Shown here in pieces: positions 1 to 57,999 of a DNA stretch of 57,999 nt (its first letter is position 1; each line of letters opens with the position of its first letter). The notes beneath the pieces are model-generated. The model did not search any database. It was not told where the DNA came from and saw only the letters and a list, made by a program, of their open reading frames with translations. The stretch is from the IMG/VR virus record IMGVR_UViG_3300047560_001295, positions 1 to 57,999 of that record; one strand, given 5' to 3'. Position numbers and translations under genes: made by a program. Source of the stretch: a virus. Its lineage: Duplodnaviria; Caudoviricetes.

Positions 1-889
1 AATTAACAGAAGCTCCAGTAATCGAAGAGGAAATCCCTGTACCGCCAGTTCCTCCCACTCCTCCAGAGCTAGCACTACCAGTCCCACCAGCACCGCCGCC
101 CCCGCCGCCGGATGAGGTTGCTCCAGAACCACCAGCAGAGCCTTGTCCAGCAGTCCCACTTCCGGCTGAGGTCGTAGACCCGCCGCCACCGCCACCGCCC
201 GAGCCTCCCGATGTTCCGTTAGTACTACTATATCCGCCACCCGTACCGCCGCCAATGGATGTTACAGTACCTAAAGAAGAGCTTATTACGCTGTTTGACC
301 CGTTGGAGGAGCTACCTCCAGCGCCAACAGTTATTGTGTAAACCGTTTGGGTATATAAAGTAAAACTTGCCGATTGTAGTACACCACCAGCACCGCCGCC
401 GCCCGCTATACCTCCACCACCGCCCGCGACAACAAGATAGGAACTTGAATATGGCTGCGAGAGGTAGTTTGTATTCCCAATAGCTATATCGACCCAACCT
501 TGCGTCGAATCGACGTAGACCAAAGTAATAGATGCTCTGCTTGTCGAAACAATCGCGTTAACCACACTGCCATTGATCTTCCCGCCATTTGGATTGACCG
601 TAATGTTATTAGAAGCGGCTGTGCCAGCATAATCGAACACATTGATCTGTTGGCCGGGGGTAGGGGATGCCGGAAGCGTTACCGTTACCGGACCAGTAGT
701 CGTATTGACGGGGTAACTATTCCAAGCGGCAGCAGTAAAGTTCGCTGTTTGAACAGAAGCCTGTTTGAAAGCCAGCACTATGGCCCCATCGACCGACGGT
801 ACAGAAACGGTTGAGTTTACTGCGGTATCTGTACCGGTGAGAGTGGTTGATCCACCAGACGGCAGTAAGAACTTAACAGCCCCGCTCAT
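1..889 (-). CDS. Glycine-rich virion/fibre protein, 5' part; runs off the left edge and resumes at 57999..57761
   Basis: Hand-translated, not in the ORF track. ATG at 889 overlaps the TGA of the upstream gene. The frame MSGAVKFLLPSGG...[19 protein letters not shown]...[12 protein letters not shown] is open to base 1 and is a paralog of 1254..2492. Confidence 0.85.
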   Translation of the reverse strand, partial: MSGAVKFLLPSGGSTTLTGTDTAVNSTVSVPSVDGAIVLAFKQASVQTANFTAAAWNSYPVNTTTGPVTVTLPASPTPGQQINVFDYAGTAASNNITVNPNGGKINGSVVNAIVSTSRASITLVYVDSTQGWVDIAIGNTNYLSQPYSSSYLVVAGGGGGIAGGGGAGGVLQSASFTLYTQTVYTITVGAGGSSSNGSNSVISSSLGTVTSIGGGTGGGYSSTNGTSGGSGGGGGGGSTTSAGSGTAGQGSAGGSGATSSGGGGGGAGGTGSASSGGVGGTGGTGISSSITGASVN

Positions 890-1257
890 TGTTCAACCCA
901 AGTCAGTGTCGATTCGTCCCACGCGTAGTGTTTTCCGTCCTCGGGATAAGCTACAGGTGCTTCCCACAACCAAGTCGTTTCGTTCAATGTCCAGCTTGGA
1001 AAAGGTCTTGGCGGGTAAAAGACATCATTAGTGTGGTCATAAGTGAAACCAATGCCAGCGTAATTACCTCGAAGAGCTTTACTTTGGTCAGCTGACGGTT
1101 CTCCGGTTTCAGTACTATAGTGAACATTTCCGCGAGTATTGTACGATGTTTGAATCCATGTGCCGGGGGAAGAATCGATGAAAGATTCAAAGAATTCTGC
1201 TTCAGCGACAATGACTTGAATGACTTTTCCGTCGAGGACTTTTGCGTAATGGCTCAT
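886..1257 (-). CDS. Conserved phage protein, possibly a fibre assembly/chaperone protein
   Basis: 123 aa, Trp/Pro-rich (WIQTSYN, RGNYAGIG, PFPSW). Coupled by ATGA overlaps between two glycine-rich paralogs. Confidence 0.7.
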   Translation of the reverse strand: MSHYAKVLDGKVIQVIVAEAEFFESFIDSSPGTWIQTSYNTRGNVHYSTETGEPSADQSKALRGNYAGIGFTYDHTNDVFYPPRPFPSWTLNETTWLWEAPVAYPEDGKHYAWDESTLTWVEQ

Positions 1258-2492
1258 GCTGTGTAGCTCCCTGAAGAAGTGAACTTAATAATGGTGTTTG
1301 AACCAGAGGTTGTAACCGTCGGGGAACCTGTGGTTATTCCTGAGTAAGCGATTGTTGGTACAGAGAGGATGACGACACCCGAGCCGCCTGAACCTCCGGC
1401 CATGGATGATTGGACAGCTGCCCCACCACCGCCACCTGTGTTCGCTGTTCCATTATTTCCGGCAGTACCGCCGCCGCCACCACTACCGCTACCACCACCA
1501 GAAGCGGTGCCGCCACCGCCGCAATAATAAACCGCAGATCCAGTAATGGAACTTGAAATTCCGACGCCACCGTAAGCAGTTGCCCCCGAACCACCGGCAC
1601 CACCGGCACCGCCACCACCACCACCAGTGCGGTAAGTAACATTGTCCGATGATCCAGCCCCGCCGCTATTGCCTTGTCCACTTGTACCTGAACCTCCAGC
1701 TGACGCGCCTCCATTGGAGCATCCACCACCACCACCAGACCCACCGCTGCCGCCTGCTTGATTGGTTGAACCTGCTCCACCATAGCCTCCAGCTAAAGCG
1801 GTTAAACTCAAGCCTGTTGTGTTATTACCGGGACTTCCATTATTACCATTACCTGCACCGACGCTACCACCAGCACCAACTACAAAAGAATAATTAGTAC
1901 CAACAGAAAGGGTCGATGTCCCAGTCAACAATCCGCCTGCGCCACCCGCACCGCCGGAGCCACTACTATAACTAGCACCACCACCCCCACCAGCCGCGAT
2001 GAGATATGAAATTGAATAAGCTTGCGGGAGATATGTGGCATTCCCGATTGCGACATCAACCCATCCTTGAGTCGCATCAGCATAAGCTAAAGTCACTGAT
2101 GCGCGGACCGCTGAAACAGTCGCAATAGCACCAGAGCCATGGATCTTACTACCGTTCGGATTGATCGTAATGTTATTGGTCGCAGCCGTTCCCGCATAGT
2201 CGAACACATTGATCTGTTGGCCGGGGGTAGGGGATGCAGGGAGTGTAACAGTAACAGCACCTGAGGCCGTATTGACCGGATAGGAATTTCCCGCAACCGC
2301 TGTAAAATTTGCCGTCTGAACCGATTGAAGTAGTAAATTGCCGCCTGACACCCAAGCAGAACCGTTCCACGTTTCAACACTGGCTATGGTACTGTTGTAT
2401 CCTTGTTGTCCCGGAGTTGGAGATGCCGGACGCGTAGCCGTAGTCCAAGTAGCATTTCCAATCCCGTTAGTACCGGAAAGCGTCAGTGTCAT
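1254..2492 (-). CDS. Glycine-rich virion/fibre protein
   Basis: 412 aa with many GGGG runs and C-terminal [10 protein letters not shown]...[12 protein letters not shown], located in the structural operon. Confidence 0.8.
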
Positions 2493-5044
2493 AAGATCAC
2501 CCAGATAGAATTAGCGGCTATAGTCACGGTTACCCCATCAGCGATACTTATTGGCCCGGCTGACATAGCGTTATTGCCGGAGGCTATGGTGCAATTGCTG
2601 GTTATTGTATTCGCGTTAACCACAATACCATTTGAAGCCGTTAATTGAGGTGCTACCAATTCGCCAGTTAATGGTGTGTATTTAAGTTTCGCCAGATTGA
2701 TTTTACTGGTGGAAACAGGCCCAGTTGCTCCAACAAATACTGGATACAGCGCTGTCGCTGTTGAATTGTCATCAGAGACTGTCGAGTATAACCCCGTGGG
2801 TCCGGTCGCCCCGGCTGGGCCAGTCGCGCCAACCGGTCCTGTTGCTCCTGTTAATCCAGTAGGTCCTGTAGCACCAGTAAGCCCAGTAGGTCCAGTCGCA
2901 CCAGCTGGCCCCACAGAACCTGTAAGTCCAGTAGGCCCTGTTGCCCCGGTTAATCCGGTCGCTCCGACTGGGCCAGTCGCGCCGATAGGACCGGTTGCGC
3001 CGATAGGACCGGTTGCTCCAGTTGCGCCAGTAGGCCCAAGCTGCGTGTAAAGAACTTGTTGAACTGAAACTATAACGCCCGGCGCCACCGGCCCAACACT
3101 CGGTGTTACTGTGGGAATACGGATTGCGGTATTGTCCGTTGCCCACATTAACTGAATGTAATCCCCGGCCAATAACTGCAACGTCATCGGTACTGTAACG
3201 ATTACAAATCCCGGAACACCACCATGCGAGTTTGGAACTGATACATCACTACTGCTGTCTGCGATATCTCCGGTCGCTCCAGTATCGTTTTTACGGAACC
3301 ACAGTAACCCATTGTGGATTTGAGTGTCCGTATTTTCGAACATTACGGATGCATTAATCGTATAGATACCGGCGTTTGCAAAAGTAATACGATTACTCGA
3401 CACAATAGAAACACCATTGCTGTTTGGGTCGGTGTTGCTAATGTTTATCGAATAAGCTGTATTTGTTGCTGCTGCCGATTGGTTTGTTGTATCGTAAAAA
3501 GCACCCCAATAACCATACGCACCACCAGCTCCGGTAGGACCCGTAGCCCCGGTGGCGCCCGTAACACCGACTCCAGTTGGACCGGTAACGCCAGTGGGTC
3601 CAGTAGGCCCAGCAATTCCTTGAGGCCCTGTGGCCCCGATAGGGCCTGTGGCTCCAGCCGGCCCGGTGGCTCCGGTTAAACCGGTGGCCCCAGTTAAACC
3701 TGTAGCCCCGACAGGTCCTGTTGCACCAACAGGCCCAGTTGCGCCAACATCTCCCTGAATTCCTTGCGGACCAGTAGCTCCCGTTAATCCGGTTGGCCCG
3801 GTAGCACCAACGTCTCCCTGTGGGCCTGTAGCCCCTGTTAATCCGGTAGGGCCGGTAGCTCCGACGGGACCTTGCGGGCCGGTAGGGCCAGTTGCACCAA
3901 CATCACCCTGTATACCTTGAGGCCCCGTAGCGCCGACAGGGCCTGTTGCACCGGTAGGTCCATCAACACCCTGCGCACCGGATGGGCCAGTCGGGCCGAT
4001 ATCACCTTGCGGACCCGTCGCCCCGGTCGGCCCATCTAATCCAGCCGGGCCAGTAGCTCCAGCTGGCCCAGTAGGCCCGACGATACTACCGACGTCATCC
4101 CACGCTAATCCAGTCCAGACCCAAAGATGACCGGTATCAGAAGTGATATAGCCATCGCCGGGTAGATTTCCGACAGTTGGTAAATCACTAGATGTTGGAA
4201 CTGAACCTTTGATTGTTATTGAAGTCCCTTGTGGGCCGGTAGCGCCCGTAGGCCCTGTGGGGCCGGTCGACCCCGACGGACCTGTTGCACCGGTAGCGCC
4301 TGTTGCACCTGATGGACCAGTCGGGCCTACGTCACCGGCGATTCCGGATGGGCCAGTAGCACCTGCGGGTCCTACGTCTCCTTGTGGGCCAGATGGGCCA
4401 GTAGCCCCGACGGCGCCCTGTAAACCACTAGGCCCAGTAGCTCCAATAGCTCCTTCAGGTCCTGTGGGACCTTGAACCCCGGATGGACCGGTTGCGCCAA
4501 CATCTCCCTGTAAGCCCTGTGGTCCAGTTGCTCCAACATCTCCCTGTGGTCCTGTTGCTCCAACATTACCTTGAATCCCTTGTGGACCGGTTGAACCAGT
4601 TGGCCCAATTTCGCCGATAGGACCCGTAGCGCCGGATGGACCGCTTGGACCAATGGGGCCTGTCGCACCACTGGGACCGGTAGGACCTATCTCACCCTGA
4701 ATCCCACTGGGTCCGGTAGCCCCAGTAGGTCCAGCTGGTCCATCGTTACCCTGCGGGCCGGTCGGACCAGTCGGCCCCGGAATCGTCGAAGCAGGCCCTG
4801 TGGGTCCTCGAACGTTGCCTGCGTCAAAAAGAACCCCATCATTACGCTCGATGTAAAGGTCATCGCCTTCGACGTAAGCATTTTGAATACCAGTTTCCAG
4901 CGCTAAAGCGGCAGAGGCCGCGGCTTGTTCCGCATATACTTTAGCCGCTAGTGCTCCGCCGAGGTCTTCAGCTCCGACAATAACGACAGCGGTTCTATAT
5001 TCTGGGAATACATCGACAGTATAAAGCGGAGTAACTTCAATCAT
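2489..5044 (-). CDS. Collagen-like fibre protein (GPT/GAT repeats)
   Basis: 851 aa with long Gly-X-Y tracts interrupted by globular modules. Confidence 0.9.
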
Positions 5045-5444
5045 GCGTTTCCCCAGTCTCTACCGGAAGCACTACAGTCTGAGAACTAACAATCTGACCG
5101 TCAATAAAGAACTTGATATCCATGTGGCAAAACTCAGAGGGCCAGTCCATGGTGTCGACTGGTGCCGCAGACAAAGTAAAAGTGCCCGGGCTTGACGTCT
5201 GGTCTCCTTTAACCACAGTAAGTTCTTGGACCAATTCCCCGGCCATCGAGCGGATCATCGAGCGGATGAGAACTCCCGTCAGATTTTCAGGTACGCCAGA
5301 GGAGTCCTTTTTAATGCAACCAAGAAGAAAGGTGTCCCCAATCTTAAAAGGTGGCAGTTCTGGAAAGTTATCTGTACCGAGGTACTCTTGACGCATTGTC
5401 ATTTCGGTCCATGCTCTCGCAAATAGCTTCGTAAAATCCCTCAC
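5037..5444 (-). CDS. Small beta-rich structural protein, possible fibre adaptor (start uncertain)
   Basis: GDTF...NLTG...RSMIR...DIKF pattern; overlaps the collagen gene start. Confidence 0.55.
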
Positions 5445-5766
5445 CGAACTTCGGATACGGGTCCAGATGCCGAACTAAAAAATGGTTGCCATTCAAAATA
5501 ATAACATCCGGTTGGTATCCCGGAACCTGCCCGTGCAGAGGAAATTTCGTAATAAAAGAAATGGTGCTCGTCATAACTTCGAAATCATCATGTCTTTCAA
5601 GGTCATTCGGATGGTCTCTGGTTTGGACCCCGATGACGTTGTGGTAAGCTGTTTCCTTCAGTTGGGAACGGCCGTGTTCGTCGATGATTTCCTGACGGCG
5701 AATTACGGTAACTCGAGTAGCAAAATCCGGATCAAGTAAAACATCCGAAACATTTAACAGTGGCAT
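5368..5766 (-). CDS. Head closure / head-tail joining protein
   Basis: MPLLNVSDVLLDPDF N-terminus; position after the neck gene. Confidence 0.65.
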   Translation of the reverse strand: MPLLNVSDVLLDPDFATRVTVIRRQEIIDEHGRSQLKETAYHNVIGVQTRDHPNDLERHDDFEVMTSTISFITKFPLHGQVPGYQPDVIILNGNHFLVRHLDPYPKFGEGFYEAICESMDRNDNASRVPRYR

Positions 5767-6317
5767 CAGCGTTTCCGGATAACGTAATTGATACTATTTC
5801 TAAGCTGACCAGTTTGAATAAGAGGTTTCGCTGTTGCAGTTGAAGGTTCGTTTCCTTCTGCCCGACTTTCGAGTTCAGCTTTCGCCCCTTTTGCAGCTTT
5901 TCCTGATCTAATTCGTGCTTTTAACGTAGAATCAGCGAGCGGCGGTGGAATACCTTGGTTAATTATAGCGCGGATGCTCCGCTGGGCAATGAGCCCGGCT
6001 TCGTGGAGGGCGATATTTAAGGCGTCGGAGTTTCCATCTAAAGCTCTTAGAGCCCCGCGGAGAAAAGCTTTTGCCACGGAGGCCTTAGCCGCCTGAATGC
6101 CGGGCCTCATAAATGGTCGAGCTGGGATATTAGCTGCGGGTGACCCATTGTCATGAATATAAGCTAATGTCGCGTTATTCATTTCCCGCGAACCAACTTC
6201 TTTACGGTCTGCCGTTTCTTGTGGTACACCAACTAAAACATCAGCCGATGCCAGCTCTTTAAGCTGTTTCATCAGCTGAGGTAAATTATCCGTCACCTTT
6301 TCGAGTGACGTAGCCAT
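5766..6317 (-). CDS. Neck / tail completion protein
   Basis: IHDNG...NIPARPFMRP and KPLIQTGQLRNSI motifs; start reassigned to MATSLEK. Confidence 0.7.
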   Translation of the reverse strand: MATSLEKVTDNLPQLMKQLKELASADVLVGVPQETADRKEVGSREMNNATLAYIHDNGSPAANIPARPFMRPGIQAAKASVAKAFLRGALRALDGNSDALNIALHEAGLIAQRSIRAIINQGIPPPLADSTLKARIRSGKAAKGAKAELESRAEGNEPSTATAKPLIQTGQLRNSINYVIRKR

Positions 6318-6318
6318 A

Positions 6319-6792
6319 TTAGTTTCCGAAAGTGGTGAACCCGGGCATGGTGTCTGGACCGGGCCATGCCGGGCCATTTAATGGAGGTGTATACCCAGCA
6401 CCGAGTTGAATAGGACCGGTCCCGAAAATGTTGACCATCCAAATGAATCGCGTTCCGTAATTGGTCAGATTCCAGTGACCAGCTCCCGGTTCCGTTCCAG
6501 CCCCGGTATCGTAGCTGATAGATACTTTGTCCACAGACTTACTAGAGACGGGTCCGCCGACTCCCATACCGGGAATACCGCCTGAGCTGGACTCCAGCAG
6601 GCTTCGAGCTTCGAGCGCGATAAAATGAGCGGTGAACAAGGAAGCGCCCATATCAATTTCATTCATCCAGCGGCCGGGATTAAGCATCCGGTAGGCGAAG
6701 TTGAGCCAGAACTGAATTCCAGAGGTCGGATACGTCAGAGTATTCGAAAACTCTGGAAAATTGATCCTAAACTGTTCTACCGTCAGGGCCAT
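6319..6792 (-). CDS. Head-tail adaptor (DUF4054-like)
   Basis: FRINFPEF...SKSVDKVSISY...WNLTNYG motifs. Confidence 0.75.
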   Translation of the reverse strand: MALTVEQFRINFPEFSNTLTYPTSGIQFWLNFAYRMLNPGRWMNEIDMGASLFTAHFIALEARSLLESSSGGIPGMGVGGPVSSKSVDKVSISYDTGAGTEPGAGHWNLTNYGTRFIWMVNIFGTGPIQLGAGYTPPLNGPAWPGPDTMPGFTTFGN

Positions 6793-6805
6793 TGGATGCT
6801 CCTAT

Positions 6806-7414
6806 TTAAATGGTTTCCTTACCAGCATTAGCCATAGCCTGTTCAAAGGTTTCGAATGCTGGAGCTAGGCTTTTCAGAGCGGCTTTCAGTTTCTCGTCGG
6901 TGAGCTTACCTTCGAGACTTTCGGCGGCATGCTCAAGCTCTTCGAACTGAATCTGAAGGTGGGCCAAAAGAGCTCGAAAAGTAGCCACTTCTGAATCGGC
7001 ATCCTTGCTTTTGTAATCCGGAAAAGGGTCTACAAAAGTCTTGATTCTATCTCGATCGACGGGCTGTGTATGCCCATCTGGAAATTCAACATTGTATAGA
7101 TTAGATCCCTGATAGGTCTTGACCTTAATCCTTGTCCCAGCCGGATATGAACCTCCACCGACTTTAGGAACGGTGCGGATAAGCATGGCCACAGTGTCAG
7201 CATCTTTTACACCAAGGCTTTTCAATTCGCCGCGAAGCTGTTTCAGCTTTTCGGCCGTCTTTGCTTTTTCCTGAAGCGGAGCACTGCCAGTGTAAGCGTT
7301 CATCCGGCCTTCGAGGCGTTTGATCTCTGCCTTGACTTGAGAAATACGGTTCTCAGATGAATTAGCATCACGCGCTTTACGAAGACGAAGATGGATGTGG
7401 ACATGCTTAGTCAT
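6806..7414 (-). CDS. Hypothetical modular protein, putative internal virion cargo polyprotein
   Basis: KHVHIH leader and three [KR]DA motifs separating three segments; located in the head module. Confidence 0.6.
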   Translation of the reverse strand: MTKHVHIHLRLRKARDANSSENRISQVKAEIKRLEGRMNAYTGSAPLQEKAKTAEKLKQLRGELKSLGVKDADTVAMLIRTVPKVGGGSYPAGTRIKVKTYQGSNLYNVEFPDGHTQPVDRDRIKTFVDPFPDYKSKDADSEVATFRALLAHLQIQFEELEHAAESLEGKLTDEKLKAALKSLAPAFETFEQAMANAGKETI

Positions 7415-7416
7415 GA

Positions 7417-7635
7417 TTAAACCTTTTTAGAAAGAACTTGCATCATACGCATGTAAATGCCCGGGCCGCGGAAATCTCCACCAATCTTGTAGGCTTCCTG
7501 CTTTACCTTACGGGCAAAAGCTTCGCATTCAGATTTGAGCTGAGCTTCACGGGTCTTTTCATCTGGACTAATAGTACCATCTGGATTTGCATCCTTTCCC
7601 CGGCCTTTCAGATAAACATGAATGTGCTTTGCCAT
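7417..7635 (-). CDS. Small hypothetical protein with HxHxY leader
   Basis: Likely start [16 protein letters not shown] at 7635, overlapping the upstream TAA. Confidence 0.65.
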   Translation of the reverse strand: MAKHIHVYLKGRGKDANPDGTISPDEKTREAQLKSECEAFARKVKQEAYKIGGDFRGPGIYMRMMQVLSKKV

Positions 7636-7856
7636 TATTCGTCCCCGTAACAATGAGAATTAGCTTCCAGCTCAGCCTGACTCACCTGAGACGGGAGAGT
7701 ATCCAATTTCCCCATTTCATATTCAGGAATTGCGTCATTTGCTCGCTGGGTAGCGTAACCAATAGCCGCCGCCTGCTTCGGGTCTTTCCCGTGCTCAATT
7801 TCGGTGGCGATATTCTTTTGCAGGGCTTCTTCCGAAGCAGACTGAATTAGCGGCAT
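7635..7856 (-). CDS. Small head-module phage protein
   Basis: MPL...[18 protein letters not shown] resembles a recurrent small phage protein; coupled to both neighbours. Confidence 0.65.
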
Positions 7857-8377
7857 TAGAAACTCCCAAGCTGTTCTGAAGCGTTTTTAAGGGCATCCCG
7901 TGCCTTGGTCAGTGCTGCAGTCTGTTCTTTGGTTAAATCGCTAAGCTTTTCCAACAAAGCGCCAAGCTCCAGCTGAGCGGAATTAGCCTTCGCCTTGATA
8001 GAGTCAAGAGCTTGCTTAGCCGGGAAACCGGTTACAGAAGCCGTATCCGGAACACCAACAATCACGGTACCACAAGCCTTACTGTACCAGCTTTCGGCGT
8101 GAGCTCTTGGCATAACTACATTGCCCGGCATATAAGTAACCCGACGATGATGGTCAAGACTAATAGTATAACGCTGAGTGACTTTCGCCACCACTAAATC
8201 TTCAGCCGGACTTTCGGTGGTATCTTCAGAAACGGAATCATCCGTTTCGGTCTCTGGTACAACCGGTTCTTCTGCGGCCGGAACTGGGGTTTCTTCTACG
8301 ATCGGGGCGGAGGTGGCTTCTTCTGCAGGTGCCTGTGCTGGAGCCTGCCACGGGGCGTCTTTCTTAGCCATGTTCAA
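7856..8377 (-). CDS. Hypothetical head-associated protein
   Basis: Acidic Pro/Ala-rich N-terminus and helical C-terminus; lies downstream of the capsid gene. Confidence 0.65.
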
Positions 8378-9117
8378 TCCTCTAGTTTAGGTTTCTTAAT
8401 CATACCGTAGACCCAGCCATCTGGTAAGGGTTCCCCGGCTTTCAGTTGCTTCATCTCGATTCCATCGTTAATAAATCGAGACCCCAGCTTTTTTGCGGAA
8501 GCAGTTGGGAGTTTGGTCCCTGTGTGTGCTTCTCGCATCCGTTCTTTCGTTTCTTCGGAAAACGGTGTTCTTTTCTTTCCCAGTTTAGCCTGTCGAATTT
8601 TCTCATTTCGGGCGGCTATCTGTTCTTGGGTTAAATTCTGATGTGGGTCTATTCCCCGCTTTGCTAAACCAGCCGCTTTAACCTTTTCTGAATTACGCAA
8701 CGATTCACTTAATTTGCGCCTAACTTCTTCTGAATGCGGGATTCCTTTACGATACTGGTTACCGAGGTTTTGACCCCGAAGGCTGGCGGCTATTCGGTCT
8801 CGAACTTCTTGGGTAGGATTGACTAAGCCATCACCACCAATAGTTCCGTTGACCACAGTATCGGCGTAATGCTCAATCCAATACTGTTCGCGTTCTTGCC
8901 AGTTCTCCTCAGAGACTTCCTCAAGAATCAATATCCCCGGACGAATCCCATCGTCCGTTAAACTGTTGAGCCAATGATGACGGTGGCTCTTTCTCTTTTT
9001 CTTCGCCTCGGTCAAATGTTGAATGAGACGAAATTCCGCAGTGTACTGGGTGTATCCGACATAGCGGATCACGTTCGGTTCAATACGCGGATCAAACAAT
9101 CCGTAGATAATCGCCAT
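8374..9117 (-). mobile_element. Free-standing GIY-YIG homing endonuclease with NUMOD3-like repeats
   Basis: IIYGLFDPR...RYVGYT and EREQYWI motifs; repeats HSEEVRRKLSES and FSEETKERMREAH. Confidence 0.85.
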
Positions 9118-9123
9118 TTGGGG

Positions 9124-9154
9124 AATCTCCCTGCTTGTTTAGAACAGGGAGATT
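9124..9154 (-). promoter_or_regulatory. Hairpin sequestering the endonuclease ribosome-binding site
   Basis: Perfect 10-bp stem AATCTCCCTG/CAGGGAGATT; the GGGAG Shine-Dalgarno lies in the arm next to the ATG at 9117. Confidence 0.65.
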
Positions 9155-9187
9155 TTACCTTAGGCCCTAACGGCTTTTCAACCGTTA

Positions 9188-10294
9188 TTATAACCCATCG
9201 AAGTAGCCCAAAAGTTCCGGGTACACGATTTCCACAGCACCGAGCTTACAGAAGTAAGTGGTCTTGTGGAAAATGGAATCGTACTGTACCGGGGTGCGGT
9301 TCAGCAGGGTCATCGGGAAGCGAACGCGATCCCGTTCCTGCTTGTAAACTACAGCTCGGTCAACAGTACCGGCTACGCCCAGCGTACCGCCTGCACCTGC
9401 ACCGACGAGCCACTTGACCGGCTTGATGTCCAGTTCCTTACCTTCAGAACGGGTAAAGAGGTTGTTCTCAAGGATGTACTTGAGGATGGACACGTTACCA
9501 GCGTTCGAGACTTTCTGGGTAGCGATGTAACCGTACTGAGCCGGCGGAAGCAGGATCTTGTCAGAGATGACAGCCCAACCTGAAGCAGTCCAAGTGCTAA
9601 CGAGCATTTCGTTAACATCAGCGAGGATTTCGTCAGGAGTCTTCTTGGTCCACTGAGAGAAACCGCTGATACCGTCTGGGAGGCTGGTCTGCGTACCGTA
9701 CTGGGCTACCAGCGGGTTGTTGACCAGACCATACAGACCAAGGCTAGTATCACCGATATAAACCTGTTCGTCGATGTCCATCTGATGCTTCAGCTGGAGA
9801 GCTTCAAACTTCTGCTGGTCGATCGGACGGCCGAGCTTTGCAGCTGATTCCAATTCGAAGAGGGTGTAAGCCAGCTCATTACCCCAAGGAGTAAGCGGGT
9901 TTGCAATCTTCGCGATGTCGATAGAAGTGCCGGGAACCTGATTTGATTTACGGCCGATCCATGACTTACCGTTACCCACAGCCTGACCGTCTCCGAGGCC
10001 ACCGGCTGAAGCAAAGCTTGAAACGGTGAAGCTGGAAACGTCGTCAGCAATGGTCACATCGTCACGGAGGTCGATATCTCGGCCCCAAGTGACAGCCGCA
10101 AGCGGCTTGTGAAGGGTAAGATCCAAACGCTCCAGTTCACCGACGAGGAATGCACCAGTTGAGTCAACGGTGCGACCATCGTGGGTCTGGAAATTGGTGC
10201 CGAGCAGTCGGCCCCGTTCGGTGCCGGCCTGATCGATAACCTGCTTGCCAGCGGCATCGAAGGTCATCATATCACGAGTCTTCATTCTTTTCAT
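9188..10294 (-). CDS. Major capsid protein (DUF2184-like)
   Basis: 368 aa with GAFLVGELERLD, YGLVN and TPDEILADVN motifs; follows the protease and decoration genes. Confidence 0.9.
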   Translation of the reverse strand: MKRMKTRDMMTFDAAGKQVIDQAGTERGRLLGTNFQTHDGRTVDSTGAFLVGELERLDLTLHKPLAAVTWGRDIDLRDDVTIADDVSSFTVSSFASAGGLGDGQAVGNGKSWIGRKSNQVPGTSIDIAKIANPLTPWGNELAYTLFELESAAKLGRPIDQQKFEALQLKHQMDIDEQVYIGDTSLGLYGLVNNPLVAQYGTQTSLPDGISGFSQWTKKTPDEILADVNEMLVSTWTASGWAVISDKILLPPAQYGYIATQKVSNAGNVSILKYILENNLFTRSEGKELDIKPVKWLVGAGAGGTLGVAGTVDRAVVYKQERDRVRFPMTLLNRTPVQYDSIFHKTTYFCKLGAVEIVYPELLGYFDGL

Positions 10295-10308
10295 CTGTTG
10301 ATTACCTC

Positions 10309-10896
10309 TTAGATGTTGAACGCAATTTCAGCGTAGCCGTTGGCGTCAGCGCTGCTGTTCCAGTAAGCGTTGAGCACTTCGATTGTGTTGCCAGCACTAG
10401 CCTGTGCTTCAAAGCCACCCTGTACATGAGAACCCGTTGAGGCTTCATACCATACGTAAACTGGGTTGCCCTTCAGCGGGGTCTGACCTGTGGGAACGGC
10501 GACGATCATAAAGCCGCGGCACATAACGTCCACTTCGCCGGAGACCGGAAGACCAGAAGCACCGATGCCAACAGCACCGAAGTTCTGATTGGTCTGAGCC
10601 TGCTGGAACGGGTACGGACGAACCGTAATACCGTAAAGTGAGATGTTAGCGTCATCCGTGGCGATGATCTTACGGATAGCGTGTGAGGTTGCATCGATAA
10701 CCACAGCCTGACCGAAAGCGGTCGGAGGATTCGTGGTATCCATCAGTGAAGGAAGAATGTCTACCGGATGGGTACGGTTGACATCACCGGGATAGCCAGC
10801 ACCCATGCGGTACTTGAAGGCTACGTCCTTGAACTTTGCTCTTTTCATGTGTTTCACCTTATTTCTTGGAAGAGTAAGACTGCTTGTTAAGCTCAT
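10309..10896 (-). CDS. Capsid decoration/cement protein (likely start MKRAKF)
   Basis: YRMGAGYPGDVNR and YGITVRPYP motifs, ends EIAFNI; sits between protease and capsid. Confidence 0.75.
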   Translation of the reverse strand: MSLTSSLTLPRNKVKHMKRAKFKDVAFKYRMGAGYPGDVNRTHPVDILPSLMDTTNPPTAFGQAVVIDATSHAIRKIIATDDANISLYGITVRPYPFQQAQTNQNFGAVGIGASGLPVSGEVDVMCRGFMIVAVPTGQTPLKGNPVYVWYEASTGSHVQGGFEAQASAGNTIEVLNAYWNSSADANGYAEIAFNI

Positions 10897-12292
10897 TCAG
10901 CTCCGCAAGAGTCATGACCGGCTTTTTGGCCGGACGACCCATGTCAGGAATTGAATCCCGAACCTGACCGCTTGCGTTACTGTTACGCTTAACAGCCGCC
11001 GCAGAACGGAACAGGACTCGAGCTGCATCACAAGTCATCCGACTGGTATCAAGAACCTTGCCATTCATAAGGTCTTCGATAATTGGACGAGTTGCGGCGG
11101 TACCGTAAGCCATATCCAGAGCCTGCTTGCGCAGTTTGCAGATACGCTTTGCGGTAACCACGGGAGCTGCAGCCGAATCAAAAGTAGGAATGCGAATGCC
11201 CGGAGAAAGAATCTCAGCCAGTGCAATCGTATCCTTAAAGCTATCCTTCAGGTAGCGTGAATCGCGAGCCTTGGTGACTTCTTCCTCTGAAACACCTTCA
11301 GGGGCTTCATCCTTGAGGAATTCTTCAAGCTTCTCGCCTTCTTCACCTTCTTCGTCAAGAGTCTCAGCCGCAGGCGGGGTATCCCCAGCAAGCTTAGCTT
11401 CGAGAGCTTCAAGACGCGAACGGAATTCATCATGGTCAGAATCATTGCGTGCGATAAATTCATTGATGTCGTCGTCGGAGAAACCAGTGCGGCCACCGAA
11501 ATCGTCGTCATCCTGTGAACCAGCGTGGATGTGGATATGAGAGCCGCCAAGCTCTTCGTCCAGCATACCAACTCGTTCTTCTTCGGTCAGCGCTTCATCC
11601 TGAGCCATCTCTTCAGCGATTTCGCTGATTTCTTCGGCATCCTTTGCCTTATGAGCCCGGAACAGATAGTCATAGAATCTGCCCAGACCCTTCGTCTTCT
11701 TACTTTTCGCCATTGGTGTAGCCTCTAAGTTAGGTTTCTGGTCTTTGATTGCACATCTTGAACCACAGCGCCCTTGTTCCACAAGAGCAATATGGTTGAT
11801 GATGATATTAGACTGCTTCCCCATACCATCCCCAGTAATTTCGTAATCTGCATCGTATCCGAGGCTGATTTCTCTCTTACCACTCTGGACGGCCTCAATA
11901 CCTTCCGTCGTGGTTATCATTAAGTCCATCAAAAGAAGATCATCCATAGCTCCTTCACCGCGCCGGACATTCAGGGCTACACCGTGGGCTTCACCTTTCC
12001 AATTCGCGGGAGTGACGTCTTCTTCGGGATGGTCATTTGTGACAGGTTTACCAATTGCGCTAGCAATAGTAGCCTGAGAGAAAACGTCTTCCTCATTACG
12101 GAAGATTTTGACAATACCGTCTGGACCCGGCTCGATAGGCGTTTCTTCAGGCCCGTAGATCATCATGCCGGTTCTGGCCACAGGTACATCCCGACACAGC
12201 AAAAAGCCTTCGGGGGTGAGTTCCTGATTCGGCCCGATTTTCTCGACAGTATAGATACTAGCCCTAATCATACTTATCGTTCCAGAATTCAC
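10859..12292 (-). CDS. Prohead protease-scaffold (DUF2213-like)
   Basis: TPEGFL...VARTG, PVTNDHP, EISLGY and NHIALVEQGRCG motifs followed by an acidic scaffold region. Confidence 0.9.
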   Translation of the reverse strand: MNSGTISMIRASIYTVEKIGPNQELTPEGFLLCRDVPVARTGMMIYGPEETPIEPGPDGIVKIFRNEEDVFSQATIASAIGKPVTNDHPEEDVTPANWKGEAHGVALNVRRGEGAMDDLLLMDLMITTTEGIEAVQSGKREISLGYDADYEITGDGMGKQSNIIINHIALVEQGRCGSRCAIKDQKPNLEATPMAKSKKTKGLGRFYDYLFRAHKAKDAEEISEIAEEMAQDEALTEEERVGMLDEELGGSHIHIHAGSQDDDDFGGRTGFSDDDINEFIARNDSDHDEFRSRLEALEAKLAGDTPPAAETLDEEGEEGEKLEEFLKDEAPEGVSEEEVTKARDSRYLKDSFKDTIALAEILSPGIRIPTFDSAAAPVVTAKRICKLRKQALDMAYGTAATRPIIEDLMNGKVLDTSRMTCDAARVLFRSAAAVKRNSNASGQVRDSIPDMGRPAKKPVMTLAELNELNKQSYSSKK

Positions 12293-12360
12293 GTGAAAAC
12301 AAAATAAACAATCAACACGGTAAATTTAAATCCAAGAGCAACTATCAGTCACTTGATTTT

Positions 12361-12789
12361 TTAAATTTTCGCTAATTGGAAATGCATACCATCTGGACGC
12401 TTCCAATTACCGCCCCATTCAAATCCCGCGTCAGTAAAACACTTAACGAATTTTGCTGACAAAACGGGAGGTTTACCCAGTCGGTTCCAAGTGGCATTGA
12501 GATCGATTGCAATGCCCCAAGAATGAAGACTGGGGGATGGGATAATAGTTCCACGAATGTTGCGAATGTTGAAACATCCATCCCAAGTCTTTAGTTCGTG
12601 AACACATCCGGTTGAAATCAGATTCTTAAATGCGGCTTCTAATGGGCCGGGCATTAGTTTGTTACAGTAAATACGTTTTGGGATTACCCCAATTTCGAGA
12701 TTTTCCGGTACATCCCACATCACCATGAACTTGCGTTCATTTTCCTTTGGGTTTCCCCACTTAGCAAAACAGTCTTTTGAAGTAGTCAT
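12361..12789 (-). CDS. Endolysin, M15 family peptidase
   Basis: SLHSWGIAIDLN and WGGNWKRPDGMHFQ zinc-peptidase motifs. Confidence 0.9.
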   Translation of the reverse strand: MTTSKDCFAKWGNPKENERKFMVMWDVPENLEIGVIPKRIYCNKLMPGPLEAAFKNLISTGCVHELKTWDGCFNIRNIRGTIIPSPSLHSWGIAIDLNATWNRLGKPPVLSAKFVKCFTDAGFEWGGNWKRPDGMHFQLAKI

Positions 12790-12977
12790 CTAAACCATCC
12801 TTTATCAAAAGCCATGGTGATGATTGAAGCCAGCGCTCCCACTGTAAAAGTGACTCCGGCTATAAAACCTCTTTGCTTTGTCTGATTTTCCAATATCAAA
12901 TCAACCTTGTCAGCTACTTGTCCCATATGCTCTACTCTTTCTTCGAGCCGGGCGAGGCGGCATGGTACGTCTGGCAT
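12786..12977 (-). CDS. Small membrane protein, holin/antiholin candidate
   Basis: Likely start MPDVPC; coiled coil followed by a C-terminal hydrophobic helix; overlaps the endolysin start. Confidence 0.55.
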   Translation of the reverse strand: MPDVPCRLARLEERVEHMGQVADKVDLILENQTKQRGFIAGVTFTVGALASIITMAFDKGWFR

Positions 12978-12981
12978 TGCT

Positions 12982-13260
12982 TTAACCCTTTTTGATTCCA
13001 GCGTCTTTGTTCGAGGCTGTTTGAATGAGCTGGCCCAATGTGACGCCAAGAATAGCAGCCCCATTAGCAAGAGTCTGAACATCGGTTGCTCCAATACCAA
13101 GACTAATTCCCTGACTCTCCAGAATCGAAATAACTAGAGCCGCTAACGGACCGAGAATCGAAAGAGCTGAAGCTCGTGAGCTCCAAGTCGAGGCATTTGA
13201 TAGTTGTTTGCCGTATTCGAGGGCTTTTGCAAAAGAAGTGACTGCTTCGAAAATGTTCAT
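12982..13260 (-). CDS. Putative holin
   Basis: 92 aa with two hydrophobic segments and a basic C-terminus; upstream of the endolysin. Confidence 0.55.
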   Translation of the reverse strand: MNIFEAVTSFAKALEYGKQLSNASTWSSRASALSILGPLAALVISILESQGISLGIGATDVQTLANGAAILGVTLGQLIQTASNKDAGIKKG

Positions 13261-13272
13261 AGTGTTCTCCGG

Positions 13273-14040
13273 TTAAAGTTCTTCCTCGAGGATAGGTTCT
13301 GGATAACACCGGCAATTTGGGAACATCCCCGCGTGGTACCGATAACCCGGATCAACCTCTGGAGGATCATCCCAAGCAATTATCCTACCGTTAAATTTCT
13401 TATGGCTCGCCCTTACATCCCCGTCTCCTGAGGTTCTCCAGTAATAATGCGTTGCACCCACGTGTTTTGAGCGCGCCATGGTAAGACCTGAAGCCGTTCG
13501 AGCCACTTCTGTGCGGGCGATTAGCTGGGCACGACTTTTAGTAACAGAACCTGTTTCGAGGATTTTTGCCGCTATGCTTGAAGCCCTTTCCCCGGTGGTT
13601 ATCCCTTCAAGCGTCATTTTATGGACCCGTTCAGCCGCTTCAATAGGGAGGCTCTTTATCAAGACTACCTGTTCGGCCATAAATGACCGAAGCGTTTCTC
13701 CAACTGGGGCATCTTGAAGTTCTTTGCGGAGGGATCGATTGATTTGTTTACCTAGACGGGTCCAGTTGTTCTCGTCGATGGATTCAACTCGTTTGACCAT
13801 TTTCTCAGCAGCGCTTTCAGCCCACGGAGTAATGGTTTCACCGTATTGCCTAAGCATGGCTTGAAGTCGGGCTTGCGCTCGCTCCAATTCGTATTGAGTC
13901 ATTTTAATGTTGACCATACCTTTAACCATGTGGTCAATCTGGTTGGTCAGCTTGCGGATGTTTCGAAGATAATCCCGTTCGACCCGGGAGGCTACCGCAT
14001 ACCGTTCTCTTGCCTGACGTTTGAGCTGTCTTTCGTTCAC
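13273..14040 (-). CDS. Head morphogenesis protein (MuF / SPP1 gp7 family)
   Basis: RAQLIARTE, WRTSGDGDVRASH and NCRC motifs. Confidence 0.92.
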   Translation of the reverse strand: MNERQLKRQARERYAVASRVERDYLRNIRKLTNQIDHMVKGMVNIKMTQYELERAQARLQAMLRQYGETITPWAESAAEKMVKRVESIDENNWTRLGKQINRSLRKELQDAPVGETLRSFMAEQVVLIKSLPIEAAERVHKMTLEGITTGERASSIAAKILETGSVTKSRAQLIARTEVARTASGLTMARSKHVGATHYYWRTSGDGDVRASHKKFNGRIIAWDDPPEVDPGYRYHAGMFPNCRCYPEPILEEEL

Positions 14041-15938
14041 AGCTTGTCCGCAAGACCTTTAAGCCTATCGGCAAATCCCGGATACATTTCATATGGGAGC
14101 TCGTCTGGCTTTACCCACAAATGATCGTAATGCTCGTCGCTGAGCTGGGGCTCGAATGGCAATACACCCTTGACCAAGAACAACGTAAACCCATCTTTTG
14201 TATCAAGATACTCAATAGGTGCCTTTGGATCGAGGGTGTATCCGGTTTCTTCACTAAATTCACGGCGAGCACCAGCACGTAAGTCTTCGCCGGCTTCGAC
14301 CCAACCACCGGGACAAGACCAAGTGAACGGACCGGTGGAGGCTAGAGCGGAACGGCGGAGGAGGAGAAGGTAACCGTCTTTATCCACATAAAGGATTCCA
14401 GCCGCTTGCTGTGCACTATCCCTAGCCGGGCCTTTGAACTCAATCATATCTTCCGGTTCATGACCAAGCGGTTCTTCAGGAAGTGGCGGTTCTTCATTCT
14501 CGGCGTCGGTAATGAGTTCATCAGTTACATTGCTGAAAATACCAGTTACGCGGGATTGTTGTTTTAGTTCTTTGAGTGCGGTGCCTCTGTCGATAAGCCC
14601 GGATTCCTCGACACTACTTACTGTGCGCGCCGTGGTCTCTGCAATGGATGCTTTCTCCGTCTCGCTTAACTGCCACAAGCTGTTAAATTCGATGCGGAAG
14701 CCTTCGGGAAGTTCGACGCCTTCAGAGGCTGCTATAGCGCGGTAGACCTTGGTCATTGAAGAACGTAGGTCTTTTTCTTGTTGCTGTTTGATTGTATCGT
14801 AATAATTCCGGAGATCCGTTTCTCCGGTACTAAACCCAGACGGGGACTGGCCGAACAGACGCACTAGCGGGATCTGCAAAGAGCCGGACAATTGCTGGGC
14901 AAACTGGGTAAGTGCTTCAGACAAGCCACCGAATGCAGCGTGGGTATCGGCGCTGACCTCATCCTCGGCATCAAGCAAAGTCATGCCTTCGATACCTTGA
15001 AACCTACGCATCATTTCGACATACTTTGTAAGACCGTTTAGGGCATCTCCGCCCGCAGCCACCACCTGTCGAAGATTCTTGATTTTGTAATTGCGGATGT
15101 AGGACTTATAGACTAATTGGGCGGCACCTGTGGTCGCGGAGTCGAATGCAATCATCCTATCGTAAAGGCGTTCGAGAACACTGAGCCCCCACAGGTTCTC
15201 CATAACGCGTTGCCAATAGGGAAGGCGGATACCTTCTAAACGAATGCAACGACTATAATGAATCTTTTGATTCATTAGCGCAGGTGCCATAGCGGTGACC
15301 CTGTAGTACTTCGGGTTACCCATGTTTGGTCCCATTTCCTGTACAAGGTCATAAAGAGTCGGCTCTACCATCCAACGATCCAGTGGTAGAATGCCTTTGA
15401 ATTGATCTTTGCGAATGGTGTTGAGGCGAAGCGGGGTCGAAAGGTCTTGCCCCTCAACCAACAAAACTCCCAAAGCTCCACCATAAAGGCGAGCCCATTT
15501 AATTGTCTCGTTGACGGACTTCCAGATCCCTAGTGTCACAGCGGCTTCTTCTATTGCCAGCACTTGGCCGGGCTCCATCTCCCCGGTCAGTGATACCCCG
15601 GCTCTGGTCATATCGTCAGCTACAACGTCGACGGCGACGCCGCCAAGCCAACTGCCCCGGTGAATCCATTCCAGCAAGACACGAATGCGGGTGACAGGAT
15701 TAAATCCGTAGGTACTGGATGACATTGCGTTGTCACTACCAATACCGAGATTGTGGGCAAAGTTGACAAAGCTATCCAACGTTTTATCGTTGGATACTTC
15801 GGGGACGTCTTCCCCAGTGATTGCTTGAGAGATTTTCTTAGCGGCGGCATCGGCAACTTCTGCCCGGATACGCTGGTCTTCCTCAAGCTGCTTGTCGACT
15901 ACGCTTTGAATACCGACTCGTTTATTTCTTCGTGACAT
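14037..15938 (-). CDS. Portal protein (DUF1073-like) with a C-terminal Nudix hydrolase domain
   Basis: WARLYGG and IPLVRLFGQSPSG...DLRNYYD portal motifs; complete Nudix box GWVEAGEDLRAGARREFSEETG. Confidence 0.9.
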   Translation of the reverse strand: MSRRNKRVGIQSVVDKQLEEDQRIRAEVADAAAKKISQAITGEDVPEVSNDKTLDSFVNFAHNLGIGSDNAMSSSTYGFNPVTRIRVLLEWIHRGSWLGGVAVDVVADDMTRAGVSLTGEMEPGQVLAIEEAAVTLGIWKSVNETIKWARLYGGALGVLLVEGQDLSTPLRLNTIRKDQFKGILPLDRWMVEPTLYDLVQEMGPNMGNPKYYRVTAMAPALMNQKIHYSRCIRLEGIRLPYWQRVMENLWGLSVLERLYDRMIAFDSATTGAAQLVYKSYIRNYKIKNLRQVVAAGGDALNGLTKYVEMMRRFQGIEGMTLLDAEDEVSADTHAAFGGLSEALTQFAQQLSGSLQIPLVRLFGQSPSGFSTGETDLRNYYDTIKQQQEKDLRSSMTKVYRAIAASEGVELPEGFRIEFNSLWQLSETEKASIAETTARTVSSVEESGLIDRGTALKELKQQSRVTGIFSNVTDELITDAENEEPPLPEEPLGHEPEDMIEFKGPARDSAQQAAGILYVDKDGYLLLLRRSALASTGPFTWSCPGGWVEAGEDLRAGARREFSEETGYTLDPKAPIEYLDTKDGFTLFLVKGVLPFEPQLSDEHYDHLWVKPDELPYEMYPGFADRLKGLADKL

Positions 15939-15987
15939 AGAACCCTCGAGAGTGTGCGGTAATTATCCGGGCCATAACCAATCTTTT

Positions 15988-17424
15988 TCAACTACGCCCT
16001 AAACGCTGCCAAGTCATTAGACTGTCTTGCGCCAATTCGTTAAAAGCATCAGCTGATGCATCCACTTGGTCATCATGTGCTGTGCTGGGGAAAGCCTCAA
16101 GCTCGTCGAAGTAAGCTTCGTTCCAAGCCCCTCTAACCACATCTACATTACCGTGCTGCCATTGAGCCGCGAAGGGTTCGGCCCGAGTTACTTTGTCTCC
16201 GGTTACCCGATTTGTACGGACGGCAAAGCCAGCGAGGTCTTGAACATAACTTTCGACTTGGTCTTTACCGGCTTGTCCGGGATCTTGCGCCAGTCCGACA
16301 AGACAAGAGTAACCGTCAATGAGAGCGGTGTTTTTGACGAGCTCCCTAATCTTACCGGATCTCTCTCGGGCACGAATAACGTGGAGAACCACGTAGCGCC
16401 CATTCTTGCGAAGCCCGATTTTCACCCCTGCAGTCCAATCTGGATTTGGCGAAGTATCGGAGACTTCAGTTGCAGCCAAATCCCAGTATCGGATAAAGCC
16501 TGTAATATCGCTCGGCGCTTCTTCGAGCATGGTGATTTCAGTTCGTTTGAAATACATCCCGGCGACTGGTCTGATTTTCCAGTTACCCCCGAGAAGGCGC
16601 TCTCTTTCGACGCGACTTAACGCCAACAGATTAGCCCGGTAGCCCGGGTCATTACGCATTAAGATTTGGTTGTCTTCAAGTCGGGCGGGAATGAAAGTAA
16701 AAGATTTCGGTTCAACTTCCTTTCCGTATTCAGCTATAAGCTGTTTGCGGCTGTCTCCCCAGACAATGGTATCCTGAAGCCGGATAAACCAGCGGACTAC
16801 ACCTGACCGCTCTGGAATCGGATAACCAGTCTTTTCGTCAATCCACCAGCTAATAAACTCAGCTACCCAACTGTCCGCATCAGGGTTTGTGGTAGCCCTG
16901 ACATAAGGCCGCACCCCGCAAAGAGAACGGTTACGGGAGAGCATGTAGAAAAACTGGTTCTTCGAAAAGTGGGTCAGCTCATCGAACATAATAAGCGGGA
17001 CCTGAGCTCCCTGCCAATCAAGAACCGTATTTTCATTCTCAAGGTGGGCCATTTTGACCTTGCCACCATCTTTCCAACGCCATTCTAGCTGATGGCTTAC
17101 CGCCCGAGCCCCGGAGAAAGGAAACAGCTTAAAAGCCTCATCCCATAAGCCGCCCGGGTTTCTAACCTGCGTTGAATTCCGTCGAAAAATGACGGCTGAG
17201 AATTCTGGATTTGACGGAGTATGCCTAAGGCACTCCATGAGGATAGCGAAGCTTTTACCGCCCCCGGCCGCTCCACCAAACAAGACGATGTCGGCAGAGC
17301 TACCTAAGAATTGTTCTTGAGGACCGGGCTGAGGGCGGAATTCATTCTTCGCTAGTCGTTTCTTCTTCGGTTTGGTCTCTTCCATTGTGGGGGATATAGA
17401 ATTGAACAAATGATTCTTTCTCAC
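15988..17424 (-). CDS. terL: Terminase large subunit (start uncertain)
   Basis: Walker A GAAGGGKS, Walker B IMFDE, TTNP coupling motif, WDLA and HDDQVDA nuclease motifs. Confidence 0.95.
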   Translation of the reverse strand: MRKNHLFNSISPTMEETKPKKKRLAKNEFRPQPGPQEQFLGSSADIVLFGGAAGGGKSFAILMECLRHTPSNPEFSAVIFRRNSTQVRNPGGLWDEAFKLFPFSGARAVSHQLEWRWKDGGKVKMAHLENENTVLDWQGAQVPLIMFDELTHFSKNQFFYMLSRNRSLCGVRPYVRATTNPDADSWVAEFISWWIDEKTGYPIPERSGVVRWFIRLQDTIVWGDSRKQLIAEYGKEVEPKSFTFIPARLEDNQILMRNDPGYRANLLALSRVERERLLGGNWKIRPVAGMYFKRTEITMLEEAPSDITGFIRYWDLAATEVSDTSPNPDWTAGVKIGLRKNGRYVVLHVIRARERSGKIRELVKNTALIDGYSCLVGLAQDPGQAGKDQVESYVQDLAGFAVRTNRVTGDKVTRAEPFAAQWQHGNVDVVRGAWNEAYFDELEAFPSTAHDDQVDASADAFNELAQDSLMTWQRLGRS

Positions 17425-17911
17425 CAGACGGATCTGTGAGGGCTGTTTTTGTGGGCATGTCTAAGCCCAGCAGGCGAGCTCGGCGCTCGGATACTTTGAC
17501 CACACGGTCAATGGCTTGGAGCAAGGGGCCTTGATCTCGAAGTCGGACGGTCTTTGGCTTTCCGGTTTCTTCGTCAATGATGATTCTGCCTTCGGCATCT
17601 TCGATTACGTCCCGGACAACTGCCCCGGAATTAACCATGGGATGAAAGGCTTCAAGCACTTCCATGGCTTTGCGATGGAGGTGGTCGAGTCGGGCTAATT
17701 CGATTTTGCGATGCGTCTCGACATCATCGACGATGATAGCCTTGAGCGCCTGCTTATACATTTTGCGGACGTAGGTCTCGCTATATCCAAGATCCCGGGC
17801 AATCTGGTTAAGGTTCGGATTGTCCCGGTACATCTCGAGGATTTGACGTTGGACCAGTTTACCGGCTTCTGTGGGCCGGCAGTCTTTACGGGAGCGGGGT
17901 AGCTGCGACAT
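17342..17911 (-). CDS. terS: Terminase small subunit
   Basis: N-terminal HTH (QIARDLGYSETYV), RARLLGLD motif, directly upstream of terL. Confidence 0.8.
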   Translation of the reverse strand: MSQLPRSRKDCRPTEAGKLVQRQILEMYRDNPNLNQIARDLGYSETYVRKMYKQALKAIIVDDVETHRKIELARLDHLHRKAMEVLEAFHPMVNSGAVVRDVIEDAEGRIIIDEETGKPKTVRLRDQGPLLQAIDRVVKVSERRARLLGLDMPTKTALTDPSGEKESFVQFYIPHNGRDQTEEETTSEE

Positions 17912-17964
17912 ATGCGTGCGATAATTTGTTTCGATGGCTGGATATTACCGCACGCCAATAGTCT

Positions 17965-18117
17965 TTACCAGAGCTCTTCAAACCTCTTGGCTCGAATAAG
18001 GGAAGCTCGTCTCCGGCGTTCTTTGCGGTTAAGCTGACAATCCATAATCGTCGGATTGCCGAACCGGTCTCGGATCGGAAACTTCCTCGGCAGTGTTTTT
18101 GGTGGCTTGTTCTTCAT
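17965..18117 (-). CDS. Small basic hypothetical protein (50 aa)
   Basis: Hand-translated MKNKPPKTLPRKF...RKERRRRAS...; GAGG Shine-Dalgarno upstream. Confidence 0.45.
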   Translation of the reverse strand: MKNKPPKTLPRKFPIRDRFGNPTIMDCQLNRKERRRRASLIRAKRFEELW

Positions 18118-18334
18118 GGGTATCCTCGGCAATCATTTGTTTCCAACGCATGAGCGTTGCTATGGTTTCATCAATATCTTGCTCCAGTGATTTAACAGAA
18201 CGCCCGGCCCGAAGCAGTTTTTTGATTGCGTGCTGTTGAGCCGGGTCTGTAATCTGGTAAATCCTAAAAATGCGGTAGGGATCAATTCGAATCCCTTTGT
18301 AATCGAAGCTATAGTGGTTTCTTGAGGCCATCAA
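18029..18334 (-). CDS. DUF3310-like protein
   Basis: NHY...DPYR...HAIKKLLRAG...K...QDI pattern. Confidence 0.55.
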   Translation of the reverse strand: MMASRNHYSFDYKGIRIDPYRIFRIYQITDPAQQHAIKKLLRAGRSVKSLEQDIDETIATLMRWKQMIAEDTHEEQATKNTAEEVSDPRPVRQSDDYGLSA

Positions 18335-18900
18335 TGTTCTCCTATCCCGTGAAATCCTTCGGCGGCTCGAATGCCGTGTTGAAACCCAGAAATGAAATCC
18401 GAACTATCCCCATCTTTAATGCCCGCCATCATTACTTCATCCGTCATCGGCTTCCTTGCTGGCTCGGGTCTGGGTGGGTGAAGGTAGAGAGGGGCTATTG
18501 GCGCAAGACTATCGTGGTATTCTTCGTGCCTTTTTCTGTCCATACTGACCCATTGGCGGTAAGACCCGTCCTGCATTTCGGATTCAATGATCCACGCCAC
18601 AGGCTCCGCTTCTGGCTTTGGTCTGATGTATTTGCAATAAGATGTTCCGCCCTCATCACCCCACGGCCCGCCTTCGGTGCATTGACCTGCTGCTAGCGCA
18701 AAGTTTTCTTTTCGATAGTCTTCAATCGTCTCTTTCAACGTGCAAATGAGATCGGTAGTCGAGCCTTCTCTGGCTTGCCGCTCATCAAGCTCTTTGATAT
18801 GAGCCTCGAGCGATTCAATGATTTCTTGGCGTCTTGCCCAGTTACCTCGGTTAATAAGGAACAAGTAAATATCTTTCAGTAATTTTTCAGTATCAGTCAT
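18331..18900 (-). CDS. Hypothetical protein
   Basis: EPVAW...PLYLHP motif common in phage accessory genes; ATGA overlaps at both ends. Confidence 0.7.
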   Translation of the reverse strand: MTDTEKLLKDIYLFLINRGNWARRQEIIESLEAHIKELDERQAREGSTTDLICTLKETIEDYRKENFALAAGQCTEGGPWGDEGGTSYCKYIRPKPEAEPVAWIIESEMQDGSYRQWVSMDRKRHEEYHDSLAPIAPLYLHPPRPEPARKPMTDEVMMAGIKDGDSSDFISGFQHGIRAAEGFHGIGEH

Positions 18901-19091
18901 TTGTTCCTCCTTGAAAACGGTGAGCGCAAGTGTAGGATGCTAGCCCTGTTTTTCAGTGATGATGGTGTTCGGCTTGGAAAGGCGTCTCGAACGGCTTTCA
19001 TTCCACCGTTTCGATAGGCTTCTTTAAATACATCATCTTCTGGCTGAGTCCAGCGCCGGTAGGTATTTGGACCCCGCTTAACAAACATCAT
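18897..19091 (-). CDS. Small Myb-like helix-turn-helix protein
   Basis: RRWTQPED...FPSRT...KNRA pattern. Confidence 0.6.
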   Translation of the reverse strand: MMFVKRGPNTYRRWTQPEDDVFKEAYRNGGMKAVRDAFPSRTPSSLKNRASILHLRSPFSRRNK

Positions 19092-19297
19092 TCTTCCTCC
19101 AACACTTTCAGAGCGGCTCGGGCCTTAATGGCGGACTCCCATCCCATGCTTTCGCCGCCTTTAATCATGTCTTCCAACCCCTCGACCAAATCACCCACTA
19201 GGTCTGCGCGGACATAATCAACATCGTCATCAGATTGTTTTTGAACATCATCCCAGTCCATGTGCCGGGATAACCAAATTCGTTTTGGTGCTTTCAT
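19088..19297 (-). CDS. Hypothetical protein
   Basis: APKRIWL...YVRAD; coupled to neighbours. Confidence 0.65.
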   Translation of the reverse strand: MKAPKRIWLSRHMDWDDVQKQSDDDVDYVRADLVGDLVEGLEDMIKGGESMGWESAIKARAALKVLEEE

Positions 19298-19527
19298 TTT
19301 TCCTCCAGCTTGTTAGTGTGGTAAATGATTGTACATTCAACTTGTTTAGCCTGAGTACTCTTTTCTTGATGCCACAATTCCCCCATCTGGTTAAATCCCC
19401 AGATGAAGAAGACTGCGAAGCCTATCCACATGATAGCAAGGATCGCGCCGATTACAATATCACCGAGCGTTTGCATTAGAAATCTCCGGGAGCCACTTGA
19501 AGGCAGGTCAGGCCAAGACCCCGCCAC
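19294..19527 (-). CDS. Small membrane protein (likely start MQTLG)
   Basis: Single hydrophobic helix. Confidence 0.55.
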   Translation of the reverse strand: MAGSWPDLPSSGSRRFLMQTLGDIVIGAILAIMWIGFAVFFIWGFNQMGELWHQEKSTQAKQVECTIIYHTNKLEEK

Positions 19528-19922
19528 ATATCTACCACGCGCTTTCGATCTTCAAAAACACAAAAGATCCGGTCCTTGTTGATGTAGCCCTCGTTGACCC
19601 ATTTCAGCTTGAGAGCATCATCCGGGGTGTGATCCCCATCCTTACGCATAAACAATTCGAAGTCCTGACCAATAGGAGCCCAAGCGTTCAGCCATTCCAT
19701 CGTCTCATCTAAAACAGCATCGCTACGGCCGGTCATAATGACAATGCGATACTCCCCAGCAGCCATCTCCTGCAGAATACCTATGATGGTGTTAATTGGC
19801 TTATCGTGTACGCAGGCCTTAAAGAATGCATCCCAATCTTTGTCCGGGCCTTCGATGTAATGGAGCCTGTGTGAGATGTCCGCCAGAGTCCCGTCCAAGT
19901 CAAAAATGACTGTGTCTTTCAT
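19476..19922 (-). CDS. HAD-family phosphatase (PNK 3'-phosphatase-like)
   Basis: FDLDGTL, TGR, MR...D...K and FEDR...WR motifs. Confidence 0.88.
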   Translation of the reverse strand: MKDTVIFDLDGTLADISHRLHYIEGPDKDWDAFFKACVHDKPINTIIGILQEMAAGEYRIVIMTGRSDAVLDETMEWLNAWAPIGQDFELFMRKDGDHTPDDALKLKWVNEGYINKDRIFCVFEDRKRVVDMWRGLGLTCLQVAPGDF

Positions 19923-20094
19923 TTTAGTTTGTCCTCAAATTCCTGCAATTTCTCGATGAGCTCTTTAGACGAAAGCATCTCGCTTTCGAAAACTGTTTTC
20001 CAGAGCCTGTTTAGCTGGGCTAGTACGAAATCCTCGCGGACGTAAGCTGAATGCCCGAATGGTGTGGCTACTTGAATCCGGTGGGGTACGCCGC

Positions 20095-20322
20095 TCATTC
20101 GTCACCCCGTTGAATTTTGATTTCCGGTGGGCGGCTGGGGTATTTGATGTAGTGACCACACTCCGTAGCATTCGTGGCGCGAGGCATGGCATCCCAATCA
20201 AAGAACGGAGTCCGGTAACCCGTATCTGCCCGGGCGATATAACGCAGACAAGATTCCCGGTCGACACAGGCTTCGTTGGCGCACCGGCAACAGTCCCAAG
20301 GCATGTAGACGTAGCCGCTCAT
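20095..20322 (-). CDS. Small Cys-rich hypothetical protein
   Basis: CCRC...C...C.RY...C pattern; ATGA overlap with the upstream gene. Confidence 0.55.
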   Translation of the reverse strand: MSGYVYMPWDCCRCANEACVDRESCLRYIARADTGYRTPFFDWDAMPRATNATECGHYIKYPSRPPEIKIQRGDE

Positions 20323-20705
20323 ATATCCTCCACGAAAGTCGGTACGTCACGCCATACCGATTTGTCTCCGCTGACCCAGCGCTGTTGAAGGATCTGAACA
20401 TCAATCCGTTTTGAACCTTCAGTTCCTTTAACCGGATCGTATCGATGAGAGTTGCGCCACAACAATTCCATAGTGGGCTCCCAGACTTCCGGTTCCGCCT
20501 CAAACATGAACAAGTCATATGAGGTCTTCGTTCCATCTGGACGAAACACCCCGTTGAAATCCCACCGGTAAACGTTGTTTTCAATAACACCATAAAGCGG
20601 CTCTTTTCCGGTTAATTCAAACAATTTCAACTGGGTCACTTCTCTACCATCCCGGGTCACCACCGGGGCGCCGGCTAATGCGGCTTCTAGGTCAAACGGT
20701 TTCAT
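20319..20705 (-). CDS. Conserved phage hypothetical protein
   Basis: MKPFDLEAALAGAPVVTRDGR...DLFM, a recurrent phage N-terminus. Confidence 0.7.
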   Translation of the reverse strand: MKPFDLEAALAGAPVVTRDGREVTQLKLFELTGKEPLYGVIENNVYRWDFNGVFRPDGTKTSYDLFMFEAEPEVWEPTMELLWRNSHRYDPVKGTEGSKRIDVQILQQRWVSGDKSVWRDVPTFVEDI

Positions 20706-20708
20706 TGC

Positions 20709-20909
20709 TTACCTCCAGGAGTAGTAGCGGATGTGGTCGTGAGTAAAATACTTGACAAAGCCCATACGGACCAAGACTTCAAGTTCTTTCCGAACAGTCT
20801 TGTAGACCGTCTCCTGAAAAGACTTCTTCATCACTTCGTCTACGGTGAACGATTGGTTTGGATGGGAATGCAAAAAATGAGCAATAGACTCGAACGTTTT
20901 CTTAGCCAT
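20709..20909 (-). CDS. Small winged-helix-like protein
   Basis: TVRKELEVLVRMGFV pattern. Confidence 0.55.
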   Translation of the reverse strand: MAKKTFESIAHFLHSHPNQSFTVDEVMKKSFQETVYKTVRKELEVLVRMGFVKYFTHDHIRYYSWR

Positions 20910-21357
20910 AGTTTTCCTCGCAATAGCGAACTACGTTAACGCCACCCTCACTAAGAATGAGGACGGCCCATCTGTGATCCCTAAGCCAGTAATCATTGAC
21001 TTCAATCTCTTTCATGTTCGGAGCAAATACTTGTTTGATCCCGGCTTGAACAATTAGTTTAGAACACTCAGAACACGGAAATCTAGCTGTTAAAATGAGA
21101 TTTGAACCAAAAAGTTTGATCCCTTTTCGGGCCGCTTGTGCCACGACATTAGCCTCAGCGTGGCTGATCAATTTAAGCTTTACATCTCGGTCTCGGTATC
21201 GAGAGACATCGTCATCAAGGCCTCGCGGAAAGCCGTTGTAGCCTCCCGCAAGAATGGTGCCATCGTCTGCCACTGCCAATGCCCCGACTTGGACGCTGGG
21301 GTCTTTCGATAGTCTGGCTATCTCTCTGGTTACCCCGACAAACTTGAGCGGGTTCAC
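20902..21357 (-). CDS. dCMP deaminase
   Basis: SKDPSVQVGA, GYNGFPRG, HAE and PCSEC motifs; GTG start overlaps the dUTPase stop. Confidence 0.92.
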   Translation of the reverse strand: MNPLKFVGVTREIARLSKDPSVQVGALAVADDGTILAGGYNGFPRGLDDDVSRYRDRDVKLKLISHAEANVVAQAARKGIKLFGSNLILTARFPCSECSKLIVQAGIKQVFAPNMKEIEVNDYWLRDHRWAVLILSEGGVNVVRYCEENYG

Positions 21358-21764
21358 AGCCCGGAGCTCCCGAAGCCATCTCCCCGAGAGGTCACATCCA
21401 AGTCGTCGACATAAGTCCATTTAACATATTCATGCTTAACAATCATCAACTGAGCTATGCGCATGCCCGGTATTACTTCAAACTGCTCTTTCCCGAAGTT
21501 GGCCAGAATAACTCCGATGTCCCCAGTGTATTCAGGATCGATGAGCCCCGGCGCATTCAAAACAGTGATACCATACGTTGCTGCAAGCCCACTTCTGGGG
21601 ATAACCAAGCCCGCGTGTCCATCCGGTAGGGCGATTTTTAAGCCGGTGAGGATGATAGCCCTCTCCATCGGTAAAATAATGTGACACCCCTTTGACACGA
21701 GGTCGAATGCGGCATCGTAGCGGTGAGCCTTGGCCGGCTCTGGGCCGTTATACGCGATTTCCAT
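21354..21764 (-). CDS. dut: Trimeric dUTPase
   Basis: AAFDL, PRSG, GLIDPEY, RIAQL and RGDGFGSSG motifs. Confidence 0.95.
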   Translation of the reverse strand: MEIAYNGPEPAKAHRYDAAFDLVSKGCHIILPMERAIILTGLKIALPDGHAGLVIPRSGLAATYGITVLNAPGLIDPEYTGDIGVILANFGKEQFEVIPGMRIAQLMIVKHEYVKWTYVDDLDVTSRGDGFGSSGL

Positions 21765-21774
21765 GTTTGTCTCC

Positions 21775-22029
21775 TTAGTTTAGATATCCAGACTCGGTTG
21801 AATTTAAACCCTGCTGCAACTCAGGGCATCTGTCAAAATGCAAGTTGAGAAGCTTAACCCCGACACTGAAAGGCGGTTCGGTGAGATGACGTTTTTTAAG
21901 CTCGTTGAGAGTATGCGCTGGAACCATGGTGTAGTTGGCCACATCACGGATGCCCATGTTCCGTTCGGCCAAGTTCTCCAGCAGGCGCCGCCAGTCAATT
22001 TCAATGTTCAGGTAATGGGTTGGGGTCAT
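21775..22029 (-). CDS. Cro-like helix-turn-helix protein
   Basis: IRDVANYTMVP...EPPFSVGVKLLNLH pattern. Confidence 0.6.
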   Translation of the reverse strand: MTPTHYLNIEIDWRRLLENLAERNMGIRDVANYTMVPAHTLNELKKRHLTEPPFSVGVKLLNLHFDRCPELQQGLNSTESGYLN

Positions 22030-22207
22030 CGTTTTTCTCCGTTTCGCATTCTTTTGGATTAGTCGCCGTTATCTCATGGCGTTTGATTTGTTCGCAGCGG
22101 CTTGGGGTTTCAAGAGCGGGTCTTGTGTAAATGCCGGCATTGGCGTCGTGATACACCTGAAGCCCGGCTCCCGCTATTAACGACAGAATTTCAATCACCA
22201 TCTTCAA
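22001..22207 (-). CDS. Hypothetical protein
   Basis: Fills the operon, overlapping both neighbours. Confidence 0.5.
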   Translation of the reverse strand: MKMVIEILSLIAGAGLQVYHDANAGIYTRPALETPSRCEQIKRHEITATNPKECETEKNDDPNPLPEH

Positions 22208-22403
22208 TCATCCTCAGTAGCTGAAATTTCAGAGTCTCTAAAACACCCACAGCGGTGACGATAGTCACCATCCCATCGAAAGAGTTGAGGACCTCCCGCA
22301 ACCGGTCAAGCATTTCGTTCGCATCATCAATAGATTCGCCCAATAGCTCATCTTTCTGTCGTTCTTTCAAACGCTCTTCAAAAGTGGTCATGGTCATCCT
22401 CAT
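22191..22403 (-). CDS. Hypothetical protein
   Basis: Co-oriented ORF with GAGG near the start. Confidence 0.55.
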   Translation of the reverse strand: MRMTMTTFEERLKERQKDELLGESIDDANEMLDRLREVLNSFDGMVTIVTAVGVLETLKFQLLRMIEDGD

Positions 22404-22493
22404 CTACATCGTAACCAATGATTGCAATACAAAATTCAATGAAACATCCGCACAAGATTAACCCCAACAAGATTGCAACAACATCAAGCCAAC

Positions 22494-22784
22494 TCATACC
22501 GGGGTCCTCACGGAATCAATCAAAACTCTTGTAATGCATTCGGCGACGTCTCGGCTCCGCTTTGCTTTTTCGTCATCTCCAACCAACAGATGCGCCTCCC
22601 CGTAAGACACAAACAGTTTGCGTAACTCGTGCAATGCGTCGAACATCACCGGGGCGTGATTCATCATCTGCTTCTCTAAAGCCCCAGCCGGAATGCCCGG
22701 CTTAACCATCAACTGACTTTTCCCGTCCATGCCGGTGGCCCAATGCATCTGCCACGGTTTCGTCTTGTTTAAAAAATTACTCAT
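22494..22784 (-). CDS. Hypothetical protein
   Basis: Strong AGGAGGAG Shine-Dalgarno upstream. Confidence 0.65.
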   Translation of the reverse strand: MSNFLNKTKPWQMHWATGMDGKSQLMVKPGIPAGALEKQMMNHAPVMFDALHELRKLFVSYGEAHLLVGDDEKAKRSRDVAECITRVLIDSVRTPV

Positions 22785-22810
22785 CGTCTTATCTCCTCCT
22801 CAAAATTAGA

Positions 22811-23302
22811 TTATACAAATTCAGCATTCTTTGAGTCTAGCTCCCAGATGATTCGTCTCTCGAAATAGCATAGGAAATCCTCGAGCGTGATGTCCACCGG
22901 AGCGCGCACCCTTCCCCCGACTCCATTCGGTCCAATCATCAAACTACCGACCAGCATAACACGCCATTTCACTCTACTCTGCTTATACATCAAAACAGGC
23001 ACTCTAGTCTCCCCAGCCTGCTTCAACGTCTGAGTCCACCACGCATTGATATGCAACGTCTCCTGAAACTTAATCTCAAGGGCCAACCAATCCAATCCCA
23101 CAATATCATGTCCGCCTTTCATCGTCTGCATCAGGTTCCTCTCCAGCTTAGGCACCTCCAGCCCTCTCTCCTCATACACCTTGGTAACCACAGGCTGAAG
23201 CACACTAATCGCCAACCGTTCTCCCCGTTGACCCTTGTCTCGTCCGAACTTACTCATTTGTTCTCCGTTTAAAGCACTTAATCCCATCATAAATCCCCAC
23301 AA
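22811..23302 (-). CDS. Holliday junction resolvase (PD-(D/E)xK type; likely start MSKFG)
   Basis: RDKGQRGER, GGHD, LEIK and WWTQ motifs. Confidence 0.8.
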   Translation of the reverse strand: MWGFMMGLSALNGEQMSKFGRDKGQRGERLAISVLQPVVTKVYEERGLEVPKLERNLMQTMKGGHDIVGLDWLALEIKFQETLHINAWWTQTLKQAGETRVPVLMYKQSRVKWRVMLVGSLMIGPNGVGGRVRAPVDITLEDFLCYFERRIIWELDSKNAEFV

Positions 23303-23304
23303 GC

Positions 23305-23495
23305 CCCGGTTCTTATAGGAATTCTATATATAGTTTAAAGTTTAATAAGTTTAATAAATATATAAATACCTATTATTATGACTCTATTTGTTCTACTTTT
23401 CTGCCTTAAAGCATTAAACCCTTAAACTTTCGCTAACCGCTTGAAATTAAAAAAGAAATTCAGTTTATTGACCATTAAGCTTTATTAAACGTGTT
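23305..23495. other. AT-rich intergenic region, candidate replication origin
   Basis: Very AT-rich with AGTTTAA repeated three times, directly downstream of the primase gene. Confidence 0.45.
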
Positions 23496-25721
23496 TTATA
23501 CAAAATTCGTTCCGAGTGCGTACGCAACCCCACCAAATGAGTGATTCTTAATCATATCACTCTTAGAAAACTCGATTAACTCACCTGTTGCAACCGCCGA
23601 ATCTAACGCTCTCTTGAGTGCAGCGGTGGCCCCCAGTCTATCCTGTCTGTATGAAGCAAGACTGGCTGTGGCCTGCAACAAATAGGCGTACGGGATGATT
23701 CCCTTTTTCTGAAGAATCTTGAATCTTTCCCGGGCTGTCTTGGATGGGTTGTGCAAATAGTTCTTGATAGCTCGCATCAAATCTGAAGTTTGTTTATCGT
23801 CTCCATACCCCACCTGACCATCAGCAAAGCGCCCGGCAAGAGTGGTGATTTCTTCTTCCACGAATCGAATCGCCCAGACAGCTGTGTGGCCATCAATGAC
23901 GGGGTTGTAGGGGTTCAAACCGACCGCAATCACCGCGGCTATCTTCAGCGCTTTCAAATGGCCGCGATTCCACAATTGGATAACAGTCTCTTGACTGGAT
24001 TCATTAATAACCAAATCCACGTAGCGATCGAAGCTATTCAAGGCCTCGAGGGCTTCTTGAGAGTAGGTGACTGGGGTGCTTAGATTGGAGGTCAGAGCGG
24101 TGACAGCGGCCGCGGTTAAGTCAGCCAATTTCTGCACTAGCCCTTCGGTGGGCGGGTGGCCGAAACGAGGATTTTTTGCAGGCCTTTTGGCGCCGCGATA
24201 CTCCACAATGGAGAACCGGGGCAGAAGACCGCTGGCAATGTGACTGGCGTCTAATCCTTCAAAAAAGCTGTCCGGAGTGGAATCCCCAATCATGGTGAAG
24301 CAGGGGGACCGAATGGTTTTGGTGTTCTTTGTCTTATCACTATAAGCCATCGGGTGGAGGTATTGGTCTGGCCCGGACTTACTCCAGGCATCCAGTAACA
24401 CCTGCCTTTTTATAAGGTCGACGGGATTAGCCCGGGGATGACAGATAGCTTGCAAGGTCAATCCGAATTCGCCAAACAGACTAAGTACACAGGGATTGTC
24501 TTCCAACACTTTGATTAGCCCTTGCCCGGAGCCTAATTGACTGGGACCGCGAAACATAATGGCAGATGGGCATTTGTTGTAGACATGGGCAAAGAGCTTG
24601 TCGATACTGGAAGCCATAGCTTCTTTACCTGTTCCGGACCCGGCCAGTAAGACCAGATACAAATTCAAACCGGTTCCGCTAATGTTAAAGGCTCGGGCAG
24701 AGATCCCGGCGACCAGCCCCAGCGCCCCGACAATGGCCGCAGCCTTTGTGGGCCTGATAGAAGAGCTGTAAATGTATTCGGCCACTTCGCCAACTAGTCC
24801 TGCCGGGAACGTCAGGTCTTCGTCTTTGGCTATGGGCTCTTGTTTCATCTTCTCCATAACCTCTTTCGTTTTCTGTTCGATGGCTTGAAAGTCAATCGGC
24901 GGAACGTAATAAAACTTCCGTGCCTTGGGGATGGAGTGCTTGTAGATGTAGTTGTGGAGCGTCCGGCCGACTCGGTGGTTGCGTTTACCGCGGGGCGAGT
25001 TAAGGAAGAACCGGGCTACCTGCTCATCGCATTGGCTGTGGAAGCAGAGCATAGTAATCAAAGCAAAGTCGACGGTGGACTCATCGTTCCCGTAATCCGC
25101 TTTGTCCACAGTATTGTTCCAAAGCGCCAAGAACTTTTCAGCGTTCTCTGCCTGCGTTGCCCTTAACCAGACTTCTTCATCTGCAAGAGATTGTTCTTTT
25201 GATTCATATGCGGGAGGCGGAGCACCAACAGCTTGAATGATGGCATCCAAATGGGCTTGCCCGTCTCGGATGGGCTTTTCGATTTCGCAATCGCCGGTCA
25301 GGATGTAGTAGTGTTCCTTTCCGCTGATTTGAATATGGGTAGAGACAAGGGCTTGTGGGATTTGCCCAGTTACAATGATGTGTATTCCTCGACCTGAGCG
25401 GGAGATTTCCGTATAGCTGTCGAAAGCTACTTTCATCTCTTCGAACTGGGTTAATACTTCCGGTGCGGCCGGGCGTTCCGGTTTGTTGTCAAGGTCGATA
25501 ATGACGAACGGGTCGTCTGCATCCAGCATAAACCCAATATGCATAGCATGGTCGATGGCGTAATGCGCCGCCTCCATGAAAGTGCATCCTGCCTTTGCTT
25601 TTGTTGGGTCGATGGGGTAGTTGGTTCCCATCCTAGGATCGTAGGGGCGTCCTTGGTCATCCGCCACAAGCCATTGGGATCTATCCCTTAGCTCTTGGGG
25701 AATCTTATGCCACTGATTCAT
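23496..25721 (-). CDS. Primase-polymerase fused to a DUF3987-like helicase domain
   Basis: IDLD and SYTEISRSGRGIH prim-pol motifs; Walker A AGSGTGKE; SGLLPRF. Confidence 0.85.
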   Translation of the reverse strand: MNQWHKIPQELRDRSQWLVADDQGRPYDPRMGTNYPIDPTKAKAGCTFMEAAHYAIDHAMHIGFMLDADDPFVIIDLDNKPERPAAPEVLTQFEEMKVAFDSYTEISRSGRGIHIIVTGQIPQALVSTHIQISGKEHYYILTGDCEIEKPIRDGQAHLDAIIQAVGAPPPAYESKEQSLADEEVWLRATQAENAEKFLALWNNTVDKADYGNDESTVDFALITMLCFHSQCDEQVARFFLNSPRGKRNHRVGRTLHNYIYKHSIPKARKFYYVPPIDFQAIEQKTKEVMEKMKQEPIAKDEDLTFPAGLVGEVAEYIYSSSIRPTKAAAIVGALGLVAGISARAFNISGTGLNLYLVLLAGSGTGKEAMASSIDKLFAHVYNKCPSAIMFRGPSQLGSGQGLIKVLEDNPCVLSLFGEFGLTLQAICHPRANPVDLIKRQVLLDAWSKSGPDQYLHPMAYSDKTKNTKTIRSPCFTMIGDSTPDSFFEGLDASHIASGLLPRFSIVEYRGAKRPAKNPRFGHPPTEGLVQKLADLTAAAVTALTSNLSTPVTYSQEALEALNSFDRYVDLVINESSQETVIQLWNRGHLKALKIAAVIAVGLNPYNPVIDGHTAVWAIRFVEEEITTLAGRFADGQVGYGDDKQTSDLMRAIKNYLHNPSKTARERFKILQKKGIIPYAYLLQATASLASYRQDRLGATAALKRALDSAVATGELIEFSKSDMIKNHSFGGVAYALGTNFV

Positions 25722-25728
25722 GCAAACC

Positions 25729-25944
25729 TCAGAAATTGAGTTTGGTGCCGGTCAAGTGTTCGTATAGATATTGAATCCGGTTAACTGATGGGCTTTTGGT
25801 TTTGCCGGAAGCCACGGTCTTGAGCCAGTAATAAGGAATCCCCGTGTCTCTATAAATATGGAGTAGGTTCTGCCCTTTAAGCAGTTCCAAAGTCTTGACC
25901 AGCAAGGTGCTCTGCTCGTCGAAATCATCGTTTTTACTAGACAC
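25729..25944 (-). CDS. Helix-turn-helix DNA-binding protein
   Basis: IYRDTGIPYYWL...SPSVNRIQYLYE. Confidence 0.7.
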   Translation of the reverse strand: MSSKNDDFDEQSTLLVKTLELLKGQNLLHIYRDTGIPYYWLKTVASGKTKSPSVNRIQYLYEHLTGTKLNF

Positions 25945-25971
25945 AAAAGTCTCCTGTTTAAGTGGAGGGAT

Positions 25972-26001
25972 ATTATAGGAAGTAAAAATTTAACTTATCA
26001 A
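25972..26001 (-). promoter_or_regulatory. Leftward sigma70-like promoter
   Basis: TTGATA-N18-TATAAT on the minus strand; a divergent plus-strand TATAAT lies at 26044-26049. Confidence 0.7.
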
Positions 26002-26076
26002 CAATAGCATCTAAATAATATGTGGCCGAAAGCTCTTTTCCTTTATAATGGCTTTCCACCTTTATAGGAGCCCCAC

Positions 26077-26517
26077 ATGATAGATCAAGAGAAGTTGAAG
26101 CGCTGGGCTGAGCTCCAGCAAAAGATCATCGCCTTTAAACCAGTCATCGATGAAGAGATGGCCCTGCGCAAAGAATTGGCCGGTGCATTGACAGGAGGTC
26201 GCAAAGGAACTTTCTATGAAGACTTGGCCGGGGGCTATCGCCTCAAGGGCGTTGGCAAAGTCGAATACAAATTGGAGAAGGAAAAGATCGAGGCCGTTAC
26301 AAAGGCTTTGGCCGAAAAGAATGTCTCCATTGATTTGTTTGTTTCTAGTGAGCCCAAGCTGAATTCCAAAGCGGTAACGGAGGTAGAAAAGCTTAACCCG
26401 GAAGTCTTTGCTATCCTAGCAGACATGCTGGTCAGTAAGCCGGGCACCCCGACTTTGGAGATCGTTCCACCGAAACCTGAAGAAGTGGCTATGCCTAAGG
26501 GACCGGAGAATCTATGA
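26077..26517 (+). CDS. Hypothetical protein in the recombination module
   Basis: AGGAG Shine-Dalgarno; first gene of the rightward operon. Confidence 0.7.
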   Translation: MIDQEKLKRWAELQQKIIAFKPVIDEEMALRKELAGALTGGRKGTFYEDLAGGYRLKGVGKVEYKLEKEKIEAVTKALAEKNVSIDLFVSSEPKLNSKAVTEVEKLNPEVFAILADMLVSKPGTPTLEIVPPKPEEVAMPKGPENL

Positions 26518-27344
26518 GCATTCTCGCTTCTGTAAATTCTACTGTTATGACTCCGGGTATGCGCGGCATCATTGCGGGTGTCGAAAAGATCGGTAAGACC
26601 ACTTTTGTCTGTTCAGCTCCCCGTCTTTTGTTAGTTCCTTTGGAGCAGGGCGTTGGCCATTTAAAAGTTCAAAAGACCCCCACTCTGGAAAGCCTGCCCC
26701 ATGTGTTCCAGTTGTTAGGTGAAATCGAAGCCCAAGCGCAAGCCGGGCAATTTCCCTATAAGACAGTCGCATTTGATTCGGCGACTGCTTTGGAACGCCT
26801 GATACATGACGCTGTACTTAGGACTGATCCTACTTACGCCAAAGGTAATGCCCGAGCTTTGACGATGGAAGCCGCTTTAGGGGGCTACGGTAAGGCTTAC
26901 CAGTATGCCAACGAACTTTTCCACAATTTCCTGACCCATTGCGACACACTGGCATTCAAGTATGGGATCAACATTTTGTTGACTTGTCATGTGTTCGCCG
27001 CTAAAGTTGTGGACCCGACCGCGGGTGAGTATGACACGTGGGACTTGCTACTGCATTCCCCGAAGAATCAAAAGGCTTACGGGAAGCGTGAGATGATTAC
27101 CCAGTGGGCTGATTTGGTTGGATTCTTGCACGAACCTATTTTTGTTTCCGAGGGCAAGACCCTTAACAAAGCGGTGAGTGCGAATAAGGGCCGGGTCATG
27201 GGCGTATCTCGAACTCCGGGATATGTCGCCGGCAATCGTTACGGGCTCACCAATGAGCTTGGTATTCCCCAGACCGGGGGCTGGAACTATTTGGCGGACG
27301 CTATTTATCAGTCCTGTCAATTAGACTTTTACAATCGTGATTAA
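26514..27344 (+). CDS. Sak4-like AAA recombinase
   Basis: GVEKIGKT Walker A, FDS, GGYGKAY and WADLVGF motifs; next to SSB. Confidence 0.85.
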   Translation: MSILASVNSTVMTPGMRGIIAGVEKIGKTTFVCSAPRLLLVPLEQGVGHLKVQKTPTLESLPHVFQLLGEIEAQAQAGQFPYKTVAFDSATALERLIHDAVLRTDPTYAKGNARALTMEAALGGYGKAYQYANELFHNFLTHCDTLAFKYGINILLTCHVFAAKVVDPTAGEYDTWDLLLHSPKNQKAYGKREMITQWADLVGFLHEPIFVSEGKTLNKAVSANKGRVMGVSRTPGYVAGNRYGLTNELGIPQTGGWNYLADAIYQSCQLDFYNRD

Positions 27345-27356
27345 GGAGAAATCCAA

Positions 27357-28061
27357 ATGGTAGCTGTTAACTTTGATGCTAGTACCGTTGCCCCCGCTTC
27401 GGCCCCAGAGGCCATCCCCGCGGGCTGGTACAAAGCGATGATTACCAAGTCGGAAATGAAACCGACTTCTAATGGACAGGGAGCTTACCTTGAAATCGTT
27501 CTTCAGATTCTTGAGGGCCAGTATGCAGGCGTTAGTCTTACTGATCGCCTCAATCTTCAAAACCAGAATCAAACGGCAGTAGAAATTGCGTACCGGACGT
27601 TGTCTGCTATCTGCCATGCCACCGGTGTTATCCAGATTCAGGATACCGGGGCTCTCCACAATCGTCCGCTGGAAATGAAGGTCAAGGTTCGTGCAGCGGG
27701 CAAGGGCGCAGATGGTCGAGACTACGAAGCTTCAAACGAAATCTCAGGTTACCGGGCCATCACTGTTGGAACGGTTCCCGTAACTGCTCACGCGGCCGCT
27801 CCGTTTACTCCTCCCCCAGCGGCTCCCGCTCAACAGGCTTGGCAACCACCGGCACCGCCCGCTGAAGCCCCAGCACAACAGGCTCCTGCTCAACAGGCGT
27901 GGCAGCCTCCTGCGCAACAGGCCCCAGCAGAACAACCACAAGCTTGGCAAGCACCGGCTCAGCCGGCCCCAGCGCAACAACCTCCGGTTCAACAGGCACC
28001 TGCCCAGCAAGCTCCGGCCGCTGGCGGAGAAGTTCCACCGTGGATGCGTACGGCTGAATAA
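27357..28061 (+). CDS. Single-stranded DNA-binding protein (DUF669-like)
   Basis: IPAGWY and LSAICHATG motifs; Pro/Gln/Ala tail ending PPW. Confidence 0.85.
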   Translation: MVAVNFDASTVAPASAPEAIPAGWYKAMITKSEMKPTSNGQGAYLEIVLQILEGQYAGVSLTDRLNLQNQNQTAVEIAYRTLSAICHATGVIQIQDTGALHNRPLEMKVKVRAAGKGADGRDYEASNEISGYRAITVGTVPVTAHAAAPFTPPPAAPAQQAWQPPAPPAEAPAQQAPAQQAWQPPAQQAPAEQPQAWQAPAQPAPAQQPPVQQAPAQQAPAAGGEVPPWMRTAE

Positions 28062-28080
28062 CAGCGTTCCCTACCTTAAT

Positions 28081-28108
28081 AACCCCTCTCCGGAGGGGTT
28101 CTTTTTCT
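28081..28108 (+). terminator. Rho-independent terminator
   Basis: AACCCCTC-TCCG-GAGGGGTT followed by CTTTTTCT. Confidence 0.8.
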
Positions 28109-28115
28109 AAAGATT

Positions 28116-29012
28116 ATGCGACTAGCTACAAAAACCTTAAATGCAATCGAAACACAGCTTGAAGCAGATCAAGGTGCACGATTCCGTGGGCTCTTACGTA
28201 AGTATATGGAGCAGGCAGGTGACCCTTTCGACGACTCAGAAGAAGCGTTCCGATCCCATCTTGGTGCATCGCTCATTGGCCGGGAGTGTTCTCGTGAGAT
28301 ATGGTACAGCTTTCGCTGGGCTAGCAAGAAACAGTTTTCTGGGCGAATGCTTCGCTTATTTAATCGCGGTCACTTGGAGGAACCACGGTTCTTGGCATTG
28401 CTGGAGATGATCGGATGTCAAATCCATAGCCAGAACGAAGACGGTACTCAATTTCGGATGAAAGGCTACAAGGGCCATTACAGTGGTTCCCTTGACGGTG
28501 TCGGCATAAATATCCCTGACTTAGACCCTGAAATCCCGGCGCTATTGGAGTTCAAAACACACAAAGACTCCTCATTCAAAAAACTTAAGGAGGAAGGCGT
28601 CCTCAAAAGCAAATGGGAACACTTTGTCCAAATGCAACAATACATGGGCTTCTACGGTTTGAACTGGGGGCTTTATGGTGCAACCAATAAAGACACCGAC
28701 GAGCTTCATTTCGAGCTTGTGGCCAAGGACCCAGCGATTGAGCAACGCTACGGTAGCCGGGCTGAACTTATCATAGACTCAAAAACCCCTCCTCCGAAGA
28801 TTAGCACTAACCAGACTTTCTTCAAATGTAAGATGTGCGATATGGTCAGTATTTGCCACAAAGGGACTCAAATGCTGGTCAACTGCCGGACCTGCGTTCA
28901 TCTCGAACCTATCTTTGGTGGGCAATGGTATTGCTCAAAGCAGGCATCGAATCGTTCTAAAGAGGAGCAGGGAAAGCCCTGCGATGATTACCTAGCCATC
29001 AAAAACGTTTAA
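28116..29012 (+). CDS. Cas4/RecB-like exonuclease
   Basis: GREC, SLDG, EFKT, QMQQY and CKMC...C motifs. Confidence 0.85.
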   Translation: MRLATKTLNAIETQLEADQGARFRGLLRKYMEQAGDPFDDSEEAFRSHLGASLIGRECSREIWYSFRWASKKQFSGRMLRLFNRGHLEEPRFLALLEMIGCQIHSQNEDGTQFRMKGYKGHYSGSLDGVGINIPDLDPEIPALLEFKTHKDSSFKKLKEEGVLKSKWEHFVQMQQYMGFYGLNWGLYGATNKDTDELHFELVAKDPAIEQRYGSRAELIIDSKTPPPKISTNQTFFKCKMCDMVSICHKGTQMLVNCRTCVHLEPIFGGQWYCSKQASNRSKEEQGKPCDDYLAIKNV

Positions 29013-30724
29013 TGATACTCAGGGATTACCAAGAGGCCGCAGTCGACAGCCTCTTTACCTATTTCGCCAAGAAGTCGGGCAATCCTATTATTGCCCTGCC
29101 CACCGGGACCGGGAAAAGCGTAGTCATAGCAAGCTTCATTCAGCGGGCTTGTTATCAGTATCCCGGTACGCGGATCATGAAGCTGACCCACAGCAAAGAG
29201 CTTATCGAACAGAATTACGAGCGGTTTTTGCAGCTCTGGCCTACTGCTCCGGCCGGAGTTTATTCGGCTGGGCTCAAACGGAAAGACACCGGAAACCCCA
29301 TAGTGTTCGGCGGCATTAGAACGGTAGCCAACGCAGATCCCGAAATCTTCGGTCGCATAGACTTGTTGCTTATCGATGAATGTCATCTGCTTTCCCCAAA
29401 GAATACTACCCAGTATCAAAAAGTCATTGCAGGCCTAAAAGAGACCAATCCCTATTTAAAAGTTGTTGGGCTGACAGCGACCCCTTATCGAATGGGCACC
29501 GGGATGCTTACCGATCCCGGCCAGCTGTTTACTGACTTGGCCTTCGACCTGACAGACTTGGAGTCTTTTAACTGGCTATTGAATCAAGGCTACCTGAGTA
29601 TGCTGGTCCCGAAGATGACTGCGCTCGAATTGGACGTTAGCGGAGTTCATTTATCCGGTGGTGAATTTAAGCAAAATGAATTGCAGGCGGCTGTCGACCA
29701 AGATGCTGTTACCCGGGCGGCTGTGGCCGAGATGGTGGAACATGGAGTCAACCGGAATCATTGGCTCATCTTCGCTTCAGGCATAGAGCACGCAGAACAT
29801 GTCACCGACATCCTTTTGGAATATGGAATCCGGGCCACTTACGTTCACTCGAAGATTAGTACCGAGCTCCGGGATGCCCGAATAGATGGATTTAAGGCAG
29901 GTTACTACCAAGCCGTCGTAAACAACGGGATTTTAACCACGGGGTTCGACTTCCCGGGCATCGACCTTATCGGGGTACTTAGACCCACACATGCGGCTTC
30001 ATTGTGGGTACAAATGCTGGGGCGTGGGACGCGTCCGGTTTATGCTCCGGGATTTGATTTATCCAGTCCGCAGGGGCGGCTGGATGCCATTAAGCAGGGG
30101 CCTAAACAAAATACGTTGGTCATGGATTTTGCCGGGAATTCTCGAAGACTTGGGCCGATCAACGATCCGATACTGCCCAAGAAAAAAGGGAAAGGCAAAG
30201 GGAAAGGCATGGCCCCAATTAAGGTGTGTCCGGCCTGTATGACATACAATCACGCCAGCGTCCGGTTCTGCACTAACTGCCTTGAGGAATTCCCAAAGGA
30301 TGTCAAGATAGAACACGAGGCCGGGACTGCTGCGCTTATAGCTGATGCAGCCATCCGTGTTTCAGACTTGAAGGTAGACAGGGTCACCTATCGAATCCAC
30401 GAAAAAGAGGGCCGGCCCCCATCCATGCAAGTGTCCTATTTTTGCGGGCTATCCATGTTTAGAGAATGGGTGTGCTTTGAGCATCAGGGCTATCCAAAAC
30501 ATAAAGCACATCAGTGGTGGCGTGAGCGGGCAGGGACTATCTTGGTCCCGACTACCACAGCCGAGGCCATGACTTATGTGGATGACCTACGTATTCCGGT
30601 TAACATCCGGGTTCAACATAAGAAATCATTTGACGAGGTAATTGGTTATGACTACACCGGACAAGCATTCTCCGAAAGCAAAAATGATGATGCGGGACCC
30701 AAGCATCCACCGGATGCTCATTGA
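29012..30724 (+). CDS. SF2 helicase (RadD/YejH-like) with zinc finger
   Basis: PTGTGKS, DECH, TAT, TTGFD, QMLGRG and CPAC...CTNC motifs. Confidence 0.93.
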   Translation: MILRDYQEAAVDSLFTYFAKKSGNPIIALPTGTGKSVVIASFIQRACYQYPGTRIMKLTHSKELIEQNYERFLQLWPTAPAGVYSAGLKRKDTGNPIVFGGIRTVANADPEIFGRIDLLLIDECHLLSPKNTTQYQKVIAGLKETNPYLKVVGLTATPYRMGTGMLTDPGQLFTDLAFDLTDLESFNWLLNQGYLSMLVPKMTALELDVSGVHLSGGEFKQNELQAAVDQDAVTRAAVAEMVEHGVNRNHWLIFASGIEHAEHVTDILLEYGIRATYVHSKISTELRDARIDGFKAGYYQAVVNNGILTTGFDFPGIDLIGVLRPTHAASLWVQMLGRGTRPVYAPGFDLSSPQGRLDAIKQGPKQNTLVMDFAGNSRRLGPINDPILPKKKGKGKGKGMAPIKVCPACMTYNHASVRFCTNCLEEFPKDVKIEHEAGTAALIADAAIRVSDLKVDRVTYRIHEKEGRPPSMQVSYFCGLSMFREWVCFEHQGYPKHKAHQWWRERAGTILVPTTTAEAMTYVDDLRIPVNIRVQHKKSFDEVIGYDYTGQAFSESKNDDAGPKHPPDAH

Positions 30725-30866
30725 AAACTCCATAGACCGCAGTTGTTTGAATTGTGGGTTGTTCGATGCGGGGAAAGAAATCTGCCGCAACTGGGGTGTC
30801 CGGCCTCCAGCTGAGATCATCGTTTTCTCTTGCATCGAAGAATGGGAAAAAGACATCCCATTTTAA
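30642..30866 (+). CDS. Small Cys-rich protein (start uncertain)
   Basis: CLNC...C...RPP...C, ending DIPF. Confidence 0.6.
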   Translation: MVMTTPDKHSPKAKMMMRDPSIHRMLIENSIDRSCLNCGLFDAGKEICRNWGVRPPAEIIVFSCIEEWEKDIPF

Positions 30867-30872
30867 ACAAAT

Positions 30873-30909
30873 AGTTGTTGATTCATTTAGAACAACTGTT
30901 CTAGAATTA
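30873..30909 (+). promoter_or_regulatory. Early promoter, copy 1
   Basis: TTGATT-N18-TAGAAT; 32/37 identical to 31366-31402. Confidence 0.75.
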
Positions 30910-30956
30910 GATCCATGCCGGGGGAGCAGTTCCTTTGGCCCTTTTGGAGAAAATCA

Positions 30957-31133
30957 ATGGCCGCTTTTGTAACGCTTTGGATCTTTGCTGTCTTTACCCT
31001 GCTCACATTGGTTGTTTTTGGTGCTATCCAGTTCTTCAATAAAGTCCGGGATGGCCACAGGCTTACCCGGGATGAGCGTAAGCGCCGGACTCGTGATGCT
31101 AAGTATTCCCGTTTCCTTGGCGGCATCCATTAG
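30957..31133 (+). CDS. Small membrane protein
   Basis: GGAG Shine-Dalgarno; N-terminal hydrophobic helix and basic tail. Confidence 0.6.
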   Translation: MAAFVTLWIFAVFTLLTLVVFGAIQFFNKVRDGHRLTRDERKRRTRDAKYSRFLGGIH

Positions 31134-31142
31134 GAGGTTATC

Positions 31143-31280
31143 ATGTTCGAACGATTCCTGATTATCGCACTTGCTTTCATGTGTTTTGTGTTGGCCAGTG
31201 AAATGGACTACCAAGACTGGGAACGCTCTCACGATTGTGCTCCAGTATTAACAAAACCCAATCAAACAGCGGTGGGCTAA
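31143..31280 (+). CDS. Small membrane or secreted protein (45 aa)
   Basis: AGGAGG Shine-Dalgarno; hand-translated MFERFLIIALAFMCFVLASEMDYQD... Confidence 0.65.
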   Translation: MFERFLIIALAFMCFVLASEMDYQDWERSHDCAPVLTKPNQTAVG

Positions 31281-31364
31281 ATGGAACATTTAATTGTTTT
31301 CGGGATGTGGTTCTTTTGTTTCTTTATGGTTGTTGGCTACATTATCCCTTGGATTTTGTTTTAA
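31281..31364 (+). CDS. Hydrophobic micropeptide (27 aa)
   Basis: MEHLIVFGMWFFCFFMVVGYIIPWILF; the ATG abuts the previous stop. Confidence 0.5.
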   Translation: MEHLIVFGMWFFCFFMVVGYIIPWILF

Positions 31365-31365
31365 A

Positions 31366-31402
31366 AGTTGTTGATGCTTTTAGATCATCTGTTCTATAAT
31401 TA
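31366..31402 (+). promoter_or_regulatory. Early promoter, copy 2
   Basis: TTGATG-N18-TATAAT. Confidence 0.8.
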
Positions 31403-31446
31403 CTCATGGTTCGGGGAATGGCCCCGGCCCCTACCGGAGATCAACA

Positions 31447-32040
31447 ATGAAGACCTTTTCCTCTAAATCTAATGCTCGTCGTGCGCTTAAAGTTGTTGGT
31501 GATAAGGCTCTGGAAAGAGCGGACCAACTTCTTTACCAGCTCGCTGATGGCAAGTGGGGCTTTGACGAAGAGCTTGCCGAGCTCGCTCAGTACGCCGCAG
31601 TGGCCGATACCGATATTGATTTCGACGCCCCAAGCCGCATCGTTGGTGAATTCAAAGGAATGAACACAGAGCGTTGCCCAGAATGCGGTTCCACTGAACT
31701 GTATCTTGGTGAATGCCAGCCCGGAAGCGGCGGTATTGGTTTTGTCGTCAATGAGGATTCAGTAATCGGATGCCACGCCTGCGGTTGGGAGCATCGTGAA
31801 GTAAAACAGGTTAAACATAAGAATGAAAAAGCAGCTCCGAAAGCTAAAAAGGAAACGGGTAAAGTAGAGCGAGTGTCTACGACGACTCGCCCGTGTCAGA
31901 AAGTGTGGGAAATAGCAGATGAGATGTTGAAGGCCGACCCAGCCACCAAGCGTAAGGCAATTCTCGAGAGATGCGTTGCAGCCGGGGTCGCCTATAATAC
32001 GGCTCGTACCCAGCTTCAATACTTCCTGTCTAAAAAGTAA
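31447..32040 (+). CDS. Zinc-ribbon protein with C-terminal KVWxIA helical domain
   Basis: CPEC...CHAC; KVWEIAD...TARTQ. Confidence 0.75.
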   Translation: MKTFSSKSNARRALKVVGDKALERADQLLYQLADGKWGFDEELAELAQYAAVADTDIDFDAPSRIVGEFKGMNTERCPECGSTELYLGECQPGSGGIGFVVNEDSVIGCHACGWEHREVKQVKHKNEKAAPKAKKETGKVERVSTTTRPCQKVWEIADEMLKADPATKRKAILERCVAAGVAYNTARTQLQYFLSKK

Positions 32041-32528
32041 TGTATTACCTTATCGATCATTCAACTATGACCATCGTGGAGGTTTCGGAGAATTTCTCCT
32101 ACCTCTGCGACGTCATGGTCGACAACGCAATCATGGCCGCTAGCATTTCGCATCTTGACCATTTGTTCGACGCTTTTGACGCTTTCGCTATGCTAACAGT
32201 GTACGAAAAGCTCGCCTCGACCCAATGGCGCGGACAGCTCAATCGGGATGAGTTGGTTAAAGCTTCCACCGAATTAGCTTCGATAATTAAGCCCCGTAAA
32301 AAGATAAAGCCTGTGGCCGTATCGCCTCAAGAAGAGCCTGCCACAAAGGAAAAACCCCGGACTGGGGCTACGGCCAAAGTCTGGAAGATAGCCACAGAAC
32401 ATAAACACATCCTTGAGCATGGTTGGCCTTTATTCAGAGCCCGTGTTCTGGAGGAGTGTGCGAGCGCCGGGATTAACCCCGCGACCGCTCAAGTACAGCT
32501 TAGTAAGTGGAAGCATCAAAATACTTAG
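32040..32528 (+). CDS. Hypothetical protein with KVWxIA domain
   Basis: KVWKIAT...GINPATAQVQLSKW. Confidence 0.75.
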   Translation: MYYLIDHSTMTIVEVSENFSYLCDVMVDNAIMAASISHLDHLFDAFDAFAMLTVYEKLASTQWRGQLNRDELVKASTELASIIKPRKKIKPVAVSPQEEPATKEKPRTGATAKVWKIATEHKHILEHGWPLFRARVLEECASAGINPATAQVQLSKWKHQNT

Positions 32529-32619
32529 AAAAAGGAACTATCCATTAGTTTTGAGTTTCGCTAATATAGGATTGCGTTCTTAGTTAAGAACTTTTCAACC
32601 CACAACTATTGGAGTTAAC

Positions 32620-32907
32620 ATGACCGAAGAAGCAAAAGCCCCGAAGAAAGAAAAAGCCCCGAAGAAAGAAAAAGTAGTTCAGCATGGTGTTGTTCGTCCG
32701 AACGCCGGTACCAAAACGGCAAAGGTTTGGGACATCGCTGATGCACTGAGCGCAAAGCATCAGGCTCCGGCCGCTCGCAAGGATGTTCTTGCTGAAGCCA
32801 CTAAGGCTGACATCAATGTTTCAACAGCCGCTACGCAGTACGGCCAGTGGCGTAAGTTCCACAATCTGGGTAAAGAACCCACCGAAAAGACTGCTGCAGC
32901 AGAATAA
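32620..32907 (+). CDS. Small basic protein with KVWxIA domain
   Basis: KAPKKE repeated twice; KVWDIAD...INVSTAATQYGQW; GGAG Shine-Dalgarno. Confidence 0.75.
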   Translation: MTEEAKAPKKEKAPKKEKVVQHGVVRPNAGTKTAKVWDIADALSAKHQAPAARKDVLAEATKADINVSTAATQYGQWRKFHNLGKEPTEKTAAAE

Positions 32908-32960
32908 GTCCCCCGAAGAGGGGTAGCTCCGGTTACCCCTCGCCCTAATGGAAGCAACCC

Positions 32961-33695
32961 ATGCTAAAAACTAATACCCAAGAACCAGAAAAGAAAGCCC
33001 CGCAGACCGGGGTTTTTTTAGACGTGCACAGCATCTTTCACACTATTCAAGGTGAAGGTCCTTTCTGTGGAGTACCAGCTGTCTTTATCCGCTTAGCCGG
33101 ATGCAATCTTCAATGCCCTCTTTGCGATACTGATTACACTGATGGCCGCAAGGAATTGCCGACCGGTGAAATCGTCGACACTGCTCTAGAACTCACGGCC
33201 TTAAATAAAACTAGGTTAGTAGTGATTACAGGAGGTGAGCCTTTCCGGCAAAACATTAGTAATCTCGTCTTCCAATTGCTTGGCCTCGATTTTTTTGTTC
33301 AGATCGAAACCAATGGTACTATGGCGCTCCCTTCCCGGTTCCCGGCCATGTATCTTGAAAAGGATATTAGTTTAAAAGAAGGTGTCTACATTGTAGTCAG
33401 CCCAAAAACCGGGACCGTTCATCCCAGCATTACCGAAGCGGCCTGCGCCTATAAGTATGTGGCCACAATGGAATCCATCTGTGAGGACGGACTCCCGGAC
33501 AAGGCCTTGAATCATCCGGCGCATCCAAGGCTAGCTAGGCCACCAGAGTGGTTTGCGGGATCTGTTTACCTGCAACCTGTGGATGAACGGGACATGGAAA
33601 AAGACGACGCCAATCTTGCAGCCTGTATCGAAGCTTGTTACAAGCACGGCTACACCCTTCAACTTCAAATCCACAAATACATTGGAGCTCCATAA
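32961..33695 (+). CDS. queE: 7-carboxy-7-deazaguanine synthase (radical SAM)
   Basis: IFHTIQGEG, CNLQCPLCDT, TGGEP, IETNG, VSPK and QIHK motifs. Confidence 0.95.
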   Translation: MLKTNTQEPEKKAPQTGVFLDVHSIFHTIQGEGPFCGVPAVFIRLAGCNLQCPLCDTDYTDGRKELPTGEIVDTALELTALNKTRLVVITGGEPFRQNISNLVFQLLGLDFFVQIETNGTMALPSRFPAMYLEKDISLKEGVYIVVSPKTGTVHPSITEAACAYKYVATMESICEDGLPDKALNHPAHPRLARPPEWFAGSVYLQPVDERDMEKDDANLAACIEACYKHGYTLQLQIHKYIGAP

Positions 33696-34477
33696 TGACT
33701 ACAAAAGCCTTAGTCGTCCTTAGTGGCGGACAAGATTCAACAACGTGCCTTTTCTGGGCGCAGAAAACGTTTGATGAGATTCACGCTATTACTTTTGATT
33801 ACGGTCAGCGCCATAGTCTTGAGCTGGAAGCCGCTTTAAAAGTGGGGGAGATGGCCGGCGTTATAACCCATGAATTTGTAAAAGTCCCTAATTGTTTGGT
33901 TTCGGTTAGCCCGCTTACCAGCGACAACGAACTAGAAGAATACGATAGCTTCGAGCAGATGGACGCAACTATCGGGAATCGTCGGGAGCTGACCTTTGTG
34001 CCTATGCGCAATGCTTTATTCCTGACCATCGCAGCGAACCGGGCTGAAGCTTTGGGTATCCAAAACATCGTGACTGGTGTCTGCCAGATGGACAATGCCA
34101 ACTATGATGATTGCCGGCTGGTTTTCCTAGAAGCTACTGAGAATTACATCAACACTGCTCTTGGTCATGACCATCGTGGAACACCCCAGATTGAAATCTA
34201 CGCACCGCTCCTGATGTTGAGTAAAGCTCAAACTGTTCTCCTTGCCCGGGAGCTCCCCGGTTGTTGGGAAGCTCTGGCCTATAGCCACACGAGTTATGAT
34301 GGGCTCTACCCGCCGACTGGAATGAATCATTCCAACGTTCTTAGGGCGCAGGGTTTCCTTGAGGCCGGTCATCCAGATCCTTTAGTCCTTCGTGCTCATC
34401 GGGAAGGTCTGATGGAGCTCCCTGACACGGACAACTATAAAAACCTCCAGCTTGACTGCTTTGATGGTGGCCTCTGA
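33695..34477 (+). CDS. queC: 7-cyano-7-deazaguanine synthase
   Basis: SGGQDST, FDYGQRH, TFVPMRN and YDDCR motifs; start MTTKAL overlaps the queE stop. Confidence 0.93.
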   Translation: MTTKALVVLSGGQDSTTCLFWAQKTFDEIHAITFDYGQRHSLELEAALKVGEMAGVITHEFVKVPNCLVSVSPLTSDNELEEYDSFEQMDATIGNRRELTFVPMRNALFLTIAANRAEALGIQNIVTGVCQMDNANYDDCRLVFLEATENYINTALGHDHRGTPQIEIYAPLLMLSKAQTVLLARELPGCWEALAYSHTSYDGLYPPTGMNHSNVLRAQGFLEAGHPDPLVLRAHREGLMELPDTDNYKNLQLDCFDGGL

Positions 34478-34593
34478 TGATTACTATTCAGCAGGAACTT
34501 AGACAATACAGTACCCACTGTGGTATCTACGCAATAACCCACTCTGAAGCAAGAAAACGTTACTGGGAGAGGAAAAGAAATGAGAACAGCTGA
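34477..34593 (+). pseudogene. Internally deleted GIY-YIG endonuclease remnant (38 aa)
   Basis: Hand-translated MITIQQELRQYSTHCGIYAITHSEARKRYWERKRNENS. Confidence 0.55.
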
Positions 34594-35050
34594 ACGTGTT
34601 CATGATTTTTCGTATGGCCATCGGGTGCATAACCATGAAAGCAAATGCGCGCATCTTCATGGTCACAACGGTAGAGTAAAGTTTGTTGTTACCGCGCCGG
34701 AATTGGATGCTTTGGGTCGGATAATGGATTTCGGTGTTATTAAAGAAAGGTTGTGTTCTTGGCTTGAAGATAATTGGGATCACAAATTTCTTGCTTGGGA
34801 AGAAGATCCTCTTATGCAAACAATGCTTTATGCAGCTTCCGATACTCAATCTGGACAAATGCTAGAAGCATCTATTGTGTGGGTACCGTTTAATCCAACC
34901 GCCGAAAATATGGCTCAATATCTAGTTGATGTGATCGGGCCTAAACAATTGGCTGGAACAGAAGTGACGCTTATTTCGGTTACTTTCGACGAAACTCGAA
35001 AATGTTCATGCACTCATTCTCTAGAGAATTTTTATGTATCATCTATCTAA
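34580..35050 (+). CDS. queD: 6-carboxytetrahydropterin synthase
   Basis: GHRV...KCAHLHGH, MDFG, WDHKFL, NPTAEN and ET motifs. Confidence 0.95.
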   Translation: MRTAERVHDFSYGHRVHNHESKCAHLHGHNGRVKFVVTAPELDALGRIMDFGVIKERLCSWLEDNWDHKFLAWEEDPLMQTMLYAASDTQSGQMLEASIVWVPFNPTAENMAQYLVDVIGPKQLAGTEVTLISVTFDETRKCSCTHSLENFYVSSI

Positions 35051-35924
35051 TGTTGAAATAGCTGAGCTCGCCATAGATTTGGCTGCACGTATTGAGAATG
35101 AACTTCCTTTGGCGACTCGCCGATGCTACCCGATTCCCCGCGGGGGTGTCCCCGCGGCTTACGCTTTAGCCAAATACCTTCCCGGGATGGTTATTGTGGA
35201 TACAGCTGAGGATGCGGATTTCTTTATCGATGATCTTATCGATTCGGGGACTACCGCAGACCACTGGTATAAACGTTTTCCCCAGAAACCGTTCTACGCC
35301 CTCATTACAAAGGCTTTTGGTAAGTTCGAATATGAATGGCTCGTCTTTCCTTGGGAAGGAGATGCAGAAGGAAGCATCGAAGATAACATCGTTCGCCTGC
35401 TTCAATTCTTTGGAGAAGATCCGGCGCGTGGTGGTCTGCTGGAAACACCGAAGCGCGTAGCCAAGGCTTGGAAGCATTGGACATCCGGATACACCCGGGA
35501 CCCAATGGAAGTGCTCAAAGTCTTTGAGGATGGGGCTGACCGTTGTGATGAAATGGTCGTGGTCCGGGACATCCCGTTCTACTCCCAGTGCGAACACCAT
35601 CTGGCTCCATTCTTCGGAACGGCCACCGTTGCTTACATCCCAGACGGAAAAATCGTCGGCCTATCAAAATTGTCCCGCCTTGTGGATATCTTTGCTCGCC
35701 GGTTGCAGGTTCAAGAACGGTTGACCAACCAGATTGCGGATGCTTTGGTAGATGGCCTTGATCCAAAAGGTGTGGGCGTGGTTATCCAAGCTCGCCACCT
35801 TTGCATGGAGTCTAGGGGTATCTGCCAGCAGGGCCATTCAACGGTTACATCTGCGCTACGCGGAGTCCTGAAAGACACCCCGTCAGCCCGGGCGGAATTC
35901 TTGTCGCTTGCATCACACAAATGA
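35034..35924 (+). CDS. folE: Phosphoribosyltransferase - GTP cyclohydrolase I fusion
   Basis: N-terminal IPRGG, IDDLIDSGTT and WLVFPWE; C-terminal GLLETPKRV, CEHH, GLSKL, LQVQERLT and HLCM. Confidence 0.93.
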   Translation: MYHLSNVEIAELAIDLAARIENELPLATRRCYPIPRGGVPAAYALAKYLPGMVIVDTAEDADFFIDDLIDSGTTADHWYKRFPQKPFYALITKAFGKFEYEWLVFPWEGDAEGSIEDNIVRLLQFFGEDPARGGLLETPKRVAKAWKHWTSGYTRDPMEVLKVFEDGADRCDEMVVVRDIPFYSQCEHHLAPFFGTATVAYIPDGKIVGLSKLSRLVDIFARRLQVQERLTNQIADALVDGLDPKGVGVVIQARHLCMESRGICQQGHSTVTSALRGVLKDTPSARAEFLSLASHK

Positions 35925-35953
35925 TTGACGGCGTTTTTCGTTTAAACTAAAAT
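35925..35953 (+). promoter_or_regulatory. Sigma70-like promoter
   Basis: TTGACG-N17-TAAAAT. Confidence 0.75.
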
Positions 35954-35984
35954 AAGGGTGTGGCCGAAAGGTTACGCCCTTTTT
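35954..35984 (+). terminator. GAAA-loop hairpin with T-run (terminator or 5' leader structure)
   Basis: AAGGGTGTGGCC-GAAA-GGTTACGCCCTT followed by further T residues. Confidence 0.55.
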
Positions 35985-36003
35985 AATCAAACGGAGAAAG
36001 ACA

Positions 36004-36396
36004 ATGAGAATGTGGATGGTCGACCCAATGATTATGTGCCGCCAGCATCTTCTTGGTGAACACGTGGAATTGCATATGCTGGTAGGGACGCTCAAGCGGG
36101 GTATCTCTGTACGGGGTTATCTCCGGGACAAGTTGTTCGAGCCGGAGTCCTTGTACCAGCGCCATGAAGACCTTGTCAACGAAATGGAATGGCGTGGGTA
36201 TAACCACAAAAGTCCTCTTGATGTGGTTCCGCTGGACCATCTTCCAGACAATCCGATTGACCGGATGGCTTCGTTAGCGGAGCTTATTCGCCGGTGCCCG
36301 GAATGCCAAGCCCGGTATCATGACCTGCAGGCTGATGATGGATTACTTACAGGTCTCGCACCTCTTGAACCCAGAGTTGTTTCTTTCGAATTATGA
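36004..36396 (+). CDS. Pyrimidine-dimer DNA glycosylase (DenV-like)
   Basis: MRMW...CRQHLLGEHVELH and RHEDLVNEMEWRGYNH motifs. Confidence 0.8.
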   Translation: MRMWMVDPMIMCRQHLLGEHVELHMLVGTLKRGISVRGYLRDKLFEPESLYQRHEDLVNEMEWRGYNHKSPLDVVPLDHLPDNPIDRMASLAELIRRCPECQARYHDLQADDGLLTGLAPLEPRVVSFEL

Positions 36397-37322
36397 AGCT
36401 ATTCTTAGCTGGTCTTTACACGAGCAATTTTGACGTGGGCGGGCGGCTTTTCGCCCGCTGCACGGAGTACGAGAGATACCAGAGGCTGTATGCGAAAAAT
36501 CTGCTGGAGTCTTATCACTACGTTCATCGACAAGCTTACGTGGATCGTATGCGGAAAGATGGTGTTCAAGTATTTCTTGACTCTGGAGCTTTCTCGGCTT
36601 GGTCTAAAGGTGTTTCAGTAGACCTCCCCAGTTACTGCCATTACATCAAGGAGAACGATGACATCTTGTTAAAGGTCGACGGGGATCTGTGGGCCTCGGT
36701 TCTTGATGCTATCGGCGATGACCAGAAGACTTTTGAAAATCAGAAGGCGATGGAAAAGCTAGGGGTTCGTCCGCTCCCCTGCTTTCACTACGGGGAAGAC
36801 CCACGCTACCTCGAGTATTATGTTGCGAACTACACTTCGATTACCATCGGAGGTCTTGTCGGTAAACCAGACAATCTAGTCCGTCCTTGGCTGGATATGA
36901 TTTGGGAAAAATACATGATTGACGGAGCTGGCCGGGCGAAGACCCGGGTCCATGGCTTCGGTCTTACAAAACCGGAAATGATGCGCCGGTATCCGTGGTT
37001 TTCCACAGACTCGTCTTCGTGGGTCCAGATAGCCGCGGCCGGTGGTATTTTGCTTCTTCCCGGCGCGAACGTAATGAGCGTGTCAGCACAAAGCCCTTCC
37101 AAACGGATTGAGAATCAACACCTAACTACACTTGCTCCCGTATTGCGAGATGCCGTCGAGGAGCGTATTCGCTCTTATGGGGGTGACCCGGAACGCCTTC
37201 AGACCGAATACCTTAGCCGTTGGTGTTACAACATCTACGCTTACACTTTACTGGGGGATACCATCACCGCAGAGAAGGCGGGGAACCCCGTGTACCAAGG
37301 CGCTCAGATAGGACTCTTCTAA
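36393..37322 (+). CDS. dpdA: DNA-guanine transglycosylase (TGT-like)
   Basis: FLDSGAFS, LDAIG, PCFH, IGG, VHGFG and TDSSSW motifs; clustered with queCDE/folE. Confidence 0.85.
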   Translation: MKLFLAGLYTSNFDVGGRLFARCTEYERYQRLYAKNLLESYHYVHRQAYVDRMRKDGVQVFLDSGAFSAWSKGVSVDLPSYCHYIKENDDILLKVDGDLWASVLDAIGDDQKTFENQKAMEKLGVRPLPCFHYGEDPRYLEYYVANYTSITIGGLVGKPDNLVRPWLDMIWEKYMIDGAGRAKTRVHGFGLTKPEMMRRYPWFSTDSSSWVQIAAAGGILLLPGANVMSVSAQSPSKRIENQHLTTLAPVLRDAVEERIRSYGGDPERLQTEYLSRWCYNIYAYTLLGDTITAEKAGNPVYQGAQIGLF

Positions 37323-38275
37323 TGTTAGACGCTATTCGTTTTGTCCAAGGTTCTGTGGCTCGAAAAGGCTTTGTGCCGGAGCTAACCCATTTCAACATCA
37401 CCAACAAAACAATTAGAGGTTTTAATGGGCATCTTAGTCTTTGCAGCCCTATCGACTTCGACTTGGATGTCAGTCCGAAGGCCGTTCCGTTCGTCAAAGC
37501 TATACAGAGCTGTGATGAAACTATTCAGCTGAATGTAACAGCTACCGGGCGGCTTTCCATTAAGTCCGGGAAATTTAGGGCGCAGATCGAATGCCTCCCA
37601 ACTGATTTCCCCGAGGTGCTTCCAGAAGGGGAAGAAGTCCCCCTGACACGGGGTATCCGGGACGTTTTGAAGAAACTGTTACCTTTCATCGCTGAAGACG
37701 CCTCCCGGCCTTGGGCGCGGGGAATCCTCCTCCGAGGCCAATCAGCTTTTGCGACAAACAATATCAATCTGGTAGAGCATTGGCTGGGCTACCAATTTCC
37801 GGTCGAAATCAACATTCCACGCTCTGCGGTAGTCGAATTGGTCCGCATCGGAGAAGAGCCTACTTCGCTGCAGATGACGGATACGAGTTGCACTTTTCAT
37901 TTCCCGGGAAAGCGTTGGCTCAGGACCAATCTTAATTCAACCGACTGGCCTGACGTGTCCCGTGTGTTGAACATGCGGGTACCGAACTTAAAGCATATCC
38001 CAGAAGACTTGTGGGTAGGGCTGGAAAAGATTGAACCTTTTGCGGATGACATGGGGCGTGTTTACTTCAGCCCCGGAATGATAGCCACAGGGGATACCGA
38101 AGACGCCTCGTCAGCCGTTCAAGTTACTGGGCTAGATGGGACTGGGGTCTACAATATCAAGCAAATGCGGCTTCTTCAGGATGTCGCGACTCGCTGGTGC
38201 TTTGGGGAGGGTGCTAGCCCGTCCCTATTCTTTGGCGAAAATATACGAGGGGCCATTTCAGGCCTACGAGGATAA
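37322..38275 (+). CDS. Beta sliding clamp-like protein
   Basis: DFP, DASRPWARGI...ATN and WPD patterns matching beta-clamp repeats; start MLDAIR. Confidence 0.75.
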   Translation: MLDAIRFVQGSVARKGFVPELTHFNITNKTIRGFNGHLSLCSPIDFDLDVSPKAVPFVKAIQSCDETIQLNVTATGRLSIKSGKFRAQIECLPTDFPEVLPEGEEVPLTRGIRDVLKKLLPFIAEDASRPWARGILLRGQSAFATNNINLVEHWLGYQFPVEINIPRSAVVELVRIGEEPTSLQMTDTSCTFHFPGKRWLRTNLNSTDWPDVSRVLNMRVPNLKHIPEDLWVGLEKIEPFADDMGRVYFSPGMIATGDTEDASSAVQVTGLDGTGVYNIKQMRLLQDVATRWCFGEGASPSLFFGENIRGAISGLRG

Positions 38276-38276
38276 C

Positions 38277-38480
38277 ATGGCGATTGCTCTTCTCCCAGCC
38301 TACGGGCGCAAATACAAAACAAGAGACGCCTTGCTGGCCGATTGGTACGCCGGGAAGGATTTTAAAATCGAGAATGGCCCTTATACCAACATTCATGATT
38401 ACCCGAAGCTTGCGGAAAAATACGGGACTGTTCTTCTAGTGCACGGGCTTAACTCTTACATTGCCACTTATCCTAAATGA
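38277..38480 (+). CDS. Hypothetical protein
   Basis: PAYGRKYK...DWYAGKDF; GAGG Shine-Dalgarno; overlaps the polA start. Confidence 0.65.
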   Translation: MAIALLPAYGRKYKTRDALLADWYAGKDFKIENGPYTNIHDYPKLAEKYGTVLLVHGLNSYIATYPK

Positions 38481-40474
38481 GAATTGACAGCATCGGTTTC
38501 TTTTGGGAAGACCTTCAGTCTACTGGAAGAAACAAAACCGTTCGGGCAATGCCACCCATTCCGGAAACGGGATGGGTTAAACCCAGCTACCTCCCGGATT
38601 TATCCCAAGCCCCAGCAATCGCCATCGACTGTGAAACCTATGACCCAGAGCTGTTAGATAACGGCCCCGGCTGGGCTCGTGGCAAAGGCCATATCGTCGG
38701 CGTTTCTATAGGGGTCCCCGGTGGGCACCGTTGGTATTTCCCGCTTCGCCACGAAATCGAGAAAGAGGATAACTGGCCAGTCGAACCGGTAATGGCTTGG
38801 CTCTCCGCCATGCTGGGCAATCCTAAGCAACCGAAGATTGGTGCGAACCTAATCTATGACGTGGGCTGGCTTCGTCAAGAGGGTGTAATTGTTCGTGGTG
38901 AGCTTATGGATGTCCAGTTCGCTGAAGCCCTACTGGATGAGCGGTCAGAAGTGGCTTTGGAAATCTTGGCGCAGAAGTATCTTGGAGAGGGAAAGGAATC
39001 CTCATTGCTCTACCGCTGGAGCTCAGACTTCTACGGTGGACCGGTTACCGGGAAGCAAAGGGCGAACATCTATCGCTCACCACCAAGGCTTGTAGGTCCA
39101 TACGCCGAAAGCGATGCCGACTTACCGCTCCGCTTAATTGAAAAACTATACCCGCTCCTCATCAAGGAAAACCTGCTCAACCTTTTCCGGATGGAATGCG
39201 ACCTGATATATGTGCTCATTGAAATGCGCTTCGCCGGGGTTACCGTTGATATCCACAAGGCTGAGAAGCTCCGGGATGAATTGCAGGAGCGTGAGCGGAT
39301 AGAGCAATTGAAGCTTAATGACTTGGTGGGATTCCAAGTCGACATTAACGCCGCACAGTCACTTGCCCGGGCTTTCGACCATATTGGGCTCAAATACACC
39401 CGAACAGCAAAGGGCGCCCCAAGTTTTACTAAGCAATTCCTGACGGACTTAAAACATCCGCTTGCAGATCATATCCGGGAAATCCGTAAGTTAGCGAAAC
39501 TCCGTGGAACATTTGTTGAATCCTACATTTTGGATTCACATGTCAACGGAAAGGTCTATGGCCAATTCCATCCCATGCGCGGCGATTCCGGAGGGACGCG
39601 AAGTGGCCGGCTAAGTAGCTCTACTCCGAATCTTCAGAACCTGCCCAGTAGGGACGATGAGTTGGCCCCAATGGTTCGCGGCCTTTTTATTCCGGACGTA
39701 GGACATCAGTTCTGGCGCAAATACGATTACTCTCAGATTGAGTACCGTTTTCTTATCCATTACGCGGTAGGTCCCGGAAGCCACGAAGCTCGGCAGCAGT
39801 TCAATGACAATCCGGATATGGATTACCATGAATGGACACTTGACCTTGTGGCACCCGTCGCCGGCTGGGACATCAGCACCCCGGAGAAAAGGAAGCCGTT
39901 CCGTAAACCTACGAAGAACGTTAACTTCGGTATGATCTACGGGATGGGGGAAGCAACGCTAGCCGCCAATCTTGGTTTGTCCAAAAAAGAGGCGAAGGCC
40001 TTTTTTAAGGCTTACCGGGGTGGAGTACCTTTCGCAGCCCCAACAATGGAAGCCACTATGGCAGAAGCCGCGAATACCGGAGTCATTACGACAATCCTTG
40101 GACGCCGCTCACGCTTCGATTTGTGGGAACCGGAAGACTGGGGAGCCGAGACTATTGCCCTCCCGTACCATCAAGCAATTCTTAAATACGGCAAAATCCG
40201 GCGCGCGTATACCCACAAGGCTCTCAACCGAAGGCTTCAGGGATCTGCCGCGGATCTGATGAAGACGGCTATGTGGAAGTGCTGGAAAGACGGTGTCTTT
40301 GACGCCACGGGTATTCCCCGGCTCACGGTGCATGATGAATTGGACTTCAGTGATCCTGGAGGCCGAGATGAAGCTTTTAGAGAGATGCAGCACATAATGG
40401 AGACTGCTCTTCCTTTATCAATTCCGGTTCGCGCTGACGGCGATATAGGACCGGATTGGGGTCACGCCAAGTGA
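38477..40474 (+). CDS. polA: Family A DNA polymerase with 3'-5' exonuclease
   Basis: DCET, YAESD, SGRLSS.PNLQN, DYSQIEYR, KNVNFGMIYG, QGSAAD and VHDE motifs. Confidence 0.97.
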   Translation: MRIDSIGFFWEDLQSTGRNKTVRAMPPIPETGWVKPSYLPDLSQAPAIAIDCETYDPELLDNGPGWARGKGHIVGVSIGVPGGHRWYFPLRHEIEKEDNWPVEPVMAWLSAMLGNPKQPKIGANLIYDVGWLRQEGVIVRGELMDVQFAEALLDERSEVALEILAQKYLGEGKESSLLYRWSSDFYGGPVTGKQRANIYRSPPRLVGPYAESDADLPLRLIEKLYPLLIKENLLNLFRMECDLIYVLIEMRFAGVTVDIHKAEKLRDELQERERIEQLKLNDLVGFQVDINAAQSLARAFDHIGLKYTRTAKGAPSFTKQFLTDLKHPLADHIREIRKLAKLRGTFVESYILDSHVNGKVYGQFHPMRGDSGGTRSGRLSSSTPNLQNLPSRDDELAPMVRGLFIPDVGHQFWRKYDYSQIEYRFLIHYAVGPGSHEARQQFNDNPDMDYHEWTLDLVAPVAGWDISTPEKRKPFRKPTKNVNFGMIYGMGEATLAANLGLSKKEAKAFFKAYRGGVPFAAPTMEATMAEAANTGVITTILGRRSRFDLWEPEDWGAETIALPYHQAILKYGKIRRAYTHKALNRRLQGSAADLMKTAMWKCWKDGVFDATGIPRLTVHDELDFSDPGGRDEAFREMQHIMETALPLSIPVRADGDIGPDWGHAK

Positions 40475-40593
40475 TCCCCTCAAGGAAACCGTGGGTAACG
40501 GAACCATCCTAATCGGCGGGCTCAAGTACAGCTTCATTGTCTGTCCTCCGGAGAATCCTGATTAGGCGTTGCCGGATCGCAACCGGCGTAAAC

Positions 40594-40619
40594 AAAAATG
40601 GCCCCTTTCGGGGCCATTT
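40594..40619. terminator. Terminator between the convergent transcription units
   Basis: AAATGGCCCC-TTTC-GGGGCCATTT; the T-run is strongest on the minus strand. Confidence 0.85.
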
Positions 40620-40621
40620 CT

Positions 40622-41080
40622 CTATTTAGCTTCTGGTTTATTTGGTGGAACTGGCATCGTCTCGAAGAAAGAAGAAACATCGAAGTTGTCTACTACCTTT
40701 GCTAGTTCTGGATAAGCCCAGAGCCATACCGAATCCCGCCAAAGTGAAAGACTTTTAGCTTCACCGGAAAAGGTAGTGTTTTTACTCGAAATGTAAGAAA
40801 TCGCCGAAAGGATGTTGAAATAACCCCATTCCTTAGCCGTAGCGTCGATCCGGTTTTGAATCTCGCTGGTCAAGGCTAATACGATAGCTTCTGCCTTAGT
40901 AGACGGGATTTCACCCAGAGTTGGAAAACCATTTTCATCACTAAGCAGTGGCCGGCCTTCGGCCATTCCACGAACTAGGCTTTTCCAAATGTCGTTTGAA
41001 ATCTCGACTTTATCTTCTGGGATTAAAGTTGAAATTGAATCATCGAAAAAACTATTTGTCGTTTTTGAATAAAAAAGCAT
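40622..41080 (-). CDS. Tail fibre assembly protein
   Basis: MLFYSKTTNSFFD...IPEDKVEI...DENGFP; GY..I.SA.SY...WRDSVW. Confidence 0.75.
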   Translation of the reverse strand: MLFYSKTTNSFFDDSISTLIPEDKVEISNDIWKSLVRGMAEGRPLLSDENGFPTLGEIPSTKAEAIVLALTSEIQNRIDATAKEWGYFNILSAISYISSKNTTFSGEAKSLSLWRDSVWLWAYPELAKVVDNFDVSSFFETMPVPPNKPEAK

Positions 41081-41088
41081 GTTACACC

Positions 41089-41679
41089 TTAGCGTCCTAA
41101 CGCAATAAAAAATTGACCGTAGCTTCCAACAGCCCATCCAGATCCATTCCAGCCCAGAGCCCAAGCAGTGTAACCCGCTGTGTTTGGAGCGCCTGCCGCA
41201 TGAACCGTTGGATTGTAAGCTCCCCAAATTGGAGCATTACCGTCTTCTTCACAAACGAGAACACCAAAACAAGCGTTTGGGAAAGTTATTGGGAAAGTAA
41301 CCGGCTGACCCAATGTTCCTTGATAGACTGAAATTTTACCCCACTGTAAGATAAAACCGCCCGGAAGGCGCTGGTATCCAGCCGTACCGTAAACGGACCC
41401 GGGATTGATACCGCTAATAGTGGCTTCCAACTGTGCAATAAAGGTCGTAATGTTTCCATCATCATTGATAGCCTCACCTGTGATATTCGCCATCAATTGA
41501 GCAACAGCTGCGGCTACGAATGAACTTTGGCGCCAAACAGTATTCAATGTTTTTGATTCTGCAATACCTTCAACGAATCCCCCAGACAAGAGATCGGTCA
41601 TAGTTGCATATTCAGCCGGGGTGAGGGTATTTGCTCCAGCGCCGGCTGCGAAAGTTTTAAATTGTGATGATCCTGACAT
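41089..41679 (-). CDS. Short tail fibre
   Basis: LNTVWRQSS N-terminus; GYQRLPGGFILQWG...FPITFPN C-terminal domain. Confidence 0.8.
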   Translation of the reverse strand: MSGSSQFKTFAAGAGANTLTPAEYATMTDLLSGGFVEGIAESKTLNTVWRQSSFVAAAVAQLMANITGEAINDDGNITTFIAQLEATISGINPGSVYGTAGYQRLPGGFILQWGKISVYQGTLGQPVTFPITFPNACFGVLVCEEDGNAPIWGAYNPTVHAAGAPNTAGYTAWALGWNGSGWAVGSYGQFFIALGR

Positions 41680-41697
41680 AATAATTCCGTAACGTGT

Positions 41698-42426
41698 TTA
41701 GAAGGGAACACCAAATGAACCAGTATCAAAACCTGCTGCATACTGGGAATTTGAGTCAAAAGCGAAAAGCGGCGAACCACCTACTGACGCGATTTCGAAC
41801 GATTTAATTCCGACTCCCTCCGGTTTTAGTATTCTAACCATCAGTTTCATAATAGCAATGAGAATAGCGGTAAAGCCAACACCGACAACGTACACACTCA
41901 TGGTCATGTCTTGGTTATCCACAACCAGCATCGTTATTCCCGGACCGGGCTGATCTGTGCCTAGAATCCCCGGAGTTGTACTTATACCCAACACCAAACC
42001 GTTTATGTCCGGCATAATTGTGGACAAGATTTGATTCAATTGTTCCAGTGTGCCGTTCCAGACGTTTGCCATGATTTTTGTTTTTAGCAAAAGTCTATAG
42101 TAGTCATCGGTAAGCTCTATGATGCCCGCAGTTGGATCATACGGTCCTTTCCATGTTCCACGATCAAAACCAAGTGTTGCGTTATCAAACGAAAAATAAA
42201 CTTCGAGAGGTGTTGAAAGAAAGCGTGTGATACCGATCCATTGGCCAACCACGTCAAGTTGATTTCCGACAGCGGTATCAACATCGTAGGCCGAAGTTAC
42301 CCCAGAAAAAGTATCGGCCGTATCTGCGTATGGTTGGGCGGAATACCCCACCATCTCCATGTATTTTGGTTTGTCGGAGTGCTCCGAAGTAATTAAGTCT
42401 TGATACGGGGTAACTGAACCAGTCAT
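41698..42426 (-). CDS. Baseplate wedge protein (DUF2612-like)
   Basis: AVGNQLDVVGQWIG, DDYYR and DNQDMT motifs. Confidence 0.85.
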   Translation of the reverse strand: MTGSVTPYQDLITSEHSDKPKYMEMVGYSAQPYADTADTFSGVTSAYDVDTAVGNQLDVVGQWIGITRFLSTPLEVYFSFDNATLGFDRGTWKGPYDPTAGIIELTDDYYRLLLKTKIMANVWNGTLEQLNQILSTIMPDINGLVLGISTTPGILGTDQPGPGITMLVVDNQDMTMSVYVVGVGFTAILIAIMKLMVRILKPEGVGIKSFEIASVGGSPLFAFDSNSQYAAGFDTGSFGVPF

Positions 42427-43613
42427 TAGACCACCGTCAAAGTTATATCAGAAGTTGAACATTTCGCTATTCCATTGAAAGGAATCACAACGTCTGAAGT
42501 AGTTGGTGTATTTCCGACAATCGCCGCTAGCAAAGTTATTAATTCAAACGTCGTTGATGCTGAAATACTGTTCAGCTGGGCTGGGACGTATAGCTTCGTA
42601 ATGAGAACATCCTGTCCGATTAGTAGGGCGTTAATGTAGTCAGCGACAGCTGTCTTAATAGCTTCCCCGGTGGTTGACGAGTATCCGGCAAATGCACGCA
42701 AAGTAATTTCTACCGCGATATTTTCTTGCGATGGAACGAAAAATCTGATGTTATGGGTTAAACCAAGATTATCCGTTACGGGGACTACAGTGCTACCGTA
42801 GGTGTAAGCCCCCGGAGTCTTCTTGTTCATAATAGCCGTTGCGATAGCCGTTGCGTCACCACCTTCAACAACCATGGATATTGAGTGCGGAGGTAGCCCG
42901 TCTGAATCGGTGGTCCCGGTATCATTCTCGTAAGCTTTGACCTGTGTTACCCCGGTAATGTTGGCGATAGCTCCGGCAATCCCATCAAGAACTGTTAAGG
43001 AGCCAAGGGCTGTTGACTGTGTCTGGCGCAATCTTAGTTCAGCATCAGATTCAACCGGGGCACCAACACTAGCGTCTGTCGTGCTGTAAAATTCTTGCCA
43101 ACCAAGCTGGGGGTTGTAAATCTTGTTAATTGTCCCTGCCGATGCCCCAATGGCTCCGGGTTTCTGGGCAATGACAGTGACAAGAATCTGGCCGGCTGGT
43201 GGAATAGTGACGGAAGCCGGCAAATTCCAGAGATTGCCAACACTGTCTTGAACAACACCATTAGTGATAGTTCGACCCACTTCACCTACAACATAACCGT
43301 CAGCGGTAGAGTAACCTGATATATTTCTGGCTATACCATTGATTTTGACCACAGAGGATAACTGGTTACCTTGGGCGTAAGTCGGGGAGAAAGACATGAA
43401 GGTGCTTACGGCGGCTTGGTTGCTATCGTCGATAGCTTTTGCCAATACGGCAAGCCACTGCCCGTCCTGTGAATCAGCAGAGACGTAAATGTCAGAACCG
43501 TAAATTTGTTGGAATTTAGCTATGAGGCTCAAATAGACATCGGTGTAGCTTGGAATGCTAATTCCGGTAGCGGTAATAATCGGGCCAAGCGTTGGTAAGG
43601 GATAAGTGCTCAT
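42426..43613 (-). CDS. Baseplate J-like protein
   Basis: SQDGQ, ESDAELRLR and HSISMVVEGG motifs. Confidence 0.9.
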   Translation of the reverse strand: MSTYPLPTLGPIITATGISIPSYTDVYLSLIAKFQQIYGSDIYVSADSQDGQWLAVLAKAIDDSNQAAVSTFMSFSPTYAQGNQLSSVVKINGIARNISGYSTADGYVVGEVGRTITNGVVQDSVGNLWNLPASVTIPPAGQILVTVIAQKPGAIGASAGTINKIYNPQLGWQEFYSTTDASVGAPVESDAELRLRQTQSTALGSLTVLDGIAGAIANITGVTQVKAYENDTGTTDSDGLPPHSISMVVEGGDATAIATAIMNKKTPGAYTYGSTVVPVTDNLGLTHNIRFFVPSQENIAVEITLRAFAGYSSTTGEAIKTAVADYINALLIGQDVLITKLYVPAQLNSISASTTFELITLLAAIVGNTPTTSDVVIPFNGIAKCSTSDITLTVV

Positions 43614-43957
43614 AGAACCTGCTCAATGGTGGTCTGCCCGTAAATTGTATCAACAGTCGCCGTTATTGTAACATTGCGATTATCGATGTAGCTTGAGTAA
43701 TTGATAATACTCGAAACTCCCGGCGTATTTAGTATTGCATCCTTAATAGCGAAATCGTAATAGGGAATTGTCCCAAAACCAAGGACTTGCGTGTTGTATG
43801 GGACCCCGGCTTGGATGTCTAAAAACCATTCACCTTGGATCAATTTTAAGCGGGTAGAAATGGCTTGGGCTACAGCCGCTGGTGAATCGACTAAAAAGTT
43901 AGAAGCTCCGCGACCGAAAGTATAGTCACCGAAAGTGTCTAGTTTTCTATAAATCAT
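43610..43957 (-). CDS. Baseplate wedge / sheath initiator
   Basis: GDYTFG, GEWFLD...GVPY and TIYG motifs. Confidence 0.8.
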   Translation of the reverse strand: MIYRKLDTFGDYTFGRGASNFLVDSPAAVAQAISTRLKLIQGEWFLDIQAGVPYNTQVLGFGTIPYYDFAIKDAILNTPGVSSIINYSSYIDNRNVTITATVDTIYGQTTIEQVL

Positions 43958-44613
43958 ACCGGCGCTCCTGTATTTGAACCACCTGTGGACACCCCGGAAT
44001 GAACGTGGGTCTTTAAATGAACGTTGTCTGCGATGACGTCTTCCAACGATCTAATGGTTCCGGTAACGGTGAGATCACCAAGAACAGTTACACCATTGGG
44101 TGCTACAAGACGGACTTTCTTTGCAACCGGATCAAGCCCGACCAAAGTCTCCCCGTCAACGCTACGAAGAGTAGCTTCAGTATTGCTGATGAATTTTGGG
44201 ACATTCGGAACAGAGCTAATCCCCGGAATAACAAAACCATCCGAAAGCGAATGCATTCTAATTTCGGCTTGTTTCTGAATCCCACCAGACTGCCACCAAG
44301 CATCGATGCATCTGGATGAAAAAATGACGAGGCACTCATCTCCTTTAACCACAGGAAAAGTAAGGGTGCATCCGCCGCCGCTCGGGAATTGGATCGGGCA
44401 GTCAAGTAAAAGCGGAAGATTTACATCTGTGTAAGTCCCGTTCAGTTCGTCTTCAAGCTGGGCTTGGATAGCCGGCTGAACTGAGCAAATCTTTTCGTCA
44501 AGATTAACATCTTGAACGATGCCGGGCAAAGCGGTCCAGACATTGCTTTGGCTTCCCTGTATGGCGGCAAGCAAGGCTTCCTGCGGATGCTCAATACGTT
44601 CTAATCTATCCAT
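43954..44613 (-). CDS. Baseplate spike (gp138-like)
   Basis: TALPG, GDECL, RMHSLSD and apex HVHSGV motifs. Confidence 0.88.
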   Translation of the reverse strand: MDRLERIEHPQEALLAAIQGSQSNVWTALPGIVQDVNLDEKICSVQPAIQAQLEDELNGTYTDVNLPLLLDCPIQFPSGGGCTLTFPVVKGDECLVIFSSRCIDAWWQSGGIQKQAEIRMHSLSDGFVIPGISSVPNVPKFISNTEATLRSVDGETLVGLDPVAKKVRLVAPNGVTVLGDLTVTGTIRSLEDVIADNVHLKTHVHSGVSTGGSNTGAPV

Positions 44614-45557
44614 TACTGAGCCAATGTCTCTTTTTTAGTTGCATCGAAGGCAAGGCACACTAAATTGGTATACCACGGAGTTCCTCTATTATCGCCCTCG
44701 TGTTCCGCTACCATCACTCGGTAGATACCATCATCTGATAGCGGAGCTAATGGCATCAACCCGGAGTAACGATCATAAGGAACAGCCGCTGTATTTGTGT
44801 TTTGGTAGACTGTTTTATTTACTGTCGAATTGTCTATTTGGATTAGACCACCTATGCGGATGCGACTATTGAGAAGGCATTTCATACGGATGCCTTCATC
44901 CGTTTGCTCCGGTATTCCAATTAAGCCGGTGTCTGAATTGAGGACAACAGTTTCTCCGTCGAGATAGCCTTTGTTATCTACGACTTGGACCACGCCGTTT
45001 TGAATCGACCAGTTTGCGTTCAATGTGGACGCGGCATTGCGCATGTATGCCCGGGCCATTCCGAACAATACTTTTCCTCTAATGCTGGGGACATACTGAA
45101 GCTCAGTTTTAAGTGAGCCGTAATCTATTGGAATCCCCATTGCTTGCGCGGCGGCTGTCATTGTCTCTTGGGGTGTTACCCCTTTTTTGAGCGATTCGTT
45201 GATATAGCCTTGATTGTAGGCAATGTCTCCGTCTGCCGCCAAAATATCTAAATAAGTAGTGGTTGCGCTTTCTTTCCCTACACGATACTGTTTTATTTGC
45301 CCTTGGAAGACTACTCCGTAATTTCCGTTCACATACCCCGCGTTGAGAGACACACTCTTGTATTCACTGTTTTGGGTAAGTTTCTTAACCGTGTTCTGGG
45401 CAAGATTGTAGATTCGAATTGTCGCGTTATTGGGAGATTCGACATCCGCGTTTGCAACATCAAATTTAACGTGAAAGTCGGACAGGTCTATAGTCTCTTT
45501 GTCAGAAAAGACAAAAAGTCCTAATTTTCTAATCCATTGGTCGCAAATAGTCGTCAT
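44613..45557 (-). CDS. Baseplate hub protein
   Basis: IYNL, LNAGY, TGLIGIP and GDNRGTPWY motifs. Confidence 0.8.
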   Translation of the reverse strand: MTTICDQWIRKLGLFVFSDKETIDLSDFHVKFDVANADVESPNNATIRIYNLAQNTVKKLTQNSEYKSVSLNAGYVNGNYGVVFQGQIKQYRVGKESATTTYLDILAADGDIAYNQGYINESLKKGVTPQETMTAAAQAMGIPIDYGSLKTELQYVPSIRGKVLFGMARAYMRNAASTLNANWSIQNGVVQVVDNKGYLDGETVVLNSDTGLIGIPEQTDEGIRMKCLLNSRIRIGGLIQIDNSTVNKTVYQNTNTAAVPYDRYSGLMPLAPLSDDGIYRVMVAEHEGDNRGTPWYTNLVCLAFDATKKETLAQ

Positions 45558-45868
45558 GGGACTATGAAGTAAAGTTCCCCGGTGACACCAAGGTTCGAGT
45601 AAGTCGGCGGTACATTAAGGTCGTTTGTGGTTTGCGCGATTAGCTGTCCACCGAAATTCAAATATGAATACTGCTCGAGTAAGTCGGTCCCAGCGACAAC
45701 TAGCAAACTAGTCAGAATAGCGATCCCGGTTAAGCTGTCTGAGATATCAAGTTGCCAGACGTTTGCATAGCTATTCCAAATTAGCCGCATAGCATACGCT
45801 TTTCCATTCAACGAAATCGTGAACAGCTGAGCCTCTGGTGTTAACGGAATTCTGTAAGTAGTGCTCAT
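45554..45868 (-). CDS. Baseplate plug-like protein
   Basis: WQLDI...GTDLLEQY...LG; synteny. Confidence 0.7.
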   Translation of the reverse strand: MSTTYRIPLTPEAQLFTISLNGKAYAMRLIWNSYANVWQLDISDSLTGIAILTSLLVVAGTDLLEQYSYLNFGGQLIAQTTNDLNVPPTYSNLGVTGELYFIVP

Positions 45869-46560
45869 TAGCCGGTAACTCCGGAAGAGACTGGGGATGG
45901 AGACTGTGTTCCTTTATTTACCGGAGAAGCTGTGGCACTGGGATTTGCCTGCTGGTTTGCTGGCAATGGGGCCGTCCGGGTATTCACCAATATAATTTCT
46001 TGACACTCCATTGTAATCGGTAGTGTGTGAGCGTTACGAAAGTCGCTTACGGTAGACAAGGAACGGCAGACCATGTTACGATAAACGCGTTTACCTGTAT
46101 AAAGTGTAAAAAGTGTTCGAAACTGCTGCATTTCAAGCAGTCTATCGTAAATGGCTCGTATACCCAAGACCCCCGAGCCAGTAATCAACGACTGTGTAGT
46201 CGGGCCGGGTCCACCGGCACTATCGACGAGAGCGCTTGGACCGTTGATGGCCACAGAATTAACGGTGGACCCGAGCATCCCGCTGGATAGGCTGAGGCTA
46301 TCAGACCATCCAAGCTGAAGGGAAACTCGCGCCGGGAGCTTATACATGTGGTCAGTAATGGCGGCGCCTTGCTCAACTGGATGCTCCGTGATTTCCATCT
46401 CGTCGAGATGTTTTTCTTCGATTGTTGCTTGGGCGGCAATGCTTGGGAGCAAAGAGCCATCCGGTAAAGTTAGGTTATAGAAACCTCTCTGCGGAGAAAC
46501 CAGAATAGCGGAGCTACCAAATTCGGCCGCGGCTGTAACGACTCCGGCTAAACCACTCAT
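45868..46560 (-). CDS. Baseplate / tube initiator (Dit-like)
   Basis: EEKH...ITEHPVEQGAAITDH and TGKRVYRNM motifs. Confidence 0.8.
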   Translation of the reverse strand: MSGLAGVVTAAAEFGSSAILVSPQRGFYNLTLPDGSLLPSIAAQATIEEKHLDEMEITEHPVEQGAAITDHMYKLPARVSLQLGWSDSLSLSSGMLGSTVNSVAINGPSALVDSAGGPGPTTQSLITGSGVLGIRAIYDRLLEMQQFRTLFTLYTGKRVYRNMVCRSLSTVSDFRNAHTLPITMECQEIILVNTRTAPLPANQQANPSATASPVNKGTQSPSPVSSGVTG

Positions 46561-48032
46561 CTTGCACGCTCCTTAAATTGCCGGACGGTGTTCGCGTTTA
46601 CACGATCTTGCTGGGTAGCGATTTCTTCTGCTATCTTTTTCGCTTCAGTCCCTGTCACATTGAATGTATTATTCTGTGTGACTTGAACCGCTTGTTGAGC
46701 AGAGCCTGATTGGAGCCCTAACCGAGTAGTTTCAAGCGCCCCCATGATCTCACGTGGTGAAACGGAAGCTTTGTTACCAGCAACTCCTGCGTAATGACTC
46801 TGTCCTGTAAACGGATCTGCTATACTAGCCCATTCGCGGGCAGCCGCAGCGGCAGCTCCTACGATATCATCTGTCTTACCGCTCAGGTAATCACCAATCG
46901 CTTTTTGCTTATGCGACAATAGATACTTTTCGAAAATCATATCTTGTGTCGCTTTATCGAATTTCTCTGAACCAGACAGGCCAAGGTCTTTAACAGCGTC
47001 TGCAAGAGTTCCTTTGATTAGTTGGTAACGGCCTGCGGCGTTAAACTGTCCGGAACGTTGAGCGGCCATAACCTGAGAAATCGTCATGTTCTCAAGGTCC
47101 GCTTTACCGGCACGGTAACCCCCGGCTTTGCCGAGGTTAATAGAGCTGTATCCACCCTCGCCACGAGAAATTAATTTTCCAAGCGCAGAACCGGCAAGGC
47201 CTCCCGGATGGAGCGCGTCAATCTCCCTCTGCGCGGTTTCTACCCCGCGCTTAGCCTTCGTGGCTAAATCGTCAAACATGTCTCCCGAGGTCATGTCCCC
47301 AGTTATCCATTTCGACATGTCGGACATTGATTCATCTAACCATTTTGTAGCCTCCTTGAATGGAGCAACAAAATGCATCAAAATCGCTTCACCTAGGATC
47401 TCAATCCGAACTTTGAGGTTATCGAGGATTTGGGTATATTCAAGAACGGTCTTTTTAGCCGCATCTACGTCGACACCCATTTCTTGATACAGCTCAGCAT
47501 GCTCTTTTTTCTTTTCGAGGAGGGTATCCAGATGATTTACCATTTGGTGATACTCATCCGGGCTAATCCCGAACATGCCGGCAATTTGTGTCGCTTGATA
47601 CTCCGGCATTTTAGACAGAGCCGCGACAAGGTCGACCATAACATCGCTCATGTCTCTACCGGTTACTGGGACACCGAGGCTATTTAGGAATCCAGTCAGG
47701 CCCGGATTGAGACGAAGAGCCTGAGCCATGTCGTGTATCGAAGAAGCCATCGCTTCTCCGGATACTCCGATCTGCTGACCGGCATATTCCATGCCCTTCA
47801 GATTTTTGACGGAACTGTTGGCTAATTCGGAAGCGAAATACATCTTTCGCATCGAATAAGAAAAAGCGGCGGCGGCTGCGGCCGTGGTGGTAACCACACC
47901 AGCAACAGCAATACCTGCGGCGGTTACTCGCTTCTGGACGCCGGTAAGATTCTGCGTAAACTTAGCGAGCGAAATAGTATCAGTTTTATACCCAAGCTTG
48001 ACTAAGTATTCTTGTAAGATTTCACTGGGCAT
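46557..48032 (-). CDS. Tape measure protein with C-terminal lysozyme-like domain
   Basis: Helical N-terminal part; GEG, AAGRYQ, FD..TQD and EWAS motifs of lambda-endolysin-like enzymes. Confidence 0.85.
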   Translation of the reverse strand: MPSEILQEYLVKLGYKTDTISLAKFTQNLTGVQKRVTAAGIAVAGVVTTTAAAAAAFSYSMRKMYFASELANSSVKNLKGMEYAGQQIGVSGEAMASSIHDMAQALRLNPGLTGFLNSLGVPVTGRDMSDVMVDLVAALSKMPEYQATQIAGMFGISPDEYHQMVNHLDTLLEKKKEHAELYQEMGVDVDAAKKTVLEYTQILDNLKVRIEILGEAILMHFVAPFKEATKWLDESMSDMSKWITGDMTSGDMFDDLATKAKRGVETAQREIDALHPGGLAGSALGKLISRGEGGYSSINLGKAGGYRAGKADLENMTISQVMAAQRSGQFNAAGRYQLIKGTLADAVKDLGLSGSEKFDKATQDMIFEKYLLSHKQKAIGDYLSGKTDDIVGAAAAAAREWASIADPFTGQSHYAGVAGNKASVSPREIMGALETTRLGLQSGSAQQAVQVTQNNTFNVTGTEAKKIAEEIATQQDRVNANTVRQFKERAR

Positions 48033-48193
48033 CAGGAAATGTTCCGTATCCTAAACTGGTTTTCGGCTTGGACATCCAACGCCTCGTTCATCTTACAGAT
48101 ATCTAAGAGATCGAGGTTCCCATTCTTTAAGGACTCGTATTGGCACATCCCTCTTAGGACTGGCCGGAGGAGGTAATCCTCCTCACTGGCCAT
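48032..48193 (-). CDS. Tail assembly chaperone extension (-1 frame)
   Basis: Hand-translated MASEEDYLLRPV...MNEALD; the frame is open back to a slippery site in the upstream gene. Confidence 0.75.
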   Translation of the reverse strand: MASEEDYLLRPVLRGMCQYESLKNGNLDLLDICKMNEALDVQAENQFRIRNIS

Positions 48194-48213
48194 CGTGGCC
48201 GCGTCCGCTGATC

Positions 48214-48594
48214 CTACACCTGAGCCAAATTTGGTAGGGCGGTACGCAAAAAATCCCCGAGGTTGTCCTCGATTATTTTGGCCGTGATATCAAGGATGTC
48301 TTTCATTGCAAGATCATCAAACATCATAACCCCACCTGAGGACATGACTTTGCTCAATTTTCCTTCTGAATCCTTGCGCGCTACGACTGAAAGACATTTT
48401 TCAACTACGTAGGCACTGTCCTTGTCAGGAAGCTGGCTTAGGATATAGACAACTAGGATGCCCATATCCTTGCCAGCATTTTCCTCACGAACAAGACCAT
48501 CCACGATAGGTAGAGCGGGGGATAGCTTCCGAGCAACATTAAGCTGGTCAAAAGCGTTCAACTTTCCCGTGATGTGGTACTGTTCAATTGACAT
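48214..48594 (-). CDS. Tail assembly chaperone
   Basis: KLNAFDQLNVARKL...NLGDF; between tube and tape measure genes. Confidence 0.8.
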   Translation of the reverse strand: MSIEQYHITGKLNAFDQLNVARKLSPALPIVDGLVREENAGKDMGILVVYILSQLPDKDSAYVVEKCLSVVARKDSEGKLSKVMSSGGVMMFDDLAMKDILDITAKIIEDNLGDFLRTALPNLAQV

Positions 48595-49037
48595 TAGGTA
48601 GTTGCTCCAAGGATGGTGTCGACGATACCTGCGTCAAACTGCCATTCATTGATACCGGCATCCTTTGCGTAAGTCAAAGGTACGCCGCGCTTGAAGGCTA
48701 CCTGCTGACAGATGACGGTGTCCTGTGTTGCTGAATTCGACAGCGTCATGGTATTAGCACCATGAGTTTGAGCGGCCGCTGTCTGAACAGCGTACAGTGT
48801 GGATAGCTTTTGATTAACCGGAGAGGTCTTCAAAAGGCGTACCGTGATAGTACGGGATTTATTAGCGCCGAGTGAATGCATGACAGCACCATCTGCTCCA
48901 ACAGTCATGGTGTTGATGTCTTCGTTCGGCTCAAGGGTAATCCCTTCTTCGGCGACCGATGCCCCAGCGCCAAGATTGATTGAACCACCGGGGCCAACCA
49001 AAGCGCAGTTAGTGTTAAGAAAACTATAAGTGCCCAT
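48594..49037 (-). CDS. Tail tube protein (DUF3277-like)
   Basis: TYSF, EEGI, MTVGADG and LLKTSPVN motifs. Confidence 0.85.
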   Translation of the reverse strand: MGTYSFLNTNCALVGPGGSINLGAGASVAEEGITLEPNEDINTMTVGADGAVMHSLGANKSRTITVRLLKTSPVNQKLSTLYAVQTAAAQTHGANTMTLSNSATQDTVICQQVAFKRGVPLTYAKDAGINEWQFDAGIVDTILGATT

Positions 49038-49046
49038 GTTGTATCC

Positions 49047-50864
49047 TTAGCGGTTAACGTTAATGAGGATGTCCACAGTGCGGATGGCTCCGGCCAGCTT
49101 TGCCGCAATTTGGAAAGTCACTGATTTACGTGCCGACCTATCTGCAATGTTCTGAGTTGCGACAGGCGGTGCGTAAACATAGAAGCCGGTAGACAGGAAG
49201 TCCCCGTTGCTGAGAGCTCCAAATCCATTCGAAGTCCAAACACCCGGCGCAAGAAGACCATTTGTCCGGGCCTGAGAAAGGACTCCCATGATGGTTCCAA
49301 CGATAAGGTTGTTCCCAGCATCCGTCTGAGGAATTTTTGTCGGGCTCAAATAAAGCAGATTGTAAACGGCGTTCTGGATTGCCAAGGCTAACCAGTCGGT
49401 CCCGGTCACGATATCAATTGGGGTACCAGAACTCATATTACCCTTCTCGATAATTGCAGTGTTGTTATTGTATGCTACAAAAACGTTGCAGTTCTTTGCT
49501 TCAAGAGCGTTGAGCTGATTCACGTTAAGCGTTTCAGCGACAACTAATGGCTCTTGCTTATACATGGTGTCTATAACGGTGTTGTTACCGTTATAGTCAA
49601 CAGTCAATGCTTTGGCACACAGGGAAGCAATTGCGTATGGTGAATTGCTTGAATACTGTACCGCGGTACGATTAACGCCAAGTGCTTTGAGCTCAGAGGC
49701 AATGTCCGTGGTGCTGACAGGACTAATGATCCCAGCTTCCTGAGAAGAGACCCAGTAAGTATGCTTGTTCGTCGTGCTTTCGATGAACGAGGCCACTTCC
49801 AAATGGCCTGCGTCAGAGATCGCAGTAAACATCAAACCGTACCACAGCTGGCCGAAATTGATGTCGAAAATAGCTGCGGCTTCGACGGGTGTTTCGGGTG
49901 CAATCCCATCTGATACGTAAGCACCGGAACTATTTACCGTACCACCAAGCATCCCCGAGATGTCAGTTCCAGCCCCACCGGTAAAAGTTGCTCCTGACAC
50001 GGTAATGACACCGCTTGAGCGCGCTAAGGTATAAGCATCACCGGCTGGGCCGGTAAGTTTAGCGACAAAATAAATAGTATCGGACCCGGGTACCCAACTC
50101 GCCGTTACTAGTGAGATGTTTGCATCTGTTGAGCTGTTAATCTCGATATGTAACGCCGTGATGGTATCTTGGACGGTACCACCAATCAAAACTTGGTTAT
50201 CACCAGTAACAGCGTTTACAAAAGTGAGGTCAGTCCCAGCAATAGTTAACGTATCATTGGCTGCAGGATTTGCGCTAAAAGTAGCGAAAGCAAAAGCAGT
50301 CGGTGCTGTCAAAAAACTAATGGAAGAAGTAATTCCGGTAGTTCCGGAGGTAATAAGGAATTGAGAATAATCAGAATTCCAGACCACAGTGCACCCCGGA
50401 CTTACTAGATCCAGAGCTTGCTGAATTACATAAGCTACACCATTTAGATTGGTCTGAGCAGAGAAATCTAAACCGTCTACGGTAACCGGAATTCCGTCAA
50501 CATAGACAGAAAAAGCACCGTCGCTAATAGCAGACCATAAACCGGGAACTTTTTGAGCTGTTGAAAGCGTTGCTCCGACCAAAACCGCGGCTGTAGCCGT
50601 TTCAGCCCAGCGCCCAATCAAAAGATTAAGCGGCTGAGGAATCTGGCTTTCCCACAATAGGGCCGCTTGGTATTCCGGGGCCGAAGTCCCAAAATCAGCG
50701 GCAACAGCTGAAGCGCTGTCGTACTGGCGGTACCTTTCGGTTACGTTGATTACATCGGAAGAACCGAGAATTAGCAGCGTCGAGATGTTCTGCATCTGCG
50801 CGGCGTTCGGCTCCAAATTTACGGTGGCCTGAATCAGCCGGTTAATCGACAGTGAAGTCGTCAT
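49047..50864 (-). CDS. Tail sheath protein (DUF3383-like)
   Basis: VAADFG...EY, YKQEP, KIPQTDAG, RSARKS and AGAI motifs. Confidence 0.9.
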   Translation of the reverse strand: MTTSLSINRLIQATVNLEPNAAQMQNISTLLILGSSDVINVTERYRQYDSASAVAADFGTSAPEYQAALLWESQIPQPLNLLIGRWAETATAAVLVGATLSTAQKVPGLWSAISDGAFSVYVDGIPVTVDGLDFSAQTNLNGVAYVIQQALDLVSPGCTVVWNSDYSQFLITSGTTGITSSISFLTAPTAFAFATFSANPAANDTLTIAGTDLTFVNAVTGDNQVLIGGTVQDTITALHIEINSSTDANISLVTASWVPGSDTIYFVAKLTGPAGDAYTLARSSGVITVSGATFTGGAGTDISGMLGGTVNSSGAYVSDGIAPETPVEAAAIFDINFGQLWYGLMFTAISDAGHLEVASFIESTTNKHTYWVSSQEAGIISPVSTTDIASELKALGVNRTAVQYSSNSPYAIASLCAKALTVDYNGNNTVIDTMYKQEPLVVAETLNVNQLNALEAKNCNVFVAYNNNTAIIEKGNMSSGTPIDIVTGTDWLALAIQNAVYNLLYLSPTKIPQTDAGNNLIVGTIMGVLSQARTNGLLAPGVWTSNGFGALSNGDFLSTGFYVYAPPVATQNIADRSARKSVTFQIAAKLAGAIRTVDILINVNR

Positions 50865-50873
50865 TTGTAGCTC

Positions 50874-51467
50874 CTAACTAATAGACGGTTCAGAATAACT
50901 TTCGTTGTGGATAACAGCTTCACTCGAAAGTAAGTTTTCGACAGGATAATCAAAAATCATCTGGCGCCTTATTTCGATAGAAACATCAATACGGTTCACC
51001 CATTTCAGTTTGATTAACTCGGGAACGGTGACTTGATCGTTTACCGCTATTAACCCCATACTCATCAACTGAAGACTTTCAAGGTTCTGTGCAAGATAGG
51101 CTCCACGCGACAAACGAAAAGTCGTTCTTTCCGCATTTGGTCCATACACCGAACAGCTCACGGTAAATTCATCATGAGCACGCAATTCATCATAACCATT
51201 CGGAAAAGTTTCGTTCCCCGGAAAATGCCCTTCATAAGGAGTACCGCGCAACATAGCGCGTCGCGTAATACCGAAAGCCATCCAATCCGTGTCAACTTCT
51301 GGGATGTTTGGAGGTTCCGGTTGCCAACGCGGCCTTACCGACTGGTTAGGAAGCCCGGTAATCCCGGCCAGCCAGTCGTGAATGAAATCCTGAAGCGCAT
51401 TATCGGCAAGTGGCTGCGGATTCCCAGTCGGAGCTAAATATCCACCAGTTGCGCTTGTATTTGTCAA
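50874..51467 (-). CDS. Neck / tail terminator protein
   Basis: SATGGYL, VRPRWQ and YGP motifs; directly upstream of the sheath gene. Confidence 0.75.
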   Translation of the reverse strand: MTNTSATGGYLAPTGNPQPLADNALQDFIHDWLAGITGLPNQSVRPRWQPEPPNIPEVDTDWMAFGITRRAMLRGTPYEGHFPGNETFPNGYDELRAHDEFTVSCSVYGPNAERTTFRLSRGAYLAQNLESLQLMSMGLIAVNDQVTVPELIKLKWVNRIDVSIEIRRQMIFDYPVENLLSSEAVIHNESYSEPSIS

Positions 51468-51520
51468 GGTAGTTTCCTAAATTGAACTACAAAGAATTAT
51501 CCGCTGGAGAATATGAACTG

Positions 51521-52627
51521 TCACCGATTCCAAACGGCGTTGGTTGCTTCTGTGGAATACCATCCCTTACCTTTTAGATTTTGAAGTTGATTAACAATTG
51601 CGTCCATTTGTTTACCTACCGTCTGTAAGGAGTAAGTTCCTCTCGCTTGGGAGGCTATAGCCCTACGATTTAAAAGCTTTACTGAACGAATGGCTTGTAA
51701 CCAATCTCCAAGGGTGTGGCAGCGATAACCATTGAATCCGTGAAATACCGTTTCGGAGAAAGCACCAAAATCTGAAGCGATAAGTGGAGTACCACACAAA
51801 AGACCTTCAACACCAGCCCCACCAAAAGGTTCCACGTAGCGGGTCGGCATCAACATGGCGTAAGCATTTCGAAGCAATTCGCTTCTCGCTTTTCCGGTTA
51901 CTGGTTGCTCATACGTAAGATTTGACGGGGCATCGGCCATAAAATCGGCTAACCACATGGGATTCGTTTCGCCGACAATCCGTACTGGCATGTCAACATT
52001 TCTAGCTATTTCTTTGACAATCTGAAGGCCTTTACATTCGATAACCCGGCCAAAGTAGAGCAGGTATGAACCATCCGCATACTGTGGCTCCCAATCATCA
52101 ATATCGTAGCCCATTGGGCATACCCATTGATAATCATTACCCCAAGTCTGTTCCTTACCCTGATGCCAACTCATCCATTGGTATGTTTCATATACCCGAA
52201 ACGGCATAGCGCACTGGGTATATCCGATACCTATCTCAAGATGCTTTGCACTAGGAAAAGCGTGAGCCAGATCGGCGTGAGCAATACCAAAAGGATGACA
52301 AATAATATCATCAGGCTGAACGCGAGATGCAAGCTCCCGGCGAAGAATACAAGTGAATTCCCGATAAAGCGTTGAATCCGTTGATGCTGCTTCATTGGGT
52401 TGCTCCTGTTTGTAAAGAGTTTTGAGTTCTGTAAAACGTTCTGACGGAAGAATAGTGACGTGCTCATCTGCATAGGCTTCCGACCCCTCGTTGGCATACT
52501 CAATGATTTTGTGACCAAAAGGTTCCATCATCTTCCCAAACCGAATTACGCGCCCAGTAAAAGCACAATGTGAAAATTCTGCTTTTGGGATAGTGTGGAA
52601 AAGACCGAGAAGATGAAGCGTCGCCAT
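51521..52627 (-). CDS. Glycosyltransferase, GT-B fold (GT4-like)
   Basis: YFGRVIECKG and PTRYVEPFGGAGVEGLLCGTP (EX7E), GAFSETV...NG. Confidence 0.9.
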   Translation of the reverse strand: MATLHLLGLFHTIPKAEFSHCAFTGRVIRFGKMMEPFGHKIIEYANEGSEAYADEHVTILPSERFTELKTLYKQEQPNEAASTDSTLYREFTCILRRELASRVQPDDIICHPFGIAHADLAHAFPSAKHLEIGIGYTQCAMPFRVYETYQWMSWHQGKEQTWGNDYQWVCPMGYDIDDWEPQYADGSYLLYFGRVIECKGLQIVKEIARNVDMPVRIVGETNPMWLADFMADAPSNLTYEQPVTGKARSELLRNAYAMLMPTRYVEPFGGAGVEGLLCGTPLIASDFGAFSETVFHGFNGYRCHTLGDWLQAIRSVKLLNRRAIASQARGTYSLQTVGKQMDAIVNQLQNLKGKGWYSTEATNAVWNR

Positions 52628-52639
52628 GGTTCCTCCGAA

Positions 52640-54697
52640 TTAGGGTAGAAGTATTTCTGTCCAACCAACACCACCTGAAAAAGAGCCAGTGAGCTCTATT
52701 CGGTAAGTTGATTGCGGAGGAACAATACCGTTTACAAAACCAGCTTGCCCACCGGGAATAGTCATTGCGGCTAACGATAATCCTGAACCGACTCCGGTTC
52801 CACCCAACCACATTGACACTCCAATAGTGCCTGATGCTATTCCCCAAACGGAGACAAACATTGGTCTGTTTGAACTATTTGAAATGTTAGTATTGAACGA
52901 CCGCGAAACTGAGTTTACCACAGTATCATCAGCTATTCCAACATTACTCTTTATAGAGCTTCCGCCTGCGCCGGGAGAAGAATTTGTTAGCCCACCAGAA
53001 CCGTTCGAAGTAGAACTGTTTCCGACCACCGTAAAATTAGTGCAGCTCGAACCAATCAATAAACCGTAAGCCGCATTGTAGTTGAGCATATTTCCCGTAA
53101 CGGAAAAATTAGCGCAACTGTTCCCGACTTTAATCCCATAAGACTGCTGGCCTATACCGGCGGAACCACCAAGGATACATCCAGAGATAACAAAGTTACC
53201 ACCTCCGCTTTGGATCTCAATGCCGGCATAACCGCTTCCAGCGCGGCCATTAGCCCTAGCGGAGAAACCGGTAAATTCAACAGCCCCAGCGTTACTAGTT
53301 ATTGAAATACCATGCTGGTCGTTATTGACAGCTCCGCCACCAACAAAACGTACACTATCACAGTAGTCAACATAGCAACCGGATGACGGGCGATTACTGA
53401 ACCAGCAATTAGTGAAATCAAAATCCAATACTTTGTTGATATAGCAACCATTTGACGCACTATCGAAGAAGCAATTTGTAAACTTATTGAAAGCTGGGCA
53501 CGAGCCGTAAGCAAAAACTGAAGCATCAGTAGTTAAAGCGTAGGTTCCCTGATACGTTTGCCCATTCGAAAAAGACATTCCCTCTACTTGGTTGCTAAAA
53601 TGGATCGCCCCAAGAGCCCCATAGCTACTTGTGTTATCACAAAGACAGAAGAAATTATCGACCATCCAGTTGGCTGAAGCATTCCTTGGATAGAAACCGC
53701 TTGAAGCATAATTGTAAAGAACGATATTACTGAACGTGTTTGAATTACTGCTTACGCCTTCGATTGCATTAAATGCTTTTTCAATCCAGATGTTGTCGAA
53801 ATTACAGTATTGCGGATAGACCGGTGAAGGTGCGAGATAAATAGCGCTGGCACCCGTGATACCAAGCGTTTGATACTGAAGATAAACGTCTCGCAAAGTA
53901 AAGTTATACGAGGTTATATTCAGTATTTTTGCATTATTGGTGTATTGTTTAATTACAGTGCTTCGCCCAGCACCAACAAAAGTTAGATACTGAGTGTTAA
54001 CGTTGATCGCGCCAGTGATTTTGTATATTCCTGACGGAAAATAAATACTTCCGCCAGACGGAAGTGCTGCTATAGCGGCATTTATTGCCGGCAACCAATC
54101 GTAACTTGGATCTGTCTCAGACCCCGCTGGAGCGAAATCCCGGATGCTAAGGTAGTCCCCGAACATATCGCTTATAAGCCGAGAAGACGCCCCAGAAATA
54201 GGACTTCCATTATTCTTAGTGACAGGAATGGGTGAAGCGGTAGCGACCGGACCCGTAGCGCCGGTAGCACCTGCAGGACCAGTTGAGCCTGCAGGACCAG
54301 TTGGCCCAGTTGCTCCCGTCGGTCCGGGAATACCACTTAATCCGGTCGGACCGATTGGACCTGTGACACCTTGAACCCCTGTAGGACCAGTCGGACCTGT
54401 AGGTCCAATAGGACCAGTCGGGCCAACGATTACGCCGGCGTCAAACCAACTGCTTCCGCCCCAGATGTAAAGATGGCCGTTAGAAAGAACGATATAGGCA
54501 TCGTTAATCTCAGGGTCCGGCGGCAAGTCAGCTATTGTGGCCACAGAACCTTTGATAGTAGCCGAGATCCCTTGTGGCCCGGTAGCGCCGACAGGGCCGG
54601 TAGCCCCGACAGGGCCGGTAGCTCCTTGCGATGCTTCCTGAAGAGCTTGATTTAAAGCTTCAGCCGTTAAAATTTCACCATCGACGAAAATTGTCAT
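52640..54697 (-). CDS. Collagen-stalked beta-helix spike (pectate-lyase-like)
   Basis: Gly-X-Y tract, SIRDF...AINAAI...YFPSGIY, Asn/Cys-rich beta-helix repeats. Confidence 0.85.
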
Positions 54698-54703
54698 TGT
54701 TTA
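54420..54703. repeat. Direct repeat, copy 1 (~284 bp)
   Basis: Matches 56635-56918 with about 5 mismatches by manual comparison. Confidence 0.92.
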
Positions 54704-54707
54704 AATC

Positions 54708-56912
54708 CTATGCTTTAGCGCGGCCGATTTCATACCATTGATTTCCATCATGGCGCAAGGTCAGTGTGTCGTATTGATTAAAGACCATGCTGAAAACATA
54801 AGATGGCCCAGCTAGTTTGATAGCAATTTGATTGCTTGAAATGCTACTATAAATACCGACACTTGCACTGAAAATCAAAGTAACTATTCTCCCCGGCCAG
54901 CCGTATTTTAAGGCTCCCATGTAAGACCCATCGCCGGATGCAACACTAAAAGTTGAGCCCATTTGATTAAGCGTCAGTACTGAGCTTGCTACATTACGCT
55001 GTTGGACAGATCCCCATACACCAGAACCAGCAGAACCAAATGGGAAGTCCAAAGCATCCGTATAGTTTGTATCCCCGTATATGACCATCGGGTTCGTTGT
55101 GGCTAAATTGACAGTTTTACCAACACCGATGAATGAATTGTCTTCGATTGTTATTGAAGAGCTTGAATTACCGGAGTCAGTGCTAATCCCGTTTGAAACA
55201 TTGTTAAAGCCGCAATTTGTTACAATCGCGTTTCCGTAAGCAACTAACACCCCGTGCTGAGTCGGCCCAATAACGTCGGTGTCACTAATCACCACTTCCT
55301 GAGGTACGGTCAATCCGACATACACCCCAGAAGTGACCTGAGCTGCCATTGAGCATCCGACGATTCTGGTTCCCTGCGCAAGCCCTGCGATGTAAATACC
55401 GTGTGATGCAGAGCTCGAACCCGGAACATTATCGAAACCGCAATTCATTACGGTGACGTTGTTTGTTCCGCTTGCCTGTCCGTACAGCTGAAGACCTTTT
55501 GCATAACCGTAGGAGAAGCAGTTCGTCAGCTTTGCCCAGTCGGCGGTGTCTTGTAATTGATAAGCTATACCACTTCTCTGCAGAGGACCGCCACCGGCAA
55601 TAGTTGCAAAAGGCCATGCGTGGCAGTTTTCTACATACGGTATATCGTATGAGTTCTGGATAAATACTCCGTTGATGTTATCCAGATTCAAATACGAAAG
55701 GCGCGGGCGTGACCCAATCGGCGGAACTCCTCCAATTCCGGGGAATGGGTTGCTACAGATGACAGCCATATTGAATCCAAGGATGGCGCATTTTTCGACT
55801 AGTACATCATCACCTACAATGGTAATTGCCGTGCCTGAAAACGAGGCTACACTCGATGCCGGTAAAGAAACCCCAGCGTTTCGAATCAGCAGTCCAGAAA
55901 TCGAACCGCTACTCATTATGGCTACGGTAGAGGCTCCGTTTACCAGCAAAGCCCCGCCCATAGAGGCATACGGTGTATTAGCGTTAGACCCGGGAGATCC
56001 GGTAAAAGTGTGCGGTCCTTGAAGAGTGCATCCTTGCGGGATAACCAAGTTACCATTGATTAAACAACGCAAAGTATCTGGGATACTAACAGTTCCACCA
56101 AAACCAGTTTTGAGGGATATCGCATTCCAACCACTGGTGTAAACGTAGAGCTTTCCGTCGTAGGAACTAACGTAAGCATCGTTTGCGGCTGGGGAAGATG
56201 GGAGCACCCCGGAGTTGGCCACAACGCCTTTATAGGTGATGGTTCCAGTGTATCCGATTAAGCTGAACAATGCTTTTTGTATCGCGGCAGTATCGTCGGT
56301 CACACCGTCCCCAACAGCCCCAAAATCAAGCACTGACAAACGCTCACCAAGCATATCCGCAGCGGTCCGGGCAATGGCATTTGGAATCGGAACCCCACCC
56401 TGTGACACGGTGAGACTATTTACGCCCGGCCCAGTTGGTCCAGTTGGCCCTACCGCGCCTGTGGCGCCTGTGGCGCCTATATTTCCGGATGTTCCAGTTG
56501 GTCCTGTAACCCCTTGTGGTCCTGTAACCCCTTGCGGCCCAGTTGGGCCAGTTGGGCCTGTTGCTCCGGTTGGGCCTGTTACCCCAGTAGCCCCGACAGG
56601 GCCGGTAGCTCCTTGCGCACCAGCCGGGCCGCTAGGGCCAACGATTACGCCGGCGTCAAACCAACTGCTTCCGCCCCAGATGTAAAGATGGCCGTTAGAA
56701 AGAACGATATAGGCATCGTTAATCTCAGGGTCCGGCGGCAAGTCAGCTATTGTGGCCACAGAACCTTTGATAGTAGCCGAGATCCCTTGCGGCCCGGTAG
56801 CGCCGACAGGGCCGGTAGCCCCGACAGGGCCAGTAGCCCCTTGCGAGGCTTCCTGAAGGGCTTGATTTAAAGCTTCAGCCGTTAAAATTTCACCATCGAC
56901 GAAAATTGTCAT
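54708..56912 (-). CDS. Collagen-stalked beta-helix spike, paralog
   Basis: Same N-terminus; [22 protein letters not shown]; beta-helix repeats. Confidence 0.88.
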
Positions 56913-56918
56913 TGTTTA
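56635..56918. repeat. Direct repeat, copy 2
   Basis: Matches 54420-54703. Confidence 0.92.
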
Positions 56919-57764
56919 GCCCTCGTAGATGATGTTGACTGAGCCGCCAGTAAAATTAGTTAGCCCACTCCCGCCGTAAATTTGAATGCGATCAAGGGCT
57001 CCGCTTAATGCTATAAAGCCGCCGTATGTATACATTGTTGACGCAGAAGAAGAATAAAAGCCGCCCGATATCGCCCACGCATTCGTAGCCGAATTAACGA
57101 GCGTAAAAATTACTGATCCACTAAGAGCCGTGGTAGAGCCTATAGGCCACCCATTATTGACCGTTGAGGCAAACGTAGTAACTGCGTTTGATGCTGTTCG
57201 TGTCTCAAAAGTGCTGTACCCAGAGGAAGCATAACTACCTGAACCCAGATTTATAAAAGTACCACCTGTATTCAATACCCCGCTAAAAACTAAAGTAAGC
57301 CGCTTACACCAGCTTGGTATGCCGGTATATCCGTAAGTATTAGCTCCATTAGTTGTTTGCGCCGTACCTTGAACCATTCTGGCCACAGGTACGTTGTTAT
57401 TTACCGTAAGGTTACCAGATGCATCAAAACCACCGAGTTTTGCAGGACTAGCCGGTCCGTTGTTATAGAAACTTACCCCGTCAGAAGCACCGGCAATAAC
57501 GCGCGCTGTTCCGGCTACGTAATCTAAGACGACACCATCTGAGAAGCTTCCAGCGTATTGGCCGGGAATAAGAATACCACCTGCTGTTATTAGATCCCCA
57601 TTAGCATCTATGGTAAGAACGTCTTGCGTAATTGCATCAACGTTTCCACGACCCAACCGAATACTACCGTCTGGCGTATTCGGCTGATACCAAGTCATGT
57701 TATTCGTTGGAGTTGCCGATTGTCCTACTTGAACGGCGTTTGTTTTAAGCGCACTTGAACTCAT
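56916..57764 (-). CDS. Virion structural / fibre-like protein
   Basis: Gly/Ser/Thr-rich; TGIPSWCKRLT...LDRIQI...GSVNIIYE C-terminal domain. Confidence 0.7.
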   Translation of the reverse strand: MSSSALKTNAVQVGQSATPTNNMTWYQPNTPDGSIRLGRGNVDAITQDVLTIDANGDLITAGGILIPGQYAGSFSDGVVLDYVAGTARVIAGASDGVSFYNNGPASPAKLGGFDASGNLTVNNNVPVARMVQGTAQTTNGANTYGYTGIPSWCKRLTLVFSGVLNTGGTFINLGSGSYASSGYSTFETRTASNAVTTFASTVNNGWPIGSTTALSGSVIFTLVNSATNAWAISGGFYSSSASTMYTYGGFIALSGALDRIQIYGGSGLTNFTGGSVNIIYEG

Positions 57765-57999
57765 GCCGTGTAGCTCCCCGAGGAAGTGAATTTGATGATG
57801 GTGTTAGAACCTGAAGTGGTCACAGTAGGAGATCCTGTGGTAACGCCGGAGTAGTTCGCCGTGGGAACGGAAAGGATTACAACGCCTGAACCTCCGTTGG
57901 CCCCCTGCCCAGCGTAGCCACCACCGGACCCACCACCAGTGTTTACAGTCCCTGCGGTTCCTGAAGCTGTATTTCCAGCGCCTCCGCCATAAGAAGCTG
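57761..57999 (-). CDS. Glycine-rich virion protein, 3' part of the gene starting at 889
   Basis: Translates to ...[44 protein letters not shown]-stop, matching the C-terminus of the paralog 1254..2492. Confidence 0.85.
   Translation of the reverse strand, partial: ASYGGGAGNTASGTAGTVNTGGGSGGGYAGQGANGGSGVVILSVPTANYSGVTTGSPTVTTSGSNTIIKFTSSGSYTA

Follow-up and report, generated by a model that had tools for sequence, protein, structure and literature searches.

Among phages that carry proteins in their heads, T4 offers the closest functional precedent. Its prohead protease is gp21, and its non-essential, mutually unrelated internal proteins (IPI-III, Alt) share a short N-terminal leader that ends at that protease's own cut site, with scaffold and capsid proteins cut by the same rule as the cargo (PMC9958956 and PMC5694885). 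T4-type proteases are described as cutting after Glu (PMC5694885), and T4 as packing and injecting an ADP-ribosyltransferase behind a cleaved leader (PMC9958956). The stretch analysed here (the window: 57,999 nt, positions 1-57,999 of the IMG/VR record IMGVR_UViG_3300047560_001295, Caudoviricetes) resembles T4 on each of these points: a short N-terminal leader is common to unrelated proteins, it ends, by comparison, at a site for the prohead protease, the scaffold and capsid proteins are proposed to be cut by the same rule, and, in relatives, the putative cargo likewise includes an ADP-ribosyltransferase. It also differs. The protease is DUF2213 (PF09979) and not Peptidase_S77, so the likeness is not one of homology; the P1 residue is Asp, with P2 and P4 basic, in place of Glu with hydrophobic P3; the leader is an alternating His/Ile strand with no resemblance to that of T4; it is mirrored inside the scaffold; and in the tagged proteins its distance from the cut varies. 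By function, then, the leader and Asp site would be a variant of T4-style capsid targeting.

Three other systems bear on the locus. Coliphage TLS (T1-like; gp33 fusion, gp36 capsid) shares the gene order as well as the families of protease (PF09979) and capsid protein (PF09950), and its capsid protein is cut after Asp and before Ala, but its scaffold lacks HxHxH. In herpesviruses, the pUL26-type polyprotein joins an N-terminal serine protease, assemblin, to a scaffold, with a release site after the protease domain and a maturation site ahead of the conserved C-terminal tail, both between Ala and Ser; cargo leaders are not known from that system. The window fusion has a protease that may belong to the same fold class and candidate cuts in the same arrangement, one after the protease domain and one ahead of a conserved tail, some 30 residues from the C-terminus, but no detectable sequence similarity to the herpesvirus protein. 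Finally, the window portal carries an enzyme domain on a head structural protein within one ORF, as in the class of portal- and MuF-fused effectors and polyvalent proteins; a further shared feature is an LPD3 domain on a leader-tagged protein of Burkholderia phage BgManors32. Iyer et al. (2017) predicted packaging of such domains into the head and their injection. The processing proposed there, unlike here, relies on a metallopeptidase domain that is part of the polyvalent protein itself, and the portion of their text consulted describes neither a His leader nor prohead-protease cutting (PMC5512222).

Table 1. Head-module genes of the window with their leaders and candidate cut sites (all on the minus strand; the arrow marks the putative scissile bond)
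Feature	Position (nt)	Strand	Basis or remark
Leader-tagged modular protein, 202 aa (6806 protein)	6806..7414	-	
6806 leader HVHIH (KHVHIH)	7391-7405	-	
6806 candidate cut KARD↓A	7364-7378	-	
6806 candidate cut GVKD↓A	7199-7213	-	
6806 candidate cut KSKD↓A	6998-7012	-	
Leader-tagged small protein, 72 aa from MAKHIHVY (7417 protein)	7420..7635	-	
7417 leader HIHVY	7612-7626	-	
7417 candidate cut RGKD↓A	7588-7602	-	
Small conserved protein (phrog_2423)	7635..7856	-	PHROGs; RAND↓A at 7731-7745
Acidic protein conserved after capsid gene (7856 protein)	7856..8371	-	
7856 probable start MAKKD↓A	8354-8371	-	
7856 second site KARD↓A	7892-7906	-	12 residues from C-terminus; absent from initial annotation
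Major capsid protein (PF09950)	9188..10294	-	Pfam
Capsid candidate cut KTRD↓M	10268-10282	-	
Capsid candidate cut RTVD↓S	10160-10174	-	
Cement/decoration protein (PF22758/PF23982)	10309..10848	-	Pfam; probable start MKRAKFKD↓V
Cement candidate site KFKD↓V	10822-10836	-	
DUF2213 protease-scaffold fusion	10859..12292	-	PF09979
Protease domain	11738-12223	-	Residues 24-185
Candidate site AIKD↓Q	11738-11752	-	Invariant Asp
Candidate site KAKD↓A	11636-11650	-	
Internal SHIHIH	11525-11539	-	
Candidate site KARD↓S	11258-11272	-	
Candidate site QVRD↓S	10952-10966	-	~30 aa before C-terminus
Portal with C-terminal Nudix domain	14037..15938	-	Pfam; portal residues 92-440, NUDIX residues 510-619
Nudix domain of portal	14082-14411	-	Pfam
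Candidate site PARD↓S in portal-Nudix linker	14415-14429	-	4 residues before Nudix domain

The explanation that we consider reasonably probable is a two-part N-terminal propeptide, HxHxH for co-assembly with the scaffold followed by an Asp site for the DUF2213 protease. The first part would be an amphipathic strand that copies the G-D-T-H-I-H-I-H-x-G of the disordered linker in the phage's own protease-scaffold fusion, and it would most likely drive co-assembly of the tagged protein with the scaffold core during procapsid formation. The second part, 2-16 residues on, would be basic-[T/A/V]-[K/R]-Asp↓[Ala/Ser], cut after Asp by the serine protease, whose fold is putatively assemblin/T4 gp21-like. 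The same cut would trim short basic N-terminal peptides off the capsid and cement proteins, part the fusion into its protease, linker and scaffold domains, take the C-terminal capsid-binding tail off the scaffold, split the 6806 protein into modules and detach the portal's Nudix domain. The pieces of leader and scaffold would exit the head; the mature cargo would remain inside and reach the host together with the DNA. The initial annotation had proposed that HxHxH recruits cargo to the scaffold, that the protease cuts near Asp and that the released proteins are injected; comparison bears out the shared leader, its link to the protease and scaffold element, and Asp as P1, and from these we infer scaffold binding by HxHxH, loading, presence in the virion and injection.

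The leader, N-terminal M-x-x-H-[IV]-H-[IV]-H with a basic-x-[KR]-D-[AS] site usually about 2-16 residues after it, occurs in the window phage and dozens of relatives, on two proteins in the window (6806 and 7417) and on up to four per genome elsewhere. A scan of IMG/VR for ATG-[A/S/T]-x-HIHIH returned 84 stretches representing 71 distinct ORFs, and in 21 of the 48 ORFs of at least 50 aa, the set used for the leader-site test, [KR]D[AS] starts no more than 22 residues downstream of the leader, against 2.1 in pooled shuffles (maximum 8 in 2000); a control stretch, residues 41-65 of the leader ORFs, has the motif in 1 of 42. In a set of 44 leaders, the five leader codons make up 32 distinct 15-mers in which CAT/CAC and ATT/ATC/ATA are mixed. 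P4, unselected in the scan, is K or R in 31 of the 44; 32 have Ala and 6 have Ser as the P1' residue after the leader-linked Asp. One leader is common to otherwise unrelated proteins, in the window pair and beyond: among 36 leader proteins, mean column identity drops to 9% once the leader is left aside. On this comparative evidence the leader is a widespread signal selected at the protein level.

The protease-scaffold gene, located between the portal/MuF genes and the PF09950 capsid gene, matches PF09979 at 163.6 bits (cut-off 22; 166.6 bits in a second search). Its protease domain is modelled by AlphaFold at pLDDT >90, and the best Foldseek matches of the model are T4 gp21 and the proteases of EBV, HCMV and HSV (probability 0.8-0.99, E ~0.01, TM 0.25-0.48). 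The putative catalytic residues His81, Ser136 and His160 are invariant in 24/24 aligned fusions. The looser site AIKDQ had been suggested to end the protease domain; its Asp is likewise invariant in 24/24, but its P1' residue is not small. The AlphaFold model puts every candidate site of the protein in a loop or a disordered segment, where it would be accessible, and the HxHxH stretch is unstructured in this monomer model. The fusion also carries YLKDS.

Leader and protease occur together. Of the 32 records with a leader ORF judged plausible in advance, 21 contain PF09979, among them all 11 that are at least 70% complete (within G001-G031); none of the 14 with a spurious-looking leader match does. 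An internal HxHxH is found in 22/24 fusions from leader phages, at about residue 210-280, with two His invariant. In a sample of 80 loci picked solely by homology to the fusion, 77 of them with a full-length gene, leader ORFs are close by at 20 of the 39 whose scaffold carries the internal element versus none of the 38 that lack it. Together, these counts tie the leader both to the DUF2213 protease and to the scaffold HxHxH. Part of the association with the scaffold element may reflect common descent: a tree built from the 77 protease domains requires about 10 changes of the internal element, only 2 of them forced by well-supported branches, and independent pairs were too few for a test on them to become significant. 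At the other 19 of the 39 loci, many of them short, no leader ORF was seen. Among cultured phages, Edwardsiella phage ZHS has both leader and internal element, BgManors32 has variant forms of both, and Bordetella phage IFTN9 has neither; literature listings yielded no virion proteome for ZHS or BgManors32.

The same observations could be read differently, with HxHxH docking on the protease domain as an exosite or degron, rather than on the scaffold, so as to deliver tagged proteins to the enzyme for cutting, and the internal copy serving as the enzyme's own processing site. The internal element is indeed situated between the protease and scaffold domains, and in a few scaffolds it directly precedes an Asp site, as leaders do (HIHIHKD↓A in L005, HVHVHAND↓A in L006, HIHIHTGD↓A in L102). 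A docking element would sit poorly with a leader-to-Asp spacing that varies from 2 to 16 residues, and with the window and most fusions, where no good cut site follows the internal element; we regard docking as unlikely, though the least unlikely of the alternatives. Protease and scaffold being fused, the two versions are hard to separate by sequence.

A second and less likely alternative grants co-assembly with the scaffold but sees the small tagged proteins as auxiliary scaffolds or assembly factors that are degraded and expelled, with nothing delivered to the host. The tagged proteins of the window are small, helical and scaffold-like, without an enzyme domain, and one of them weakly resembles a phage scaffold family, below the threshold (E = 0.0097). 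The predicted products of the 6806 protein, a 16-aa leader and modules of 55, 67 and 64 aa, include pieces (55-67 aa) small enough for exit from the procapsid. This protein has no homologue except itself among 5.8 billion clusters; its ortholog in the 97% relative L002 has one extra module, after NAGD↓A, and its AlphaFold model (low confidence, pLDDT 55) places the three sites in loops between blocks of secondary structure. Against mere assembly factors, leaders in relatives precede an ADP-ribosyltransferase (87 bits), a Nudix hydrolase (65 bits), a topoisomerase IB core (50 bits) and LPD3 (100 bits), enzymes that would have no procapsid role. Phages that are 97% identical differ in which genes are tagged, as expected of accessory cargo, and the 7417 domain recurs behind Glu-type, T4-like leaders in phages with an S77 protease.

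Three comparisons support the Asp motif as a cut site with Asp at P1. The first is the TLS capsid protein, whose mature form begins ASDMGIW by Edman sequencing (PMC11447400); in the TLS gene this sequence is preceded by ...GAKND, so that the N-terminus lies directly after Asp. The TLS paper inferred that 45 residues are removed and, in the part consulted, states no Asp rule (PMC11447400), whereas in the annotated protein the Edman sequence follows residue 27. A MAFFT alignment places the TLS cut opposite RTVD↓S of the window capsid. The second is the widespread mature 7417 domain (ANPDGTISPDE...IGGxFRxPGI), for which a profile search found 144 relatives and which begins right at the proposed cut. 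Of 102 relatives classed by the residue just before the domain, 72 have Glu, with L/I/V/M two residues earlier in 68, and 19 have Asp, preceded by Lys in 11; 10 of the 19 Asp forms bear the HxHxH leader, and none of the 72 Glu forms does. DUF2213 was found in 10/13 records holding an Asp form and Peptidase_S77 (PF03420) in 0/13; for the Glu form, S77 was found in 10/20 records and DUF2213 in 0/20. Judged from these sequences, the site switches with the protease family, hydrophobic-x-Glu for the T4-type and basic-x-Asp for DUF2213. The third is the portal-Nudix linker, which diverges in sequence yet keeps basic-x-[KR]-D just ahead of the domain. Of 14 other contexts, 10 have a [basic or T/H]-D 4-8 residues before the first Nudix strand, irrespective of the fusion partner, and the same Nudix domain is also found directly after a HIHIH leader. 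The proposed cut near Asp thus gains support by comparison, with Asp behaving as a P1 residue. The looser variants KTRDM and KFKDV, which the initial annotation had listed for capsid and cement proteins, are kept in relatives as N-terminal basic peptides ending in Asp: 51/79 capsid relatives have such a peptide 1-3 residues before a conserved TFD, both proteins begin MKKIRAKTKD in G021, and both have RARTRD in ZHS. Orthologs of the 7856 protein start MAKKDA (L002), MAVKKDA (G021) and MAKKDQ (G003).

It is quite improbable that [KR]-D-[AS] is instead an uncut structural feature of Lys/Asp/Ala/Glu-rich helical proteins (N-caps, calcium loops), with the His strand binding metal or having another structural role. 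Several sites, D-A-E-E or D-S-x-x-L, are helix-cap-like; the D-S that opens the scaffold C-terminal domain and the RTVD-S within conserved capsid sequence could be structural; and the TLS scaffold has no significant excess of D[AS] (8 vs 4.8 expected, reached by 350/5000 shuffles). In the 12-residue calcium loop of an EF-hand, positions 1, 3, 5 and 12 supply ligands, position 6 is Gly and position 8 is Ile. By eye, the 7417 site overlaps an EF-hand-like loop (D/E-A-N-P-D-G-T-I-S-x-D-E; the domain has no Pfam match), whose position 1 could be the Asp or Glu before ANPDG. A structural role would not account for the exact cut after Asp in TLS, nor for a pre-domain Glu/Asp that tracks the protease family while its neighbours change from hydrophobic P3 to basic P2/P4, nor for 7417-domain relatives that start directly M(A)NPDG, without that residue. 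Nor would it explain why the site is kept in otherwise unconserved portal-Nudix linkers and follows the leader in unrelated proteins.

All motif instances of the initial annotation were confirmed in minus-strand ORFs, in a head module whose gene identities are backed by Pfam and PHROGs. The head module has 12 [KR]D[AS] against 3.1 expected from composition (3039 residues), a count reached by 1/3000 within-protein shuffles, and the rest of the window has 9 against 9.9 (14650 residues; Fisher p = 4e-5). Allowing for motif choice, this window-only enrichment is borderline, because the motif was picked post hoc and ranks second among the 652 patterns, of 16820 tried, with at least 5 matches (corrected p ~0.07). 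With motif and region (portal to DUF4054) fixed beforehand, the enrichment recurs in four other phage genomes, a fifth being excluded for want of a DUF4054 match: 26 vs 13.4 expected in the head region (11585 residues) and 42 vs 58.2 outside it (63868 residues; odds ratio 3.4, Fisher p = 4e-6). Chance, to which a post hoc motif with such a corrected p lends some color, is very improbable given this replication and the leader-site link in 48 independent ORFs.

The tag and Asp site, on the comparisons made here, most likely load proteins into the head and trim them there. If this is true, a simple rule applied to sequence would show what these phages carry in addition to DNA.

The N-terminal His leader M-x-x-H-[IV]-H-[IV]-H (HxHxH) is a stronger signal than the [KR]D[AS] motif that stands behind it. 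In a relative of 61% identity, M-x-x-HIHIH opens four small ORFs, and the scaffold keeps THIHIH together with three Asp sites. A scan of IMG/VR for ATG-[A/S/T]-x-HIHIH returned 84 stretches with 71 distinct ORFs, 48 of them of at least 50 residues; in 21 of these 48, [KR]D[AS] falls no more than 22 residues after the leader, against 2.1 in pooled shuffles, and a later stretch of the leader proteins, used as a control, carries it in 1 of 42. Across 44 leaders the site has K/R at P4 (31/44), T/A/V at P3, R/K at P2, Asp at P1 and Ala (32) or Ser (6) at P1′, at a distance of 2–16 residues from the leader, most commonly 7, and the basic-x-[KR]-D-[AS] site proposed in the initial annotation agrees with this consensus. 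Thirty-two distinct 15-mers encode the leader in these 44 cases, and because the codons differ synonymously, a signal at the level of RNA or DNA is ruled out. In many leader proteins a second conserved motif, W-E-E-S-K-H-P-R-x-x-x-G-K-F-G, lies directly behind the Asp site (seen in L036, L044, L047, L059, L152 and L179, all loci from the collection scans, in ZHS_5 of Edwardsiella phage ZHS and in gp73 of Burkholderia phage BgManors32). When cultured phages were searched by tblastn, ZHS_5 matched itself alone and L036 gave one weak ParB-like match, outside the leader. A full-text search on HIHIH turned up no published account of the leader, none of the matches listed being on phage.

Every instance of the Asp motif named in the initial annotation is present in the window, along with two that it had not listed, YLKDS in the scaffold and KARDA close to the C-terminus of the 7856 protein (7856..8371, minus strand). 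The enrichment in head proteins that it proposed to test was seen: [KR]D[AS] occurs 12 times in 3,039 head-module residues against 3.1 expected from composition, a count reached by 1 of 3,000 shuffles, and 9 times in the 14,650 residues of the rest of the window, where 9.9 are expected. One of the 12, NKDAGIKKG at the C-terminal end of a 92-aa membrane protein, is probably unrelated to capsid processing. Since the motif was chosen after reading, and ranked second among the 652 patterns with at least 5 hits when 16,820 three-position patterns were tried on the window as a post hoc control, the window by itself is suggestive, not decisive. No pattern is more over-represented in the head proteins than the tripeptide P-D-G (6 versus 0.62 expected), which ranks above [KR]D[AS]. 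With motif and region fixed, the enrichment was found again in four other phage genomes, one further genome being left out for want of a DUF4054 match: 26 in 11,585 head residues (13.4 expected) versus 42 in 63,868 non-head residues (58.2 expected), an odds ratio of 3.4 with p = 4e-6. The scaffold of the T1-like coliphage TLS has no significant motif excess.

The window, 57,999 bases long, is the record of an uncultured virus and has an estimated completeness of 97%, and a megablast of its head region gave no match among cultured phages, so that no near relative was found there. The gene order of the head module is set out in the table. The homing endonuclease gene is missing at the same place in L002, a 97% relative, and is thus a recent insertion; the M15 peptidase is likely an endolysin. 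An 851-aa protein (window 2489-5044), in which eight stretches consist of collagen triple-helix repeats and the C-terminal part is free of repeats, is probably a tail fibre.

Features of the head region of the window, in gene order
Feature	Position in window	Strand	Basis or place in gene order
Head module	6806-15938	-	gene order and family matches
Large terminase	adjoins 6806-15938, outside		first in gene order
Portal protein with C-terminal Nudix domain	head module	-	after large terminase
MuF-like protein	head module	-	after portal
Two small membrane proteins and M15 peptidase	12361-13260	-	between MuF and protease genes
DUF2213 protease-scaffold fusion	head module	-	after membrane proteins / M15 peptidase
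Cement protein	head module	-	after DUF2213 fusion
PF09950 capsid protein	head module	-	after cement protein
GIY-YIG/NUMOD3 homing endonuclease	8374-9117	-	between capsid gene and next head gene
Four small ORFs, then DUF4054 connector protein	head module	-	end of gene order

The leader is associated with the DUF2213 (PF09979) protease and with an element inside its scaffold part. IMG/VR leader records were sorted by eye into plausible and spurious before the DUF2213 search, with four loci left out; DUF2213 was present in 21 of the 32 records with a plausible leader, in 11/11 of those among records G001-G031 with a completeness of 70% or more, and in 0/14 of those with a spurious match. At about residue 210-280, 22 of 24 protease-scaffold fusions from leader phages carry G-D-T-H-I-H-I-H-x-G, and the remaining two retain two of its His. 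An AlphaFold model places this element in a disordered linker, and every scaffold Asp site in a loop or disordered stretch. Eighty loci were chosen solely by homology to the fusion, 77 of them with a full-length gene, and leader ORFs flank 20 of the 39 with the scaffold element versus none of the 38 without it. Part of this link may be shared ancestry, since the protease-domain tree, on which the element is scattered and needs about 10 changes, is poorly resolved, and an independent-pairs test of leader versus element, with 2 pairs on supported branches, is underpowered. A complex prediction for the protease-scaffold protein with the 7417 protein (7420..7635, minus strand), run without controls, scored 0.00 and is uninformative either way.

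Four lines of evidence make a cut after Asp the candidate specificity of the DUF2213 protease: Edman data from TLS, a residue swap ahead of the 7417 domain, the portal-Nudix junctions, and the N-termini of capsid and cement proteins. The protease and capsid families of TLS are those of the window, and Edman sequencing of the TLS capsid protein gave ASDMGIW (PMC11447400); in the TLS gene this is preceded by ...GAKND. Capsid and cement proteins have short basic N-terminal peptides ending in Asp, which are identical between the two proteins in one genome (MKKIRAKTKD) and RARTRD in both proteins of ZHS, and such a peptide is found in 51 of 79 capsid relatives. Within the window capsid protein, RTVD/S (10160-10174; the slash marks the proposed cut) is conserved in every close relative, and because MAFFT aligns the Edman-defined TLS cut with it, in a region where the alignment is unreliable (19% identity), the protein may lose 44 residues, not 8. 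The portal-Nudix linkers are unconserved, yet a [K/R]-D is retained 4-8 residues ahead of the first Nudix strand, and an Asp site precedes Nudix in 10 of 14 other contexts, one of which is a stand-alone Nudix protein whose domain comes straight after an HIHIH leader. Where the protease domain ends, C-A-I-x-D (AIKDQ, window 11738-11752) has its Asp in 24/24 fusions, followed by Q/K/R/H/E, not Ala/Ser; this Asp may mark self-release with another P1′, or it may have a structural or catalytic role. AIKDQ and RANDA are thus putative sites, and several of the conserved D-S pairs may be structural instead. A PDB sequence search found no relative of the DUF2213 protease family, which is without a solved structure. 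We found no mature N-terminus in the accessible published text on a T1-like Klebsiella phage or Rogue1, and nothing on DUF2213 protease specificity or an Asp rule in the titles and abstracts of the papers listed for DUF2213 and DUF2184.

In its mature part (window 7420-7587) the 7417 protein reads A-N-P-D-G-T-I-S-P-D-E ... I-G-G-x-F-R-x-P-G-I, a domain that has no Pfam family and 144 relatives at E <= 1e-3. This ANPDG domain often forms the C-terminal 60 residues of its protein, the lengths of such proteins running from 65 to about 800 aa; repeat proteins as long as 3,481 aa match it too. Its core was located once in 102 of the 144. Immediately before the domain, 72 of the 102 carry Glu, 68 of them with L/I/V/M at P3, and 19 carry Asp, 11 of them with Lys at P2; five or six relatives begin directly at the domain. 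In T4 cut sites, P3 is Leu or Ile. Ten of the 19 Asp forms bear the HxHxH leader, versus 0/72 Glu forms. Seventy viral loci with the domain were fetched and 60 classed, one record per contig being searched for proteases, which covered all Asp and Asn forms and, for the Glu forms, contigs of 20 kb or longer. Asp-form records had DUF2213 in 10/13 and T4-type Peptidase_S77 in 0/13; Glu-form records had Peptidase_S77 in 10/20 and DUF2213 in 0/20; all three Asn-form records (KLAN/ANPDG and ALSN/TNPDG in L260, L261 and L263, records G076-G078) had a more distant DUF2213 (114 bits), which suggests an Asn-type cleavage dialect in a sister DUF2213 clade. T4-type proteases are described as cutting after Glu (PMC5694885). 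The ANPDG loop looks like a calcium site of the EF-hand or dockerin kind, and the Asp or Glu ahead of it could be a calcium-loop residue.

As to what is loaded, the tagged proteins of the window have no known domains. The 6806 protein (6806..7414, minus strand) resembles a string of modules with Asp sites between them; its ortholog in the 97% relative has one extra module, and the same genome has an additional leader protein. A homologue search with the 6806 protein returned itself alone, and a protein atlas look-up of its middle module gave low-score leads (0.86) and no structure. Elsewhere the leader precedes an ADP-ribosyltransferase, a Nudix hydrolase, a topoisomerase IB core and an LPD3 domain, and it also stands on large proteins of unknown kind; proteins of such types are packed and injected by T4 and other phages (PMC9958956, PMC5512222). 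Leader-tagged proteins are predicted, from their sequences, to be packed and injected cargo.

The system would work like the T4 capsid-targeting sequence and gp21. However, it differs from the T4 system in protease family, P1 residue and leader, and is thus not a member of it by homology. It belongs with the DUF2213 protease-scaffold group of the T1-like phages, and the architecture of its fusion resembles that of the herpesvirus protease-scaffold polyprotein. A bolder reading, which we regard as tentative and on balance doubtful, joins a homotypic HxHxH beta-zipper, possibly metal- or pH-dependent, to a family-specific one-residue protease code with which the cargo leaders would co-evolve. 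The scaffold linker and the cargo leaders would pair via the same His/Ile strand, any tagged protein would be counted into the core, and the prohead protease would read Asp here, Asn in the sister DUF2213 clade and Glu in T4-type phages. If this were true, the packaged and injected proteome could be deduced from sequence alone for a large fraction of uncultured tailed phages, and the tag could be used as a portable loading signal.

Proteins packed beside phage DNA are often the first to counter host defences or to take over the host, and we know of no rule for recognising them outside the T4-like and giant phages. A rule of leader plus Asp site would allow cargo to be listed for phages whose DUF2213 fusions carry the internal HxHxH element, which include cultured Edwardsiella and Burkholderia phages; the DUF2213 family as such, to which T1-like coliphages and numerous phages of Vibrio and Klebsiella belong, is matched in 558 phage-collection records. 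A cut after Asp would provide a testable specificity for this protease family, and unannotated modules such as the ANPDG domain and the 6806 pieces would become candidate early effectors. Finally, the mirrored element in the scaffold suggests a mechanism of loading, and it offers an easy way to have foreign proteins packaged in phage heads.

Follow-up and report, generated by a model that had tools for sequence, protein, structure and literature searches.

The gene at 6806-7414 on the minus strand encodes a short N-terminal leader followed by three small segments, and both structure prediction and the arrangement of homologs support the view that these are independently folding mini-modules placed behind one shared leader and interchangeable at KDA-type junctions. 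The product is probably a polyprotein that is targeted to the phage head as cargo and cleaved behind Asp residues by the prohead protease; its relation to the T4 capsid-targeting sequence (CTS) and internal proteins would be one of analogy, not homology. The window analyzed here is the whole 57,999-bp virus record, a myovirus contig.

The open reading frame (ORF) is a real gene of 202 aa, its ATG start placed 2 nt past the upstream stop codon. Nothing supports the short plus-strand ORFs, of 46 and 51 aa, that overlap it. No PHROG family matched the target protein, and Pfam gave sub-threshold matches alone. The protein opens with a 17-aa leader, MTKHVHIHLRLRKARDA, built on the core HVHIH, and [KR]DA occurs at residues 15-17, 70-72 and 137-139. 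The resulting modules measure 55, 67 and 63 aa, and each follows a [KR]-D-A. The gene, its parts and its upstream sister are as follows.

6806..7414, minus strand: whole gene, leader plus three-module precursor (stop codon 6806-6808)
7364..7414, minus strand: leader, aa 1-17 (MTKHVHIHLRLRKARDA), common to ORF 7417-7635 and 10 database relatives
7391-7405, minus strand: HVHIH core of the leader, aa 4-8
7364..7372, minus strand: junction 1, R15-D16-A17, proposed leader-removing cleavage site
7208..7363, minus strand: module 1, aa 18-69, predicted helical hairpin (helices 20-40 and 47-66, AlphaFold)
7199..7207, minus strand: junction 2, K70-D71-A72, pLDDT <50 at residues 71-75
7007..7198, minus strand: module 2, aa 73-136, small beta domain, possibly SH3-like
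6998..7006, minus strand: junction 3, K137-D138-A139, pLDDT <50 at residues 135-145
6809..6997, minus strand: module 3, aa 140-202, predicted helical hairpin (helices 141-168 and 173-199, AlphaFold)
7417..7635, minus strand: upstream sister gene with the same leader and one module, 72 aa if the ATG start is used

The [KR]DA motif is present in the target beyond chance. Over a total of 18,106 aa, the 83 ORFs of the window contain [KR]D[AS] 20 times (0.11 per 100 aa); about 0.19 occurrences were therefore expected in 202 aa, as against the three seen (Poisson estimate, about 0.001). A search of the 58-kb window in six frames gave just 3 occurrences of H[IVL]H[IVLFY][HY], namely in the two leaders and in the scaffold part of a DUF2213 protein described below. 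M1, H6 and D16 are invariant in an alignment of leaders. We rejected the leader as a conserved DNA-level regulatory sequence because the two leaders of the window encode the same residues with different codons.

An AlphaFold model of the target, computed from an 8-sequence alignment, reached a mean pLDDT of 66 and showed no packing between modules; its pTM was 0.31, a low value for which the shallow alignment could partly account. It predicts two helical hairpins with a small four-stranded beta unit (residues 76-119) between them. Residues with pLDDT <50 fall at 8-16, 71-75 and 135-145, which are the three junctions. The first-pass annotation had described a leader followed by a coiled-coil-like, a beta-rich and a helical segment, and this description of the target is correct, model confidence falling at exactly these three places. 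It had also called the middle segment SH3/KOW-like. The beta-rich part of that claim stands, the model placing strands at 76-83, 95-101, 107-110 and 116-119. The SH3/KOW label is weakly supported: Foldseek returned nothing for module 2 at E ≤ 0.001, the best hit being an SH3b-containing peptidase (3npf, E 0.044 over 58 columns), with PWWP domains next at E about 0.2.

Searches with PHROG, Pfam, the ESM Atlas and PDB sequences recognized no known family for any of the three modules. Matches in the PDB sequence search had E > 0.1 throughout, ESM Atlas scores for module 2 were 0.86 at most, under the 0.9 lead level, and the same atlas gave nothing usable for module 3. Residues 23-80 matched the Pfam Phage_scaffold model (PF06810) at 16.3 bits and E 0.0097, below the cut-off of 35.

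Relatives of the target were found among metagenomic proteins. Neither a tblastn search with the target nor a megablast search with 8 kb gave a match in 50,697 phage records, and a word-indexed search of 5.8 billion proteins returned nothing beyond the target itself. When 1.84 billion representatives were scanned in full with HMMER, the 9 matches comprised the query, 6 leader-bearing relatives and 2 unrelated proteins; P0007 and P0009, long repeat proteins devoid of the leader, were dropped. A profile search added 4 further leader proteins. All 10 relatives begin M-[AS]-x-[HT]-[IV]-H-x-[HY], followed 4-13 residues on by a D-[AS]-type site. Homologs of the sister gene 7417-7635 (P0014 and P0016) are likewise 72 aa long.

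If the modules are cassettes, they should turn up at different places in different proteins, and this is what we observed for two of them. Module 1 has homologs in 7 other leader proteins (E 1.6e-17 to 2.3e-5), standing first in P0010 and P0011, second in P0005, P0006, P0013 and L032, and third in P0008; it sits at residues 21-23, 42, 69-85 or 137 of its host proteins. An x-D-[AS] directly precedes the module in 7/7 of these multi-module homologs, and K-D-[AS] follows it in 6/7. Homologs of module 2 occur as the first module of P0012 (E 5e-11) and the second of P0015 (E 2e-9), at residue 30 or 84. For module 3, none of 51 other leader proteins scored better than E 0.1, and its sole relative lies in a homolog of the whole target at the IMG/VR locus L065. 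The interchangeability proposed by the first-pass annotation is thus borne out for modules 1 and 2, which are reshuffled in relatives with nearly all copies flanked by x-D-[AS]. That annotation had named two findings that would speak against modularity, namely folding as one unit and homologs that are always colinear and lack the KDA junctions. Both objections fail, because the AlphaFold model does not show a single-unit fold and the homologs are not always colinear and carry KDA-type junctions.

The L065 homolog, a protein of 278 aa, is 90% identical to the target over residues 1-198; the target then ends ..ANAGKETI, whereas the L065 protein reads on as ..ANAGDA..TDA.. and adds a fourth module, a relative of the one that stands last in P0005. 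The gain or loss of a module therefore took place precisely at a junction. Where two genes adjoin in the window, L065 has a further leader gene, of 66 aa, between them. In G001 the capsid protein is 74% identical to that of the window, yet a different 92-aa leader gene occupies the target's locus, and a further three are located in the neck region or past it (4 in total in the 17 kb examined). At L003, the homolog belongs to the tail module, where it separates the gene of the tail chaperone from that of the tape measure protein. Among 67 leader proteins, 53 of the 62 pairwise local similarities are partial, which indicates mosaicism.

To describe how widely the leader is distributed, we used two patterns. 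At the DNA level, M-A-x-H-I-H-[IV]-H was found in 65 IMG/VR stretches, several with 2-3 matches, giving 77 matches and 55 distinct ORFs, some of them short chance matches. A looser pattern (M, 1-3 residues, then [HNT][IVL]H[IVLMF][HY]), applied to ORFs of at least 50 aa in the retrieved loci and the window, gave 62 distinct ORFs. In 57/62, a D followed by a small residue stood no more than 25 aa from the leader, and in 5/62 no such site was present. The residue before this D was R or K in 34/57 and the residue after it was A in 37/57. Two ORFs (L024 and L026) were judged chance matches and left out of later counts, reducing the set from 62 to 60. The strict form [KR]D[AS] occurred in the first 30 aa of 28/60, other sites being T/G/Q-D-A, I-D-G, M-D-S and similar; across leader ORFs the junction motif is loose. 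Compared with the remaining ORFs of these loci, internal strict sites were enriched only 2.3-fold (0.256 versus 0.111 per 100 aa).

The leaders are attached to cargo of very different kinds, ranging in size from 54 to 914 aa. Two leader proteins carry the Pfam domain LPD3 as a single domain (E 2e-28 and 1e-29), and a leader-like ORF at L002 (MALHIHY..) is an Alt-like ADP-ribosyltransferase (phrog_3895, 5e-16; phrog_802, 3e-10). Sub-threshold Pfam matches were RMF-like in one protein and GNAT in another, and 18/60 leader ORFs have an H-[PK]-R..G.F motif shortly after the first site. A ParB-like motif was read by eye alone. As far as domain matches can indicate, the ADP-ribosyltransferase (ART) and LPD3 types would fit delivered effectors.

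The left arm of the contig is a head-neck-tail operon on the minus strand. Its gene products are, in order, terminase, portal (fused to NUDIX), MuF-like protein, M15 peptidase (endolysin in PHROGs), DUF2213 protein, cement protein, major capsid protein, GIY-YIG homing endonuclease, the product of a 173-aa ORF, phrog_2423 protein, the 72-aa leader protein, the target, DUF4054 adaptor and Neck1. The target thus lies between the capsid protein and head-tail adaptor genes, on the same strand. By capsid protein, the nearest cultured phage is Edwardsiella phage vB_EpM_ZHS (55.7% identity), which has a leader gene of its own, ZHS_5. Three proteins of the operon bear on the function of the leader and the junctions.

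10859..12292, minus strand: DUF2213 prohead protease fused to scaffold, 477 aa (Pfam DUF2213, 5.3e-48)
11525-11539, minus strand: internal HIHIH of the DUF2213 protein, aa 252-256
11636-11644, minus strand: K217-D-A of the DUF2213 protein, just past the protease domain
9188..10294, minus strand: major capsid protein (Pfam Major_capside, 8.7e-73), with R-D-M at aa 7-9, then MTFD
14037..15938, minus strand: portal (Pfam Phage_portal_3, aa 92-440) with C-terminal NUDIX (aa 510-619)

Relatives of the DUF2213 protein are labeled head maturation protease in PHROGs. A PDB sequence search with this protein gave 0 matches. The model of its DUF2213 domain (pTM 0.72) superposed on T4 gp21 (5jbl) with Z 13.4 and an rmsd of 2.4 Å over 141 of 165 residues, and the next best structures were herpesvirus proteases at Z 5-6 (6.2 at best). 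Foldseek placed three gp21 chains first (E 1.7e-3, probability 0.99), and H88, S143 and H167 were invariant in 7 homologs. By its modeled fold, DUF2213 is a prohead protease of the gp21 type. In the literature searched, the family is annotated by homology alone.

The scaffold part of this protein carries both signatures of the target. An [IV]H[IV]H motif was found at the aligned place in 18/18 DUF2213 proteins examined, three of which have x-I-H-I-H-V and not H-x-H-x-H. The window protein has four strict [KR]D[AS] sites, and positions of this motif are conserved at three places across scaffold homologs: past the protease domain (KAKDA/EE, SRDS/AEE, AKDS/LE, VRDA/QLE), before the conserved C-terminal domain (KARDS/RYL, KAKDS/AY.) and near the C-terminus (VRDS, TRDS). 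The scaffold of vB_EpM_ZHS likewise has HVHIH and K/R-D-A sites. From the co-occurrence of the leader with the same motif in the protease-scaffold protein, we infer that the leader may be the targeting signal that the first-pass annotation took it to be. Leader and protease also co-occur across genomes: 14 of 15 leader-pattern contigs, the longer ones of about 60, encode DUF2213, and the one that does not is a 19%-complete record in which the pattern match is a 23-aa ORF. PB1 has the same protease family, but neither the HxHxH motif nor leader genes were found in the 18 kb examined; the system is therefore not general to DUF2213 phages.

Sites resembling the junctions are present in other head proteins. 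The capsid proteins of the window, ZHS and L003 have an aligned R-D-x before a conserved (A)[ML]TFD, the site being R-D-[MTH] and not D-[AS], and the portal has R-D-S at the portal/NUDIX boundary, at about aa 505. Published work on related proteins touches on such processing: for phage E217, the first 65 residues of the capsid protein were unseen and “could be cleaved”, and for Pa193 the authors leave undecided whether a 478-aa putative scaffold is cleaved (PMC11456595).

These observations can be joined in the following mechanism. The phi-H-phi-H strand motif of the leader, being that of the DUF2213 scaffold part, would bring the precursor into the prohead core by co-assembly. The gp21-like prohead protease would then cut the [KR]-D-[AS] junctions, probably after Asp; we place the cut there by analogy, because enzymes of the gp21 family cut after Glu. 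Cutting would remove a leader of 16-17 aa and free three modules of 6-7 kDa, which may remain in the head with the DNA and be delivered to the next host.

An alternative is that the protein belongs to the scaffold itself, as an accessory core component whose leader and hairpins build the prohead core and whose cleavage yields leaving or inert peptides, like T4 gp22, gp67 and gp68. This would account for the HxHxH common to leader and scaffold, and for the helical hairpin of module 1 with its weak Phage_scaffold match (E 0.0097, 16.3 bits versus 35). Precedents exist as well, since T4 core proteins are cut at many sites (PMC5694885), and a helix-turn-helix fragment of the homologous 478-aa protein of Pa193 is described as staying bound inside the capsid (PMC11456595). 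Essential core parts, however, are usually conserved, whereas leader-gene content varies strongly among close relatives (a different 92-aa gene in G001, with a capsid protein 74% identical), modules are gained or lost at 90% identity (L065), and enzyme-type cargo (ART, LPD3) occurs among leader proteins. We consider a core role unlikely.

The same shuffling bears on the idea that the target stays in one piece as a multi-domain component of the virion, for example in the head interior, as decoration or as an accessory of the neck, with KDA serving as flexible linkers alone. Its gene does lie between head and neck genes, and virions of Pa193 contain small proteins encoded near the capsid genes (PMC11456595). 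A linker, however, has no reason to keep a fixed K/R-D-A, and this junction recurs directly behind the leader, within the protease-scaffold protein and where the portal meets NUDIX, while the modules shuffle independently; an uncleaved protein is thus improbable. Alternating His motifs are known to bind metal in unrelated proteins, and the leader might instead be a His tag, metal-binding or regulatory, carried by phage proteins of the cytoplasm, with the motif shared with the scaffold through common ancestry of these phages. Against this, >60 ORFs have the motif strictly at the N-terminus with the junction motif at a short, fixed distance behind it, the genes are translationally coupled on one strand within a structural operon, and a leader-like N-terminus is borne by an Alt-like ART, a classic type of head-packaged enzyme. 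We regard a cytoplasmic tag as very improbable. Head-targeted cargo, cut from its leader by the prohead protease, is the explanation that we favor. Points against it are the loose junction motif, the modest enrichment of internal strict sites, the R-D-[MTH] form of the capsid-protein site, the findings in PB1, the tail-module location at L003, the few sequences behind the target model and the failure of all three modules to match a family of recognized function.

It is possible, if somewhat doubtful, that the system goes further, with the phi-H-phi-H leader acting as a portable capsid-loading tag that pairs with the scaffold strand, perhaps through a metal bridge, with [KR]-D/[AS] as a cassette grammar, by which the phages string, swap and lose mini-proteins, and with these released in the head and injected with the DNA as early counter-defense or takeover factors, the roles that the first-pass annotation had suggested for the modules. 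If so, it would amount to another version of the T4 CTS/internal-protein system, of separate evolutionary origin and richer in combinations, and would supply a sequence-only rule for finding hundreds of injected phage effectors.

The head-cargo reading, if true, has consequences of its own. Head-loaded proteins of an uncultured myovirus group could be recognized by two motifs, the M-x-x-H-phi-H-phi-H leader and the [KR]-D-[AS] junction, and small ORFs that are now anonymous would become a list of candidates for injection. Anti-restriction and host-takeover factors are found among the injected proteins of T4 and P1. The specificity of the DUF2213 prohead protease family would also be defined. 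Finally, the leader might serve as a tag by which capsids are loaded with foreign proteins, a use to which the T4 CTS has already been put. The gain or loss of a cassette at a junction between 90%-identical genes is a clear example of arms-race evolution at the level of domains.

Neither leader nor junction was described in the literature searched. Literature searches for HIHIH, HVHIH, HIHVH and HxHxH returned no phage paper among the matches listed, and papers mentioning DUF2213 did not treat cleavage, judged by their titles and abstracts. What appears new from the sequences is the leader, the Asp-based junction and an unusual beads-on-a-string organization of cassettes, within a known kind of system, that of CTS-type head cargo.

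Several known systems resemble parts of this arrangement. Effectors fused to portal or MuF proteins represent another route of head loading (PMC5512222), and the portal of the window has NUDIX after R-D-S; the target differs in being free-standing and relying on its leader. In the giant phages phiKZ, 201phi2-1 and SPN3US, a gp21-like protease removes N-terminal propeptides at a simple motif, many substrates are cleaved more than once, and the propeptides are thought to target proteins into the prohead (PMC5694885). In that account, the propeptides are mostly >100 aa with no shared short leader, the motif is A/S/G-x-E, and cassette-like polyproteins of mini-modules are not reported (PMC5694885).

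The polyvalent proteins of phages and conjugative elements (Iyer et al. 2017, PMC5512222) are similarly multi-module and mosaic, lie beside virion genes, undergo extensive domain shuffling and are proposed to be delivered with DNA. LPD3, ART, GNAT-like and, by eye, ParB-like motifs among the leader proteins add to this likeness. Polyvalent proteins differ from the target in being large, with enzymatic or LPD domains and a proposed processing by an in-cis metallopeptidase. No effector or LPD domain was recognized in the target modules at the Pfam cut-off, whereas polyvalent proteins carry 2 to 15 (PMC5512222), and no peptidase family was found in the target with PHROG or Pfam, in contrast to their in-cis MPTase or similar enzyme. 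What the target has instead are an N-terminal leader and short junctions that would be cut in trans.

The closest parallel is the T4 system, although PHROG, Pfam and tblastn in 50,697 phage records detected no sequence homology of the target to T4 CTS or internal proteins. [quoted passage not shown] All known gp21-type enzymes cut after an acidic residue (PMC3012670, PMC5694885), which is Glu in T4, phiKZ, 201phi2-1 and SPN3US (PMC5694885). In both T4 (CTS, IPI-III and Alt) and the present case, a short N-terminal propeptide is the sole common part of unrelated, variable proteins; here it is found on unrelated proteins of one phage, the target and ORF 7417-7635, and in G001 too. In T4 the propeptide ends in the cleavage motif of the protease, which scaffold and capsid proteins also contain; here the leader ends in a putative cleavage motif that recurs in the scaffold, with an R-D-x site near the N-terminus of the capsid protein. 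The protease of the window has the gp21 fold in its model, the P1 residue is acidic (Glu in T4, Asp as proposed here), and an ADP-ribosyltransferase, like Alt, is among the leader-bearing cargo. The differences lie in how these elements are built: the leader here is a phi-H-phi-H strand copying a motif internal to the scaffold, the junction is [KR]-D-[AS] where T4 has [LI]-x-E, several cargo modules are concatenated with internal junctions and shuffled as cassettes, and the host phages are myoviruses of about 58 kb with a DUF2213 protease-scaffold fusion.

Leader proteins, those that begin with the short His-rich HxHxH-type segment, carry varied cargo in other IMG/VR loci, where the following ORFs were found:

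L002 8409-9125, + strand: Alt-like ADP-ribosyltransferase ORF, starting MALHIHYKVRDKE.. (phrog_3895 at 5e-16)
L001 133-477: further carrier of the H-P-R..G-K/Q-F-G motif
L027 1259-1684, + strand: leader protein whose first module, between two R/K-D-A sites, matches PF04957, ribosome modulation factor, below threshold
L023 7412-7978, - strand: leader protein ending in D-G-[HN]-H-R-[IV]
L035 2538-3059, + strand: same ending
L041 6436-7077, + strand: same ending

The ADP-ribosyltransferase ORF directly follows the portal gene. After the first junction, the motif W/F-E/N-E-S/G-K/D-H-P-R-x(3-5)-G-K/Q-F-G-x-G-G was present in 18 of the 60 leader ORFs, carriers including those of L006, L017, L023, L032, L034, L041, L042, L045, L055 and L061; it may represent a second conserved element, associated with the head or with DNA. 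The ribosome modulation factor match scored 20.4 bits (E 5.6e-4), below the Pfam cut-off of 27.9. The shared terminal segment of the L023, L035 and L041 proteins resembles a ParB/Srx motif, as judged by eye only, and a Pfam search returned no match for it.

Within the window, a junction-type site like those of the target (R-D-S) lies at the boundary (~aa 505) between the portal and a NUDIX domain. This domain may be released within the head.

14037-15938, - strand: portal protein with C-terminal NUDIX domain (Pfam, aa 510-619)
2489-5044, - strand: collagen-like protein, 851 aa, mostly G-X-Y repeats (GPTGP, GATGP)

The collagen-like protein is presumably a tail fibre.

The target (6806-7414) is flanked upstream by a sister leader gene and by small head-region genes:

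7417-7653, - strand: upstream leader gene, given a TTG start and 78 aa in the mechanical ORF list
7635-7856, - strand: small phrog_2423 protein
7856-8377, - strand: ORF of 173 aa
8374-9117, - strand: GIY-YIG/NUMOD3 homing endonuclease, an insertion that separates the capsid gene from the small head genes

Homologs of 72 aa, together with the leader consensus, point to the ATG at 7635 as the true start of the upstream leader gene. G001, a closely related contig whose capsid protein is 74% identical, has a gene similar to the homing endonuclease at another place, with a leader gene on one side and the adaptor on the other (L080 8800-9387). The N-terminus of the 173-aa ORF (..MAKKDA) contains a junction-type site without a His leader, and a 158-aa ORF occupies the equivalent position in G001. 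By eye, the C-terminal half of the 173-aa ORF is similar both to this 158-aa ORF and to the C-terminus of ZHS_14 of Edwardsiella phage vB_EpM_ZHS. The phrog_2423 protein is a small head-region protein conserved in this phage group, and its N-terminus is similar to gp20 of phage PB1.
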